A DNA stretch of 64,000 nt, taken from positions 32,001-96,000 of IMG/VR virus record IMGVR_UViG_3300045988_170760. One strand, given 5' to 3'. Both the position numbers and the translations under genes were made by a program. How positions within the stretch are numbered: position 1 is the first letter of the stretch; every line of letters begins with the position of its first letter. This DNA is from a virus. Below, one piece after another: positions 1-64,000 of the stretch. The notes under the pieces were generated by a model. It was not told the origin of the DNA. It did not search any database and saw only the letters and a program-made list of their open reading frames with translations.

Positions 1-318
1 GTTATATATGAAAAAGAGGAAGAATATTCTTTAAGTAAAAGTGTACGTATCTTATCTGTATTTTTAGAAGAATTAGAAACAGTTTTCGAGAAAACAAAAA
101 TCAACAACACAAAAGAAAGAAAGGCATTAAGAAAACTATTAGATACATTTAATGATAGTATTTTTATTTCAAAAAAACAATTAATGTTAATGGAAAAAGA
201 AATAGATAAGCAGAATGAGCCATATGAAGCATATAACAAAGAAAGTAGAGCATATTGGTTGAATTTAGGAAAGAAGTCTTTGATTAATATGTTATTAAAT
301 GGATTAGGAGGAGAATAA
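1..318 (+). CDS. hypothetical protein, 5' end cut by window edge
   Basis: Frame 1 is open from base 1 to TAA at 316-318, which overlaps the next ATG at 318. No start codon can be assigned inside the window. Confidence 0.5.
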   Translation, partial: VIYEKEEEYSLSKSVRILSVFLEELETVFEKTKINNTKERKALRKLLDTFNDSIFISKKQLMLMEKEIDKQNEPYEAYNKESRAYWLNLGKKSLINMLLNGLGGE

Positions 319-713
319 TGTATATCTCAGAAGAAAGGATAAAAGAAGTTATAAGCCATATTAAAGCTGGTTTTAATAACATACCACAGAGAGAAAGAAA
401 TTTAAGTGCTGAGGGCATAAATTATCTTTTAGATAAAATAGAAGAAAAAATGTTAGGAGATGAAAGTAAGATGGATATAAAAACAAAATATAATATAGGA
501 GATAAAGTTTGGATTGTATATGAGAATAATGGAGAAGTTTGTATTTTTTCAGATATCATAGATAGTTACTTAATATCTGAAGATGAAACAATAATATATG
601 TAAAGGATAGTGACTGTGTAGATTTAAAGGAAGATGACATAATATTATATGATGACACAGAGGCATTAATAAAAAAAATAATGGAAATAGATAAACAATA
701 TGAAGGGAAATAA
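318..713 (+). CDS. hypothetical early protein
   Basis: 131-aa ORF with GGAGGAG just upstream of the ATG. No motif recognised. Confidence 0.75.
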   Translation: MYISEERIKEVISHIKAGFNNIPQRERNLSAEGINYLLDKIEEKMLGDESKMDIKTKYNIGDKVWIVYENNGEVCIFSDIIDSYLISEDETIIYVKDSDCVDLKEDDIILYDDTEALIKKIMEIDKQYEGK

Positions 714-975
714 AGATATGTTAAGTGATTTAAACGAGTTTAGAAAATTAGTAGGATGGACACATTTTCTTATTGTGTTGTTGTTAGCTTTTATAGAATT
801 GATTTTTAATATACCTTATTTATTATTAAAGTTAATCTTTTATCCTATTTGGTGGTTTTATGATAATTTTATGGAAGATAATTTTTATTGTATAAACTTT
901 ATTAACTTCTCATTTTTTAATAAATATGTTAAGTATTTAGAGACACAGATAAAAGAGGAGCAAAGAGATGTGTGA
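700..975 (+). CDS. small membrane protein (alternative start ATG 718)
   Basis: ORF with a hydrophobic stretch FLIVLLLAFIELIF. Start is uncertain between 700 and 718. Confidence 0.6.
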   Translation: MKGNKDMLSDLNEFRKLVGWTHFLIVLLLAFIELIFNIPYLLLKLIFYPIWWFYDNFMEDNFYCINFINFSFFNKYVKYLETQIKEEQRDV

Positions 976-1192
976 TTGTACTGTTTTAAGCAAAAATATT
1001 AAATTAATAGGAAATACTATTTTTATAGGAGATAAAGAGATAACAAATCTGCCTAAAGAATTAGAAAATCTATTAAGAAATGGTAAGCCTAAAATTACCG
1101 TAAATAGTGTTAATATTATAATAGATGAATGGGAATATAAAGATGGTAAGTTTAAAAAGACTTTAAGAGGTTATATCCATAAATATTTATAA
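968..1192 (+). CDS. hypothetical protein
   Basis: 74-aa ORF with GAGGAG upstream, overlapping the preceding stop. Confidence 0.65.
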   Translation: MCDCTVLSKNIKLIGNTIFIGDKEITNLPKELENLLRNGKPKITVNSVNIIIDEWEYKDGKFKKTLRGYIHKYL

Positions 1193-1204
1193 ATGGAGGG
1201 TTAT

Positions 1205-1618
1205 ATGAATAAAAGAAAAATAAAAATAGTTGAAAATGGTTATTGGATATCAGATAATTGGTTTTATTTAGATACTTATAAATCAATTATATCTAAAGAA
1301 ATAACGTATCAAGAGTTTGAAAATGATTTTTGGGGATATAGTTATAATTTAGATTGGGATGAAGAATATTTAGGTAATAATCCTTTTACTCAAACATGTT
1401 GCAAAAGATATTTTTTAGATAATGAAAAAATGTTTGTAGAGGTTTGTGTGTTTACAGGTATAGAAACTGAGTTTTATATTCATAAAGTCATTACTAATAA
1501 TTATTCAAATTCTAATGATTTAGTAAAAGATTTAATGGAGTTAAATGAAATATATGATTATTTAATAAGTTCATTTGAAAATTATAGGAGGGATATAATA
1601 GATGATAAGTCTTTATAA
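1205..1618 (+). CDS. hypothetical protein
   Basis: The track ORF starts at 1193. The ATG at 1205 sits 4-5 nt after GGAGGG and is preferred. Confidence 0.7.
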   Translation: MNKRKIKIVENGYWISDNWFYLDTYKSIISKEITYQEFENDFWGYSYNLDWDEEYLGNNPFTQTCCKRYFLDNEKMFVEVCVFTGIETEFYIHKVITNNYSNSNDLVKDLMELNEIYDYLISSFENYRRDIIDDKSL

Positions 1619-1892
1619 TGAATACAATGAAACAGGAGATTATCAAGCATTTATTTCTGCTAAGGAATGTGGAAATAACAAAGATAACTTTTTAAAAGTA
1701 TTAAAAGAGGAATTAATGGATGATAACATAGAATTAGCAGGAGAAGTAGAAGAAGGATATTATAGGATAAAAAGGTCAGATGAATGGGAGAGAGGTGAAC
1801 TTGGAGAATATTGTTGGACACCTACCCAGAAAGGAAGAGGAGCAACTTTATTTTATATGGCAGATTGGAAATTTAAAAAGGAGGTTATATAA
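1602..1892 (+). CDS. hypothetical protein
   Basis: 96-aa ORF with AGGAGG upstream, overlapping neighbours at both ends. Confidence 0.7.
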   Translation: MISLYNEYNETGDYQAFISAKECGNNKDNFLKVLKEELMDDNIELAGEVEEGYYRIKRSDEWERGELGEYCWTPTQKGRGATLFYMADWKFKKEVI

Positions 1893-2203
1893 TGTTGTCT
1901 AATGGAGAGAAAGTAGAAAATATATCTAAATGGATAGTATTTCATACAAATGACCCAGTTGGAGCAATTAAGATAGGAGAAATGTTAGATGATTTATTAG
2001 ATGAAATATATAATTCTATCCATAAAGATATATTAATAGAAAAAATAAATAAATATAAAGAATGTATAAAAGGATGTAAGCCAGATGATTTAATGCTTAT
2101 AGACTACTATGAAGATAGAATAATTTTTTTACAAGAGCTTATAGATGAGATTAATGAAACTTTTATAGAACATAGAGGAGGGAAAGATGATGAAAATAGT
2201 TAA
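1892..2203 (+). CDS. hypothetical protein
   Basis: 103-aa ORF with AAGGAGG upstream and an ATAATG stop/start overlap. Confidence 0.7.
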   Translation: MLSNGEKVENISKWIVFHTNDPVGAIKIGEMLDDLLDEIYNSIHKDILIEKINKYKECIKGCKPDDLMLIDYYEDRIIFLQELIDEINETFIEHRGGKDDENS

Positions 2204-2405
2204 GGTTCATGAGATTAATGCGGTAGACATCATAAATATTTCTAATAATCTTGAATTAGATAAAAATGAAAGTAAGATACAACGAATAAAGAAAAAGATT
2301 GATAATATTTTAAATCAAATTACTGTTGAAGAAATAGAACGTAGAATAAAAGAAGACGAAGAAAATCCATGTACAAATGAAATTATATTTAATAAGGAGG
2401 ATTAA
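2187..2405 (+). CDS. hypothetical protein
   Basis: 72-aa ORF with GGAGGGA upstream. Confidence 0.65.
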   Translation: MMKIVKVHEINAVDIINISNNLELDKNESKIQRIKKKIDNILNQITVEEIERRIKEDEENPCTNEIIFNKED

Positions 2406-2408
2406 TAT

Positions 2409-2594
2409 ATGGAAGAAGATGATTTTACAGATTGGTTAATTGATAGAGAGGATAGTATAGAATATCCTTATGGTCAAACTAAAAATGAAATTATTTGTGA
2501 TATAAAGGATTGGATAAACGGAGAAGAATTTAATATAGACGATATAAAAGAAAGTTTGAAGATTTTGATAGATGATATAGAAAAAGACATATAA
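2409..2594 (+). CDS. hypothetical acidic protein
   Basis: 61-aa ORF with AAGGAGG upstream. Confidence 0.6.
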   Translation: MEEDDFTDWLIDREDSIEYPYGQTKNEIICDIKDWINGEEFNIDDIKESLKILIDDIEKDI

Positions 2595-2609
2595 AGATTG
2601 GAGGTAATA

Positions 2610-2849
2610 ATGAATATATTAAAGTTAGGTAAAAATCCAGGAACTCAAAAATATATAAAACGTTGTAGAAATTGTAAAAGTTTATTAGTATATGACGATA
2701 GTGATTTATTTCCTGATATGGAAATGGATTTATGTATAAAATGTCCAGTATGTGAAAAGATTTTACTTATTGGATTATTTCCAAGAAAATATAAACCAGA
2801 AAAACATGGAAAAATAAAAAATGAAATAGGTTTTAAAAAGGAGTTATGA
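2610..2849 (+). CDS. zinc-ribbon protein
   Basis: ATG at 2610 follows GGAGGT. Two CxxC pairs are present (CRNCKS and CPVCEK). Confidence 0.65.
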   Translation: MNILKLGKNPGTQKYIKRCRNCKSLLVYDDSDLFPDMEMDLCIKCPVCEKILLIGLFPRKYKPEKHGKIKNEIGFKKEL

Positions 2850-3016
2850 TGGATAAAGAATTAATTATTAATATGTTGGAAGATACAGATATAAAATATG
2901 TGATTGGAATTGATATCAATTTAGAGCTTTATGATAAGGATAGGGTTCGTATTGATTATATGAATTGTAACAAAGAGATTAAGCATATGGAAGGTTATTT
3001 TGACAATAGTATATAG
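2846..3016 (+). CDS. hypothetical small protein (56 aa, below track cutoff)
   Basis: ATGATG overlaps the preceding TGA. The frame stays open to TAG at 3014-3016 and fills an otherwise empty gap. Confidence 0.45.
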   Translation: MMDKELIINMLEDTDIKYVIGIDINLELYDKDRVRIDYMNCNKEIKHMEGYFDNSI

Positions 3017-3028
3017 AAAGGAGCAGGC

Positions 3029-3217
3029 ATGATTAGTTATATTAATGAATTATATAAAAAAGAAGTAGAAGACAATAAAGAATTAAGAGATTGGGTAGAT
3101 AAATTAGCTGATTTTATTTTATCAAACCATTATCAAATAACCCATGTAGATGAACAACAATGGAATAAAAAGAAAAGAGAAATTGTTGAAGAAATCTGCA
3201 TTAAGAAAGAGGTATAA
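3029..3217 (+). CDS. hypothetical protein
   Basis: 62-aa ORF with AAAGGAG upstream. Confidence 0.65.
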   Translation: MISYINELYKKEVEDNKELRDWVDKLADFILSNHYQITHVDEQQWNKKKREIVEEICIKKEV

Positions 3218-3311
3218 TTATGGAAGATTTTATATGTGATTATCAATGTGACAAGTGTATAGGGAAGTGTTTTAATACGGGTTTAATTATAAAATAGGGA
3301 GGTAAAAAATT

Positions 3312-3620
3312 GTGAATATAGAAAAAGCCTTAGAGGAAATGAGAAGTTGGATAGAATATAAGAAAAATAATAAAGACAAAATATTAAGGGCTGATGATTT
3401 GATTGATATACAAGAAACTATAATAAAAGAAGTAGATAGACAAAACAAAATAATAAGGCAGGCTTATGCAAAAGCAAATAATTATCTATATTTTGATGAT
3501 AGTTCTGATTATGGTGCAGGTTTATGGGAAGTTATTAGAACATTAAGACCAGATTTGGCTGAGAAATGGGATAATAGTGACGAATATATAGCCTTAGAAT
3601 ATATAGAAGAGGAGGATTAA
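3312..3620 (+). CDS. hypothetical protein
   Basis: GTG start preceded by GGGAGGT. 102 aa. Confidence 0.65.
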   Translation: MNIEKALEEMRSWIEYKKNNKDKILRADDLIDIQETIIKEVDRQNKIIRQAYAKANNYLYFDDSSDYGAGLWEVIRTLRPDLAEKWDNSDEYIALEYIEEED

Positions 3621-3624
3621 AATC

Positions 3625-4068
3625 ATGACAGAAAGACAACAATCTGCATTAGACAGATTAAAAAGAGGAATAAATGATATATGGTTTGCCACATTATATA
3701 GTCAGGAAGAAATGGACGAAGATATTAGCATTGTATTAGATTTAGTATCTGAAATGCAAACAGAAATAAGCAAAAAAAACTATGAGATAAAAAGAATAAA
3801 GAAAGACAATTATGAATTGGATAGAGATGCTCAAAAGTATTTTGATGCTTATATGGATGGTGTTAGTGAGATTTATGGAAAAAATATGGAAATTGATATA
3901 TTAGTAGAAAAGCTATATTGTTATTTAAAATTTATGAAATATCATAATTTAACACTGGACAAAGAATGTAAAATATATAATGATAAAGATAAAGAAAGCA
4001 TGAAATATTTAAAGAAAAAAGTTGAGAAGAAAGTGGAGATGGATAGAAATGATGGATTATATGAATAG
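3625..4068 (+). CDS. hypothetical coiled-coil protein
   Basis: 147-aa ORF with GAGGAGG upstream. Confidence 0.7.
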   Translation: MTERQQSALDRLKRGINDIWFATLYSQEEMDEDISIVLDLVSEMQTEISKKNYEIKRIKKDNYELDRDAQKYFDAYMDGVSEIYGKNMEIDILVEKLYCYLKFMKYHNLTLDKECKIYNDKDKESMKYLKKKVEKKVEMDRNDGLYE

Positions 4069-4333
4069 AAATGGTGAAGAATATGTAGTATTAAACATAG
4101 AAACATATGACAGGTTAAAAGAAAAAAGTGAAATTTTAAATAAGATTGAAGAAAATATAGAAAGTACGAGTTATGATGAAGATGGAACTGTATTGTCAGG
4201 ATTATGGTTTGCTGCTACTGCTAAAGTAGAAAAAAAGTTAGAAGTAGATTTAGAAGAAATTTTAAATATATTAGGATATGATATAGCAGGGTTTGATAGT
4301 ATTATTGTTAAAAATCCATCTAATAAATCATAA
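4049..4333 (+). CDS. hypothetical protein
   Basis: The track ORF starts at TTG 4022. The ATG at 4049 lies 10 nt after GGAG and is preferred. Confidence 0.6.
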   Translation: MMDYMNRNGEEYVVLNIETYDRLKEKSEILNKIEENIESTSYDEDGTVLSGLWFAATAKVEKKLEVDLEEILNILGYDIAGFDSIIVKNPSNKS

Positions 4334-4353
4334 TACATTTGTAAGGAGGAGCT

Positions 4354-4530
4354 ATGGAGGTATTAATATTTTTATTAGAAATATTTGATAAAATAACATG
4401 TTTGGCAGCATTATGTTTTGGGATATTTATTATTCCCTATTCTTTGTATAATGCAATTATGTATATTATTGTAAAAATAAAATATTGGAGGAATTCATAT
4501 GAGAATAGAAGAGGTAATCTTAAAAATTAG
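4354..4530 (+). CDS. small membrane protein (58 aa, below track cutoff)
   Basis: AAGGAGGAG lies upstream of ATG 4354. The product is hydrophobic (VLIFLLEIF...LCFGIFIIPYSLY). Confidence 0.5.
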   Translation: MEVLIFLLEIFDKITCLAALCFGIFIIPYSLYNAIMYIIVKIKYWRNSYENRRGNLKN

Positions 4531-4984
4531 AAATGGTGAAATAAAAAAAGGAGATGTTTTATTTTTTGATACAAATAAATCCAGAAAAAATGAAATAGAA
4601 TATGACGGAGAACATTTTATTGCAAAGTGGACTATTAATAAATTAGACTTTTTAGAAATTTATAGTTTAGAAGAAGTAATGGATATGGACTTCAAATTAT
4701 ATGAGACAGTAACTATAGGAAACTTAGAATTGAGAGGCACTGATTTTGCAAGGCATGAGAACAGCCCATTTATGAATACGGCTGATACTTTGGAGATTGT
4801 TATAAAAGAAGAGATGTATTGCAGAACAATTGGATATTGGATGATGACTGAAATGGGATATGATTTTAGGTTTGTTGGTGATAGATTTTTGACAGAGGAT
4901 ATAGATATTTATGATTTATATGATTTAATAGAAGAAGGTCAAAAAATAACACAACAAATGTTTAAGGAGAAAAATAATGGATAG
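4499..4984 (+). CDS. hypothetical protein
   Basis: 161-aa ORF with TGGAGG upstream. Confidence 0.7.
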   Translation: MRIEEVILKIRNGEIKKGDVLFFDTNKSRKNEIEYDGEHFIAKWTINKLDFLEIYSLEEVMDMDFKLYETVTIGNLELRGTDFARHENSPFMNTADTLEIVIKEEMYCRTIGYWMMTEMGYDFRFVGDRFLTEDIDIYDLYDLIEEGQKITQQMFKEKNNG

Positions 4985-5103
4985 GTATTGTAAAGAATGT
5001 GTATATTTTCCTTGTATGAGAGAAGAATGTGATATATTTAAAGGACATTGTAATTATGGAAAATCAATTGTTACATTTGTTATAGAAGAACTTGCAAAGG
5101 AGA

Positions 5104-5520
5104 ATGGGTATAATGAATAGACCATCTTATATGAAAATTGGATATTGTAAAGGATATTGCAAAGAAACTAAGGAATGGATATATGGCTGGCATTGGACAG
5201 ATACACCATATGTTTGTTTTTATAATGGAGAGAAAATCAGGCATTTTATAAGAGTTCAAGTTAATTATGATTGGAATTTGACTGAACAAAGAGATTATGA
5301 AGTTGAGCCTGAAAGTATAGGTTATTATATTGGAAGAAATGATAGTAATAACATTCCAATGTTTTTAGGTGATAAGGTACATTTTACTAAGAATAAAAAA
5401 GACTATGAAGGTAAAATAGGGTACAATGTAGAAACTGCGGCTTATTGTATATTAGGAAATCCTTATGGAATAATAGTAGATTTTAGTAAGTTATCTAATA
5501 TAGAAATAAAAGATATTTAA
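5104..5520 (+). CDS. YopX-like protein (start 5104 or 5113)
   Basis: The C-terminal pattern ESIGYYIGRNDSNNIPMFLGDKVHF resembles the YopX family signature TIGqyTGlkDknGkeIyEGDiv. AAGGAG lies upstream. Confidence 0.45.
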   Translation: MGIMNRPSYMKIGYCKGYCKETKEWIYGWHWTDTPYVCFYNGEKIRHFIRVQVNYDWNLTEQRDYEVEPESIGYYIGRNDSNNIPMFLGDKVHFTKNKKDYEGKIGYNVETAAYCILGNPYGIIVDFSKLSNIEIKDI

Positions 5521-5658
5521 TAAAATAAATATCTTTTAAGACATAATGCTAGGAAGCATTGAGTTTACTAGCATTAAAAAATGAACTCGAAGATAATATG
5601 GAATTAAATGTAGTTAAGCTTCGAGTTCAATAAAATAAATATATGGAGGTAATAATAA

Positions 5659-6159
5659 ATGATTATTTTATTTGATATGAACAAAGAAATGTGTGATGCC
5701 TGGAACAAAGAATTTAAAGACTGTAATGATGTAAAGGTATTAAATATAAAACTTGACGAATTACAACCTGTAGATTATTTAGTAACAGCAGGTAATAGTT
5801 ATGGAATAATGAATGGTGGTATAGATTTAGCAGTAAGAAATTTGTTTGGAACAAGATTACAAGATAGGGTACAATGGGGTATTATAAGAAAATATAAAAA
5901 ATTATATTTACCTGTAGGAGATAATATAGTAGTTTATGGAAATAATAAATATAAAAATGTTATTTATGCACCTACTATGGAATTCCCAAAATTTATTTCT
6001 AAAGATTGTATATCTAAAATATTTTTAAATTGTTTATTAACAGCTAAGAATGGAAACATAGCATGTTGTGGTTTGGGAGCATTAACTGGAGGGCTTACTG
6101 TTACTACAGTAGCACAGGAAATGAAATTAGCATATAATAAATTTAAAAAAATAAATTAA
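5659..6159 (+). CDS. macro-domain (ADP-ribose binding/hydrolase) protein
   Basis: Motifs VTAGNSYGIMNGGIDLA, IYAPTM and GLGALTGG match the macro-fold nucleotide-binding loops. GGAGGT lies upstream. Confidence 0.55.
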   Translation: MIILFDMNKEMCDAWNKEFKDCNDVKVLNIKLDELQPVDYLVTAGNSYGIMNGGIDLAVRNLFGTRLQDRVQWGIIRKYKKLYLPVGDNIVVYGNNKYKNVIYAPTMEFPKFISKDCISKIFLNCLLTAKNGNIACCGLGALTGGLTVTTVAQEMKLAYNKFKKIN

Positions 6160-6179
6160 AATCGAAAGGATGATATATA

Positions 6180-6374
6180 ATGGATAGTTATGTAACTATA
6201 GAAAAAGAAGAAATATATGATATCTTATGTGGTTGTGGATTGATGACTATTTATACTAAAGAATATGGTTCATTAGAAATGACTGATGAAGATAGTATTA
6301 TGGAGGATTTTATTCCAGCAGTAGTAGACTATATCAATGACAAATTAGATAATACGAGATTATTTTTAGAATAA
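6180..6374 (+). CDS. hypothetical protein
   Basis: 64-aa ORF with AAAGGATG upstream. Confidence 0.6.
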   Translation: MDSYVTIEKEEIYDILCGCGLMTIYTKEYGSLEMTDEDSIMEDFIPAVVDYINDKLDNTRLFLE

Positions 6375-6377
6375 GTA

Positions 6378-6406
6378 TTGACATTGAATATAAAATATGG
6401 TATAAT
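6378..6406 (+). promoter_or_regulatory. consensus sigma70-type promoter
   Basis: TTGACA at 6378-6383, a 17-nt spacer ending in TGg, then TATAAT at 6401-6406. This is a perfect -35, extended -10 and -10. Confidence 0.7.
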
Positions 6407-6431
6407 AAATCAAAGAAGGAGGATAAAATAT

Positions 6432-6647
6432 ATGGATTTTGTAAAATTAATAATATATCTTAATGACGGAGTAGTTCAAGTAAATATAAGTGAAGAAATG
6501 TCAAGAAATCTTTCTACCGCAGTTAAAGATAAATCAGAAGATAAATTACGAGAATATTTTCATAATTTAGAGGATACACTTTCAGGTAAAAAGATTGATA
6601 TAGAACTAGATGATTTAAAAGGATTTGAATTTAAGTTAGGCAAGTAA
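6432..6647 (+). CDS. hypothetical protein
   Basis: ATG 6432 follows AGGAGGA. The track start at 6378 lies inside the promoter and is rejected. Confidence 0.65.
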   Translation: MDFVKLIIYLNDGVVQVNISEEMSRNLSTAVKDKSEDKLREYFHNLEDTLSGKKIDIELDDLKGFEFKLGK

Positions 6648-6821
6648 TACTATAATACTCCTTAATTAGGATATTATAGTGGGGTGATAATGTGTGTGAT
6701 GACAAAATTTCTAATGCTTGCTACAATTGTCCGTTTTTTATACAAAGTTGTTCATTTTGTCAATTAAATGATGAATATATAGATGATTGTATAGATGTAG
6801 TTAAGGAGTTGTATAATAATT

Positions 6822-7928
6822 ATGAAGTTGAAAATTATAGAATTTATGAAAAATCATAAGAACTGGGAAGAATTACTAACTAAAAAACCATATTGTTTAA
6901 AAGTTAATAGGCATAATGGATATATTTTATTGAAATATGACCAAATACATTCTGATTTTTCTTTAGATATTGTTAAAGAAGCTAGGGGAATTATAATAAA
7001 AGAAGAATGTTATAAGGTAGTATGTTTTCCTTTTATTAAATTTTTTAACATAGATGAAACTTATGCAGACAAAATAGACTGGAATACAGCAAAAGTACAG
7101 GAAAAAATAGATGGCTCATTAATTAAATTATGGTGTGACGAAAAAAATGGAATAAAAACATGGAATGTATCTACAAATGGATGTATAGATGCTTTTGCTT
7201 GTGATTTAGGTACTGATATATGTCCCTATAAAACTTTTGGGGAATTATTTATGTCCGTTTTTAATTTTAGAACTTTTCAAAAAATGAACCCAAACTATAC
7301 TTATATGTTTGAATTAGTATCTCCTTATACAAAAATTGTAGTAGATTATCCCAGAACAAAAATATATCATTTAGGAACTAGGGATAATATTAGTGGAAAA
7401 GAGTTAGAAGAAGATATAGGTGTCACAAAGCCAAAACTATATCCATTAAAGACTGAGGAAGAAATTAGAGAAACAGCAAATAAGTTACCTTTCAATGAAG
7501 AAGGTTATGTTGTAGTAGACAAAAATTATCATAGAGTAAAAGTTAAATCTCCAGCTTATGTTAATGCACATAGGTTAATTAATAATAATATAATAAATAC
7601 AGTAAAGGTACTTGATTTAATTATACAAAATGAGCAAGAAGAATTTTTATCTTATTTTCCTGAATATAAAAATGTATTTAAAGACATAGAAAGAAGATAT
7701 TTGAATTTTAGAAAAAGATTAAAGACAATAGAGGAACGCATACTAAAATTGAAAAAGAAAGCTAAAGATAGAAAAGATTTTGCTATTAAGTTAATAAAAA
7801 GAATGCCAGATTATAAAGAAATGGGTTTTATGCTTTATGATGATAAAATAAAAAATTATGAAGAATATTTGAATAATTTAACTACTAAAAAAATTATAGA
7901 AGGGATAGAAAGATATGAAAACATATGA
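6822..7928 (+). CDS. ATP-dependent RNA ligase, T4 Rnl1-like
   Basis: Nucleotidyltransferase motifs are present in order: I EKIDGSL, III/IIIa YMFELVSP, IV EEGYVVVD, V HRVKVKSPAY. Confidence 0.7.
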   Translation: MKLKIIEFMKNHKNWEELLTKKPYCLKVNRHNGYILLKYDQIHSDFSLDIVKEARGIIIKEECYKVVCFPFIKFFNIDETYADKIDWNTAKVQEKIDGSLIKLWCDEKNGIKTWNVSTNGCIDAFACDLGTDICPYKTFGELFMSVFNFRTFQKMNPNYTYMFELVSPYTKIVVDYPRTKIYHLGTRDNISGKELEEDIGVTKPKLYPLKTEEEIRETANKLPFNEEGYVVVDKNYHRVKVKSPAYVNAHRLINNNIINTVKVLDLIIQNEQEEFLSYFPEYKNVFKDIERRYLNFRKRLKTIEERILKLKKKAKDRKDFAIKLIKRMPDYKEMGFMLYDDKIKNYEEYLNNLTTKKIIEGIERYENI

Positions 7929-8115
7929 AAAGCTTTATGCTGTAAGAGAAAAGAAAACAAAAAAATTAATTAGTAAAAGACATTCTAATCCATTTTTTAC
8001 TTACAAAAGAAATGCTGAAAGTCAAATAGAAGAAATGGAGAGCCCATATTGGGGATATAAAGAAGGAGAATTAGAAATTGTTACTTTTAGATTAGAGGAG
8101 ATAGAATATGAATAA
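7915..8115 (+). CDS. hypothetical protein
   Basis: 66-aa ORF bridging the ligase and kinase genes, overlapping both. Confidence 0.55.
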   Translation: MKTYEKLYAVREKKTKKLISKRHSNPFFTYKRNAESQIEEMESPYWGYKEGELEIVTFRLEEIEYE

Positions 8116-9040
8116 GTTTTATATGATAGTAGGTTTACCTGGTTCTGGTAAATCAACTATTAGTAATGAATTGAATGGAGAGGTTTTTTCTTCTGATGCT
8201 TTAAGGAAAGAATTATGGGGTGATGAAAATACTCAAGGCGATAATACTTTATTGTTTAATGAACTTCATAAACGTATAGAAAAAGGATTAAAAGAGGGGA
8301 AAAATTGTATATATGATGCAACTAATATTAATGCTAAAAAAAGAATACAATTTTTAAATAAAATAAAAAATATAAAATGTGAAAAAATTTGTATATTAGT
8401 AGCAACAGATTTTAATGTATGTTTACAAAGAAATAATTTAAGGGAAAGAAAAGTTCCATATGAAGTAATTAAGCGAATGTATTTTAATATTGATATTCCT
8501 CAATATAGAGAAGGATGGGATAAGATTATTATAAAAAGGACACAAGATGAGATGAACGATTATGATATATTTAAATTTGTAGATTATTTAGAAACAATTA
8601 ATCATGATAATCCTCATCATTTACTAACAATAGGAGGACATATTCAGGCAGTTGTAAAATATATAATGGATAATTATCAATTTAAATTTGCAGGAGATAT
8701 AGAAAGATTAGAATGTTTATTAAGAGCAGCTTTATATCATGACATTGGCAAAAAGATTACTAAAACATTTATTAATAGTAAAGGAGAAAAAACAGAAGTA
8801 GCTCATTATTATAATCATGAGAAAGTATCTGCTTATATGTATATAATGTATGAACATACAGAAGAATTAAAAGATGTAGATAAAATTCTTTATATAGCTG
8901 ATTTAATTGGACTTCATATGAAAATGCATTGTTATAATGGTGATAAAGAAAAAGCACATGAAAGAATAAGAAAGTTGGTAGGACAGAGAGAATTTGAAGA
9001 TTTATGTATTTTAAATGAAGCTGATATTATTTGTGGGTAG
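8108..9040 (+). CDS. bifunctional polynucleotide 5'-kinase / HD-domain phosphoesterase (Pnk-HD)
   Basis: N-terminal P-loop GLPGSGKST with a T4 Pnk-like layout. The C-terminal HD domain shows NPHHLLTIGGH, ALYHDIGK and HYYNHEK. Confidence 0.7.
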   Translation: MNKFYMIVGLPGSGKSTISNELNGEVFSSDALRKELWGDENTQGDNTLLFNELHKRIEKGLKEGKNCIYDATNINAKKRIQFLNKIKNIKCEKICILVATDFNVCLQRNNLRERKVPYEVIKRMYFNIDIPQYREGWDKIIIKRTQDEMNDYDIFKFVDYLETINHDNPHHLLTIGGHIQAVVKYIMDNYQFKFAGDIERLECLLRAALYHDIGKKITKTFINSKGEKTEVAHYYNHEKVSAYMYIMYEHTEELKDVDKILYIADLIGLHMKMHCYNGDKEKAHERIRKLVGQREFEDLCILNEADIICG

Positions 9041-9049
9041 GAGGATAAA

Positions 9050-17943: not shown

Positions 17944-19014
17944 ATGGCAAGAAAAGCAGTAAAAAGAACGAAAAAAGCTGTAAAAAAACAGGAAGATGAA
18001 TTAGTTCAATGTGTTTCTTGTGGTAAGTTTAAACTTAAAAAAGATTTTTATATAAGTTATAATGAAATGCATTTGAATGGAGTATTACCTTATTGTAAAA
18101 CTTGCATAAAAAAGATGTGTAATGACAAGTTTAATCAGTTAGATAAAGAAAAAACATTAAGAATGTTAAGAACTATTGATAGACCGTATATACATGCTAT
18201 GTATGAAAAAGCTGTTGCTAAAGGTGGAGCAAATGCAATAGGTACATATTTAAGATTAATTAACTTACAACAATATAGAGATAAAAAATGGATGGATGGA
18301 GATTTAGATATGTTAGATGAAAAATCAGCTAATATAAAACCTCCTCTTACTGAAATAAAAAATGTAGAGCCTATAAAAACAGAGATAGAAAAATTTGAAG
18401 ATTTTGAGGTTACTAACGATATAATTGCTTTGTTTGGAACAGGTTATACAGATGAAGAATATTTTCATATGTGGAATAAATATCAGTTTTTAAGTGCAAA
18501 TTATACTGAACAAACTAATATGCATACAGAAGCATTGGTAACATATGTAAGATATAAAGTAAAAGAAGAAATGGCAGTTGCAGCAGGTAAAGCTACAGAG
18601 GCTAAGACTTGGGGAGAACTAGCCATGAAGCAAGCTGAAAGGGCTAAAATTAATCCTAATCAATTTAGTAAAGCAGACTTACAAGGTGGGTTAACAACGA
18701 TAGGAGAAATAGCTCAAGCAGTAGAACAAAATGTAGATATAATACCAGTATTACCACAATTTAAATTTAGACCAAATGATGCGGTAGACTTTTGTATATG
18801 GTGTTATATTAATTATGCAAGAGACTTAGAAGGTAAACCTCTAGTAGAATATAAGGATGTTTATAAATTTTATGACAGAATGAGAGAAGATTATATAACT
18901 AGTACAGGCGACCCTTATGGAATATTTGATGAAGACCCTACTTTAAATAATAGAGAAAAAGTAAAGCAGTTTATTCAACTTCCTGATGAATATTATGAGG
19001 AAGGTGAAAACTAA
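17944..19014 (+). CDS. putative terminase small subunit (position-based)
   Basis: Lies immediately upstream of, and overlapping, terL. It has a basic N-terminus plus a CxxC...CxxC zinc ribbon. ATG 17944 is preferred over the TTG at 17884. Confidence 0.45.
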   Translation: MARKAVKRTKKAVKKQEDELVQCVSCGKFKLKKDFYISYNEMHLNGVLPYCKTCIKKMCNDKFNQLDKEKTLRMLRTIDRPYIHAMYEKAVAKGGANAIGTYLRLINLQQYRDKKWMDGDLDMLDEKSANIKPPLTEIKNVEPIKTEIEKFEDFEVTNDIIALFGTGYTDEEYFHMWNKYQFLSANYTEQTNMHTEALVTYVRYKVKEEMAVAAGKATEAKTWGELAMKQAERAKINPNQFSKADLQGGLTTIGEIAQAVEQNVDIIPVLPQFKFRPNDAVDFCIWCYINYARDLEGKPLVEYKDVYKFYDRMREDYITSTGDPYGIFDEDPTLNNREKVKQFIQLPDEYYEEGEN

Positions 19015-20825
19015 TGGCATATATTAAAAACTTTGAAACGGAAGCCCACAAACATAGTAGGATGCAGTTTGCACCTAAAAGTGAATATGAAGCATGGGAT
19101 AATCCAACAGTAAAAGTACGTAAAAATGGTAAACAGAGTTTTTTTGAAGAACATATTAAGCAATATACAGAATTAATAAGTTATTTCAGATGGTATCCTG
19201 ATTTATTTTTAGATATGATAAGACCTAAGACAGGTGGGGTAAATTTACATTTTGACCAAAGAGTATTCTTAAGATGCATTTGTAGATTTATTAGTATATA
19301 TGGTGTATTTCCTAGAGGTTGGTCAAAAACATGGTCTGAGGTAGTGTCAATGTTTATAATAGCTGTTTTATATCCAGGAATAACTATGTCGTTAACAGCA
19401 CAAACAAAGGCTAATGCGGCAGAGTTACTTAAGGATAAACATGATGAGATAACAAGACAATATCCTTGGTTCAAGACAGAAATATTAAAAGTAAGAACAG
19501 CAAAAGATGACTGTGAAATATTTTTTGTGAATGGTTCAAGAATAGATGTGTTGGCAAATGCACAAAGTAGTAAGGGACAAAGAAGAAATAGAATACAGAT
19601 AGAAGAAAGTGCCTTAATAGATAATTTCACATTTGAAGATGCTTTAAAGCCTATTGTCGAAATAGGTAGAACAACTCAAGGTAAGATAGGTATATCTGAC
19701 CCACAAGAATTAAATCAACAAATAAATTTCTTTACGACATCAGGATTTAGAGGCAGTGATGAATGGGCTAGAAGTGTTCAAATGTATAAAGATATGACAG
19801 ACTTAAAAGGAGATATTGTTTTAGGTTCAGGTTGGATGCTTGGTTGCTGGATGGGAAGAGGTTCTAATAAGGGGCAAATATTAAAAAAGAAAAGAGATAC
19901 GGGCTCAGTAGCTTTTGCTAGAAACTATGAAGAAAAATGGGTAGGAGCTGTAGATAATCAACTTGTAGATATAAAGAAACTATTGCGAACAAGAACATTA
20001 ACGGAACCTGTTTTAGATAATAAAGATAATAAAAGGGAGATTATCTTAGGTGTAGACGTAGCTCGTTCTGCAAATAACGCTAACAATAAAACTGTAATTA
20101 GTGTGGTAGAAGAGCATCACGTAGACAATGGATTGATAAGGCAATTAGACTTAATTAATATGTTTTTGGTATCAAATCAATTAAATTTTACAGCACAAGC
20201 TTGTTTAGTTAAAAGAGTACAAAAACAATATAATGCAAAAATTGTAGTTGTTGATACAAATGGATTAGGTAGTGGTTTAAGAGATGAATTGTTAAAGCCT
20301 AATATAGATGTTGAAACAGGTGAGACATATAATGCATGGGATGCTGTAAATGGAGAAATAAAGTCTGACTATAGAGATGCAGAACCATTATTGTTTGCTT
20401 TAAATTCACAAAATAAAGATGAAACAAAGAAAGATGGAAGAATAAATAGTTATGCTATTATTAATTTTATAGATTGTGTAGATGGTCAAAAATTAAGATT
20501 ATTAGAAGAAAGAAGAGATAACGGTATAAATTTAGGGGATATAGAAGAAGTTAAAGCTTTTATACCTTTTGAGCAAACAAATGCTCTTGTAGATGAAATA
20601 TCTAATTTAAAATTAAAACATTTAACTAATGGAGAGGTAACAGTAGAGAAAGTTTTAAATAAAATAGATAAAGATAGATTTTCAAGTTTAATGTATGCAT
20701 TATGGTGGGCAATGACTTATGATAATGCATTAAAAACAGATAACAAAGATTTGGTTATGACAATAGCGAAAATGAACGGTCTCGGAAGCAGAAGAGGAAG
20801 TTCATTGAATAATTTATTTAAATAA
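19014..20825 (+). CDS. terL: terminase large subunit
   Basis: 603 aa. Walker-A-like PRGWSKT, a Walker-B-like RIQIEES, and nuclease-domain patterns ILGVDVAR and VVVDTNGLG. Confidence 0.75.
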   Translation: MAYIKNFETEAHKHSRMQFAPKSEYEAWDNPTVKVRKNGKQSFFEEHIKQYTELISYFRWYPDLFLDMIRPKTGGVNLHFDQRVFLRCICRFISIYGVFPRGWSKTWSEVVSMFIIAVLYPGITMSLTAQTKANAAELLKDKHDEITRQYPWFKTEILKVRTAKDDCEIFFVNGSRIDVLANAQSSKGQRRNRIQIEESALIDNFTFEDALKPIVEIGRTTQGKIGISDPQELNQQINFFTTSGFRGSDEWARSVQMYKDMTDLKGDIVLGSGWMLGCWMGRGSNKGQILKKKRDTGSVAFARNYEEKWVGAVDNQLVDIKKLLRTRTLTEPVLDNKDNKREIILGVDVARSANNANNKTVISVVEEHHVDNGLIRQLDLINMFLVSNQLNFTAQACLVKRVQKQYNAKIVVVDTNGLGSGLRDELLKPNIDVETGETYNAWDAVNGEIKSDYRDAEPLLFALNSQNKDETKKDGRINSYAIINFIDCVDGQKLRLLEERRDNGINLGDIEEVKAFIPFEQTNALVDEISNLKLKHLTNGEVTVEKVLNKIDKDRFSSLMYALWWAMTYDNALKTDNKDLVMTIAKMNGLGSRRGSSLNNLFK

Positions 20826-20840
20826 TTGGGGGTGTATTAA

Positions 20841-22442
20841 GTGAGTAATAACAAATCTAAAAGAAAAGGAAACACAAAGCCTCAAAATACAGTTAGAATG
20901 GCAACCCCAGAACAAGTGGAAACATTAGAAAAATTTGTAAAAACATATTCTGCTGACTTAGCAAAGAAGTTACAGGAATTAGACTTAATTACTAAAATTG
21001 CAAGTAATAAAGGTCAATATAATCCAATTTTATCTGAGCAATATCTTAATGATATAACTTTTAATCCTCAGAAGGCAAGTTCTCATGAGATTGAAAGATG
21101 GCTAATGGCTCCACAATATAATGATATGAATATTAGGCATTTAAGTCAATATTTAGAGACTGCTGTTGGTCAGTATGGAAGGGCAATTTGGTTCTTAAAT
21201 ACTGAGAAATCTTTTAACTATCTATTAACTCCAGCAGATGCAAATAATAGTGATTATATAGATAAAAAAGAGTACATGAATAGTTATGTAACAGCATTAA
21301 ATACTTTAAGAAAGATGAATATCAAATATCAATTCCCAAAAATGGATTTACAGGTTATGGAAGATGGCGTTGGATTTTATTTTATTCAAGAGACTGATGA
21401 TACAATTACATTTTTACAACTGCCAACTGATTATTGTTATATTACTGCACCTTGGACATATGGATGGTTATTTGCTATAGATTTAACATTTTTTGATAGA
21501 ATGGTAGGAATGCCTGATATATTACCAGAATTAACAGCGGCTTATAAACAATTTGTAGAAAAAAGAAAAGAAGGATATACTGGAGAGAAGTTAGCTCCAT
21601 TTCAATATTATAATTTGCCACCAGAAAAATCTTTTTGTTTAACATTTAATCCTAATAGGGCTTATAAGATACCACCTTTAACAGGTGCAATGGGGGCATC
21701 TTTGGACGTATTAAGTTATAGAGATTTATTAAAAAAGAAATCAGTATTAGATTTATGGAAATTAATTGCAATGAAAATACCAATTGATAAAAATACTAAT
21801 AAAATGCAAATTCCATATGATGAAGCAGCAGAATTAATTAGTATGATAAAAGAACAAATGCCAGAGAATATAGTGGCTTTTGCTACACCATTTGAGGCTC
21901 AAGAGGTTGCAGCAAATCAAGTCAATACAATGGATAAATTAGTAGATTTAGGAGATAACAATGTATTTAGTGCTTTGGGTATGGGGTCAGCAATGTTTGG
22001 TAAAGACAATAAAAATGCTGGTCAATTAAAAATATCTTCACAAATATCATTTGACTTCTCTGCTACTCATATGTATTCTCAATTTGCAAATTTAGCAAAT
22101 TGGATAATTATGCAAAAAACAAAAACATTTAAATGGAAGGTTTCTTTCTTTGGCAATAAATTGGACAAAGATAAGGAAATAGATAATGCTATAAAATTAG
22201 TTACAACTTCAAATTATCCTGTGGAATATTTAATGGCAAACACTGGATTTGAACCTTTTGAAGTCCAAAGTTTTGTTAACTGGGCTAACAAATTAGATTT
22301 GAAATCAAAAATGAAACCTTTACAATCAATGAATACAATGTCAAACAAGCCAGGTAGTGAAGGCGGGAGACCACAAAAAGATGTTGGAGACATGCAAGAT
22401 AGTGGTGAAAAAAGCAGAGAATATAAGGATAATAGAGGGTAG
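20841..22442 (+). CDS. portal protein
   Basis: 533 aa directly after terL. GTG start after GGGGGTG. The call rests on size, position and an acidic/basic C-terminal tail. Confidence 0.6.
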   Translation: MSNNKSKRKGNTKPQNTVRMATPEQVETLEKFVKTYSADLAKKLQELDLITKIASNKGQYNPILSEQYLNDITFNPQKASSHEIERWLMAPQYNDMNIRHLSQYLETAVGQYGRAIWFLNTEKSFNYLLTPADANNSDYIDKKEYMNSYVTALNTLRKMNIKYQFPKMDLQVMEDGVGFYFIQETDDTITFLQLPTDYCYITAPWTYGWLFAIDLTFFDRMVGMPDILPELTAAYKQFVEKRKEGYTGEKLAPFQYYNLPPEKSFCLTFNPNRAYKIPPLTGAMGASLDVLSYRDLLKKKSVLDLWKLIAMKIPIDKNTNKMQIPYDEAAELISMIKEQMPENIVAFATPFEAQEVAANQVNTMDKLVDLGDNNVFSALGMGSAMFGKDNKNAGQLKISSQISFDFSATHMYSQFANLANWIIMQKTKTFKWKVSFFGNKLDKDKEIDNAIKLVTTSNYPVEYLMANTGFEPFEVQSFVNWANKLDLKSKMKPLQSMNTMSNKPGSEGGRPQKDVGDMQDSGEKSREYKDNRG

Positions 22443-22451
22443 GTGAAATAA

Positions 22452-22676
22452 GTGTTTATAGATAATATGAATGAACTAGATAATGTAAAAAAATACATTT
22501 GCGGTTCTCCTAATCTTTGTAAATTTTTAGAACAACATGGATTAAAACCAAGTTATTCTTATAAATTAAGTAAAGAAAGACAAAATCGTACAATGTGGGT
22601 ATTTATTATGACACCAGAATTATCATCATTATTGACAGAATGGTCAAATAATAAACCTAGCAATAAAATTATATAA
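22452..22676 (+). CDS. hypothetical small protein
   Basis: 74-aa ORF with a GTG start after GGTAGGTGA. Confidence 0.55.
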   Translation: MFIDNMNELDNVKKYICGSPNLCKFLEQHGLKPSYSYKLSKERQNRTMWVFIMTPELSSLLTEWSNNKPSNKII

Positions 22677-22694
22677 GGGTGGTGAAATAATAAA

Positions 22695-23243
22695 ATGTTA
22701 ATATCAGATGAAACCCAAGAAAAGTTAAATTTATTAATTCAGAGATTTTTCCAACACAACAGAAGTTGGGATAATTTTTTAGGATATTCTAATGTAGAGT
22801 GGGCATTTAATCATTTTAATGAAGTATTCCATCATGGATTAGCACATTTGTACCCACTATTAGCAGATGTGGTTGCAGATATAGAATTAAGATATAATAT
22901 AGTTCCTAAATATTATGAAACAAAAAGAGATACAAGAGTATATGGTTCTATGTTGGAGTTTTTCAATATTAATATTAACGAACATACTGAGACATATGAA
23001 TTAATTAAGTCTGCAATTGATACAGCAACTGTAAATGGAGATTTAAATGTTGAAGCTGATTTAAAAGCTTTATTAAGAAGATTTAATCACTTTATGGAAC
23101 AAGCTATTACTTTAAGAGATAAGGCTCAAATTTACGGAGAAGACCATAAGGCTTTATTTGATGGATTTGCTGACCAGTTCTATGTATTACAACAAGAATA
23201 TGATGATTTAACAGATGATGATAAAGAGGAAGATGATGACTAA
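22695..23243 (+). CDS. hypothetical protein with poly-acidic C-terminus
   Basis: 182 aa with GGGTGGTGA upstream. The C-terminus reads DDDKEEDDD. Confidence 0.65.
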   Translation: MLISDETQEKLNLLIQRFFQHNRSWDNFLGYSNVEWAFNHFNEVFHHGLAHLYPLLADVVADIELRYNIVPKYYETKRDTRVYGSMLEFFNININEHTETYELIKSAIDTATVNGDLNVEADLKALLRRFNHFMEQAITLRDKAQIYGEDHKALFDGFADQFYVLQQEYDDLTDDDKEEDDD

Positions 23244-23263
23244 AATAGAAAGGAGCATAAAAG

Positions 23264-25474
23264 ATGAGTGAACAAACAGTTAATTTGCAATTTAGCTTAA
23301 ATTCTGATAATTTTAGATTATTAGAAAATGATGGCTATTGTAGTATTGCAGAAGTAGATTTTTTACACTTAGGTGTAAATAGGAATAAATGTAATATTAC
23401 AAAAGAATGTGTGCAAAAATCTTTACAGTCTTTTTATAATAAGCCTTTATTATGTATTTTAGATAATTCATTTGATGCATCTTTATCAGTAGATTTTAAA
23501 GAACATGCTCGTTCTGAAAATGAAAAGAAAAAATTTATAGCTTTTGGAACAATTCCTGAAAGCTCTACTTTTAGATTTTTAGAAAGAGATAACGACAAAA
23601 CCTATTTAAGTGCAAAAGTAGTAATTTGGAAAAATTATTTCCCAGTAATTATGAATATTTTAAAAAGAAGAGGAGATGTAAAGGTTAGTATTGAATTAGC
23701 AGTTATTGATGGAGTACAAGATGAAAATACTGGTATATTAGATATTAATGAATTCAGATTATTAAGTTGTGTCTTATTGGGTGAAGGAATAATGGAAGGT
23801 ATTGAAGGAAGCCATTTAGAAGTACTTAGATTTGCTTATGACCAAGATGATGTAAAAAAAGCAAATGAATATTATTTAACTTTTTCTCAAAACAATATGA
23901 AATATGAAGTGCCAGAAGAAGTACAAAATGCAGTACAAGAAGGTCTTAAATCATATAAAAGTATTGGAAAGGGATGTACAACTCAAGAGGTTGCAATGGC
24001 TAAAGGTTTAGCCAATGAAACATATATAGATAAAAATAAAGTTAATAAAATTAGCCAAAAACTTTTAAACTCAAAAGATAAAAATAAAAGTTTAACTTTT
24101 GAAATATTGGGTGGAGAAGTTATGGAAAGTTGGATTAACAATTTAAAAGAAGAAAGAGTGGGTGATAGTCAGTTGAAAAGTCTAAGTAATAATGAACTTC
24201 AAGAACAATTATGGAAAGACTTAGAAAAGTACAAGTACCATGATGGAGAATGGGAAGGCAGAAAATATTATGTAGAAGAAATTTATAGTGATGAAAAGGT
24301 TGCTATAATTAGAGATAATGAAACTGCTAAATATTATAAAGTTCCTTATGAAGTAAAAGATGGTAAAGTTACTGTTTTAATGGATGATAAAAAAAATGTT
24401 CATAGAACTTATGAGGAAACTAGTGAAGAAAAAACATTCTCAGAATTCACTTCAGTTGTTTTTGCTAAAAAAGATTACGGAACAGGAGAAGCCATCACTG
24501 TTGATAAATCTAAAGAAGCATTATCAGAAAGTAGCTGGGGGTCAGTTAATAAAACAGAATTAAGAAAAAAGGTTTTAGAAGCTAAAAATTATAAATCTTT
24601 AGTTAAGGATGTTTATGCAGATGTCCAAGAAGGATGGGAGGAAGCTCCAAGTTCTAAGCTTAAATATCCAATTATGGAAATTAAAGATGGTAAAGCTGTT
24701 TATAACAGATATGGTTTAGCGAGTGCCTTAGCCTATGCTGAAAAAAATGGAGAAACAGCTGTTGTTAATAAGGTGAAAAGTTTATATAAAAAACTTGACA
24801 TAGATAAAAATGATGAAGGTGGTGAAAAAAAGATGGCAAAGGAATTAGATAAAGACAAAAAAGAAGAAGTAGTTGAAAACAAATTAGACAAAGACAATAA
24901 AGACATTGAAAAAATCAGAGATGATGCTGATGCACAAGAAGATGATGTAAAAGAAAAAGAAAAAAAAGAAGTAAAAAATTCTGATAAATGTGATGATATT
25001 GGATTTGCTAAAGATGACGTTAAGAAAAACAAAATCGAAAAAGATGACGAAGGTGAAGAAGACTTAGAAGATGATGTTGATGCTGACAAAGACTACTGGA
25101 AGAAAAAAGCTAATGCTTTAGAAATCAAAAACGCTGAAATCGAAAATGAATTAAAGAAATACAAAAGAGCAGAAGAAGAAAGAGAAATGGCAGCAGAAGT
25201 AGATAAATTCGCACATTGTATGTCAGAAGACGAAGCAAAAGAACTAAAAAATGCAATTAAAGAATGCACTATGGCAGAAATGAAAGAAAAAATTAATGCT
25301 AAAGTTGCAGAATTTGCATTAAAAGTAAAAAATGCTGAAGAAGCAAAAAAAGAAATTCAATATTCAGTTAATCCAATGTTTGAATTAAACACATTAAAAT
25401 TTTCAAAAAGCGAAATTAATAGCTTAGATGATATTATTTCAAATAGCCATGCAAGTATTGCAGGTAAAAAATAA
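23264..25474 (+). CDS. putative prohead protease / scaffolding fusion protein
   Basis: 736 aa between the portal and capsid genes. The N-terminal ~200 aa looks XkdF-like, the middle carries a SSWGSVNK motif, and the long C-terminal K/E/D-rich coiled coil is typical of scaffolds. Confidence 0.45.
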   Translation: MSEQTVNLQFSLNSDNFRLLENDGYCSIAEVDFLHLGVNRNKCNITKECVQKSLQSFYNKPLLCILDNSFDASLSVDFKEHARSENEKKKFIAFGTIPESSTFRFLERDNDKTYLSAKVVIWKNYFPVIMNILKRRGDVKVSIELAVIDGVQDENTGILDINEFRLLSCVLLGEGIMEGIEGSHLEVLRFAYDQDDVKKANEYYLTFSQNNMKYEVPEEVQNAVQEGLKSYKSIGKGCTTQEVAMAKGLANETYIDKNKVNKISQKLLNSKDKNKSLTFEILGGEVMESWINNLKEERVGDSQLKSLSNNELQEQLWKDLEKYKYHDGEWEGRKYYVEEIYSDEKVAIIRDNETAKYYKVPYEVKDGKVTVLMDDKKNVHRTYEETSEEKTFSEFTSVVFAKKDYGTGEAITVDKSKEALSESSWGSVNKTELRKKVLEAKNYKSLVKDVYADVQEGWEEAPSSKLKYPIMEIKDGKAVYNRYGLASALAYAEKNGETAVVNKVKSLYKKLDIDKNDEGGEKKMAKELDKDKKEEVVENKLDKDNKDIEKIRDDADAQEDDVKEKEKKEVKNSDKCDDIGFAKDDVKKNKIEKDDEGEEDLEDDVDADKDYWKKKANALEIKNAEIENELKKYKRAEEEREMAAEVDKFAHCMSEDEAKELKNAIKECTMAEMKEKINAKVAEFALKVKNAEEAKKEIQYSVNPMFELNTLKFSKSEINSLDDIISNSHASIAGKK

Positions 25475-25494
25475 GAAAAGGAGTGAAATAAATT

Positions 25495-26064
25495 ATGGCA
25501 AAACACTATATTGCAAGAACAGTTACAGAAAATCCAGGATATATGCAAGCAAAAATTAGAGTTCCAGCAGATGTTACTTTACATGCAGGTCAAGTAGTAG
25601 TAGCTGAAACTTTAGATGCAGCATTAGGATATGGAAATTGGGATGTTTATGCACCAACACAAGTTGCAAATGCTACAAAAGAAAGCATTGCAGTTATTTT
25701 AGATGGAGGATTTGAAACATTAGCAGATGGAAGAAGACCAGATGGTAATGCAGATTATACTCAATACTTATTTAATGAAGGAGATGTTGTTACTGCTCAT
25801 AGATTATTACCAGAAGTAAGATTTGAAATATCAGAAGATGCATGTGATAATACAGTAACAGCAGCTACAGTTGTACCAGGAGATAATTTAATTCCAAAGA
25901 ATGGTCAATATGAATTAACATATTCAGCTAAAGGTACAGCAGTTACAGCTAAAAACTATTTAACAGTTGAAGCAACAAAATATTTCAGATTAGGTGGTAT
26001 GTCTGGAGCAGATTTTGCTCAAACAATGGTTGTTAGAGCTAAAGCTACAGATGCTACAGCGTAA
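25495..26064 (+). CDS. putative head decoration protein (lambda gpD position)
   Basis: 189 aa immediately upstream of the major capsid gene. It is a clear paralogue of residues 1-198 of the 37368 ORF. Confidence 0.45.
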   Translation: MAKHYIARTVTENPGYMQAKIRVPADVTLHAGQVVVAETLDAALGYGNWDVYAPTQVANATKESIAVILDGGFETLADGRRPDGNADYTQYLFNEGDVVTAHRLLPEVRFEISEDACDNTVTAATVVPGDNLIPKNGQYELTYSAKGTAVTAKNYLTVEATKYFRLGGMSGADFAQTMVVRAKATDATA

Positions 26065-26081
26065 GGAGAGGTGAAAAATAG

Positions 26082-27227
26082 ATGAAAGAATTAGAAATTA
26101 TTAGAACTTTTTCATCAAAAGATGATGAAGTAAAAGTAATTAAAGAAAACTTAGAAAAAGTTTGTAAATATGCTATGTATCATGACGGAGCATTAAGTAG
26201 AATTGCAGACAAGAGTTTTGCTTTAGTTGATAAAGAAATTGATAACTATAATGATTTAAATGAAAAAGCTAAAATTGCTTTATTATCATTCTGTGCAGAT
26301 AAAGCAGGAATTAGTGAAATTAAAACTAATGCTGATGTAATTAGAGCATTCAACAATAGCACATTTGCAACAATTTACAATTCTATTATTGTTGATGTAT
26401 TAGAAAGCATTATCTTAAAAAGCAGACCTGAACAAATTTTCAGATTAGCAAATGTTGATGAAGTTGATGTTGGAGATAGTAAAACTTATGAAATTGAAAC
26501 AAAAGGATTACCAATTGCTCAAAGAACTTCATATACAACAAACGTAACATTCTTAGATAGTTATTCAAGAATGAGCTTAACAATTACACCAAAACCATAT
26601 AGTATTGGTACAACAATGGATTATATTAGAATTTTAGCTAATAACTATGATATGGGTAAAGAATTAGCTAGAGTTGCATTTGCATTATTATATGCACAAT
26701 TAAGATTAATCGTTGATGAAATTTATTCAATCACACCAATTAACGGAACTCCATTCTATCAAAATGCATGGAATAGTGCAAACTATATCCAAATGATTGA
26801 AGATTTAAAAATGTTAAATGGTGGAGCAGATGTTACAGCTTATGGAACATTACCAGCATTTAATAAAATTGGAGTTTTAGCTACTACTAACTATGGTTTC
26901 CAAAGCCAAGATGAAATGATTAGAGAAGGTTTCTTAGGAAGAGCTTATGGAGTAGACAACGTTGTAATTGACCAATTCACAGATTTAAGTCAACCATTTA
27001 CAACAGCTACTGCTGCTACATTAAGAGCAATTCCTAATGATAGAATTATCTTATTATCTAGTGTTGGTGACAAACCAGTTAAATTAGTAAGAGAAAACTT
27101 TGTTCACGTTAAAGTAAAAGAACCAACAGAAGGTTCACAATACAGACAAAACTATGAATATTTCATGAGTTTTGATGCTGCTATTGCAACACAAGCTAAC
27201 TATGGTATTCAATCTGTAAATGACTAA
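26082..27227 (+). CDS. major capsid protein
   Basis: 381 aa in the expected position, with strong RBS GGAGAGGTG and followed by a strong intrinsic terminator. Confidence 0.6.
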   Translation: MKELEIIRTFSSKDDEVKVIKENLEKVCKYAMYHDGALSRIADKSFALVDKEIDNYNDLNEKAKIALLSFCADKAGISEIKTNADVIRAFNNSTFATIYNSIIVDVLESIILKSRPEQIFRLANVDEVDVGDSKTYEIETKGLPIAQRTSYTTNVTFLDSYSRMSLTITPKPYSIGTTMDYIRILANNYDMGKELARVAFALLYAQLRLIVDEIYSITPINGTPFYQNAWNSANYIQMIEDLKMLNGGADVTAYGTLPAFNKIGVLATTNYGFQSQDEMIREGFLGRAYGVDNVVIDQFTDLSQPFTTATAATLRAIPNDRIILLSSVGDKPVKLVRENFVHVKVKEPTEGSQYRQNYEYFMSFDAAIATQANYGIQSVND

Positions 27228-27231
27228 TTAG

Positions 27232-27257
27232 AATGGGATAGATTTCTATCCCATTTT
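27232..27257 (+). terminator. intrinsic terminator after the capsid gene
   Basis: AATGGGATAGA and TCTATCCCATT form a perfect inverted repeat followed by Ts. Confidence 0.7.
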
Positions 27258-27326
27258 AATTATAATATATTTTAGGATGAAAGTCAATAGTTTATATTAT
27301 AGATTATTATGGAAGGAGCTATGAAA

Positions 27327-28016
27327 ATGGCAAACAAAAAAAATAATGTTAAACCAAAAGAAGACATTGAATTGAAAGAAGAAATCAAAGTAGAAGAAAC
27401 ACAAAAAACGGAAGAAAGTCAAGAAGTGATTGCTTTAAGGAAACAAGTAGAAGAAATGAAGAAAGCTATGGAAGAGTTAATGAAAGTTAAAGCTAATGAA
27501 CCTTCTCAAAAAGTTTTTGTAAAGCAAGAAGATGATGAGGTAGTAATTGGATGTAGAGTCCTACAAGGTATCGGATGGGGTGCTCCTGAAGACCCAGCTG
27601 GTGAAATTAGATTACGTTTTAATGAAGAACAAGTTGTAACTGTTTCTGATATGAAAAGATTTTTCAGAAAACATTCAATCAGAAAACTTTTTGAAAATGG
27701 ATTATGTTATTTTACAGAACCAGAAAATTATGCATTATTTAATATAAGAAAGTATATTGATTTATCAGATGAAAACTTAATAAGGGTATTAACACAAGAA
27801 GATACTAATGATGTAATTAGAGAATTAGATGAAATTACAACTAATAAAAAAAATAGTAGCATTGTAAATTGTGTTGTATTTAGAATTTGTGATATGATAA
27901 GAAAAAACACTTTAGATTGGGATTATTATAAAAGAAAAGCTATTGAAGATTACTTTAGCATGGAATTTGATAGAGGAATTAATACTTTAAAAGCTTTAGA
28001 ACAATATAGAGGATAA
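27327..28016 (+). CDS. hypothetical structural protein
   Basis: AAGGAG lies 8 nt upstream of ATG 27327. The N-terminus is charged. Confidence 0.65.
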   Translation: MANKKNNVKPKEDIELKEEIKVEETQKTEESQEVIALRKQVEEMKKAMEELMKVKANEPSQKVFVKQEDDEVVIGCRVLQGIGWGAPEDPAGEIRLRFNEEQVVTVSDMKRFFRKHSIRKLFENGLCYFTEPENYALFNIRKYIDLSDENLIRVLTQEDTNDVIRELDEITTNKKNSSIVNCVVFRICDMIRKNTLDWDYYKRKAIEDYFSMEFDRGINTLKALEQYRG

Positions 28017-28043
28017 ATATAAGGAATGTAAGGGGGTGGAAAA

Positions 28044-28769
28044 ATGGCAACAAGTTTTGAAGAAATATATTGTCTTAATGCAGTTATTAAATCAGACCAA
28101 CGTTTGCTTAACAAACCATCTTATATGTTATATGATTTATGTTGGAAATATTTGCAATTAGCAATTCCTTATTTCCAATATGATTGCAGAAAGAATTTAC
28201 TTGATTTAGTTCCATTTTCTCTTACAGATTATTCTTTTACAGGAGATGGAGAAAACAATATTTTTAAATTAGAACCACCTCCAAATATAGGTGATAATCC
28301 AAACTTTTATATTACTCTACAATTAGATTGTGGACAAGAAGCTAGACCTATAAATGATTATATTTGGGATAGTGAAAATAATACAATCACTTTAAGTGAT
28401 GTGACTCCAGCGGTAGGAGAAATTATCAACATTACAGTTTATGAAATTGGTTATTTTAATGCAGACTTAAATTATGACGAAAAAGCTATTTTGGCACGAG
28501 CTATGAATATACCATATTATGAGGAACAAATGACAAGTAGTAAAATATTAAATTTTGCTGTATATGGTGGTAGTATAAAGATGCATTCTCAAGCAGAACA
28601 ATTAAAAACTGTTACTTCTTTATATAAGGGATATAAAAGAGAAGTTGAAGGAGATATCAGTATGTATTCTTACCGTACTGCACCAAAAGGTTTAAAGGGA
28701 TTGGGGGCGAGAACAGTATGCTTACACCCACTAAGATATCAACCAAAACCAATTGCATCCAAAGAATAA
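28044..28769 (+). CDS. hypothetical head-tail connector region protein
   Basis: 241-aa ORF with GGGGGTGG upstream. Confidence 0.65.
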   Translation: MATSFEEIYCLNAVIKSDQRLLNKPSYMLYDLCWKYLQLAIPYFQYDCRKNLLDLVPFSLTDYSFTGDGENNIFKLEPPPNIGDNPNFYITLQLDCGQEARPINDYIWDSENNTITLSDVTPAVGEIINITVYEIGYFNADLNYDEKAILARAMNIPYYEEQMTSSKILNFAVYGGSIKMHSQAEQLKTVTSLYKGYKREVEGDISMYSYRTAPKGLKGLGARTVCLHPLRYQPKPIASKE

Positions 28770-29737
28770 ACTCGATATTACATTCTGATGCGAGTGATAA
28801 TATTGAGACGGATAGTCAAATTACAGAATTAACAAAAAATAATTTTACAATTAGTCCAGATTATAGGGTGGTATATAAGAATTTTGATTATAGTAATCCT
28901 TATGATGCATGGATTTACGAAGGAAATGATGAGGATAAAATAGTAGGTTATAAATATTTTCAATCTTATCCTTATGATACAGTAGAATTTAAAATAGGTG
29001 ATTATATTCATTGGAATTTTAATCACAAGGAATTGTCAACTTGGATTTTAATTTCGTTAGATACACAATATCTTTATAATGTAAAGGGAAGGATGTTACA
29101 ATGTAATAATTCTTTGCGTTGGGAAGATAAAGATGGAGAAATTAATTGTTATCCATGTGTAATTGAAGATGCGTTAACTTATACTAATTTTAAATGGGGT
29201 AATAAAGGTGTAGTTGAACCAGGAGGAGATATTGTTGTAATAGTACAACGAAATGAATATACTTCCAAAATAGATATAAATGATAGATTTTTATTTAATG
29301 AAGTTGCTTTCAAAGTAAAACAAAAATTTATGGAGTTAAATCCAAATTATGTAGAATTATATATGATGAAAGTTCCTGAATTATCAGGAGATAACTTTGA
29401 AGATAATATAGCTAAAAATAATTCTAATGAAGATAATAAAACTCCTGATTTGTTAAATGGTATTGTATTATTACCTGATGTAAAAGAGATAATGTTAGGA
29501 AAAGTAATAGAATTTAGCATATATAACTATGTTAATGGAATAAAGCAAAAGAACACATTTACAGTTAATGTAAGTGGCGTTCCACAAGATTATTTTCATT
29601 TAGATGTATTAGATGGAAACAATTTTACTATAGAGAATATAGTAGAATATCAAATAAATCCACTTATAATAGAGTGTGTTGACAATGCAAGTGGGAATAA
29701 AATAAATAAATCAATATGGTTAGGAGGGAATTGGTGA
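28718..29737 (+). CDS. hypothetical structural protein
   Basis: 339-aa ORF in the -1 frame relative to, and overlapping by 52 nt, the preceding gene. Confidence 0.65.
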   Translation: MLTPTKISTKTNCIQRINSILHSDASDNIETDSQITELTKNNFTISPDYRVVYKNFDYSNPYDAWIYEGNDEDKIVGYKYFQSYPYDTVEFKIGDYIHWNFNHKELSTWILISLDTQYLYNVKGRMLQCNNSLRWEDKDGEINCYPCVIEDALTYTNFKWGNKGVVEPGGDIVVIVQRNEYTSKIDINDRFLFNEVAFKVKQKFMELNPNYVELYMMKVPELSGDNFEDNIAKNNSNEDNKTPDLLNGIVLLPDVKEIMLGKVIEFSIYNYVNGIKQKNTFTVNVSGVPQDYFHLDVLDGNNFTIENIVEYQINPLIIECVDNASGNKINKSIWLGGNW

Positions 29738-30312
29738 TGTTTTCTCCATGTGATGAGTTTAATTTTGACAAGACAGCTTATAATTCTTATAAGTTGGCTA
29801 GGGACTTACCTACCTTGATAGTTAATTATTTATTTGAAAATTCCCCTGACTTTTGGAAACTATTAAAATATTCACAAAATCCACTATCTGAACCAGACTT
29901 AACAAATGAGGAAAAGGCAAAGATGATATGTAAATCTTCATTTGATACAGAACAGTATAATGTGTTGTTTCAGAAATATACTGTAGATGCTATGATAAAA
30001 GCAAAATCTCAAGTGAGAGTATTCATAGATAATATTAGTTCTTATGGTAGAACCAATGCTTTAGTTAGAATAATCTTCCAGGTAATTGTAAATAATAATG
30101 AGATGATGATTACTACAGATATGTCTAAAAATGATAAAAGAGATGTAGCTATTATGCAAACTATAGTAGAAGCATTAAATGGTGTTAAGCTAGATAAGAC
30201 TAAGTCTCAAATGTTTATAAACAATGAAATAGACAGATTTGCAGGAGCATCTCAGGTAAGCTATAATAATAATTATTCAGGATTTCAATTAACAATGGAT
30301 GTGTGGATTTAA
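29737..30312 (+). CDS. hypothetical structural protein
   Basis: ATG 29737 overlaps the preceding TGA and follows GGAGGG. Confidence 0.65.
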   Translation: MFSPCDEFNFDKTAYNSYKLARDLPTLIVNYLFENSPDFWKLLKYSQNPLSEPDLTNEEKAKMICKSSFDTEQYNVLFQKYTVDAMIKAKSQVRVFIDNISSYGRTNALVRIIFQVIVNNNEMMITTDMSKNDKRDVAIMQTIVEALNGVKLDKTKSQMFINNEIDRFAGASQVSYNNNYSGFQLTMDVWI

Positions 30313-30314
30313 AA

Positions 30315-31226
30315 ATGAATATAAGCTATGATAATAAAATGAATTTGGCTTTTGATAAGCCTTTGAAATATAAGCAATTATTATTATATCCTGCAACTGT
30401 TTCTTATTATTCAATATTTAGTTCAGCTGAAGATTGTTTAGATGTGTCTAAGTTGAATGAAAAAAATATAGAATTATTAAGATTACCATATTTGGAGTAT
30501 ATATATACTAAAGCCATGTTAAATGAAGAAGATTTTAAGATGAAATGGGATATGTTGATATGTGTATTAAATATAGTTTTAGGTGAAGACCAGCCTTTTG
30601 ATGTATTAAAAAAAGATGGTAAAATATATATAAAGGTTTATCAAAGGTCAGAAAATTATGAATTATTGAATAAAGAGTATACTATTTTAAAGAATAGTTT
30701 ATTAACAAATTATAAAAGTGGTAAAGTCTCAAATGAGGAACTAAAGTCAATTAGTGATAAAATGGTAGAACTACAAGAAAAAATGTATGTTCATATTATG
30801 ATAGGTTCTGAGGATTTTGAGGAAATCAGACAATTGATTATGTTACAAAATGACATAAAGCCACAGCATTATGATGCTAAAACGGAACAATTCTTAAACA
30901 ACATGAAAAATAAACTAAGAGAAGTAAAAAGAAGTAATCAAGATATGACTACTGAAGACTTAATAACAATAGTAGCTTTCTCATTAAATAAAGATACTAG
31001 TGAGTTAGAAAATATGACTATTAGACGTTTTAATAGATTTCTAAATATCATTATGAAGAAAGACGATTATTATATGTATAAACAATTGGAATTAAGCGGA
31101 ATGATAAAGATGAAATCAGATATACCACATTGGATAAGTCATTATGAGCCTAAGGGTAAATTTGATGATATTGTTGTTGAGGGAAGTTCTTTAATGGCGT
31201 CATTAAAAGATGGTGAAAAAATTTAA
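30315..31226 (+). CDS. hypothetical structural protein
   Basis: 303-aa ORF. Start is uncertain between GTG 30303 and ATG 30315. Confidence 0.6.
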   Translation: MNISYDNKMNLAFDKPLKYKQLLLYPATVSYYSIFSSAEDCLDVSKLNEKNIELLRLPYLEYIYTKAMLNEEDFKMKWDMLICVLNIVLGEDQPFDVLKKDGKIYIKVYQRSENYELLNKEYTILKNSLLTNYKSGKVSNEELKSISDKMVELQEKMYVHIMIGSEDFEEIRQLIMLQNDIKPQHYDAKTEQFLNNMKNKLREVKRSNQDMTTEDLITIVAFSLNKDTSELENMTIRRFNRFLNIIMKKDDYYMYKQLELSGMIKMKSDIPHWISHYEPKGKFDDIVVEGSSLMASLKDGEKI

Positions 31227-31245
31227 TGAAAAGGAGAGATAAAGT

Positions 31246-32253
31246 ATGGCAATAGATAAAGGTTTAGCTTTAGTATCTGTAGCTGATGTATTGTTCTTTA
31301 ATCCTGTGACAGATGCTTATATTGGAGAAGGTTTAGCTTTAACAAACTCTACTTTAACACAAGAAGTTCAAAGTATTGAACAAAGAGGAGGATATCTAAA
31401 CGCATTATTATTCGATATCAAGCATAGTAAAACTGTAACAGTAGAATTAGAAAGTGCAACATTTAAAATGGAATATTTAGCATTCCAAACAGGAACACCA
31501 ATTGTTTCAGGTTTATCAGGAGTTTATAAATTTGATGAATGTGTTTCTTTCCAAAATGGTGTTGGAGAAACAGCGGATACTCCACTAGGAAATGTATATG
31601 TAAGAATGCCAAATGGTGCAGTAAAATCAATTGTACCAACAGGAAAAAGTGTAGATATTGGTATGGCAGAATTTAGTGGTTCTTTACAAGTTGTATATCA
31701 ATATAATGCACAAGTCGACCAAATCACAATTGACACAAAAACACAACCATTAACTGTAAAAGCTGTTATGAGAGTGCATGTTTTAAGTCAAGATGGTATC
31801 GAAGGATATATCCAAATTATAATTCCTAGATTAAAATTTAATGGTAGTATTTCACTAACATTAACATCAGATGCAGTGTCTACATTTGGTATTGGTGGAA
31901 CAGCACAAGAATATGCTACAGATTGTGGAGAAAGTTATTATGCAGATGCAAAATATATTAATACAGAGGATACAGCTGTTATTCCAGTAGAAAGTGTTGT
32001 AGCATCTCCAAACGTAATGACATTCTCAATGGCAGGAGTTCATGAAGCTACAGCTAATGTTATTGGTGTAAGAAGTACTCCATATTCTAATGTTCAATTA
32101 GATAATAGTGCATTAACATTTGAAAGTACAGACCAAGAAACAGCAACTGTAGATGCTACTGGTAGGATTACTGGTATTAAACAAGGTGAAACAACTATTA
32201 AAGTAACTTACCAAGGATTACAAGACCTTATTTCAGTTAATATTGGTGAATAA
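31246..32253 (+). CDS. major tail protein with C-terminal Big_2 Ig-like domain
   Basis: Strong RBS AAAGGAGAG. The C-terminal ATVDATGRITGIKQGETTIKVTYQG is a Big_2-type motif. Position lies between the connector genes and the tape measure. Confidence 0.55.
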   Translation: MAIDKGLALVSVADVLFFNPVTDAYIGEGLALTNSTLTQEVQSIEQRGGYLNALLFDIKHSKTVTVELESATFKMEYLAFQTGTPIVSGLSGVYKFDECVSFQNGVGETADTPLGNVYVRMPNGAVKSIVPTGKSVDIGMAEFSGSLQVVYQYNAQVDQITIDTKTQPLTVKAVMRVHVLSQDGIEGYIQIIIPRLKFNGSISLTLTSDAVSTFGIGGTAQEYATDCGESYYADAKYINTEDTAVIPVESVVASPNVMTFSMAGVHEATANVIGVRSTPYSNVQLDNSALTFESTDQETATVDATGRITGIKQGETTIKVTYQGLQDLISVNIGE

Positions 32254-32438
32254 TGGGTTGTACAGAATATCCTTTATGCAAATATGCATTTTATGAAAAA
32301 CAACCAAATAAAATGATTGTTTTAAAATGTAGCAAAAGTAATGAACTATGTGCATATTCTAGGTATTGTTCAAGACTATTGAAGGTCATTCATACAAGTA
32401 CCTATAGAAATTGTGCAATAAGCAAACAACAAATATGA
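32253..32438 (+). CDS. small Cys-rich protein
   Basis: 61 aa with 7 Cys. ATG overlaps the preceding TAA. Confidence 0.5.
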   Translation: MGCTEYPLCKYAFYEKQPNKMIVLKCSKSNELCAYSRYCSRLLKVIHTSTYRNCAISKQQI

Positions 32439-32473
32439 CAGGGATTAGTTTATTACTAATTCCTGTTTTTTTT
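32439..32473 (+). terminator. intrinsic terminator
   Basis: CAGGGATTAG and CTAATTCCTG form a 10-bp stem with one G-U pair, followed by T8. Confidence 0.85.
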
Positions 32474-32494
32474 ACTTTTTAAAGAGGTGGGAAT

Positions 32495-33238
32495 ATGTTT
32501 GGATTAGATGTTGCAACTTTAACTGCACTGGCACAATTATTATTTAATGGTTTAGCGATTTTAGTTATTTTCTTTTTATATATAAAGGATAGAAATAAAA
32601 GACAAAAAGAATATGAAGATGACCGAAAGGCAGAAAGAGAAAGAAATAACAAATTAAGTGAAAATTACAATTCTATGATACAGGATATCATTCAAGGACT
32701 TTCAAAAAAGCATTTAACACCAAAAGAAAGTAAAAGTATTGCACAAATAGAGAAGCAAATAACTGATATAATAAATGTTATATTAAAAGAAACCAATGCT
32801 TCCAGAGTTTGTATAGTTAGATATCATAATGGAAATAAAGATATGACTGGTAGGTCTTTTTTGAAAATGAGTATGACAAATGAAGTTGTCAATATAGGTG
32901 TTACTTCAATGATGGGAGAATTTAAAGATGTGTTTAGGTCTTTGTTGGCTTATTGGTGTCATGAAATTGAAAGTAAGAAATATTGTGTTATAAAAGATGC
33001 GGAAGAATTAAAGAATGTAGATATGACAATGTACCAATATTTATCTACAAGAAATATTGAAGCTAAATATGGTACTGGATTAAAAGATAGTTTGGGAAAT
33101 GTAATTGGTTTTATTTGTATTGAATATTTAAATAAAAATGATTTAGATTTAGATAAAATTAATACAAGTATGACAAAAAATTTCCCTAAAATCGAAGCTT
33201 TAGTTTCATTAGATGGAGGTGTTAGTGATGAATTGTAA
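32495..33238 (+). CDS. membrane-anchored protein of unknown function
   Basis: 247 aa with an N-terminal TM segment (LFNGLAILVIFFLYI), then a charged helix and a globular C-terminal domain. Confidence 0.65.
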   Translation: MFGLDVATLTALAQLLFNGLAILVIFFLYIKDRNKRQKEYEDDRKAERERNNKLSENYNSMIQDIIQGLSKKHLTPKESKSIAQIEKQITDIINVILKETNASRVCIVRYHNGNKDMTGRSFLKMSMTNEVVNIGVTSMMGEFKDVFRSLLAYWCHEIESKKYCVIKDAEELKNVDMTMYQYLSTRNIEAKYGTGLKDSLGNVIGFICIEYLNKNDLDLDKINTSMTKNFPKIEALVSLDGGVSDEL

Positions 33239-33821
33239 CAGTAATACAGCACCATTGCCAAGCACATCAGGTGAAGGTTGCAATGTAGGTTGCGAACCTA
33301 AATCAATTAATGTAGTGTGTAGAAAGATTATTATACCATCAGGGCAAGAAACTTTAGCAGTAGAGGGAGATTTAAATTCTTCATTTAGAGAATTTTTAAT
33401 TCCATTAGAAACAGAACAAGGATTTAACCTAGAAGATGCAACATTTGCAATATTAGTTATGAATTCTAATGGAGAACAATATCAAGTTATTATTGACGAT
33501 ACAAACAAAACAATACAAGGAAATTATATAAAAATAAAGTGGAATTTATCTGCTCGAGATACATCAGTAGCAGGAGACTTAAAAGTTTCTATTCAGGCAA
33601 CAAAGGATGACTTTAGATGGGAAACTTATTATGCTAAATTTAGAGTACAGCCATCTCTTGGAGGAGTGGTTAAGATGCAACCTCCTGTATTGTTACAACA
33701 AAAAATTGTAACTCCAACTAATAAGGAACAAATTATATTACCAGATGCTGGATATGATGGATTATCAGTTGTTATAGTACAGGCAGTAGAAGGGGGGAGG
33801 GACATCATTAACATTAGATGA
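33228..33821 (+). CDS. BppU-like baseplate/fibre protein (possibly extended by frameshift to 33957)
   Basis: GGAGGTG lies upstream of ATG 33228. It carries the fibre-type motif VTPTNKEQIILPDAGYDGLSVVIVQAV. A G6 tract at 33792-33797 lies just before the stop. Confidence 0.6.
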   Translation: MNCNSNTAPLPSTSGEGCNVGCEPKSINVVCRKIIIPSGQETLAVEGDLNSSFREFLIPLETEQGFNLEDATFAILVMNSNGEQYQVIIDDTNKTIQGNYIKIKWNLSARDTSVAGDLKVSIQATKDDFRWETYYAKFRVQPSLGGVVKMQPPVLLQQKIVTPTNKEQIILPDAGYDGLSVVIVQAVEGGRDIINIR

Positions 33822-33969
33822 TGTATTTAATAGTATTACAACATCTCATAGCTTAATAAAGAGAGTTGACCCATCTATATCTATGGATATTAGTGGAGAA
33901 GAAGTAGAAAATAGAGCTTTAACAAGTCAAGAAATTAATAATATTTTGAATAAATAGGAAGGGATATAA

Positions 33970-34971
33970 ATGGCAGAAAAAAAATATCTTAATGATAATG
34001 GGCTATCTTATTTATGGTTAAAATTAAAAGATTTATTTAATGGTAAAGTGGATAAAGTAGAAGGTAAAGGGTTGTCTGAAAGAGACTTTACTCAAGCTTA
34101 TCAAACTAAATTAGATAGCTTAAAAAATTATGTGTTACCTATTGCCTCCGTAGAAACATTAGGAGGTATTAAAATAGGTGCAGGTTTACAAATTAGTGAC
34201 CAAGGTGTTCTTAGTGTTACTGGTGGTGGAGTTGCGGATGCTGTTGCTTGGGAAAATGTAACAGATAAACCTACTACTTTAGCAGGATATGGTATTACAG
34301 ATGTTACTATCTCTGGGCAAATGATAACATTAGGTTCATCTAGTATAACTATTCCAAGTAAAACTAGTGAATTAACAAATGATAGCAACTTTTTAACAAG
34401 GATACCTGTAGCCACTTCTAGTGTGTTAGGAGGAATTAAAGTTGGAGCAAACTTACAAGTTGCTGGAGATGGAACTTTATCCGCTTCTAAAGTACCAACA
34501 TTGCTTAGTGAATTGACAAATGACGTTGGATTTATTACTTCTGTTCCAATAGCAACAGCAGAAACAGCTGGTATAATTAAAGTAGGAACAAATTTATCAA
34601 TAAGTGGAGATGGGACATTAAGTGTAACAGGTATACCAACAAAAGTAAGTGAGTTACAAAATGATAGTAATTTCCAAACAGATACACAAGTACAATCTAG
34701 CATTAATAGTGCTATTAGTAATATTACATCATTTGACTATCAAATTGTTGCTAAATTACCACAATCAGGTGTAAAAGGTACAATATATTTAGTACCAAAT
34801 TCAGGTTCAGGCAATAATTCATATGATGAATATATATGGATACAGCCAGAAGAAGGAGAAGGAAAATTTGAATTTATAGGAACTACTGCTGTTGACTTGA
34901 CTGGATATGTAAAAGATACAGATTTAGTACCTATAAGCAATGAGGAGATTGATACTATATTAGCATCATAG
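33970..34971 (+). CDS. tail fibre protein
   Basis: Repeated ~45-aa units (SELTND..F...P.A...LGGIKVG.NL......G.LS). Confidence 0.7.
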   Translation: MAEKKYLNDNGLSYLWLKLKDLFNGKVDKVEGKGLSERDFTQAYQTKLDSLKNYVLPIASVETLGGIKIGAGLQISDQGVLSVTGGGVADAVAWENVTDKPTTLAGYGITDVTISGQMITLGSSSITIPSKTSELTNDSNFLTRIPVATSSVLGGIKVGANLQVAGDGTLSASKVPTLLSELTNDVGFITSVPIATAETAGIIKVGTNLSISGDGTLSVTGIPTKVSELQNDSNFQTDTQVQSSINSAISNITSFDYQIVAKLPQSGVKGTIYLVPNSGSGNNSYDEYIWIQPEEGEGKFEFIGTTAVDLTGYVKDTDLVPISNEEIDTILAS

Positions 34972-34981
34972 GAGGTATATT

Positions 34982-35905
34982 ATGCCACAAAAAGATTTTT
35001 TAAATAAAGAAGGATTACAATATTTTTATAACGGATTAAAACAAATGAATGTTGCAAGTGCAGATAGGTTATCTACTCCTAGGATGATAAATGGAACCAA
35101 TTTTAATGGTAGTGCGAATATTACAACAGCAAATTGGGGAACAGCTAGAAATATAGGTATTGTTAATTCTGATGGAACAGGAACAGCAGTGACAACCCCA
35201 GTAAATGGTTCGTCTAATATTAATTTAAAATTGCCTAGCACTATTAAGGCTAATATAGACGGAAATGCTAATAGTGCTTCAAAATTGCAAACAGCTAGAA
35301 CTATTAATGGAGTATCATTTGATGGTAGTGCTAATATAGTTATTCCAGTTCCAACAAAAGTAAGCGAGTTACAAAATGATAGTGGTTACTTAACTACTAT
35401 TCCTATTGCATCTTCTACCGTATTGGGAGGAATTAAGGTTGGTACAGGATTATCTATATCTAATGGAGTATTAAATGTAGATATAGATGAAATTGTATCA
35501 AATAAAATTTTAGAAGATAATAAGAAAAAATACCCTGTAGGTAAAATTATTATGAGTACAACTAACACAAATCCATCAACGTATTTAGGCTTTGGAACTT
35601 GGGAACTTTGGGGTTCTGGTAGAGTGCCTGTTGGAGTAGATACAGAACAAACAGAGTTTAACTCTTCGGAGAAAGAGGGAGGAGAGAAAACACATAAGTT
35701 AAGTATAGATGAAATGCCAAGACATACACATAATTTTAACAGAGAAGGTGTAGCTACAATGACATCTGGTGGAAGAAATGAACTACAACAAACCTTAGGT
35801 TCTAAATCTTATAACTTTATAAGTTTAGAAAATTCTGGAGGAGACAAAGCTCATAACAATTTACAACCATATATCACATGTTATATGTGGAAAAGGACAG
35901 CTTAG
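34982..35905 (+). CDS. tail fibre protein with collar-type C-terminal domain
   Basis: Carries the same fibre repeats. The C-terminus reads GGEKTHKLSIDEMPRHTHNF...AHNNLQPYITCYMWKRTA. Confidence 0.7.
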   Translation: MPQKDFLNKEGLQYFYNGLKQMNVASADRLSTPRMINGTNFNGSANITTANWGTARNIGIVNSDGTGTAVTTPVNGSSNINLKLPSTIKANIDGNANSASKLQTARTINGVSFDGSANIVIPVPTKVSELQNDSGYLTTIPIASSTVLGGIKVGTGLSISNGVLNVDIDEIVSNKILEDNKKKYPVGKIIMSTTNTNPSTYLGFGTWELWGSGRVPVGVDTEQTEFNSSEKEGGEKTHKLSIDEMPRHTHNFNREGVATMTSGGRNELQQTLGSKSYNFISLENSGGDKAHNNLQPYITCYMWKRTA

Positions 35906-35916
35906 GAGGGGATAAG

Positions 35917-36132
35917 ATGAAGAAAGATAAAAAAGTTATATTTTTAATATGCTTAACATTGGGTATGCTTGCCTATAATTTATTCTTTTCTGCAATACAA
36001 CTAACAGATTATAATAAGAGGAAGGCTAGTGGGGATGCCCACTGGCTTATGGTTGAGGAAAGAATATTAGACATAGAGAATGAAGTAAATACATTAAAAG
36101 ATGAATTTAGAATTTTTAATAATATAGAATAA
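35917..36132 (+). CDS. BhlA/UviB-like holin candidate
   Basis: 71 aa with GGAGGGG upstream. One N-terminal TM segment plus a C-terminal coiled coil, adjacent to the endolysin. Confidence 0.5.
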   Translation: MKKDKKVIFLICLTLGMLAYNLFFSAIQLTDYNKRKASGDAHWLMVEERILDIENEVNTLKDEFRIFNNIE

Positions 36133-36154
36133 TAACATTTAAGGATGTGAGATA

Positions 36155-36481
36155 ATGGAAACTTTAAGTATTATAGTAGTTGCTATTGTAGTAATTGTTG
36201 GGTTAGTATTAGCTGGATTAAAATTATATAGTCATATAAAACTAAAAGGATTAAGACAGACTGCAATAGATTTAATTGCACATGCAGAAGAAGCATATGA
36301 AAAAGGTAAAAATAACGAAAAATTCCAAGCAGTATTTGATGGAATTTTAAATGCTTTACCAGCACCAGCAAGAGTTTTTCTTAATGAAAAAACAATTAAT
36401 TATTTTATTCAATCAATATTTGATAGCATAAAGGTTGCATTAGATGCAAAATCAAAGGAAGAAACAACAGATAAAGAATAA
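36155..36481 (+). CDS. membrane protein, holin/holin-accessory candidate
   Basis: 108 aa with an N-terminal TM segment IIVVAIVVIVGLVLAGL. Lies directly upstream of the endolysin. Confidence 0.5.
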   Translation: METLSIIVVAIVVIVGLVLAGLKLYSHIKLKGLRQTAIDLIAHAEEAYEKGKNNEKFQAVFDGILNALPAPARVFLNEKTINYFIQSIFDSIKVALDAKSKEETTDKE

Positions 36482-36611
36482 AATATTATGGAAGGAGATA
36501 ATTATATGGAAGATAATATCTTTGAAGAAACAATAGAATTTTCTGAAGAATTATATCAAAAAAATATATCAGAAAATACATTTGAAGTTGAATATGAGGC
36601 AGGTGAGGATA

Positions 36612-37346
36612 ATGCAGATAACTAACGTAGTTTGTCCTGCATCAAAATATTCCATAAAATGTCCAGATATTACAGAAAAAGATGGAATTGCTGTACATAA
36701 TACTGCAAATGATGCAAGTGCTATGTCAGAAATTTCATATATGCTAGGTAATAACAATAAGGTATCATTTCATGCGGCAGTAGATAACTATAGAATAGTA
36801 ACAGGTTTACCATTTGATAGAAGTTGTTATGCGGCAGGAGACGGAAGATATGGGAGTGGAAATGCTCATAAAATTAATATTGAAATTTGTTATAGTAAAT
36901 CTGGTGGAGAACGTTTTGATGAGGCAGAAGATTTAGCTGCTTGTTATATTGCATATTTATTAAAGCAATATGGATGGGGAATTGATAGAGTATATAAACA
37001 TCAAGATTTTAGCGGAAAATATTGCCCACATAGAACATTAGATTTAGGATGGGAAAGATTTTTAAATAAAATTAGAGCATACCTAGGAATACAAACTACA
37101 CCAGTAGAGGACAATAAAGATTATAGTGGAGGAAGTGATGAACCAGTGAGAAAATATGTAAATGGAAGTACAATAGAAAATATTTATGCAGACACATCAC
37201 TAACTAAAAAAATTGGTTACTTAAGTCCAAGAGAAACTTGTGATTGTTTCGGTATATTTAACAATAGACCAATGGTTAGATATAAGGTTGATGGTAAATC
37301 TAATTACAAAATAGGTTTCGCTGTTTGGAAAGGTGGAGTGAAATAA
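36612..37346 (+). CDS. endolysin, N-acetylmuramoyl-L-alanine amidase (Amidase_2/PGRP type)
   Basis: IAVHNTAND, SFHAAVD, NIEICY and KHQDFSGKYCPHR are present. There is a C-terminal ~80-aa putative wall-binding domain. ATG 36612 follows GGTGAGG. Confidence 0.8.
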   Translation: MQITNVVCPASKYSIKCPDITEKDGIAVHNTANDASAMSEISYMLGNNNKVSFHAAVDNYRIVTGLPFDRSCYAAGDGRYGSGNAHKINIEICYSKSGGERFDEAEDLAACYIAYLLKQYGWGIDRVYKHQDFSGKYCPHRTLDLGWERFLNKIRAYLGIQTTPVEDNKDYSGGSDEPVRKYVNGSTIENIYADTSLTKKIGYLSPRETCDCFGIFNNRPMVRYKVDGKSNYKIGFAVWKGGVK

Positions 37347-37367
37347 ACTATCCAGAAAGGAGAAAAT

Positions 37368-39422
37368 ATGAATAGTAGAGACAATTCAGATAATTATATA
37401 TGCAGAGCTGTTACAGAAAATCCAGGATATATGCAAGTCAAATTTAGAGTACCTGAAAATGTGGAAATTGTAGCAGGTGAAGTGTTTGTTCCAAATGTAT
37501 TAGATTTAGAATTAGGATATGGAAACTGGGATGTATTTGCACCAGAAACGGTAGAAAATGAAACTGATATTCCAGCTATTATTTTAAATAATTCTTTTGA
37601 AACATTAGCAGATGGAAGAAGACCAAATGGAAATCCTGATTATACTCAATATGTGTATAGAGAAGGAGAAACCATAACAGGAATGTTATTATTGCCTGAA
37701 TTAAAGTTTGAACTAAGTCCAGATAATATAAGTAATTTAGAAGAATTAAAAGATGCTATGGATTTAGATGCAGCAGTAAACACTTATCTATATCCTGAAT
37801 TAGGTACTAGTAGCTTAAAATGGACATCTGATATAGAAGAAGTAGAAACTAAAGTGTATTTAGTTATAGAAGCTTTGAAATGGTTTAGATTAGGTGGACT
37901 TTTTGGCGGTGACTTTGCAAGAACATTGGTTGTTAGAGTTAAGAATAATGATATATTAGGAGCTCCTGCTATTACTTCATTTACTATTACTCCTGAAGAA
38001 GGATTAGTAGAAGGAAATGAAAATGTAGAAGTAGGTGCGGTTGTAGCTAATATGGTTGCACAAGGTGGAACTGAACCATATGTTTATGAATTTAATGATG
38101 GTGCTATGGGAGCAGATAATGCTTTATTTGAAATAGATGGAACTACAATTAAGGTTAAAGATAATCCTTTAACAACCAAAGATTATAAAATTTCTGTAAA
38201 AGTGACTGATAGTGAACAAAAAACTAGAACAGCAAATGCAACTATAATTGTAGATGCACCAGAAATTAATACTGTAACTGTCCAAGCATTTGGTAATTTA
38301 GTAATACCAGTAAATGTTGATAGTAAAGTTGCTGACATAACTGTAGATGGAGGAATAGCTCCTTATGATTATAGTTTAGCTTCAGGTGTTGGTGATAATG
38401 ATTTATTTAAAATTAATGAAGCAACAGTAGAAGTTAAAACTCAACTTACAGAACCTAGGGTTTATAATATCACAGTAACAGCCACTGATAAAAATGGAAA
38501 AACAAAAGATGGTTCTTTAGCGTTGTCTGTAAACTCTCCAGAAATTACTTCAATTAGAGGAGATTTAGCACCTAATTTAAGTGTTGGAAATAGTAATGTT
38601 GCAAGTGGTGCTACTGTATTAACTATGACTGCTGAGGGAGGAACAGAACCAATTACATTTGAATTCAAAGAAAATGGTGGAGAAAGTGCTGACAATGGAT
38701 TATTTGTAATTGATGGAAATAAAGTAAACGTTGGTTCTAATCCTTTAACTGAAGTAAAAGAATATCAGATTTATATAGAAGCAAAGGATATGTATGACAA
38801 AACTTTTGATGAAGGATTTGACATACCTGTTTCAGACCCAGAAATCACTAATATACAAGCTGATATTACACCAGGATTACAAGTTGGTAATGATAATGTG
38901 GCTAGTGGTGCAACTGTTCTAACAATGAATGTAGAAGGAGGAACTGCTCCATTTGTATATACATTAGAAGAAAATGCAGAAGCAGGAGCTGATAATGGAT
39001 TATTTGTTATATCTGATAACAAAGTAAATGTAGGAGAAAATGCTTTAACAGAGGCAAAAACATATAAAGTATATGTGAAAGTAACTGATAGCAAATCTAA
39101 AACATTTGTTGAGGGATTTGATATACCAGTTAGTGCTGCTGACCCAGAAATTACAGCATTAAATATAACTCCTGTAGAAGGATTAACAGCACCATTGACA
39201 GCAGAAACTGTAGTGGCTAATTTGGCTACTGAAGGTGGTACTTCTCCATACACTTATACATTAGTAGAAGGTGATGTGGATAATGCTGAATTTGAAATTA
39301 CAGGAACTGAAGTAAAAAACATAGTAGAAATAGCTGAGGGTGCAATTAAAATGATAACAGTTGAAGTATCTGATAGTAAAGGCAAAACATTACAAGAAAG
39401 TGCTTCAATTGATATAACTTAA
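37368..39422 (+). CDS. decoration-protein paralogue fused to five cadherin-like Ig repeats
   Basis: Residues 1-198 align along their length with the 25495 ORF (TENPGYMQ, LGYGNWDV, FETLADGRRP, DYTQY, FRLGG). Five ~97-aa repeats follow. Confidence 0.75.
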   Translation: MNSRDNSDNYICRAVTENPGYMQVKFRVPENVEIVAGEVFVPNVLDLELGYGNWDVFAPETVENETDIPAIILNNSFETLADGRRPNGNPDYTQYVYREGETITGMLLLPELKFELSPDNISNLEELKDAMDLDAAVNTYLYPELGTSSLKWTSDIEEVETKVYLVIEALKWFRLGGLFGGDFARTLVVRVKNNDILGAPAITSFTITPEEGLVEGNENVEVGAVVANMVAQGGTEPYVYEFNDGAMGADNALFEIDGTTIKVKDNPLTTKDYKISVKVTDSEQKTRTANATIIVDAPEINTVTVQAFGNLVIPVNVDSKVADITVDGGIAPYDYSLASGVGDNDLFKINEATVEVKTQLTEPRVYNITVTATDKNGKTKDGSLALSVNSPEITSIRGDLAPNLSVGNSNVASGATVLTMTAEGGTEPITFEFKENGGESADNGLFVIDGNKVNVGSNPLTEVKEYQIYIEAKDMYDKTFDEGFDIPVSDPEITNIQADITPGLQVGNDNVASGATVLTMNVEGGTAPFVYTLEENAEAGADNGLFVISDNKVNVGENALTEAKTYKVYVKVTDSKSKTFVEGFDIPVSAADPEITALNITPVEGLTAPLTAETVVANLATEGGTSPYTYTLVEGDVDNAEFEITGTEVKNIVEIAEGAIKMITVEVSDSKGKTLQESASIDIT
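37962..39419 (+). repeat. five tandem ~290-nt coding repeats (cadherin-like domains)
   Basis: Each unit starts P(E/A)IT, contains GGT(E/A/S)P(Y/F/I), then DN.LF.I... and Y.I.V.V.D. Units 3 and 4 are visibly the most similar. Confidence 0.75.
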
Positions 39423-39459
39423 TAAGTTATTTATAAACAATACTAAATGTATTATAGGT

Positions 39460-39498
39460 AAGAAGAATAACTTTTTGGGTTATTCTTCTTATTTTTTT
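39460..39498 (+). terminator. intrinsic terminator
   Basis: AAGAAGAATAAC and GTTATTCTTCTT form a 12-bp perfect stem followed by ATTTTTTT. Confidence 0.85.
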
Positions 39499-39519
39499 AG
39501 AATGAAAGGTGGAATAGTA

Positions 39520-40071
39520 ATGGGAAGAAAAGTAAAAGTAACATTACCAAAATTTGATATTAAAGAAGTAGATTTTTGTGATAAAAAGATAAAAGTTGAT
39601 ACACACATTACTGTGGAAAATTATGAAAAAATACTAGAAGATATCAAAACTACAATATTATATAATAATGATGTTGAAGATAAATATGGTTTATTACATT
39701 TGAGATACATAAAAGATATATTAGATTTATGTACTAATATAGATACTAATAATTTAGAAGGAGAAGATTTAGCTTCTCGTTTGTTTGTAGATTTGCTATG
39801 TTCTAATATAGATAACTTTTTTGATATACAATCTTATATAGAAAAAGAATATGATAAATGGATGATAGAAAATTGTTTTGGCGTTTTAGGGAATAAATTA
39901 CCATCATCTGCTGACATGGAAAAAAGTATGAAGAATATAGCAGAGACAATTGAGAATTTACCTGAAGATAAATTAGAATTAATAAGTAAAAGCATAGTAT
40001 GGAATAATATGCCAGCATTAGGTAAACAAGTAGCACCTGCTACTCATGTAGATTTAATGGCTGAAGCATAA
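39520..40071 (+). CDS. acidic protein, tail assembly chaperone candidate (position-based)
   Basis: ATG 39520 follows AAAGGTGGA. The track start at 39475 lies inside the terminator hairpin and is rejected. Confidence 0.55.
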   Translation: MGRKVKVTLPKFDIKEVDFCDKKIKVDTHITVENYEKILEDIKTTILYNNDVEDKYGLLHLRYIKDILDLCTNIDTNNLEGEDLASRLFVDLLCSNIDNFFDIQSYIEKEYDKWMIENCFGVLGNKLPSSADMEKSMKNIAETIENLPEDKLELISKSIVWNNMPALGKQVAPATHVDLMAEA

Positions 40072-40082
40072 GGAGTGATAAA

Positions 40083-40622
40083 ATGGCAATTAGAACTGAT
40101 GAGGATTTGGAGAAAGTGTTTGCATCAGTTATTAAAGACGTTGTTATTTCTGTTAGTGAAAGAGCAAAGAAACTTTTGCAACAGCATATTAATGCAGATA
40201 CTTATGGGATAGGCAAAAATGTTACTGGTCATCCTAGAATTAATAGAAGTTATTTAAATGACACTGGTACTCCATCATACGAATTTAGAGATGTTGCGTG
40301 GAATATTAAATTACAAAATGATTTAGAAGGATATTTATTTTCTTTATTTTATGATGAAGGACTTCTATCTGCTCCAACTTATAGTTCTCCATATTTGCAT
40401 GGTAATGTATATGAAAACAAAGATAGAAGAAAAGAATTACCAGATTTATTAAATGTATCAGGTACTTCTCCAGAAAGTGATTTTATACATCAGAAAACTA
40501 GAAATCCTTTTTGGGATAACTTTGAGCAAGAGCTAAAACAAAAATTAGGAAATTGGTTATATACAGAATTTAATAATAGAGGATTAAAAGTTCCAAGTTT
40601 AAAAAACGCTAGATTTGGATAA
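40083..40622 (+). CDS. hypothetical tail-module protein
   Basis: 179-aa ORF with AGGAGTG upstream. Confidence 0.65.
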   Translation: MAIRTDEDLEKVFASVIKDVVISVSERAKKLLQQHINADTYGIGKNVTGHPRINRSYLNDTGTPSYEFRDVAWNIKLQNDLEGYLFSLFYDEGLLSAPTYSSPYLHGNVYENKDRRKELPDLLNVSGTSPESDFIHQKTRNPFWDNFEQELKQKLGNWLYTEFNNRGLKVPSLKNARFG

Positions 40623-40670
40623 TTATAGACTTCCTTTTATTTTATTATAGAAAGGAAGGTGGGAAATTTA

Positions 40671-41450
40671 ATGGCATCAAAATTTGAGGTAGTATTAACT
40701 GCCAAATTAGATGAGAATTCAGTAAAAGACATACAAAAGCAGATAAACAGTATAGTAAAAAATCAAGACTTAAGTATAAAGGCTGATAGTAAACAAGTAA
40801 ATAGCTTATCAAGGTCACTACAGGGATTAAGTAATGAAGCAAAAAATGCAAAAGGACATACTCAAGGTCTGAGTGATATAATTAGCAAATTTAGTAGTTG
40901 GCAAGTTGTTGGAGACGTTATTCATGGCGTAAAGAATGCTATGAGTGATATGGTACAACAGGTATTTGATTTAGATGCAAGTTTAACTGAATTAGACAAA
41001 GTAACAGATTTAACATCAAGTGGATTGCAAAGTTTAGCAGATGATGCTTTTGCAGTTGGAGAACAAATTGGGGCAACAGGTAAAGATGTAATAGATGCAA
41101 CTACACTTTTTGCTCAGGCAGGATATGAAGCCAGAGATGCTTTAGACTTAGGAGAACAAGCTATTATGCTTAAGAATGTGTCTGAGGCTGGTGCTACTGC
41201 TGAAAGTAGTGCAAGTACTTTGATTGCTGCAATGAAGGCATTTGGATTAGAAGCTTCAGATAGTAGTCATGTAGTAGATGCTTTAAATGAAGTGTCTAAC
41301 AAATATGCAGTAAGTGTAAATGATTTATCAACTGCTATTAGCAAATCTTCCGCATCAATGGCGGCGGGTAACAACTCTTTAGAGGAAACCTTTGGATTGG
41401 TAACAGCTGGGGTGGAAATCCTAAGGGAACCGGGTAGAGTTGCGAACGGT
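40671..41450 (+). CDS. tail tape measure protein, exon 1
   Basis: TP901-type tape-measure core pattern ending ...VEILREPGRVANG. The frame is broken by TAA at 41451, which is the first triplet of the intron. Confidence 0.75.
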
Positions 41451-41660
41451 TAATTTTAGGCTGTTCATATATAGAAATATATATAAGGAAAAGACCTTTA
41501 ATTGCTGGAACCCCCTTAGAGCTATATTGCCACAACATAGCAATGAAAAATATGCAAGTGTGATGGCTTAAAAAGTATATAGATTGGGAAATCAGCAGCC
41601 AAGCTCCGAATAGGAGAAGGTTCAACGACTATCGCTTAGGTTATATTATTTTTTTATATA

Positions 41661-41689
41661 TTGACATTTATAATAAAATATGATATAAT
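41661..41689 (+). promoter_or_regulatory. consensus sigma70-type promoter inside the intron
   Basis: TTGACA, a 17-nt spacer ending in TGa, then TATAAT. Confidence 0.55.
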
Positions 41690-41823
41690 ATAACAATACG
41701 AGTAGGGCTCAAGTGAGCGGGTGAAAATCCCTTAAATCGAAATGGGGTCATACTAAACAGGTAATGCTGAAGTATAAGATATAGTCTAATCTCATATGAA
41801 AGTATGAGGGAATGGAGTAAAAT

Positions 41824-42959
41824 ATGAAAAGAATATAGAAGAAGTTAAAAATGAATTTATTAAAAGAGGATATATACCTTTATTTGATACTTATAAAAAT
41901 AATAAAGAAAAGTTAAAATTTAAAAATAAAAATGGATATATTGGAAATATATCATTAAATAAGATTAATAATATTGATAATTATTTATACTTTTCTATTT
42001 TTAATGAAAATGTTATAGATAATATTAATACTTATTGTAGAGAACACAGATTAATGTGTGAAGTATATCCACAAGAATATAAAGGAATAGATTATCATAT
42101 GAGGGCAAAGTGCTTAATTTGTGGAAAAGATTTTTATACAACATGGCATATTATTAGTGATAAAAGGTATAATAAATATAAAAAATGTTGTAAGTACTGT
42201 TCTAATAAATTAACTCATATGAATGATTTATCTAAGTATAGTTTTTCAGAAGTATATAATATATTTAAAAGTAATGGATTATTGTTGCTAGATAGTGAAT
42301 ATGTTAATAATACTATAAAGATGGATTGTGAGGATGCAGAAGGATATAGAGGTAGTCTAAGTTTTCATCAATTGCTTAGTGGATGTATGTTTAATAAATT
42401 CCATAAGTCTAACCCTTATTCTATCTATAATTTAAACTTATTTTTTGAGATAAATAATTGTAAAACTAAAGTACTTGATAAAGAATATAGGGGCAATAAA
42501 TATAATTATAACTTTAAGTGTGAGTGTGGAAATATTTTTAAAAGGTCTATAGATGGTGTTGTATATAATGGTTCTCTATATTGTTTAGATTGTACAAAAC
42601 ATAGGAAATCTAGTTATCATTTAAAAGTTAGAGATTGGTTAGATGATAATAATATAAATTATATTGAAGAGTATACTTTTGATAATTGTAAGGATTTAAA
42701 TAAGTTGCCATTTGATTTTTACTTGCCAGATTATAATTTATGTATAGAGGTTCAAGGTGAACAACATTATACTCCAAAAGATATATTTGGTGGTGTTAAT
42801 GGATTTGAAAAGATAATAAGTCATAGCATTGTAAAAAAATATTATTGTAATTGCAATAATATTTGTTTTGTAAAAATAGATTATTCTGATTTTACTAATG
42901 ATAATTATATATATATTTTACTACATTCTATTAAAACTAACGATTTTAATAAAATATAA
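41824..42959 (+). pseudogene. intron-encoded homing endonuclease (Vsr/PD-(D/E)XK, EDxHD-like), with start codon out of frame
   Basis: GGAG-N6-ATG at 41824 opens only 4 codons. The long frame, open from 41808, has no ATG, GTG or TTG before 42054, yet codes a plausible N-terminal module (EEVKNEFIKRGYIPL...). One extra A in the A4 run would fuse them. The C-terminus reads FDFYLPDYNLCIEVQGEQH. Confidence 0.6.
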
Positions 42960-42961
42960 AG

Positions 42962-45900
42962 CTAAGTACAATTACAGCACGTTTAACAGCAAAAAATGAC
43001 GAATATATTAAATCTATTACAGGTGGTCAAGGAGTAATAGATGAACAGACTGGAGAATTGCGTTCTACATTCGATATTTTACAAGATTTAGCAGGTGCTT
43101 GGGATACATTAACTTCAGTAGAAAAACAAGAGTTGGCTGAAACTGTAGCAGGAAAAACTCAAAGGTCATTATTCACAGCTATTATGACAAACTTTGAAAG
43201 TGCTGTAGGTGCAACAGAAGCCGCATTGAATAGTGAGGGAAGTGCAGCTGCTGAAAATGAAAAAAGAATGGATAGTTTACAAGGAAAAACTCAACAGTTA
43301 CAGGCTGCTTGGCAAGATTTTGCTCGTAATACAATTAATAGTGAATTAGTAAAAAGCATATTGAGCTTAGGAACAACAATATTAAATTTTGCTAATAGTG
43401 ATATGGGAAGATTTATACTAGTGCTAGGGACTGCAACTACAGCAGTAGGATTATTAAAAAAAGCATTAACTGCTGATAATTTATTAAAGTTTGCAAGCGG
43501 TTTTAATTCTCTTACTAAAGCGGTAGCAGCAGGTACAACTGCATTCCAATTAGCGAGTGCTACAGGTGGAACATTCAGAGCATCAATGATAGCTGCTGGG
43601 GCAGGAGTAGAGGTGCTTACAAAATCATTATTGGCTAGTCCTTTATTTGGTGTGGTTGCAGCAGGAATGGCTATTTGGGGTATTATCGAAGCTATTAATG
43701 TATTAATGCCAAAAATGGAAGATTTGTCTAAGGCTACAGAAGAAAGCACTGCTGCTTATGAAGAGCAAAAACAGAAGACGGAACAGATAAGAAATGAATT
43801 AGATAGTTTAAATACAGAAATTACTGAATTAGAAAAAAAGGGGACTTTAACTTTTACAGATGAAAAAGAATTAGAAAACTTGAAAGAACAAAAAAAAGAG
43901 TTAGAAGATAGTTTGACTATTGCTGAGAAGCTAGAGAAAGCTAAGAAAGAAGCAGCTGCGATAGATATAGCTGAAGAGTTACAACATGTATCTAATAATC
44001 CTTTTGAGTTTTTAAATGTTGATGATGCTGAAAGGTCTATAGAAGATGCGAAAAAGATATTAAAAGACGCTGGTGATGATTTGGCTGATATATTGGGTGG
44101 CAATGGAGAAAATATTAGAAGAGAAACTCAAGATATGGCATCTGCATATGTTCACTTAGCTGATGAAATTACAAAACAAAAAGAAAGAATGGCACAAGGT
44201 GATACGATTTCTGATGAAGACCAAGAAAAATTAGAAGAAATGGAAAGAGTATATAGTGAATTAGGAGGACATTTAGCTGAAAATGCAGAAAAATTTCAAG
44301 AGTGGTCTGAAACTCTAGAAGGCGGCGGTGAAGAAGCCGAAAAGACAAAGGGTATTGTAGATACATTATTAGATACAATTGATAAGGCATTAGATACAAC
44401 AGAAGATGTTACAGAAGCAACAGAAGAAGCAGGCAAAAGCATGAATGTCTATGAAGAAGACATACAAAAAACAACAGATGCCTTTAATGCTCAGTCTGAA
44501 GCATTAGATACAGCTCAGAAATCTTATGATGTTTTAAAATCAGCTATAGATGAATATAATAATAGTGGATATTTGTCTATTGATACCTTGCAATCTTTAT
44601 TAGCATTAGATGATGAACATTTGGCTATGTTAAGTTTAGAAAATGGTCAATTAGCTTTAAATACTACTAGTATAGACCAAATGACCGATAGTTTAATAGC
44701 TCAGAGGGTCAGTCAACTACAAGCTTCTGCTGCTCAAGATTTATATAATTTGGCTCTTGGTAATACCGAAAGTTTGTCTTCAGTAGCAAAAAATGCAATT
44801 GCTAATGCAGGGACATCAGCAGAAATTACTGGAAATCAATTTTCTAGTGCTGTCCCTAAAATAGCAGAATTTACAGCAGCTTTAAATGAAGCGAAAAAGG
44901 CTGCTGGAGATGCAACAGCTGGTGGACAGGAAAATTTTGAAGCAGATGCCCAAAAAATAATTTCTTCATATCAAAATATATTCAGTGGAATTACTGCTTT
45001 GGGTGGTTCTACAACTAAAGCAGGAGGAACATCAGGAAGTGGACACAGATATACTGGTAGTTCATCAGGTAGAAAATCATCAGGAGGCTCAGGTAAGAAA
45101 TCTTCTAGTAAATCTGCCAAGGAAGAATATAAGCCAGAAGTTGATGCATTATATTGGTATAAAAATGCCTTAGATAATGCTGAAGAAAGTGTAGACAAGC
45201 TAAATGATGCACTAAAAAATACTGATAACTTTAACGAACAGGAGAAATATTTAAATCAGTTAATTGAAGCTACTAATAATCAAATCAATAAGACTAACGA
45301 TTTGAAAAATGCTCAAGTAGGGCAAATAAATGATTTTATTAATCAGTTAAGACAGCAAGGGTTTGCTATTGATTATAATAGCCAAAGTAATGAGTTATAT
45401 ATTAATAATATGCAACATTTATCAGACTTTACTGGAGATGCTGCTAAGAATATAGAAAAGTTAATAGATAAAATTCAAGATTTAAATGATGATAATAGAG
45501 ACTTAGATAGCTCTGTAAGAGACTTAACATCTGATGTAAAAGATTATTATGACCAATTAGCTGAAATACCTGAGAAGAAACTTGAGAAGTTCAATGATTT
45601 GATGGAAGAATTCCAACAAAGTAGATTAGACCAAGTCCAATATCAAATTGAAGACCTTGAACATGAGATGGAAAATGACCCAAGATTAAAGGCATTAGAG
45701 GAACAAATTGAAGCATTAGAAAAACAAAATGATGAACTAGACAAACAAGAAGAAATGGAAGAAAAACTTCTTGCTGTAGAAGAAGCAAAACTAAAGCTTC
45801 AAAATGCACAACAACAAAAGACATTACAAGTGTATAGGGAAGGACAAGGTTTCGTCTGGGAAGTTGACCCTGATGCTATTAAAGAAGCTCAAGAAGAATT

Positions 45901-46480
45901 AGAAGATGCACAAAAAGATTTAAATGAACAGATAAAAGATGACCAACTTGAGCAATTAGAAGCAGAAAAAGAAGCAATTGAAAAGAGTTATCAAGATAGA
46001 ATAGATGCTTTAGAAAAATTTTTAGATGAGCAAGAATATATCATTGATAAAGCTAATAGAGAAGGAATTCAAACATTTGAAGAACTAAGAAGCGAATTAG
46101 CAAAATATGGACTAGATAGTGCTGAATATTTAGGTAAAGCAACTGAGTGGTTAAATAATTACAATTCTGCATTAGCTAACTTGAATAATACAGTACAAGG
46201 AGTATTAGCTTCTTCAGGAGATGCAACAAGTGAATTAATTTATAGTTCAGCAATGCAAAGTAGAATAAATCAAGCTTTATCTAGCGTATTGCCAGAAGTT
46301 GCCGCTAATTCTAATATGTTTGGTAGTGGTGTCAACTATGATAAGGTATCTAATAGTAATAGTCAAACAGTATATATTAATACAGTAGAATTACCAAATG
46401 TCCAAGATAGTGAGGACTTTATTAGTGAATTAAAGAATTTACCTAGAATGGCTACCTCACAATCAGCATTAAGAAAATAA
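42962..46480 (+). CDS. tail tape measure protein, exon 2
   Basis: The frame is open from 42953. LSTITARLTAKNDEY continues the tape-measure core in phase after exon 1. A long coiled-coil region and a Gly/Ser-rich segment follow. Confidence 0.75.
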   Translation, partial: LSTITARLTAKNDEYIKSITGGQGVIDEQTGELRSTFDILQDLAGAWDTLTSVEKQELAETVAGKTQRSLFTAIMTNFESAVGATEAALNSEGSAAAENEKRMDSLQGKTQQLQAAWQDFARNTINSELVKSILSLGTTILNFANSDMGRFILVLGTATTAVGLLKKALTADNLLKFASGFNSLTKAVAAGTTAFQLASATGGTFRASMIAAGAGVEVLTKSLLASPLFGVVAAGMAIWGIIEAINVLMPKMEDLSKATEESTAAYEEQKQKTEQIRNELDSLNTEITELEKKGTLTFTDEKELENLKEQKKELEDSLTIAEKLEKAKKEAAAIDIAEELQHVSNNPFEFLNVDDAERSIEDAKKILKDAGDDLADILGGNGENIRRETQDMASAYVHLADEITKQKERMAQGDTISDEDQEKLEEMERVYSELGGHLAENAEKFQEWSETLEGGGEEAEKTKGIVDTLLDTIDKALDTTEDVTEATEEAGKSMNVYEEDIQKTTDAFNAQSEALDTAQKSYDVLKSAIDEYNNSGYLSIDTLQSLLALDDEHLAMLSLENGQLALNTTSIDQMTDSLIAQRVSQLQASAAQDLYNLALGNTESLSSVAKNAIANAGTSAEITGNQFSSAVPKIAEFTAALNEAKKAAGDATAGGQENFEADAQKIISSYQNIFSGITALGGSTTKAGGTSGSGHRYTGSSSGRKSSGGSGKKSSSKSAKEEYKPEVDALYWYKNALDNAEESVDKLNDALKNTDNFNEQEKYLNQLIEATNNQINKTNDLKNAQVGQINDFINQLRQQGFAIDYNSQSNELYINNMQHLSDFTGDAAKNIEKLIDKIQDLNDDNRDLDSSVRDLTSDVKDYYDQLAEIPEKKLEKFNDLMEEFQQSRLDQVQYQIEDLEHEMENDPRLKALEEQIEALEKQNDELDKQEEMEEKLLAVEEAKLKLQNAQQQKTLQVYREGQGFVWEVDPDAIKEAQEELEDAQKDLNEQIKDDQLEQLEAEKEAIEKSYQDRIDALEKFLDEQEYIIDKANREGIQTFEELRSELAKYGLDSAEYLGKATEWLNNYNSALANLNNTVQGVLASSGDATSELIYSSAMQSRINQALSSVLPEVAANSNMFGSGVNYDKVSNSNSQTVYINTVELPNVQDSEDFISELKNLPRMATSQSALRK

Positions 46481-46497
46481 AAGAAAGGAGTTTTAAT

Positions 46498-47841
46498 ATG
46501 TCAGCAAAATCAAAACAAGGGTTAAATTATATTATACAAGCTATTAATAATATAGTAGAGCCTAAGGTTTCTTCATTAAGATATGATAAAACATATAGAG
46601 CAAAGGTTACTCAAGAAATAGATGCAGGAATATATGTTGTTCAAATTAATGGAGTGGAATATCAGTTGCCTTATAGTGGAACTTTAAATGTTGGAGATAT
46701 AGTAAAAGTTAAAGCTCCTTTGAATAATTTTTCAGATATATATATAGAAGCATTACCAGGTTCTGGAGGAGGAGAAGGTGGGACTACAAATTATAATGAC
46801 CTTACCAATAAACCAATTCTGAATACTGATAATGCTTCTTCTTTAAGTATAAATAAAGAAGAAATCATAAGAGGTACTATTTCATTGCATAAAATTTCTA
46901 AAACTGGTAGTTATAATGATTTAAATAATTTGCCTAGTTTAGATTTTATACCAAATTCACAAAAGGGTGCCAATAATGGTGTAGCAACATTAGGAGCAAA
47001 TGGTAGAGTCCCAACTACCCAACTACCTTCTGATGTTGTATATGATGCCAATTATGTTCATACTGATGAAAATTTTACTTCTGTATTATTAAATAAGTTA
47101 AATGATATAGAAGCAGGGGCACAAGTAAACAAAATAGAATTAATAAAAAAAAATGGAGTAGATTTAGAAATACAAGATAAAAGCGTAAACATATTGGTTC
47201 CGTTAAAAACTAGTGAATTAGAAAATGATGGTGATGGGACTAATCCATTTGTAACTACAGGAAAAATAGCATCTACTACCACTTTAGGATTAATTAAAGT
47301 TGGAGCAAATCTAAGTATAACTTCTGATGGAACTTTGAATGCCATAGGTGGAGGCGGAGGTACTGGCACAGAAGAAGTAGACATTTCAGATACAGAACCT
47401 ACTGAGGAAACTATTAAGTTATGGGTAGATACTTCTGCTACAGGAGGTTCTTCAAGTGATATATTAGATAAAGTATATCCTATTGGTTCAATTTATATGT
47501 CTACAGCGAATGTTTCTCCTGAAAGCTTCTTAGGTGGAACTTGGGAAAGATATGGAAAAGGAAGAACATTAATGGGTGTAGATGAAGAAAATGACAATTT
47601 CAATACAGTTAATAAGACAGGTGGAGAAGAAAGTCATGTATTGACAATATCAGAGGTGCCAGCCCATGCACATAATCTAGCCACATCTAGTGAAGATGGA
47701 ACACATATAGATGGATATTTTAAAGTTGGTTCTTATAACAAAAATAATGATAATTTAACTACTAGTATAGTTGGTGGAAGTCAAGCTCATAATAACTTAT
47801 CACCATATATTACAGTATATATGTGGGAAAGAACCGCTTAA
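46498..47841 (+). CDS. tail fibre / baseplate protein with collar-type C-terminal domain
   Basis: Contains the fibre repeat (KTSELENDGDG...LGLIKVGANLSITSDGTL). The C-terminus GGEESHVLTISEVPAHAHNL...AHNNLSPYITVYMWERTA is paralogous to 34982. Confidence 0.7.
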   Translation: MSAKSKQGLNYIIQAINNIVEPKVSSLRYDKTYRAKVTQEIDAGIYVVQINGVEYQLPYSGTLNVGDIVKVKAPLNNFSDIYIEALPGSGGGEGGTTNYNDLTNKPILNTDNASSLSINKEEIIRGTISLHKISKTGSYNDLNNLPSLDFIPNSQKGANNGVATLGANGRVPTTQLPSDVVYDANYVHTDENFTSVLLNKLNDIEAGAQVNKIELIKKNGVDLEIQDKSVNILVPLKTSELENDGDGTNPFVTTGKIASTTTLGLIKVGANLSITSDGTLNAIGGGGGTGTEEVDISDTEPTEETIKLWVDTSATGGSSSDILDKVYPIGSIYMSTANVSPESFLGGTWERYGKGRTLMGVDEENDNFNTVNKTGGEESHVLTISEVPAHAHNLATSSEDGTHIDGYFKVGSYNKNNDNLTTSIVGGSQAHNNLSPYITVYMWERTA

Positions 47842-47900
47842 ATAAAAACTAAATAAATATTTTATATAATAGATATTATATAAAGGAAGGAGAACAGTGA

Positions 47901-50900
47901 ATGGCAATACAACAATTAACGCAACCTATATTAAATCCAATAGTTGCATTTGATGCAACCAGAGCACATGCTATTGACTTTGTTGTAATTGGTGGAGCTC
48001 AAGTAATAGGTAATAGGTTAGTAATTAGTAATAACCAAACAGGAGCAGAAGTTTATAGTCAAATACAATCTACTATGAAATTGGAACATATAATTCCTGC
48101 CAATACACTAAGTAATGGTGGTTATTATAATGCTGTTGTTTATACTATAGATAGTGGTGGAAATGAAAGTGTATCTAGTATCGCTGTTCCATTTTATTGT
48201 TATAGTCAGCCAGTCTTGACAATTGATAATATTCCTGCTACTGAAACTATAGAAAATGGTACTTATACATTTAGTGGAACTTATTTACAACAAGAAAATG
48301 AAGCTTTAAACAGTTATCAATATACATTATATGACAGTAATAGAGAGATATTAAGTCAATCTCCTTTAATATATTATGAAGCTAATAATTCTTTATCTTA
48401 TACATTTGTTGGTATGAGTAACGATACTTCTTATTATGTAGAATTGACTGGTCAAACAATAAATGGGACTCATATAACATCAGGATTAAGATATTTTACG
48501 GTACGATATTTACAGCCAGCATCATTTGCAATTTGTGACTTAGTTAATAATTGTGAAGATGGATATATACAAATATCTTCTAATATTGTAGCAATTGATG
48601 GACATTCAAATCCAGACCCACCAATTTATATAGATGATAAAGAGGTAGATTTGAGAGAACCAGGTTCGTGGGTAGAATGGAATGAAGGATTTAGAATTCA
48701 AAATGATTTTACAATGAGAGTATGGGGTAGAGATTTTAATCCTTATCAAAATATTATTACGTTAACTAACGATATAAATTCAAGCACAACTCCAAATAAG
48801 ATAGAAATGAAATGGATGATAGGAGATGTTATAAAAAATTTACCTCAGTATAAAACCGTATATGGGCATAATGTTAACTTAGATAGTAGTGAAGAGGATA
48901 AAATTAATAATTTAACAATAAGAGGAAACACAGTACAAAAGACAGAGAGTGGTGTTAGTCCTTCTCCTCAAAATCCTTCAAAAATTTATTCTGTTGGAGA
49001 AATAAAAAATTTAATAAATATAAAAGACTTTAATATTAAATATGACCAAGATTATAGCGTTGTAACTTTTACCAACTTTAAAATTAAACCAAATTATATT
49101 TATACGTTGTCTTTTGATTATACGGTAAATAGTACAACTACAGATTTATATTTTACAGTAGGATACGGAACAAATAATATATGGACTGATGCTATTGTTG
49201 AAAGTGAGCAATATATTAATCTATCATCAGGAAGAAATAAAATTACATTTGTAATACCTGATGAAACATCAGATGGTCAACCTATGCTTGACAACGTAGA
49301 TATGTATTTTAAATTTGCAGAGACTATCATATTGGCTGATGTTGACGTAAATATTAGTAATATACAGTTAGAAGCAGGTGGAATTGCTACTGAATATCAA
49401 GCACCTAACTTATATAATATATATCCTACTGCAACTGGTAAGAATATGTATGATTATAAAACGCCTCTATATTTAAAGAAAAGTAATATTACATATTCTA
49501 GTATACAAAATGGTTATAATATACAAGTTAAGTTGCCTAATCAGGAAAGTTATTTAGCTATAGGTTGCAAGAATATCTTAAATGCTAATGACACGTATGC
49601 AATTTCTTATAATTATAGTGGAAACTTATCTTATTTTAAACTATATACGACAGATAAGGAAAGTCAAGAACAATTATCAGAAATTACTTTAGCTGATGGG
49701 GTATTTACTGCACCAGAAGGTATATATGATTTGCAAATAGTAGTTGGGTTGGATAGTAGTACTGCATCAAATTTTTTAGAGATTTGGAATATACAAATTG
49801 AGGCTAATGATGTAGTTAGTGAATATGAACCTTATGAGGCAACAAGTTCAATATTAACATTAGATGCTCCTTTAATGGCTTCAGTATCTGAGAATTTAGC
49901 AGATTTAGTAGCATTAACATCTCCAAATATTTTAGACCAATCGACACAAAATGCTAGTGTAGCAGGAAGTACAGTATATATATTGATGCAAGATGAGAAT
50001 AATACTTATTATTTATGGTATTATAATGCTCAAGGTAATTTAATTAAATTCTTAGATGAAGAAGGTCATGAACAATCAGGAGTTGTAATAACAGGTAATG
50101 AGGCATTTACAACACATAAGGATTGTGTTAAGATTACTATCACAAAAAGTAATAATCCTGATGCAAAAGATGTAACAGAAGATGAGATAATAGATAATCA
50201 TATTTATATAGAAAAAGGATATGTAACTGGATGGTATCCTTATTTTTCAAATCCAAGTCTTGTTAGACAAAATGGTCAAATAATATTAAATGGTACGGAA
50301 GATTGGGTAAAAAGACCTAATACAACTCATACATTTCAAATTGCAGCACCAGAATTAATAGTTGGTGGAATATGTAATTACTATTCTACATTTTCATCAT
50401 TAGAACAAATAGATAAACAAGATGGAATACATTTAACAAGTACTTCAACTATAATAATTACCGATATGAGATTTACTGACGTAGAAGATTTTAAAGCATT
50501 TTTAACCCAAAACAGTGTAATAATTCAATATTATCGTTCTACTTTAAGTGTAATTCCTCTTACAGATATCCAAGCACAAGCACTAAAGGAATTAAAAACA
50601 TCTAACCCAATTTCTAATGTATTTACCTATAATGAAGCATTAGGCACAGTAGGATTTGATTATACTGATGGTTATGACGAGCAACAAACACAAAATGCTT
50701 ATGTTCAACTAAAGTGTTATAATGCTAATAATATGCCATATTTTGTTCATAGTAATTATATAGATATTCCAGATGATGCTAGTAAGGTATTTATATGGTT
50801 AAGAAGGAAAAACAATTTATTTGATTTAAGGATTGAAGATTTAGGAGATTATAATGAGGATGATAATCCATCTGACGTAACCAAACCAATAGTAACATTA

Positions 50901-51164
50901 GATATTAATCTTAATAATATAACGCAAAGTGAAATTCCTGTAACAGCAAATTCTATAGACGAAACAGGTTTAAGAACAGTAAGATTTAGTAAAGACAATG
51001 GAGTTAGCTGGGATGAGATAGTTCCTGTTGATGGATTATCCTCAACTAATAGTTATACATTTACAAACTTAGCTCCAGATACATTCTATACAATTAGAGT
51101 AGAGGCAATTGATTTAACAGGAAATATTGGTGGTATGAGTCAAAGAGTAACAACAAAAGCATAG
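47901..51164 (+). CDS. large tail structural protein with FN3 and CBM-like domains
   Basis: 1087 aa. There is a C-terminal FN3-like segment (VRFSKDNGVSWDEI...FYTIRVEAIDLTGN). The motif (I/N)IQ(L/I)EA....(T/S)EY(Q/E)(A/P) occurs twice. Confidence 0.65.
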   Translation: MAIQQLTQPILNPIVAFDATRAHAIDFVVIGGAQVIGNRLVISNNQTGAEVYSQIQSTMKLEHIIPANTLSNGGYYNAVVYTIDSGGNESVSSIAVPFYCYSQPVLTIDNIPATETIENGTYTFSGTYLQQENEALNSYQYTLYDSNREILSQSPLIYYEANNSLSYTFVGMSNDTSYYVELTGQTINGTHITSGLRYFTVRYLQPASFAICDLVNNCEDGYIQISSNIVAIDGHSNPDPPIYIDDKEVDLREPGSWVEWNEGFRIQNDFTMRVWGRDFNPYQNIITLTNDINSSTTPNKIEMKWMIGDVIKNLPQYKTVYGHNVNLDSSEEDKINNLTIRGNTVQKTESGVSPSPQNPSKIYSVGEIKNLINIKDFNIKYDQDYSVVTFTNFKIKPNYIYTLSFDYTVNSTTTDLYFTVGYGTNNIWTDAIVESEQYINLSSGRNKITFVIPDETSDGQPMLDNVDMYFKFAETIILADVDVNISNIQLEAGGIATEYQAPNLYNIYPTATGKNMYDYKTPLYLKKSNITYSSIQNGYNIQVKLPNQESYLAIGCKNILNANDTYAISYNYSGNLSYFKLYTTDKESQEQLSEITLADGVFTAPEGIYDLQIVVGLDSSTASNFLEIWNIQIEANDVVSEYEPYEATSSILTLDAPLMASVSENLADLVALTSPNILDQSTQNASVAGSTVYILMQDENNTYYLWYYNAQGNLIKFLDEEGHEQSGVVITGNEAFTTHKDCVKITITKSNNPDAKDVTEDEIIDNHIYIEKGYVTGWYPYFSNPSLVRQNGQIILNGTEDWVKRPNTTHTFQIAAPELIVGGICNYYSTFSSLEQIDKQDGIHLTSTSTIIITDMRFTDVEDFKAFLTQNSVIIQYYRSTLSVIPLTDIQAQALKELKTSNPISNVFTYNEALGTVGFDYTDGYDEQQTQNAYVQLKCYNANNMPYFVHSNYIDIPDDASKVFIWLRRKNNLFDLRIEDLGDYNEDDNPSDVTKPIVTLDINLNNITQSEIPVTANSIDETGLRTVRFSKDNGVSWDEIVPVDGLSSTNSYTFTNLAPDTFYTIRVEAIDLTGNIGGMSQRVTTKA

Positions 51165-51180
51165 GAAAGGTGGCTAGTAT

Positions 51181-52080
51181 ATGATATTTTTAGGATATAA
51201 TTTCTTGCAGGACAGGTATTGCTGGCAACCTGTTCCTACAAATTTAATAAATATAGAAGATGTAATATTAAAGAATGGAATATATGACCATTTTAATATT
51301 ACTAAAGATGTAGATTTCCCATATATTACAACATATCCAGGAGCATGGGATTTAAATACTCAAATGGATGCTGATTTCAATGGAAATATTAATGCTGGTA
51401 ATATTGATTATGTTGTAACACAAATTAGTAATATAAAAATCAAAAGAAGAAAAAAAGGAACGTTTGATTGGTATACTTTATATAATATACCAGTAGAAAA
51501 TCCAACTGATATAGATTTTGTAAGATATGATTATTTAGCCCAAAATGATACTGATTATGAATATGCTATAGTTCCAATTATTGGAAATGTAGAAGGAGAG
51601 TATTCAATGAATAGTATTACATCTGAATTTTATGGTGTATTTATTACAGATGGTCAAAGTAGTTATAAGTTTAAAGAAGGTGCAAGTTATAGTAACAATG
51701 AAAGGGTACATTTGACAGCTACATATGAGCCTTATGGAAGTAAATATCCTATTGTAGTAAGTAATGGACAACTAAGTTATGACAAGGGTACGGTAGGTGG
51801 AAATGTAATTGTGTTTACAGCTGATGAACAATTAGATAGGAAGCAAACAGTAGAGAGATTACAGGCAATTAAAAACTTTTTAGCAACTCCTTCTGCAAAA
51901 ATATTAAAAGATTTTAATGGAAATATTTGGCTTGTAACTTTAAGTGATAATTTACCAGTAACATATTATTCAGAGATAGGGATGGGATTTGCGAGAGTAG
52001 ATTTTAACTGGTCTGAAATTGGAAATCCTGATAGTGGTCAAGATTTATATGATAGTAATTTAATTTATGCGAATAATTAG
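51181..52080 (+). CDS. distal tail protein (Dit) candidate
   Basis: 299 aa, sitting upstream of the hub-like protein. The call rests on position and size only. Confidence 0.4.
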   Translation: MIFLGYNFLQDRYCWQPVPTNLINIEDVILKNGIYDHFNITKDVDFPYITTYPGAWDLNTQMDADFNGNINAGNIDYVVTQISNIKIKRRKKGTFDWYTLYNIPVENPTDIDFVRYDYLAQNDTDYEYAIVPIIGNVEGEYSMNSITSEFYGVFITDGQSSYKFKEGASYSNNERVHLTATYEPYGSKYPIVVSNGQLSYDKGTVGGNVIVFTADEQLDRKQTVERLQAIKNFLATPSAKILKDFNGNIWLVTLSDNLPVTYYSEIGMGFARVDFNWSEIGNPDSGQDLYDSNLIYANN

Positions 52081-52098
52081 AAAGGTAGGTGTTTACAG

Positions 52099-53325
52099 GT
52101 GGCAGTAACTCCAACACAAACAGATTATGATTTAATACAGATGAAAGTTAGAAATACTAAAATAAAAATAGAAGTATTAAACTTTAATTTTCAAACTGTG
52201 AATTCTTTAGAAGGAAGAGTAACATCAGGTAGTATTAGTGTTGATGCAACTTCAGATATTAGAAGAACCTGTAGCATTACACTGGTAGTTGATAGGGCAG
52301 ACACAATGATTGCTCCTGGAGGAGAGTTGTGGATTGATAAATTTATTAAGGTTTATCAAGGTGTAGATAACCCAAGAGATAATGGAGCCACCGTGTGGTG
52401 GAATATGGGTATATTTTTAATTAATAACCCAAATAGCGTATATAATTCTACAACTAGAACTATAACTTTTGAAGGATTGGATTTGATGGCTAAATTATCA
52501 GGTAGAAGAAATGGTCAGCTACCAGCTGTAACTACCGTCATACCAGCAGAAAGTAAAATAGCTAATGTCGTAAAACAGACTATTACTCAATTAGGAGGAT
52601 TTAACAAGTATATTATTGAAGATGTAGGGTATACTGTTCCTTATGACATAAAAAAAGATATGGGTTCCACTATATATGATTTATTAGTAGAACTAAGAGA
52701 CTTATATGCTGGATGGGAAATGTTTTTTGATGTTGATGGTGTATTCCATTGGCAACAAATACCAGATGGTGTTAATGAACCTGTTGTGTTAGATTTTGAC
52801 CAGTTGAGTCAACAGTTAATTATTAATGATAGTATAGATGTTGATTTTGAAAATGTAAAAAATAATATTATAGTATATGGAAGATTATTAGACACAGGAG
52901 AACAAGTAATGGCTACAAGAATGGACACTTTATCTGACAGTCCATTTAATATAAGCAACATTGGTCAAATTAATTACATAGTAGATGATGAACGTATATA
53001 TAATAATGACTTAGCTAGACAAAGAGCAAATTATGAATTATTTTTACATGCTAGAATGAATGATGCTATTGTTTTAGAAACTGTGCCAATACCTTGGTTG
53101 AATGATGTTAATATTAAGATAAAACATACTAATGAGATAATAGGAATTGTGGGTGAATTTTTAATAAAAAGCTTAGAAATTCCATTAGATGTCGGTTCAA
53201 ATATGGTAATTAATGCTATTAAGGTATATGAAGATGAGCCAGAAATAATTTCGTATACAAATGAATATTTGTCTTGTGGAGAAGCTTATTCTACACAACA
53301 AAATCAATTTCCATATTATGAATAA
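52099..53325 (+). CDS. baseplate hub / Tal N-terminal-like protein
   Basis: 408 aa with a GTG start after GGTAGGTG. The pattern resembles the siphovirus Gp37/Tal family (weak, by eye). Confidence 0.4.
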   Translation: MAVTPTQTDYDLIQMKVRNTKIKIEVLNFNFQTVNSLEGRVTSGSISVDATSDIRRTCSITLVVDRADTMIAPGGELWIDKFIKVYQGVDNPRDNGATVWWNMGIFLINNPNSVYNSTTRTITFEGLDLMAKLSGRRNGQLPAVTTVIPAESKIANVVKQTITQLGGFNKYIIEDVGYTVPYDIKKDMGSTIYDLLVELRDLYAGWEMFFDVDGVFHWQQIPDGVNEPVVLDFDQLSQQLIINDSIDVDFENVKNNIIVYGRLLDTGEQVMATRMDTLSDSPFNISNIGQINYIVDDERIYNNDLARQRANYELFLHARMNDAIVLETVPIPWLNDVNIKIKHTNEIIGIVGEFLIKSLEIPLDVGSNMVINAIKVYEDEPEIISYTNEYLSCGEAYSTQQNQFPYYE

Positions 53326-53343
53326 TGAAAGGAGAGAATTGTT

Positions 53344-53970
53344 ATGTATGTAAAGCAAATGTGGGAAGATAGGCAAGTTGAATTCCCTATGACTTTTACT
53401 ATGGTAGAAAATGATAACGGTACTGTAACATTAACACCATATCCTGGAGTGGTTTCCAACGAAGGGACAAAATTTACAGCTGCAAGAATGAATAATATTG
53501 AGGATGGAATTTTTAATGGTTCTGTGCCTACAGGATGTATATTACCATTTGGTGGAAATAATGCTCCTCAAGGATTTTTATTATGTGATGGTTCTGCTGT
53601 AAATAGAACCACATATGCAGATTTATTTGCAGTGTTAGGTACTACATATGGAGAAGGAGATAATTCAACTACATTTAATTTACCAGATATGAGAGGAAAA
53701 GTTGCAGTTGGGCTAAATACAAAAGGTGCATTTGATAGTCTTGGTAAAAGTACTGGAGAAGAGGCACACCAATTGACTATAGCAGAAATGCCTAGCCACG
53801 AACATAATCTTGCTATTGATGGAGGTTCGGATGCAGGAGTTATGGATAGAGTTATGTTAAATGGTTATAATTCAGCCAGGTGGTATTCTAATGTTAGAGC
53901 AACTGGAGGAAATCAATCTCATAATAATATTCAACCTTCATTAGTGTTTAATTATATAATAAAGACATAG
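53344..53970 (+). CDS. phage tail collar domain protein
   Basis: LLCDGSAVNRTTYADLFAVLGTTYGEGDNSTTFNLPDMRGK is the classical Phage_Tail_Collar motif. TGEEAHQLTIAEMPSHEHNL follows it. Confidence 0.75.
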   Translation: MYVKQMWEDRQVEFPMTFTMVENDNGTVTLTPYPGVVSNEGTKFTAARMNNIEDGIFNGSVPTGCILPFGGNNAPQGFLLCDGSAVNRTTYADLFAVLGTTYGEGDNSTTFNLPDMRGKVAVGLNTKGAFDSLGKSTGEEAHQLTIAEMPSHEHNLAIDGGSDAGVMDRVMLNGYNSARWYSNVRATGGNQSHNNIQPSLVFNYIIKT

Positions 53971-53985
53971 AAAGGAGAACAAATA

Positions 53986-54720
53986 ATGTCAGCTTTATAT
54001 CCAGATTTAGATTTTACAAATTATCCTGGAGAATTAGATAATATAACATTAAAGAGTAATATTACTAATGCTACGGATGCACAGTTAGTAGCCCAAATTC
54101 AAGCTTCTATATTAGCAGGTGATTTTGCTAATGCTAGTGCAATTTTAAATGCTAATCCTCAGTTAAATGGTAAAATATTTAATGCTAATGATTATAATCA
54201 AATTAGAGATGCTATTTTAGCTTTAGAGAGATTTTACAATAGTGATATAAAAAATTATATAACAGAAAAACAAGCTGCGTGGGTTGCAGAAGTTGATAAA
54301 TTTAATTATAAGGGAGTATATAGTCCTACCACTCAGTATTATAAAAATAATATGGTAGATTATACTACTACGGAAGGTACATTCCTTTATTTATGTATTC
54401 AGCAACCAGATACTGGTATTGCTCCTACTAATACAAATTATTGGAGAATTTTAACATTAAGAGGAGAAAGGGGATTATCAGGAGAAGGTTTATCTTTTGC
54501 ATGGGTTTGGGATAGCACAACGGAATATAATACAAATGATGTGGTAGTATATGGTAATAAGTGGTGGGTATCTACTCAAGTAAATAGAGGACAACAACCA
54601 GCTAATGGGTCAGCGTATTGGACAGAGATTTTGACAGCATTACCAGCTATACAAATACCTGTAACAGAAATACAACCAACAGACCAAATAATTGGAGACC
54701 AATGGTATCAAGTAATATAA
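53986..54720 (+). CDS. tail fibre-associated protein
   Basis: 244 aa. The N-terminal module is paralogous to the N-terminus of the 1582-aa protein (A.ILN.NP..N..I.NA...N). It also has Trp/Tyr-rich repeats. Confidence 0.6.
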   Translation: MSALYPDLDFTNYPGELDNITLKSNITNATDAQLVAQIQASILAGDFANASAILNANPQLNGKIFNANDYNQIRDAILALERFYNSDIKNYITEKQAAWVAEVDKFNYKGVYSPTTQYYKNNMVDYTTTEGTFLYLCIQQPDTGIAPTNTNYWRILTLRGERGLSGEGLSFAWVWDSTTEYNTNDVVVYGNKWWVSTQVNRGQQPANGSAYWTEILTALPAIQIPVTEIQPTDQIIGDQWYQVI

Positions 54721-54735
54721 GAGAGGAGGATAATA

Positions 54736-57700
54736 ATGCCTAATAGAGTTATTGAATTAATGGATGATATGCATTTAAGTAGCCAAGCCATATTTATGGA
54801 TTATTATACTGCTATGCAAAATAATAACATCTCAAATGCAGCTAATATTTTAAAGAATAATCCTAGTGTAGCTAATCAAATTATGAATGCAGACAATATA
54901 AATATTTTATTAAATGAAACATATAGAAGGGAATTAACACCTAAAATTGATATAGATTACTTCTTAGAAGGTTTATTATCTGTATATCAAAAAATGATAG
55001 ATTATACAAGAGTAATGGGAGAATGGGATGCTAATACTCAATATAATGTTCATAACTTAGTTTATTATAATGAAAAAGCATACTATGTATATCCTAATAC
55101 TACTCCTCCTATAGGAACTCCTCCTACAGATACTCAATATTGGAAGGAATATGATATCAAAGGATTTCAAGGATATGGAGGAATAAATTTAAATTTCAAG
55201 TTTAATTGGGATAACACGCAAAGTTATAAGGTTGGAGATGTTGTAATATTTCAAAATAAAATGTGGTATGCGGTAGCTGATAATACAAATTACGAACCAA
55301 ATCTAAACCATTATCCTTGGGTGGTAATTTCTATGCCTAAATTACCAGCTAAAACTCCAATTCAAAGAGCCATACCAAATGGATATGATATAGGAGATTT
55401 TTGGTTTCAAATAACTCAAGGAGATGAAGTTATTGTAACTACATGGGGGATTAGACAACCCGAACCAACTCCAAGATTTGCAAGTTCTGCTTTTTCTATT
55501 GGAACAGATATATATATAGCAGGTGGTATTAAATCTAATTTTGATAGAACTAATGTAGTAGAAATGTTTGATACGGTTTTAGGTACGTGGTCTACAAAAG
55601 CAAACATGCCAACAATAAGAGCAAGAGCGGCTGGATTTAGTATTGGTAATAATGGATATTGTGTAGGAGGAATTGATGCTAATGGTACAGTACTTAATAT
55701 TAATGAGGTTTATGATAGTACTACAAATTCATGGTCTACAAAAACATCATATCCTATGCCTATAATTTCGTCTGGTGTTGCTACTGAAACATTAGGATAT
55801 ATTATTGGTGGAGAAACAAATAATAATGTATTAACAGGAAGTGGATATTCTTATAATCCAACCTCTAATGCTTGGACTGAAATCATAGCCAAGCCAACAT
55901 TGACAAGAGGTCACACTTTAGCAACTGATGGGAATGTGATTTATGCCATTGGTGGAATAGATAACAATAAAAATACCTTAGGTATTAACGAAGCCTATAC
56001 GATTAGTTCAAATACTTGGTCTCAAAAAGATACTTTAGCTGTTCCAAGAAGTTATCTTGCTTCATTTGTCCAATCAGGAATGATATATGCTGTTGGAGGA
56101 TTAAATTCAAGTTGGTATAGTGTAGATACAAATGAGAAATATGATATAGCCAATAATGAATGGATAACAGATATGCCTATGAATTATAAAAGAAGTAGTT
56201 TAAATGCTTTAGTATCAGGAACTAGGGGATTTGCTATTGGTGGAATTGATTTCGCAAATTCAGATATAAGAGGATATAATGAACAATATAATATAGATGA
56301 TATTCCATCAGATTTTGAAATGGTAATTGATACAACGTTGGATAGTACTGGCTCAAAGCAAGTTACAATTCCAACACCTGAGGGAGGAAATTATGATTAT
56401 TGGGTTGATTGGGGAGACGGATTGACTTCAACTAAAATAACTACTTATAATGACCCCCAAGCTACGCATACTTATGCTGAAGATGGAGAGTATAATATAA
56501 AATTGATGGGAACTTTGGATAGATTGAAATTTACAGGTAATATTGCAAATGATTTAAAATCTGTAACTAAGTGTATTTTGAATTTTTCCACTATTACAGA
56601 TATGTTTAATACATGTTCAAATTTAGAAAGTGTTTGTGATGGAATATTTGACCAATCTATCAATGTTACGAATGCAAATAACACATTCAAAAATTGTGCT
56701 AAGTTAAAGACTATTCCTTTAGGATTATTTGATAATAACAATGTCATTACAGAATTTATAAGTACATTTGAAGGATGTGGAATAGTAAGTATTCCAACAG
56801 GATTATTTAATGGTAACAATTTAGCGACTAATTTCAGTACTACTTTTTATAAATGTAGTGGTATTACTAGTATCCCTTCAGGCTTATTCAATAATAATAA
56901 AAATGTCACAAATTTTTATGGAGTATTTTCTAGGTGTTTTAATTTGCAGTCTATCCCTGATGGATTATTTGCTAGTAACTCTCTAGTTGAAAATTTTTCT
57001 TATGCTTTTAATGTTTGTGAAAAAATAACTTCTATTCCATCTAATCTATTTGGTAATGCTAATGGTTCTGTGTTTAATTATAGTAATATGTTTTCTAATT
57101 GTACGTCTTTAGTGACTATTCCAGAAGGATTGTTCCAATATGCACAAAATACAACTAATTATGATAATATATTTGCTAGTTGTCCTATTACTGCTATTCC
57201 AAATAATTGTTTTAACGGAAATAATGCAAGTGTAGAAAATATATTTGATGTAACAAAGATTACATCTATTGGGGATAATGCATTAAAGGGCTTAGCAATT
57301 CCAAGTGGATTTTTTCAAGGAGCTACATCATTGATAACAATAGGTAACAATATTTTTGATACAAATGTAACTGATATGCTTAATATGTTTAATGGATGTA
57401 ATAATTTAACTACATTAGGAAATATAGATATGAGCAATGTAACAACTATTGACTCTACAATGTTTAATAATTGTACAAATTTAGTAACTGTTAAAGGATT
57501 TAAAGATAGAAATACTATGACTAATCCAACAATTAAAATGGACTTTAGTATGAGTAGTTGTCAATTTTTGAGTCATGATAGTTTAATAAACATTAGTGAG
57601 AGTTTAGTAACAATGACACCTACAACAAGAAAAACATTGTCATTACACTCAGATGCTTTATCTAAATTAAGTACAATTGAAAAATTGGATATTATAAATA

Positions 57701-64000: not shown

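Follow-up and report, generated by a model that had tools for sequence, protein, structure and literature searches.

The locus at positions 5659-9040 of the window, by which the whole analysed stretch of 64,000 nucleotides is meant, raises two questions: whether a macro domain gene, an RNA ligase gene and a gene for a kinase fused to an HD domain (here called Pnk-HD) form one RNA repair cluster directed against host defences, and whether the domain order of the fused enzyme is peculiar to this locus. The genome is that of an SPbeta-like phage (a relative of Bacillus phage SPbeta) of ~122 kb from a low-GC (about 26%) metagenome source, and its hosts are probably gut bacteria belonging to the Clostridia. 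The three open reading frames of the original prediction are all present on the plus strand where they had been placed (Table 1), as is every motif quoted for ligase and Pnk-HD, and the proposed distances of ~0.7 kb from the macro gene to the ligase and ~6 kb to the tRNA genes were measured as 663 nt and ~5.9 kb, respectively. Judged from the sequences, the motif matches in the three ORFs are strong homology signals and not due to chance. Further neighbours in the window are genes of nucleotide metabolism, encoding a dNMP kinase and a DUF7768 protein (Pfam), and structural genes follow downstream.

Table 1. Positions of the features of the locus within the window.
Feature	Position	Strand	Basis or remark
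Macro gene	5659-6159	+	166 aa ORF
Promoter-like site, sigma-70-type	6378..6406	+	TTGACA-17-TATAAT, extended -10 TG
Two small ORFs ahead of ligase	6432..6859	+	ORF list and L003 gene calls
RNA ligase gene	6822-7928	+	368 aa ORF
66-aa ORF	7915..8115	+	spans ligase stop and Pnk-HD start
Pnk-HD gene	8108-9040	+	310 aa ORF
Pnk-HD kinase half	8108..8590	+	AAA_33, 4gp7, phrog_6931
Pnk-HD HD half	8591..9040	+	PF01966, TIGR00277, 3wfp, phrog_6931
Interrupted tRNA-Met	starts 14950		~5.9 kb downstream of Pnk-HD
tRNA-Pro	15538-15614		tRNA gene call
tRNA-Thr	15664-15738		tRNA gene call

The ligase is assigned to the Rnl1 family (T4 RnlA-like) of ATP-dependent RNA ligases, as had been proposed. It is matched by RNA_lig_T4_1 (PF09511, E 3.3e-11, over the Pfam gathering score), by phrog_562 (E 1e-51) and by the T4 Rnl1 structure 2c5u (E 2e-12, aa 36-323), and RNA ligase 1 of RM378, which has been characterised biochemically, can be aligned to it from end to end (E 4e-19). 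Motif I (KIDGSL, aa 95-100, nt 7104-7121, with K95), motif III (E164 in MFELV), motif IV (EGYVV, aa 227-231, with E227-G228) and motif V (KVKS, aa 240-243, with K240 and K242) are present, and all motif nucleophiles and ligands align with those of T4 Rnl1. At the position of K119 of T4 Rnl1 the phage ligase has an Asn, and its score of 65.8 bits against the NCBIfam equivalog is far under the cut-off of 242. Its profile and structure matches place it in the Rnl1 family and not among the DNA ligases.

The N-terminal half of Pnk-HD is predicted to be a P-loop polynucleotide 5'-OH kinase domain. AAA_33 covers aa 6-127 (E 1.8e-20, Pfam), and the P-loop GLPGSGKST is located at aa 9-17 (G9-T17, nt 8132-8158), followed by the catalytic residues D30, R33 and D70 and the lid arginines R112/R114. 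The sequence matches the kinase of Clostridium thermocellum Pnkp (4gp7, E 1e-11) with the Asp and Arg aligned. An AF2 model of Pnk-HD reached a pLDDT of 94 and a pTM of 0.92, and in a Foldseek search the top matches were 4gp6/4gp7 (E 1e-9, rmsd 1.7-2.0 A), with mammalian PNKP and T4 Pnk ranking next.

The C-terminal half is assigned, likewise from its sequence, to the HDIG / CCA-enzyme type of HD domain, a metal-dependent phosphoesterase. PF01966 matches aa 198-275 of the whole protein with E 8e-6 and the isolated half with E 5e-6; TIGR00277 (HDIG) matches as well, as does CCA tRNA nucleotidyltransferase in its HD region. A family profile also recovers 3wfp, the Aquifex CC-adding enzyme, through its HD domain (E 4e-7). 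The nearest HD domain is that of class II tRNA nucleotidyltransferases. The motifs HDNPHH (aa 166-171), GGH (aa 176-178), HDIGK (aa 211-215) and NHE (aa 236-238) supply the residues H178, H211-D212, H237, H270 and D306, in addition to H171 and H233. This ligand set, H...HD...H...H...D, is fully invariant across 35 homologues, as are the catalytic Asp, the Arg and the lid arginines of the kinase. The predicted fusion of a P-loop kinase with an HD domain is thereby borne out for both domains, and so is the replacement of the HAD phosphatase of T4, because the phosphoesterase is of the HD type and Pfam finds no HAD phosphatase in Pnk-HD.

Some profiles point in other directions. The kinase half is matched nearly equally by the NCBIfam models of PSTK (2.4e-17) and bacterial Pnkp (3.7e-17) and also by KTI12 (Pfam), and the HD half shows weak matches to Cas3 HD nucleases (E 1e-5 to 0.05). 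One or both domains could thus act otherwise, as a PSTK/KTI12-like kinase on a tRNA-linked or small-molecule substrate or as a Cas3-like nuclease. We consider this very unlikely: the top sequence and fold matches of the P-loop protein are bona fide polynucleotide kinases with aligned catalytic residues, the HD half has its closest counterparts in the HD domains of HD-Pnk (phrog_6931) and the CCA enzyme, and the Pnk-HD gene shows linkage to RNA ligases.

Both halves of Pnk-HD match the phage HD-Pnk profile phrog_6931, the HD half at positions 22-134 and the kinase half at positions 185-339, and both match the PNK of RM378 (kinase E 1e-13, HD domain E 0.007), in which the HD domain occupies aa 35-94 and the kinase aa 189-325 (Pfam). 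The order is therefore swapped, and the inverted arrangement is a true permutation relative to HD-Pnk. The predicted reversal thus holds in comparison to the characterised HD-Pnk enzymes, but it is not peculiar to this locus. Deposited records of Bacillus-type phages include 37 with a collinear protein (31-35% identity across 99-100% of the query); such proteins are also encoded at 27 full-length genome or MAG loci, almost all from Bacillota, and number in the thousands among metagenome proteins. They already carry the annotation 'polynucleotide kinase' and usually lie beside an RNA ligase. A literature search revealed no enzymology for any protein of this order and did not find the term Pnk-HD. 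The locus is an ordinary phage RNA heal-and-seal cassette with a predicted healing enzyme of permuted domain order: systems of this kind are known, and the permutation, though real, is common in the databases.

The linkage to an RNA ligase is conserved. The ORFs of ligase and Pnk-HD overlap or abut in the related loci L005 and L012, and the Bacillus phages Skywalker and PK-3 show the same arrangement. An Rnl1-type ligase lies within 4 kb at 10 of the 27 full-length genome or MAG loci, and 4 of 10 loci scanned from the remaining 17 have an adjoining RNA ligase of the PF09414 type. In the window the 66-aa ORF between the two genes has a counterpart of 72 aa in L011, located in the same place and sharing 42% identity (E 5e-15), and it is missing in L005 and L012, where ligase and Pnk-HD overlap directly; it encodes a conserved small protein that is a variable component of the cassette. 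Of the two small ORFs ahead of the ligase, the first (6432-6647, ~71 aa) is defined as gene-called in the near-identical contig L003 and the second (6692-6859, 55 aa, Cys-rich) overlaps the ligase start; neither has a significant family match in Pfam or PHROGs. The promoter-like site before them is the sole 12/12 match between 5000 and 11500. The transcription unit of the cassette possibly begins here, and since the overall number of such sites is not above chance the site can only be taken as a hint.

We estimate at roughly three in four the probability that ligase and Pnk-HD constitute a two-enzyme RNA heal-and-seal cassette which mends host-cut tRNA. By analogy to T4 Pnkp/Rnl1, RM378 PNK and Runella HD-Pnk, from which chemistry, tRNA substrate and counter-defence role are inferred, a host ribonuclease, e.g. 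an anticodon nuclease, would cut a tRNA and leave a 2',3'-cyclic phosphate (or 3'-phosphate) and a 5'-OH. The HD domain would strip off the cyclic 2',3' phosphate or the 3' phosphate and leave a 3'-OH, the P-loop kinase would transfer an NTP phosphate onto the 5'-OH, and the Rnl1-type ligase would rejoin the break via ligase-AMP and AppRNA. In RM378 the 3'-phosphatase activity has been assigned to the HD domain (PMC1997131), and the PNK and RNA ligase pair of Thrax/Tsamsa has already been interpreted as anti-PrrC (PMC9703825). No anticodon nuclease of the host was identified.

Both DNA and RNA ends are substrates of the characterised HD-Pnk enzymes, according to the title of Munir and Shuman (2017), and it could be argued that Pnk-HD mainly heals DNA breaks with 5'-OH and 3'-phosphate ends during replication, recombination or repair, its adjacency to an RNA ligase being incidental. 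The Runella HD-Pnk has been described as such a DNA/RNA end healer, and the ligase encoded with it sealed none of the standard substrates tested (PMC6097658); a DNA repair role has been proposed for the Deinococcus HD-kinase PNKP, the paper on which does not decide between DNA and RNA repair (PMC1997131). In Tsamsa-like phages the second gene downstream of Pnk-HD encodes an ATP-dependent DNA ligase, and the dNMP kinase and DUF7768 neighbours in the window would fit as well. However, the conserved partner is an RNA ligase (Rnl1, or PF09414 when Rnl1 is absent), often with overlapping ORFs, the HD domain is nearest to that of tRNA nucleotidyltransferases, and a Thg1-like tRNA repair polymerase is encoded near Pnk-HD in L013. 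A primary role in DNA repair is therefore unlikely.

The macro protein has a genuine macro fold (PF01661, E 8.8e-7, over gathering score; phrog_2613, E 1e-34; AF2 model with pLDDT 95) and probably acts on ADP-ribose derivatives. The ADP-ribose-binding residues N46 and G53-G54-x-D56 and the second glycine-rich loop (G140...G144) are kept. Its best fold match is the yeast ADP-ribose-1''-monophosphatase Ymx7 (1njr, TMq 0.80, E 1e-9), followed by DarG, Af1521 and YmdB. Together with the position upstream of the ligase on the same strand, with no terminator-like site found in between, and with reviews that tie macro domains to NAD-dependent RNA repair (PMC7824862), this could suggest one module of three proteins, in which the macro protein clears ADP-ribose-1''-phosphate or similar by-products of such repair or reverses ADP-ribosylation of the same RNA targets. 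That seems quite improbable. Macro genes are missing from the surroundings of Pnk-HD in L005, L011, L012, L013, Skywalker and PK-3 and at all 80 genome loci, the perfect promoter-like site separates the macro gene from the ligase, precomputed Pfam calls show no Tpt1/KptA within 10 kb, and after repair by an Rnl1-type pathway there is no 2'-phosphate for which Tpt1 would be needed. The macro gene, originally counted as a cluster member, is an independent neighbour outside the conserved cassette.

A link to the split tRNA-Met had also been suggested. The insertion of 508 nt lies in the anticodon loop straight after the anticodon and carries a homing endonuclease ORF, outside of which only about 90 nt remain, and Rfam gives no group I intron match even at E <= 10. 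If a protein endonuclease excised it, Pnk-HD and Rnl1 might heal the exon halves and join them as in eukaryal tRNA splicing. This is extremely unlikely, and the suggested link is not supported, because L003, a near-identical phage (99% identity in Pnk-HD), carries the same cassette together with an uninterrupted tRNA-Met. The cassette also occurs in many phages and prophages, among which those examined contain no such interrupted tRNA. The ORF belongs to the homing endonuclease family of I-Ssp6803I, an enzyme that sits in a self-splicing group I intron within a tRNA-fMet gene. The final U of the 5' exon, the final G of the insertion and a P1 of 5 bp that can be drawn (UUCAU/GUGGA) all fit group I rules.

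Among the known systems, Ymx7 (YMR087W)/Poa1-type proteins and DarG share the macro fold with the neighbouring gene product (TMq 0.68 to DarG 5m3i) at about 20% identity; the latter belongs to the small phage-restricted clade phrog_2613, and no partner (Tpt1, DarT or other) was identified for it. The Pnkp of C. thermocellum, part of a Pnkp/Hen1 system, provides the closest solved kinase structure (~30% identity), but it has a calcineurin-type metallophosphoesterase and its own C-terminal ligase-like domain, and Hen1 is not present at the window locus. T4 Pnkp and Rnl1, which counter PrrC, likewise combine a bifunctional healer, kinase then phosphoesterase, with an Rnl1-family ligase having all motif residues, in a phage; phage tRNA genes lie near the window cassette. 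The phosphoesterase of T4 is of the HAD type (DxDxT), though, and the ligases are only about 20-25% identical. The T4 genes pseT and rnlA are not known to be neighbours, whereas the two genes in the window are adjacent. The HD-Pnk enzymes of RM378, Runella slithyformis and Deinococcus radiodurans (PNKP) have the same two homologous catalytic modules with the HD domain N-terminal, and RM378 also possesses an Rnl1 ligase. In Runella the polynucleotide ligase gene overlaps that of the healing enzyme, in the same gene order as here (PMC6097658). Tsamsa-like and related Bacillus phages, among them Tsamsa, Skywalker, Thrax1-5, PBC2 and PK-3, have collinear full-length Pnk-HD proteins of matching Pfam layout and an Rnl1-type 'tRNA/RNA ligase' immediately upstream in an overlapping ORF. 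These are Joanripponvirinae of Bacillus in contrast to the SPbeta-like phage of gut Clostridia described here; they also encode a nucleotidyltransferase, whose gene is the second one upstream of the ligase, and have genes for a DNA ligase and another RNA ligase in the vicinity. The window differs from them by the extra 66-aa ORF between ligase and Pnk-HD.

The 310-aa protein Pnk-HD combines an N-terminal polynucleotide-kinase half with a C-terminal HD phosphoesterase half. Both Pfam matches exceed their gathering scores (AAA_33, E 1.8e-20, aa 6-127; HD, E 8e-6, aa 198-275), PHROGs searches lead to polynucleotide-kinase families, and all motifs quoted in the original prediction for such a fusion could be located. 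The kinase half is related to the kinase domain of Clostridium thermocellum Pnkp (4gp7, E 1e-11); its P-loop corresponds to G9-T17, and D30 and R33 pair with the catalytic Asp and Arg of the clostridial enzyme (CthPnkp D38 and R41). The AlphaFold2 model, which was built from 35 homologues, reached a pLDDT of 94 and a pTM of 0.92. Its best PDB neighbours according to Foldseek are the CthPnkp kinase (rmsd 1.7-2.0 A), mammalian PNKP, PSTK and T4 Pnk. As the whole model returned kinase-domain matches only, the HD half was instead profiled against PDB sequences.

Table. Coordinates of the repair genes, the macro gene and the interrupted tRNA gene in the window
Feature	Position	Strand	Basis or remark
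Macro gene	5659-6159	+	PF01661
Ligase	6822-7928	+	ORF and Pfam RNA_lig_T4_1 (PF09511)
66-aa ORF	7915-8115		Overlaps ligase stop and Pnk-HD start
Pnk-HD	8108-9040	+	Pfam AAA_33 and HD
Interrupted tRNA-Met(CAT)	14950-15528		
Insertion in tRNA-Met(CAT)	14984-15491		
ORF within the insertion	15064-15480		

The HD half, which matches PF01966 and HDIG, lies closest to the HD region of CCA tRNA nucleotidyltransferases and to the corresponding domain of the Aquifex CC-adding enzyme (profile E 4e-7). In E. coli the CCA-adding enzyme has an HD domain that acts as a 2',3'-cyclic phosphodiesterase and as a phosphatase. The full ligand set H...HD...H...H...D is found in Pnk-HD (H178, H211-D212, H237, H270 and D306). 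No HAD or PNK3P match, which would indicate the T4-type DxDxT 3'-phosphatase, was obtained for Pnk-HD, in agreement with the earlier view that an HD domain stands in place of the HAD phosphatase of T4. Among the 35 homologues, which are 45-77% identical to Pnk-HD, the invariant residues are G9, S13, G14, K15, S29, D30, R33, D70, R79, R112 and R114 in the kinase half and H171, H178, H211, D212, G214, K215, H233, H237, H270 and D306 in the HD half. These residues are the two active sites of the protein. The PADLOC defence-system profiles gave just weak Cas3-HD and kinase matches, and that one of the two domains has a different activity is considered very improbable.

The order of the two domains was claimed to be inverted in comparison to the characterised HD-Pnk end-healing enzymes, and this is borne out. 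When the protein is split in two, the kinase half (aa 2-143) matches positions 185-339 of the phage HD-Pnk profile phrog_6931 (E 8e-27), and the HD half (aa 162-283) matches positions 22-134 (E 7e-9). The PNK of phage RM378 (Rm378p110, 361 aa) contains its HD domain at 35-94 and its kinase at 189-325, and aligns with Pnk-HD in swapped order (kinase E 1e-13, HD E 0.007). For the enzymes of Runella and Deinococcus the HD domain is described as N-terminal (PMC6097658; PMC1997131). The RM378 protein had also been a candidate for a characterised precedent with the order kinase-then-HD, which is ruled out by the HD-then-kinase layout in the scan of Rm378p110. Neither biochemistry nor an explicit mention of a kinase-first HD enzyme was found in the literature searched. 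The domain order of Pnk-HD is thus reversed relative to everything characterised so far.

The neighbouring ligase (368 aa) contains all motifs noted before (KxDGSL, EGYVV and KVKS). It exceeds the gathering score of RNA_lig_T4_1 (43.9 versus 28.3 bits, E 3.3e-11) and matches positions 25-363 of the 377 positions of phrog_562, annotated as 'RNA ligase and tail fiber protein attachment catalyst' (E 1e-51). These profiles place the protein in an RNA ligase family and not among DNA ligases. In the NCBIfam equivalog TIGR02308 it reaches 65.8 bits, which is under the cut-off of 242; it is therefore best classified as a member of the Rnl1 family that is not a close T4 equivalog. The T4 Rnl1 structures 2c5u and 5tt6 match residues 36-323 (E ~2e-12). 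All nucleotidyltransferase motifs I, III, IV and V including the lysine nucleophile are present: K95 (KIDGSL) and E164 (MFELV) pair with T4 K99 and E159 (motifs I and III), and E227-G228 (EGYV) and K240/K242 (KxK) with the T4 residues of the same numbers (motifs IV and V). T4 R54, K75, F77 and K119 are essential Rnl1-specific residues of the N-terminus. Equivalents of the first three are kept (ARGI, IKFFN), and K119 pairs with an Asn within a gapped stretch of the alignment. The Rnl1-type C-terminal helical domain is present as well, since the alignment extends to T4 residue 325 of 375. Residues 54-364 align with the RNA ligase of Rhodothermus phage RM378 up to its residue 434 of 438 (E 4e-19), and the Tsamsa-type ligase is further away (E 6e-10). 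PADLOC profiles gave no match for the ligase. Taken together, the protein can be assigned by sequence to the Rnl1-family RNA ligases and not to the DNA ligases. As an enzyme of that family it would be expected to seal 3'-OH/5'-PO4 RNA in an ATP-dependent manner, with a preference for broken tRNA anticodon loops.

Proteins of the Pnk-HD type are not unusual; they are encoded in large numbers by Bacillota phages and prophages. By tblastn, collinear full-length matches of 30-35% identity were found in 37 deposited phage records (36 from Bacillus phages, one from a Lysinibacillus phage). Their annotations read 'polynucleotide kinase', 'AAA family ATPase' or 'HD-domain containing protein'; in many cases the same match also carries a 'tRNA ligase' or 'RNA ligase' annotation. 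A protein of phage Skywalker displays the same Pfam layout as Pnk-HD. A large protein collection contains 3077 matches at E <= 1e-5; more than 100 protein clusters are full-length at >=45% identity, many of them on contigs of 100-170 kb. The scan of one genome per species revealed 27 full-length loci, almost all in Bacillota (among them Acetivibrio, Ruminococcus, Oscillospiraceae, Faecalimonas, Cytobacillus, Lysinibacillus, Paenibacillus, Saccharibacillus and Erysipelotrichaceae); two are located in MAGs binned as Bacteroidales/Bacteroidaceae. For the Thrax phages the pair of PNK and RNA ligase was already read as a T4-like answer to PrrC (PMC9703825).

The gene of Pnk-HD is often linked to RNA ligase genes. 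In the window the gap between the ligase end (7928) and the Pnk-HD start (8108) is bridged by an overlapping ORF of 66 aa. Both genes overlap directly in two of the relatives (L005 and L012), as was likewise reported for the ligase and HD-Pnk genes of Runella (PMC6097658), and in phages Skywalker and PK-3 Pnk-HD begins where the Rnl1-type ligase ORF stops. The ligase lies 2.4 kb upstream of Pnk-HD in L013, a relative of 171 kb. In the 120-kb relative L011 a +1 frameshift near 4982-5004 divides the Rnl1 ligase (4714-5800) into aa 1-97 in one frame and aa 90-367 in the next; the gene could be a pseudogene, or the cause could be an error of assembly or programmed frameshifting. The 66-aa ORF is probably a real small protein, because an ORF of 42% identity is conserved at the same place in L011; it is missing in L005 and L012, and no family was matched. 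A possible role is that of an accessory factor in the cassette.

Among the 27 genome loci, ten contain an Rnl1-type ligase within 4 kb of Pnk-HD. Ten neighbourhoods of the remaining 17 loci were scanned, and four of them contain an adjacent RNA ligase of the PF09414 type and one a calcineurin-like phosphoesterase. The four loci with the PF09414-type ligase instead of Rnl1 (L023, L029, L034 and L037) belong to Bacillota and Bacteroidales-binned genomes, and two of these ligases comprise a PHA02142 OB-fold domain. Pnk-HD evidently swaps its ligase partners, and the fact that these come from two or more families of RNA ligases argues for a role in preparing RNA ends for ligation. The alternative that Pnk-HD heals DNA ends is therefore regarded as unlikely.

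Two side observations were made downstream of Pnk-HD in L013. A Thg1-like protein is encoded at 7352-8176; proteins of that kind are 3'-5' polymerases involved in tRNA 5'-end repair. It is followed at 8605-12656 by an NAD-salvage block (isochorismatase-type nicotinamidase, PRPP synthetase-like protein, NAMPT and NAD synthase).

Phages classically counter the anticodon nucleases of their hosts by RNA heal-and-seal systems, whose healing modules vary (HAD, calcineurin-like, 2H or HD). In the present case the HD domain would remove the 2',3'-cyclic or 3' phosphate, the kinase would phosphorylate the 5'-OH, and the Rnl1 ligase would then seal the break. The substrate of the cassette is likely tRNA cut by a host defence nuclease. 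The ORFs, motifs and profiles confirm the sequence reading of the original prediction, and its core interpretation holds. As a phage RNA-repair cassette the locus is nothing out of the ordinary, and cassettes of this kind are widespread.

The macro gene was initially counted to the same cluster. Its product (166 aa) is indeed a real macro domain: the Pfam match exceeds the gathering score (E 8.8e-7), the AlphaFold2 model has a pLDDT of 95, and the best Foldseek match is the yeast ADP-ribose-1''-monophosphatase Ymx7 (TMq 0.80), followed by the macro domains of DarG, Af1521 and YmdB. N46, G53, G54 and D56 are invariant and G140 and G144 nearly so, which covers the Asn, the GGxD loop and the second glycine-rich loop. 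The fold and coordinates thus stand, but membership in the cluster does not, as no macro gene is found in the cassette flanks of L005, L011, L012, L013, Skywalker and PK-3, nor near Pnk-HD across 80 genome loci. No Tpt1/KptA was recorded within 10 kb, and PADLOC profiles gave no match for the macro protein. A sigma-70 promoter-like site (TTGACA, 17 nt, TATAAT, with an extended -10 TG) is located between the macro gene and the ligase at 6378-6406 and is the only perfect consensus (12/12) in 6.5 kb; terminator-like sites were not detected in window 5000-11500. It is very unlikely that the macro and repair genes form one combined module. The macro gene is treated as independent of the cassette, and its product probably acts on ADP-ribose.

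A link between the cassette and the split tRNA had also been suggested. The 508-nt insertion is located in the anticodon loop of tRNA-Met(CAT), directly 3' of the anticodon. Its ORF encodes a PD-(D/E)XK homing endonuclease (PF11645, E 3.5e-17) related to I-Ssp6803I (2ost, E 0.006), and ~90 nt of the insertion are outside of this ORF. Protein-catalysed cleavage could in principle remove the insertion, with Pnk-HD and Rnl1 healing and sealing the exons in place of self-splicing; if true, a bacteriophage would possess an enzymatic route of tRNA splicing in the style of eukaryotes or archaea. In favour of that idea, no group I ribozyme was detected in the endonuclease-bearing insertion (Rfam: no RF00028 match in the split tRNA at E <= 1, and none at E <= 10 on a 596-nt stretch). 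However, the insertion fits the group I splice-site rules (the exon ends in U, the insertion in G, with a possible P1), and its endonuclease is of the I-Ssp6803I family. Moreover, the near-identical twin contig L003 carries the same repair cassette and an intact tRNA-Met (16848-16922) at the same place with near-identical flanks. The insertion is therefore a recent mobile element of which the cassette is independent, the suggested link is not upheld, and enzymatic tRNA splicing is extremely improbable. The 19-nt junction pattern was searched in IMG/VR and occurs in one contig, which is unrelated. A homologue of the endonuclease (29% identity) overlaps an annotated tRNA-Ile in the T5-like Pectobacterium phage My1 (JX195166.1, 30091-30438); such endonuclease insertions in phage tRNA genes may therefore recur.

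The window has a G+C content of ~26%, and nearly all genes are on the + strand. L003 (ENA ERZ27310145), a metagenomic contig of 121.8 kb, encodes a protein 99% identical to Pnk-HD. The phage is SPbeta-like, because a YonO-like RdRP-family RNA polymerase and homologues of YonJ, YonG, YonD, YonB, YomX, YomV and YomU were called on L003 and on L014. YonO-like RNA polymerases are typical of SPbeta-like phages. By megablast no near relative of window 5000-12000 was found among deposited phages, and a close homologue of the macro protein, with 87% identity, comes by its name from a Clostridia MAG.

Several further genes of the window were noted. The 919-aa protein at 11381-14140 (DFDGD motif, Pfam RdRP PF05183, E 2e-12) appears to be a YonO-like single-subunit two-barrel RNA polymerase; its counterparts in L005, L011 and L012 are shorter (467-551 aa). 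A DUF7768 protein (9875-10555, E 1e-36; PHROG 'nucleoside 2-deoxyribosyltransferase') has an N-terminal extension of 115 aa, and no profile matched a 170-aa protein (10853-11365) that shows an HNH-like H-H...N...H signature. The 603-aa gene at 19014-20825 corresponds to a 973-aa gene of L003 (20398-end) with Intein_splicing and LAGLIDADG matches. It seems that this intein is present in L003 and missing from the window; conversely, the tRNA insertion is present in the window and missing from L003. The common N-terminus of the 603-aa and 973-aa genes is just 75% identical, and mosaicism is therefore suggested.

The HD/kinase healing enzyme thus also exists in a kinase-first form, in Bacillota phages and prophages and together with at least two RNA ligase families. 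The gene should be called a "bifunctional polynucleotide kinase / HD phosphoesterase" and not an "AAA family ATPase" or "predicted kinase". A characterised Pnk-HD would add a missing entry to the catalogue of end-healing enzymes and could yield a compact kinase/phosphoesterase reagent; the understanding of heal-and-seal systems would stay unchanged. With T4 Pnkp the protein shares the kinase-first layout, the HD domain replacing the HAD of T4. With the HD-Pnk enzymes it shares both the kinase and the HD module but not the architecture of an N-terminal HD and a C-terminal kinase, and Pnk-HD is accordingly a domain-permuted variant of HD-Pnk.

Follow-up and report, generated by a model that had tools for sequence, protein, structure and literature searches.

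A candidate mobile group I intron with a homing-endonuclease gene in the tape-measure gene of a tailed phage

The tape-measure gene of a tailed phage with a GC content of 28.9% is interrupted by 1511 nt that we read, with a probability of about 0.93 for the reading as a whole, as a group I intron that carries a homing-endonuclease gene (HEG), splices out of the tape-measure mRNA, and has recently homed among relatives of the phage. The analysis covered 64 kb of the virus record IMGVR_UViG_3300045988_170760, hereafter called the window, and all coordinates are numbered within it. The portal gene lies upstream of the tape-measure gene, and tail or baseplate genes follow directly downstream. The three parts of the locus are as follows.

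40671..41450, + strand, tape-measure exon 1; likely start ATG 40671, with the ribosome-binding site GGAAGGTGG upstream
41451..42961, + strand, group I intron; 1511 nt, in-frame TAA at its start, terminal G42961
42962..46480, + strand, tape-measure exon 2; 1172 codons and a stop

Exon junction of the tape-measure gene

As the first-pass annotation of this DNA had reported, the tape-measure frame stops at a TAA at 41451-41453 and reopens in phase at 42962, reading ...REPGRVANG / LSTITARLTAKND. The mechanical ORF of exon 1 begins at GTG 40659, and the gene call for this exon in a relative is 260 aa long. Exon 1 alone matches profile positions 2-124 of 201 of PF10145 with 60.4 bits, and the match stops exactly at the exon end. 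The product spliced in silico matches PF10145 over positions 2-201 of 201 with 87.9 bits (cut-off 33.2) and TIGR01760 over positions 3-298 of 349 in one stretch with 127.4 bits (cut-off 28.8). The insertion lies within this conserved PF10145/TIGR01760 domain, and the earlier claim that it sits in the most conserved segment of the gene is correct.

The spliced junction, ...EILREPGRVANG/LSTITARLT, is the same as in uninterrupted relatives. Four close relatives (L007, L008, L009, and L010) read EIL(R/Q)EPGRVANGLSTITARLT without interruption, which is the exact junction predicted, and the alignment to them is seamless; intron-less tape-measure homologues align in one piece. For the ligated exons, the predicted nucleotides are ...GCGAACGGT joined to CTAAGTACA..., and the empty-site DNA reads GTTGCTAATGGA/TTATCAACTATT in L007 and GTTGCGAATGGA/TTAAGTACAATC in L009.

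Other ways of joining or reading the insert were considered. A 5' splice site after U41451, where a U.G pair is also possible, would shift the frame when combined with the obligatory terminal G42961. Combining U41451 with 42962/42963 would leave the protein unchanged at the price of an intron ending in C, and the alternative site was rejected. We also rejected an intein, because the insert contains a ribozyme and its first codon in the host frame is a stop.

Ribozyme fold and predicted splicing

A scan restricted to 1.7 kb aligned the full RF00028 covariance model (1-253/253) to positions 41440-41808 with 57.3 bits (E = 1.7e-13), above the gathering cut-off of 50 bits. Rfam scans of the whole 64-kb window, at the gathering threshold and then by E-value, returned only tRNAs and missed the intron because of speed filters; since the 1.7-kb scan scores above the cut-off, we do not take this miss as counter-evidence. 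The classical P, Q, R, and S elements occur once each and in that order, at the places claimed for them in the first-pass annotation, as do the two strands of P7 (GACTAT/ATAGTC). The alignment of the Rfam model is poor in P7.1-P8 (low posterior probability), and the model of this region therefore rests on manual pairing and covariation. The elements of the fold are listed below.

41500, + strand, P element AATTGCTGG, single copy
41590, + strand, Q element AATCAGCAG, single copy
41620, + strand, R element GTTCAACGACTA, single copy
41776, + strand, S element AAGATATAGTC, single copy
41444..41466, + strand, P1 hairpin; exon 1 GAACGGU 41444-50 pairs with guide GCUGUUC 41460-66
41455-59 with 42962-66, + strand, P10; loop UUUAG pairs with exon 2 CUAAG
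41467..41808, + strand, ribozyme core, P2-P9, every pair canonical
41467-73/78-84, + strand, P2
41493-98/41744-49, + strand, P3
41503-08/92-97, + strand, P4
41511-13/86-88, + strand, P5
41598-600/19-21, + strand, P6
41604-07/13-16, + strand, P6a
41627-32/41781-86, + strand, P7, GACUAU/AUAGUC
41640-49/85-94, + strand, P7.1, plus base pairs 41633-34/99-700 that change in a compensatory way
41707-10/15-18, + strand, P7.2
41750-54/71-75, + strand, P8
41791-97/41802-08, + strand, P9, with a GAAA loop

The 5' splice site falls at the U41450.G41460 wobble pair in P1. This pair, the pairing of one guide with both exons, and the terminal G had all been proposed before, and each stands. P7.1 and P7.2 are extra helices that come after the first (5') strand of P7 and before the second (3') strand of P3, the arrangement that marks subgroup IA (IA2-like), and by this secondary structure we assign the intron to the IA type.

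Covariation among 10 related introns agrees with the model. Across the alignment, 92.2% of cells are paired, a percentage inflated because the relatives are fairly close, at 74-99% identity, and one of them supplied the structure. Compensatory changes, which are less affected, occur in 25 of 89 pairs and are located in P2, P3, P4, P5b/c, P6, P6a, P7, the P7.1 base, P7.2, P8, and P9. None of 500 shuffles scored as high, and slid controls gave 30-50% paired cells and 2-8 compensatory pairs. Together, the RF00028 score, the covariation, the restored domain, the intron-less junction, and the homing signature described below support the earlier call of a group I intron in the tape-measure core.

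Splicing of the tape-measure transcript is predicted from the sequence to proceed as follows. The ribozyme (41451-41808) would fold after late transcription, and the guide would hold exon 1 through P1 with its U41450.G41460 pair. Exogenous guanosine would attack the bond 3' of U41450, exon 2 would be aligned by P10, and the exons would be ligated after G42961. The expected product is an unbroken mRNA encoding a tape-measure protein of ~1432 aa (...GRVANG-LSTITARL...). The HEG is carried in a 3' extension beyond P9.

The intron-borne nuclease gene and its promoter

The first-pass annotation had not recognized the ORF of the intron as a HEG, nor its frameshift, nor an internal promoter. These features are as follows.

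41661..41689, + strand, putative sigma-70/sigma-A-type promoter, TTGACA-N17-TATAAT, with TG at -15/-14
41814..41826, + strand, HEG ribosome-binding site and start; GGAG 41814-17, ATG 41824-26
41827..41830, + strand, A4 run; A5 in all four relatives
41826..42959, + strand, remaining HEG frame; 377 codons with no further defect, 98% identity to P0001

The HEG has 552 homologues, of which full-length members measure 373-378 aa. It is homologous to intact proteins of 378 aa, and homologues begin MKKNIEEVK at the equivalent ATG. In the window, a single A has dropped out just behind the ATG, and the codons run ATG AAA AGA ATA TAG, with a stop at codon 5; the intron is 1512 nt long in relatives versus 1511 nt here. 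The HEG stop codon lies 2 nt ahead of the 3' splice site. The A4 run may be a genuine inactivating mutation, or it may be an error in sequencing a homopolymer, so that the nuclease gene of the window copy is either freshly inactivated or mis-sequenced; with the gene frameshifted, this copy may be unable to home alone.

If the deletion is real, the intron may be genuine and already immobile, a decaying copy that only splices as a passenger after the A-run deletion truly inactivated its nuclease, which would make it the first step of a cycle of invasion, degeneration, and loss. We give this explanation a substantial chance, somewhat short of even. It accords with the A4 run where four relatives have A5, with the stop at codon 5, with the lack of an in-frame ATG, GTG, or TTG in the HEG frame before 42054, and with the ORF-less derivatives of the same ribozyme lineage in relatives L012, L013, L015, and L017. 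However, a single-base homopolymer difference is the commonest sequencing or assembly error, and any inactivation must be extremely recent, because the other 377 codons are intact and 98% identical to an intact homologue.

The predicted protein consists of two tandem modules, each an alpha/beta unit with a Cys4 zinc ribbon, followed by a C-terminal PD-(D/E)xK-like domain. This last domain carries the motif FDFYLP...IEVQGEQHY...K, and Asp-298, Glu-309, His-315, and Lys-338 are invariant in the sequences compared. The PHROG families of the HEG bear homing or intron-encoded nuclease labels, and Foldseek matches its product, with E-values down to 1e-35, to viral proteins labeled as homing endonuclease, group I intron protein, DUF2726, or DUF559. 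The AF2 model has a pLDDT of 89.9. Searched against the PDB with Foldseek, the whole chain gave nothing at E ≤ 0.001; local matches were to RAP-domain proteins (probability 0.99) and Vsr (1vsr, 0.89), all weak with E ≥ 0.03. Against solved structures, the assignment of the nuclease fold as PD-(D/E)xK-like is weak.

Among 30 family members, Pfam reported PvuRts1I-like_N in 7 and DUF2726 in 2, and no Pfam or NCBIfam family was found for the window protein. Neither the protein by itself nor a 30-member profile matched a nuclease or homing endonuclease in sequence searches of the PDB; the only matches were weak ones to zinc ribbons and a marginal one to VapC. Two known classes were considered and rejected. 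PHROG 559 is labeled HNH, yet none of the 17 Pfam families listed for the 30 members at E ≤ 0.01 is an HNH family, and the label looks like an annotation habit. For the EDxHD class, the PDB profile search misses 3r3p, the solved chain of I-Bth0305I, at E ≤ 10, and the motif here is FDFYL...IEVQGEQH...K. The family is widespread and biochemically uncharacterized.

The putative promoter lies within the P7.1 loop and is directed at the nuclease gene downstream. It matches the consensus at 12 of 12 positions and is the best match in a 4-kb scan; in 64 kb, 2 perfect matches were observed versus 0.23 expected, and among 54 loci perfect matches are confined to ribozymes of the lineage of the window intron. 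It probably drives transcription of the nuclease gene without depending on the host gene. If so, the nuclease mRNA would begin within the ribozyme, possibly early and ahead of the late tape-measure transcript, and this mRNA could neither fold into the ribozyme nor be spliced. The only weak match that the search for further introns gave elsewhere in the window, at 6359-6413, is a promoter look-alike.

Intron mobility, relatives, and known systems

Comparison with relatives argues that the intron is, or recently was, mobile. Its identity to the relatives is 97.8-100%, and that of the exons 74-85%. In L011, the ribozyme is 100% and the HEG 99.8% identical, with 2 differences over the ~1,512-nt intron (99.9%), whereas the exons are only 80.8% and 79.2% identical to those of the window; in L004, ribozyme and HEG are 99.5% and 97.8% identical and the exons 85.2% and 73.9%. 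Co-conversion tracts of 100% identity flank the intron, 15-78 nt long upstream and 30-38 nt long downstream, after which identity returns to background. At this one site, the intron is present in L004-6 and L011 and absent from L007-L010. In a co-infection, the nuclease would be expected to cleave tape-measure alleles that lack the intron, and repair would then copy the intron in; such homing has probably occurred recently among relatives of the phage.

This pattern also bears on a quite different explanation, in which a free-standing nuclease gene split the tape-measure gene into two, each encoding a separate protein, with no splicing and the ribozyme a dead relic. The two-CDS annotation of the tape-measure gene in Geobacillus virus E3 and Thomasclavelia phage TR-TP1 would fit this, and the lack of a start codon of its own at the junction of exon 2 was counted for it; the lack of both a ribosome-binding site and a start codon at 42962 was counted against it. 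The ribozyme, moreover, is complete and exceeds the Rfam cut-off, and it is 100% conserved in phages with exons 20% diverged; its helices are maintained by compensatory changes, and the break falls within a single conserved domain with zero residues gained or lost. We consider a split gene very unlikely. A chimeric contig, with an intron/HEG cassette from another phage joined into the gene by assembly, we regard as having a negligible chance: the relatives are metagenome-assembled and the GC content of the HEG is unusually low (21.4% versus 33-37% in the exons), but the insertion is at the identical nucleotide on independent ENA, Logan, and IMG/VR contigs (the same arrangement on at least five), the guide is complementary to exactly these exon sequences, and the flanking co-conversion tracts match what homing would leave.

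Relatives of the spliced, HEG-bearing intron that we favor occur at other sites. A stretch of 42 codons in one domain holds at least three sites of the lineage (after residues 222, 251, and 264), the guides of the sister introns are complementary to their own exons, and relatives hold up to three introns per gene, with a 39-nt mini-exon between. Lineage ribozymes are paired with strongly diverged nucleases (32-40% aa identity). These observations suggest, tentatively, that the lineage is a reusable carrier with its own P7.1 promoter, which may be re-aimed to different sites by changes in the guide sequence and loaded with diverged nucleases whose family could represent an additional structural class among homing endonucleases; we hold this proposal as a whole to be possible and rather doubtful. 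Within the 64-kb window, nhmmer with the A3 profile and motif scans found no further introns of the same lineage.

The first-pass annotation had implied that an intron in a tape-measure core is new, which does not hold. Tourasse & Kolsto (2008, PMC2504315) described the group I introns TMP-IVS1, TMP-IVS2, and TMP-IVS3 in tape-measure genes of prophages from the Bacillus cereus group, B. anthracis lambdaBa01 among them. Like the window intron, these IA-type introns interrupt, in frame, a conserved stretch of a TP901-type tape-measure gene, with a stop codon at or near the intron start (PMC2504315) and presence/absence polymorphism among related phages. As in the window lineage, there are several insertion sites per gene, ribozymes have been re-targeted by P1/guide changes, and different introns occupy one site. 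The phage lineages differ; the tape-measure identity of ~30-35% was measured against deposited Bacillus phages, not those prophages. TMP-IVS3b and a tail-tube intron were reported without a complete HEG (PMC2504315), whereas that of the window intron is nearly intact.

In Vibrio phage ICP1, a tape-measure intron carries an HNH-3 homing endonuclease, with splicing shown by RNA-seq and RT-PCR (Barth et al. 2023, PMC10448857), and the tape-measure gene has been called a frequently interrupted gene (PMC10448857). Both phages have this gene interrupted by an intron-borne HEG; splicing is demonstrated in ICP1 and predicted here, the ICP1 nuclease is of HNH type in contrast to the zinc-ribbon and PD-(D/E)xK-like protein of the window, and the host of ICP1 is Gram-negative, a further difference from the window phage.

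Two deposited phages carry unannotated tape-measure introns. Geobacillus virus E3 (KP144388) has a group I intron in the same domain (RF00028, 48.7 bits), between tape-measure CDSs annotated as "N-terminal" and "C-terminal"; it is inserted after ALNEV, ~50 codons upstream of the window site, and has no ORF. In Thomasclavelia phage TR-TP1 (PQ571309), a ribozyme of the same lineage lies between two tape-measure CDSs, accompanied by a HEG from the family seen in the window (30% aa identity). The insertion in TR-TP1 is near residue 322, ~58 codons downstream of the window site.

The td, nrdB, and sunY introns of phage T4, with I-TevI, II, and III, are of IA type with P7.1/P7.2, and their HEGs loop out from the core or follow it on the 3' side. 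These HEGs are GIY-YIG or HNH nucleases, and the host genes serve nucleotide metabolism. I-TevI is expressed from intron-internal promoters and not from the host-gene transcript; the internal promoter in the window is a perfect host sigma-70-type consensus, as opposed to a T4 middle or late promoter.

A recA intron of a Firmicute phage encodes I-Bth0305I, a homing endonuclease of the EDxHD (Vsr-like) class (Taylor et al. 2011, PMC3239194). Like the window HEG product, I-Bth0305I is intron-encoded and bears its DNA-binding modules at the N terminus; its C-terminal domain is of the Vsr/PD-(D/E)xK fold class, a fold that the C-terminal domain of the window protein may share. The two have no sequence similarity detectable by the PDB profile search, which misses 3r3p, and they differ in their modules (Cys4 zinc ribbons here, NUMOD helix-turn-helix motifs in I-Bth0305I) and in their signatures (D...E-x-Q-G-x-Q-H...K versus EDxHD).

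The window intron is thus a clean further example of the tape-measure introns described since 2008; such introns and their splicing are already documented, and current understanding is unchanged. An annotation run would break the tape-measure gene of the window into two or three separate ORFs, and a correct spliced model matters because tape-measure length gives tail length. The locus and its metagenomic relatives form a natural series of empty, HEG-plus, and HEG-minus sites with 1-3 introns per gene, which could be used for studying group I intron re-targeting and nuclease-gene decay. Among 50,697 phage genomes, a megablast of the locus found no related phage; its sole matches, 141 nt long, fell in unannotated introns that Serratia and Pectobacterium jumbo phages carry in their RNA polymerase beta genes. 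Deposited genomes of Geobacillus virus E3, Thomasclavelia phage TR-TP1, and Serratia jumbo phages hold the same kind of unannotated intron.

The tape-measure gene and its splice junction

Exon 1 of the tape-measure gene is an open reading frame from GTG 40659 to the TAA at 41451-41453 (+ strand); judged from sequence, the ATG at 40671, preceded by GGAAGGTGG, is the likelier start. The frame picks up again at 42962, reading ...REPGRVANG/LSTITARLTAKND. Both this stop and this resumption are as stated in the first-pass annotation, which had called a group I intron (41451-42961, 1511 nt) in the tape-measure core, a call that is right by sequence, structure and comparative evidence. We put the probability that the intron is real and correctly interpreted at these three levels at about 0.93, and we infer splicing and nuclease activity.

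Pfam PF10145 matched exon 1 alone over profile positions 2-124 of 201 only (60.4 bits), compared with positions 2-201 of 201 (87.9 bits) for the protein spliced in silico, and TIGR01760 (tape_meas_TP901) covered the spliced protein in one stretch (3-298 of 349, 127.4 bits). Intron-less homologues of deposited phages aligned without a break at the junction; the closest deposited tape-measure proteins, from Enterocloster phages, share 39.8% amino acid identity. The IMG/VR scan returned close relatives uninterrupted at the insertion point (site C, after G264): L007 (93% identity over the domain), L008, L009, and L010. All four read EIL(R/Q)EPGRVANGLSTITARLT there, indicating that no residue is gained or lost at the predicted junction, which is therefore seamless, as the first-pass annotation had anticipated. 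Occupied alleles of site C read GGT/CTA and empty alleles GGA/TTA, and the U of the U.G pair is present only in the former. A 5' splice site after U41451 was rejected, as it would shift the frame of an intron ending in the obligatory G42961.

In the independent contigs L009 and L010 (~3108-3110) and L019 (~1176-1178), the tape-measure frame moves +1 between residues 140 and 141 and homology carries on in the shifted frame; either a genuine frameshift or an indel common to a sub-lineage may account for this. A frame change is also present in L013, within the EILREP...GRVANG segment.

The accompanying premise that no tape-measure intron had been described before is incorrect, because two studies report them. 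Tourasse and Kolsto (2008) described IA1/IA2 introns at three tape-measure sites in B. cereus-group prophages, all B. anthracis strains being among the carriers, with re-targeted guides, more than one intron type sharing a site, and in-frame stop codons where the intron begins; a tape-measure intron is also listed for Lactobacillus phage JCL1032 (PMC2504315). Barth et al. (2023) describe nuclease genes as frequent interruptions of the tape-measure gene and demonstrated by RNA-seq and RT-PCR that the split gene in Vibrio phage ICP1 is spliced (PMC10448857). The present intron is of modest added interest for its frameshifted nuclease gene, a consensus promoter within the ribozyme, a dense multi-site intron series in relatives, and an uncharacterised nuclease family.

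The ribozyme and the putative promoter within it

The consensus elements P (AATTGCTGG, 41500), Q (AATCAGCAG, 41590), R (GTTCAACGACTA, 41620), and S (AAGATATAGTC, 41776) were each found once by motif reading of the window, and their order is as first claimed. Run with default settings over all 64 kb, Rfam did not report RF00028 and returned only two tRNAs, whereas a scan restricted to 41350-43050 matched 41440-41808 over model positions 1-253 of 253 with 57.3 bits (E 1.7e-13), against a gathering score of 50. The whole-window misses are thus a filter effect, and routine annotation would overlook this intron. The tRNA genes, both on the + strand, are tRNA-Pro (TGG, 15538-15614) and tRNA-Thr (TGT, 15664-15738).

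We combined the Rfam alignment, a minimum free energy fold, and manual pairing into a P1-P9 model in which all pairs are canonical.

Pairings of the window intron
P1: 41444-50 / 41460-66; U41450.G41460 at the 5' splice site
P10: 41455-59 with 42962-66; pairing to exon 2
P2: 41467-73 / 78-84
P3: 41493-98 / 41744-49
P4: 41503-08 / 92-97
P5: 41511-13 / 86-88, with extensions
P6: 41598-600 / 19-21
P6a: 41604-07 / 13-16
P7: 41627-32 / 41781-86
P7.1: 41640-49 / 85-94
P7.2: 41707-10 / 15-18
P8: 41750-54 / 71-75
P9: 41791-97 / 41802-08; GAAA loop

Because it has both P7.1 and P7.2, the intron is assigned to subgroup IA (IA2-like), to which phage tape-measure introns have been assigned before (PMC2504315).

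Covariation was assessed in an alignment of ten related introns, all from tape-measure genes of relatives. In these fairly close relatives, one of which supplied the tested structure, 92.2% of cells were paired, compared with 30-50% when partners were slid by 1-3 columns; compensatory double changes occurred in 25 of 89 pairs, compared with 2-8 in the slid controls, and none of 500 shuffles reached the observed values. Examples include P3 (GACCUU/GGGGUC vs AUCCUU/GGGGAU), P7 (GACUAU/AUAGUC vs GGCUAU/AUAGCC), and P6a (CUCC/GGAG vs UCUC/GAGA). The paired share of P1 was low (52.9%) because guide sequences vary with insertion site, as expected.

The P7.1 loop holds the following element.

41661-41689: predicted promoter TTGACA-N17-TATAAT with TG at -15/-14, 12/12 match

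It was the top site of a 4-kb scan, and the entire window holds just two perfect matches, this one included (0.23 expected). Among 54 loci, perfect matches were confined to ribozymes of this intron's lineage, and both hexamers are nearly invariant in an otherwise variable loop. The nuclease gene, which lies ~135 nt downstream, is probably transcribed from this promoter without dependence on the late host gene. Intron nuclease genes of T4 also possess their own promoters. This reading is weakened by retention of the element in ORF-less introns and by the close relationship of the introns compared. The second perfect match, at 6378-6406 (+ strand), has an almost identical spacer (TTGACATTGAATATAAAATATGGTATAAT vs TTGACATTTATAATAAAATATGATATAAT) and is presumably one of the phage's own strong promoters, of the same design.

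The predicted intron-encoded nuclease

The nuclease frame lies 3' of P9.

41826-42959, + strand: open frame of the nuclease, ending in a stop codon 2 nt before the 3' splice site

The frame has no match in Pfam or NCBIfam; 552 homologues were found, the full-length ones having 373-378 residues. The closest, P0001, is 98% identical and begins MKKNIEEVK. Its DNA reads ATG-AAAAA-G, whereas the window reads ATG-AAAA-G, so that translation from ATG 41824, well placed behind a ribosome-binding site (GGAG, 41814-17), stops at codon 5. The rest of the coding sequence is in a different frame that lacks an ATG, GTG, or TTG before 42054. The missing base reflects either inactivation that is very recent or an error in the homopolymer, between which the otherwise intact 377 codons do not discriminate. 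The gene (41824-42961) has 21.4% GC, compared with 33-37% in the flanking exons and 28.9% in the window, consistent with a foreign, recently acquired cassette.

The PHROGs families of the nuclease are labelled HNH endonuclease, homing endonuclease, or intron-encoded nuclease. The family alignment shows invariant Cys pairs (C123/C126, C233/C235, C254/C257), an equally invariant C-terminal signature F-D298-F-Y-L ... I-E309-x-x-G-x-x-H315 ... K338, and a near-invariant Q314. A confident AlphaFold model (pLDDT 89.9) gave only local, statistically weak matches in the PDB, to RAP-domain proteins (probability 0.99) and Vsr endonuclease (probability 0.89, E 0.35). Predicted viral structures gave many matches (E down to 1e-35), with labels including homing endonuclease, group I intron protein, DUF2726, DUF559, treble-clef zinc finger, and restriction enzyme. 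Among 30 family members, Pfam listed PvuRts1I-like_N in 7, DUF4379 in 5, and DUF2726 in 2. Together, these data point to a predicted nuclease with zinc ribbons and a PD-(D/E)xK-like domain, from a family that is widespread but uncharacterised biochemically. An HNH or EDxHD identity was rejected: no HNH family is among the Pfam families listed for the 30 members, and the EDxHD prototype I-Bth0305I (PMC3239194) was not among the solved structures that the profile search recovered.

Related introns and mobility

Introns of the same ribozyme lineage (74-90% nucleotide identity) occupy other sites of the same tape-measure domain in related phages, with guides complementary to their own exons at sites A-C.

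Insertion sites in the tape-measure domain, with guide/exon pairs (L numbers, fetched comparison loci; HEG, homing-endonuclease gene)
Site A, after D222 (KYAVSVND): L015, L017; GGUCG / CGACU
Site B, after G251 (FGLVTAG): L012, L013, L014, L017, L019; GCUCGC / GCGGGU
Site C, after G264, HEG-bearing intron: window, L004-6, L011; GCUGUU / AACGGU
Site C, after G264, different ORF-less 328-nt intron: L012, L015, L017; GCCAUU / AAUGGU
~3 codons after site C: MT835469
Near residue 322: Thomasclavelia phage TR-TP1, MT835469

Within 42 codons of the domain, L017 carries three introns (3355-5756) and L012 two (3442-4209); in both, a 39-nt mini-exon encoding TEILREPGRVANG separates the site B and site C introns. 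Site A and B nucleases belong to the same family as the window nuclease and are just 32-40% identical to it.

The window intron lies at the identical nucleotide position in the independent contigs L004, L005, L006, and L011 (ENA, Logan, and IMG/VR).

Identity to the window (ribozyme; nuclease gene; exons 1 / 2)
L011: 100%; 99.8%; 80.8% / 79.2%
L004: 99.5%; 97.8%; 85.2% / 73.9%

Only two differences from L011 occur across the ~1,512-nt intron. Exon identity beside the intron is 100% over 15-78 nt upstream and 30-38 nt downstream and falls to background beyond, the signature expected if the intron spread by recent lateral transfer through double-strand-break repair with short co-conversion tracts. 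Close relatives of the locus (89-98% nucleotide identity) were found only as metagenomic contigs of 100-122 kb; no phage among 50,697 deposited genomes showed DNA-level similarity to the 2.8-kb tape-measure/intron query.

Geobacillus virus E3 (KP144388) carries an unannotated ORF-less group I intron at 2809-3110 (RF00028, 48.7 bits, E 3e-11), inserted ~50 codons upstream of site C between GP42 and GP43; these are annotated as N-terminal and C-terminal tape-measure proteins, and the deposited annotation counts the halves as two genes. In the isolated phage TR-TP1 (PQ571309; 4688-6228 and downstream), the tape-measure gene is annotated as gp27 and gp29, with gp28 and gp30, labelled 'HNH endonuclease', between and after them; at least the first gap holds a same-lineage ribozyme (4711-5013) and a same-family HEG. 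Serratia phage 2050HW (MF285618) has an unannotated group I intron at 2450-2733 (RF00028, 82.6 bits) that interrupts the gene for the RNA polymerase beta subunit; a CDS named 'putative endonuclease' lies immediately upstream. RNA polymerase beta introns also occur in Serratia phage Haymo and Pectobacterium phage vB_ParM-25, and P3-P6 of the introns from these jumbo phages of Gram-negative hosts is ~78-79% identical to that of the window intron, which is high for such different hosts.
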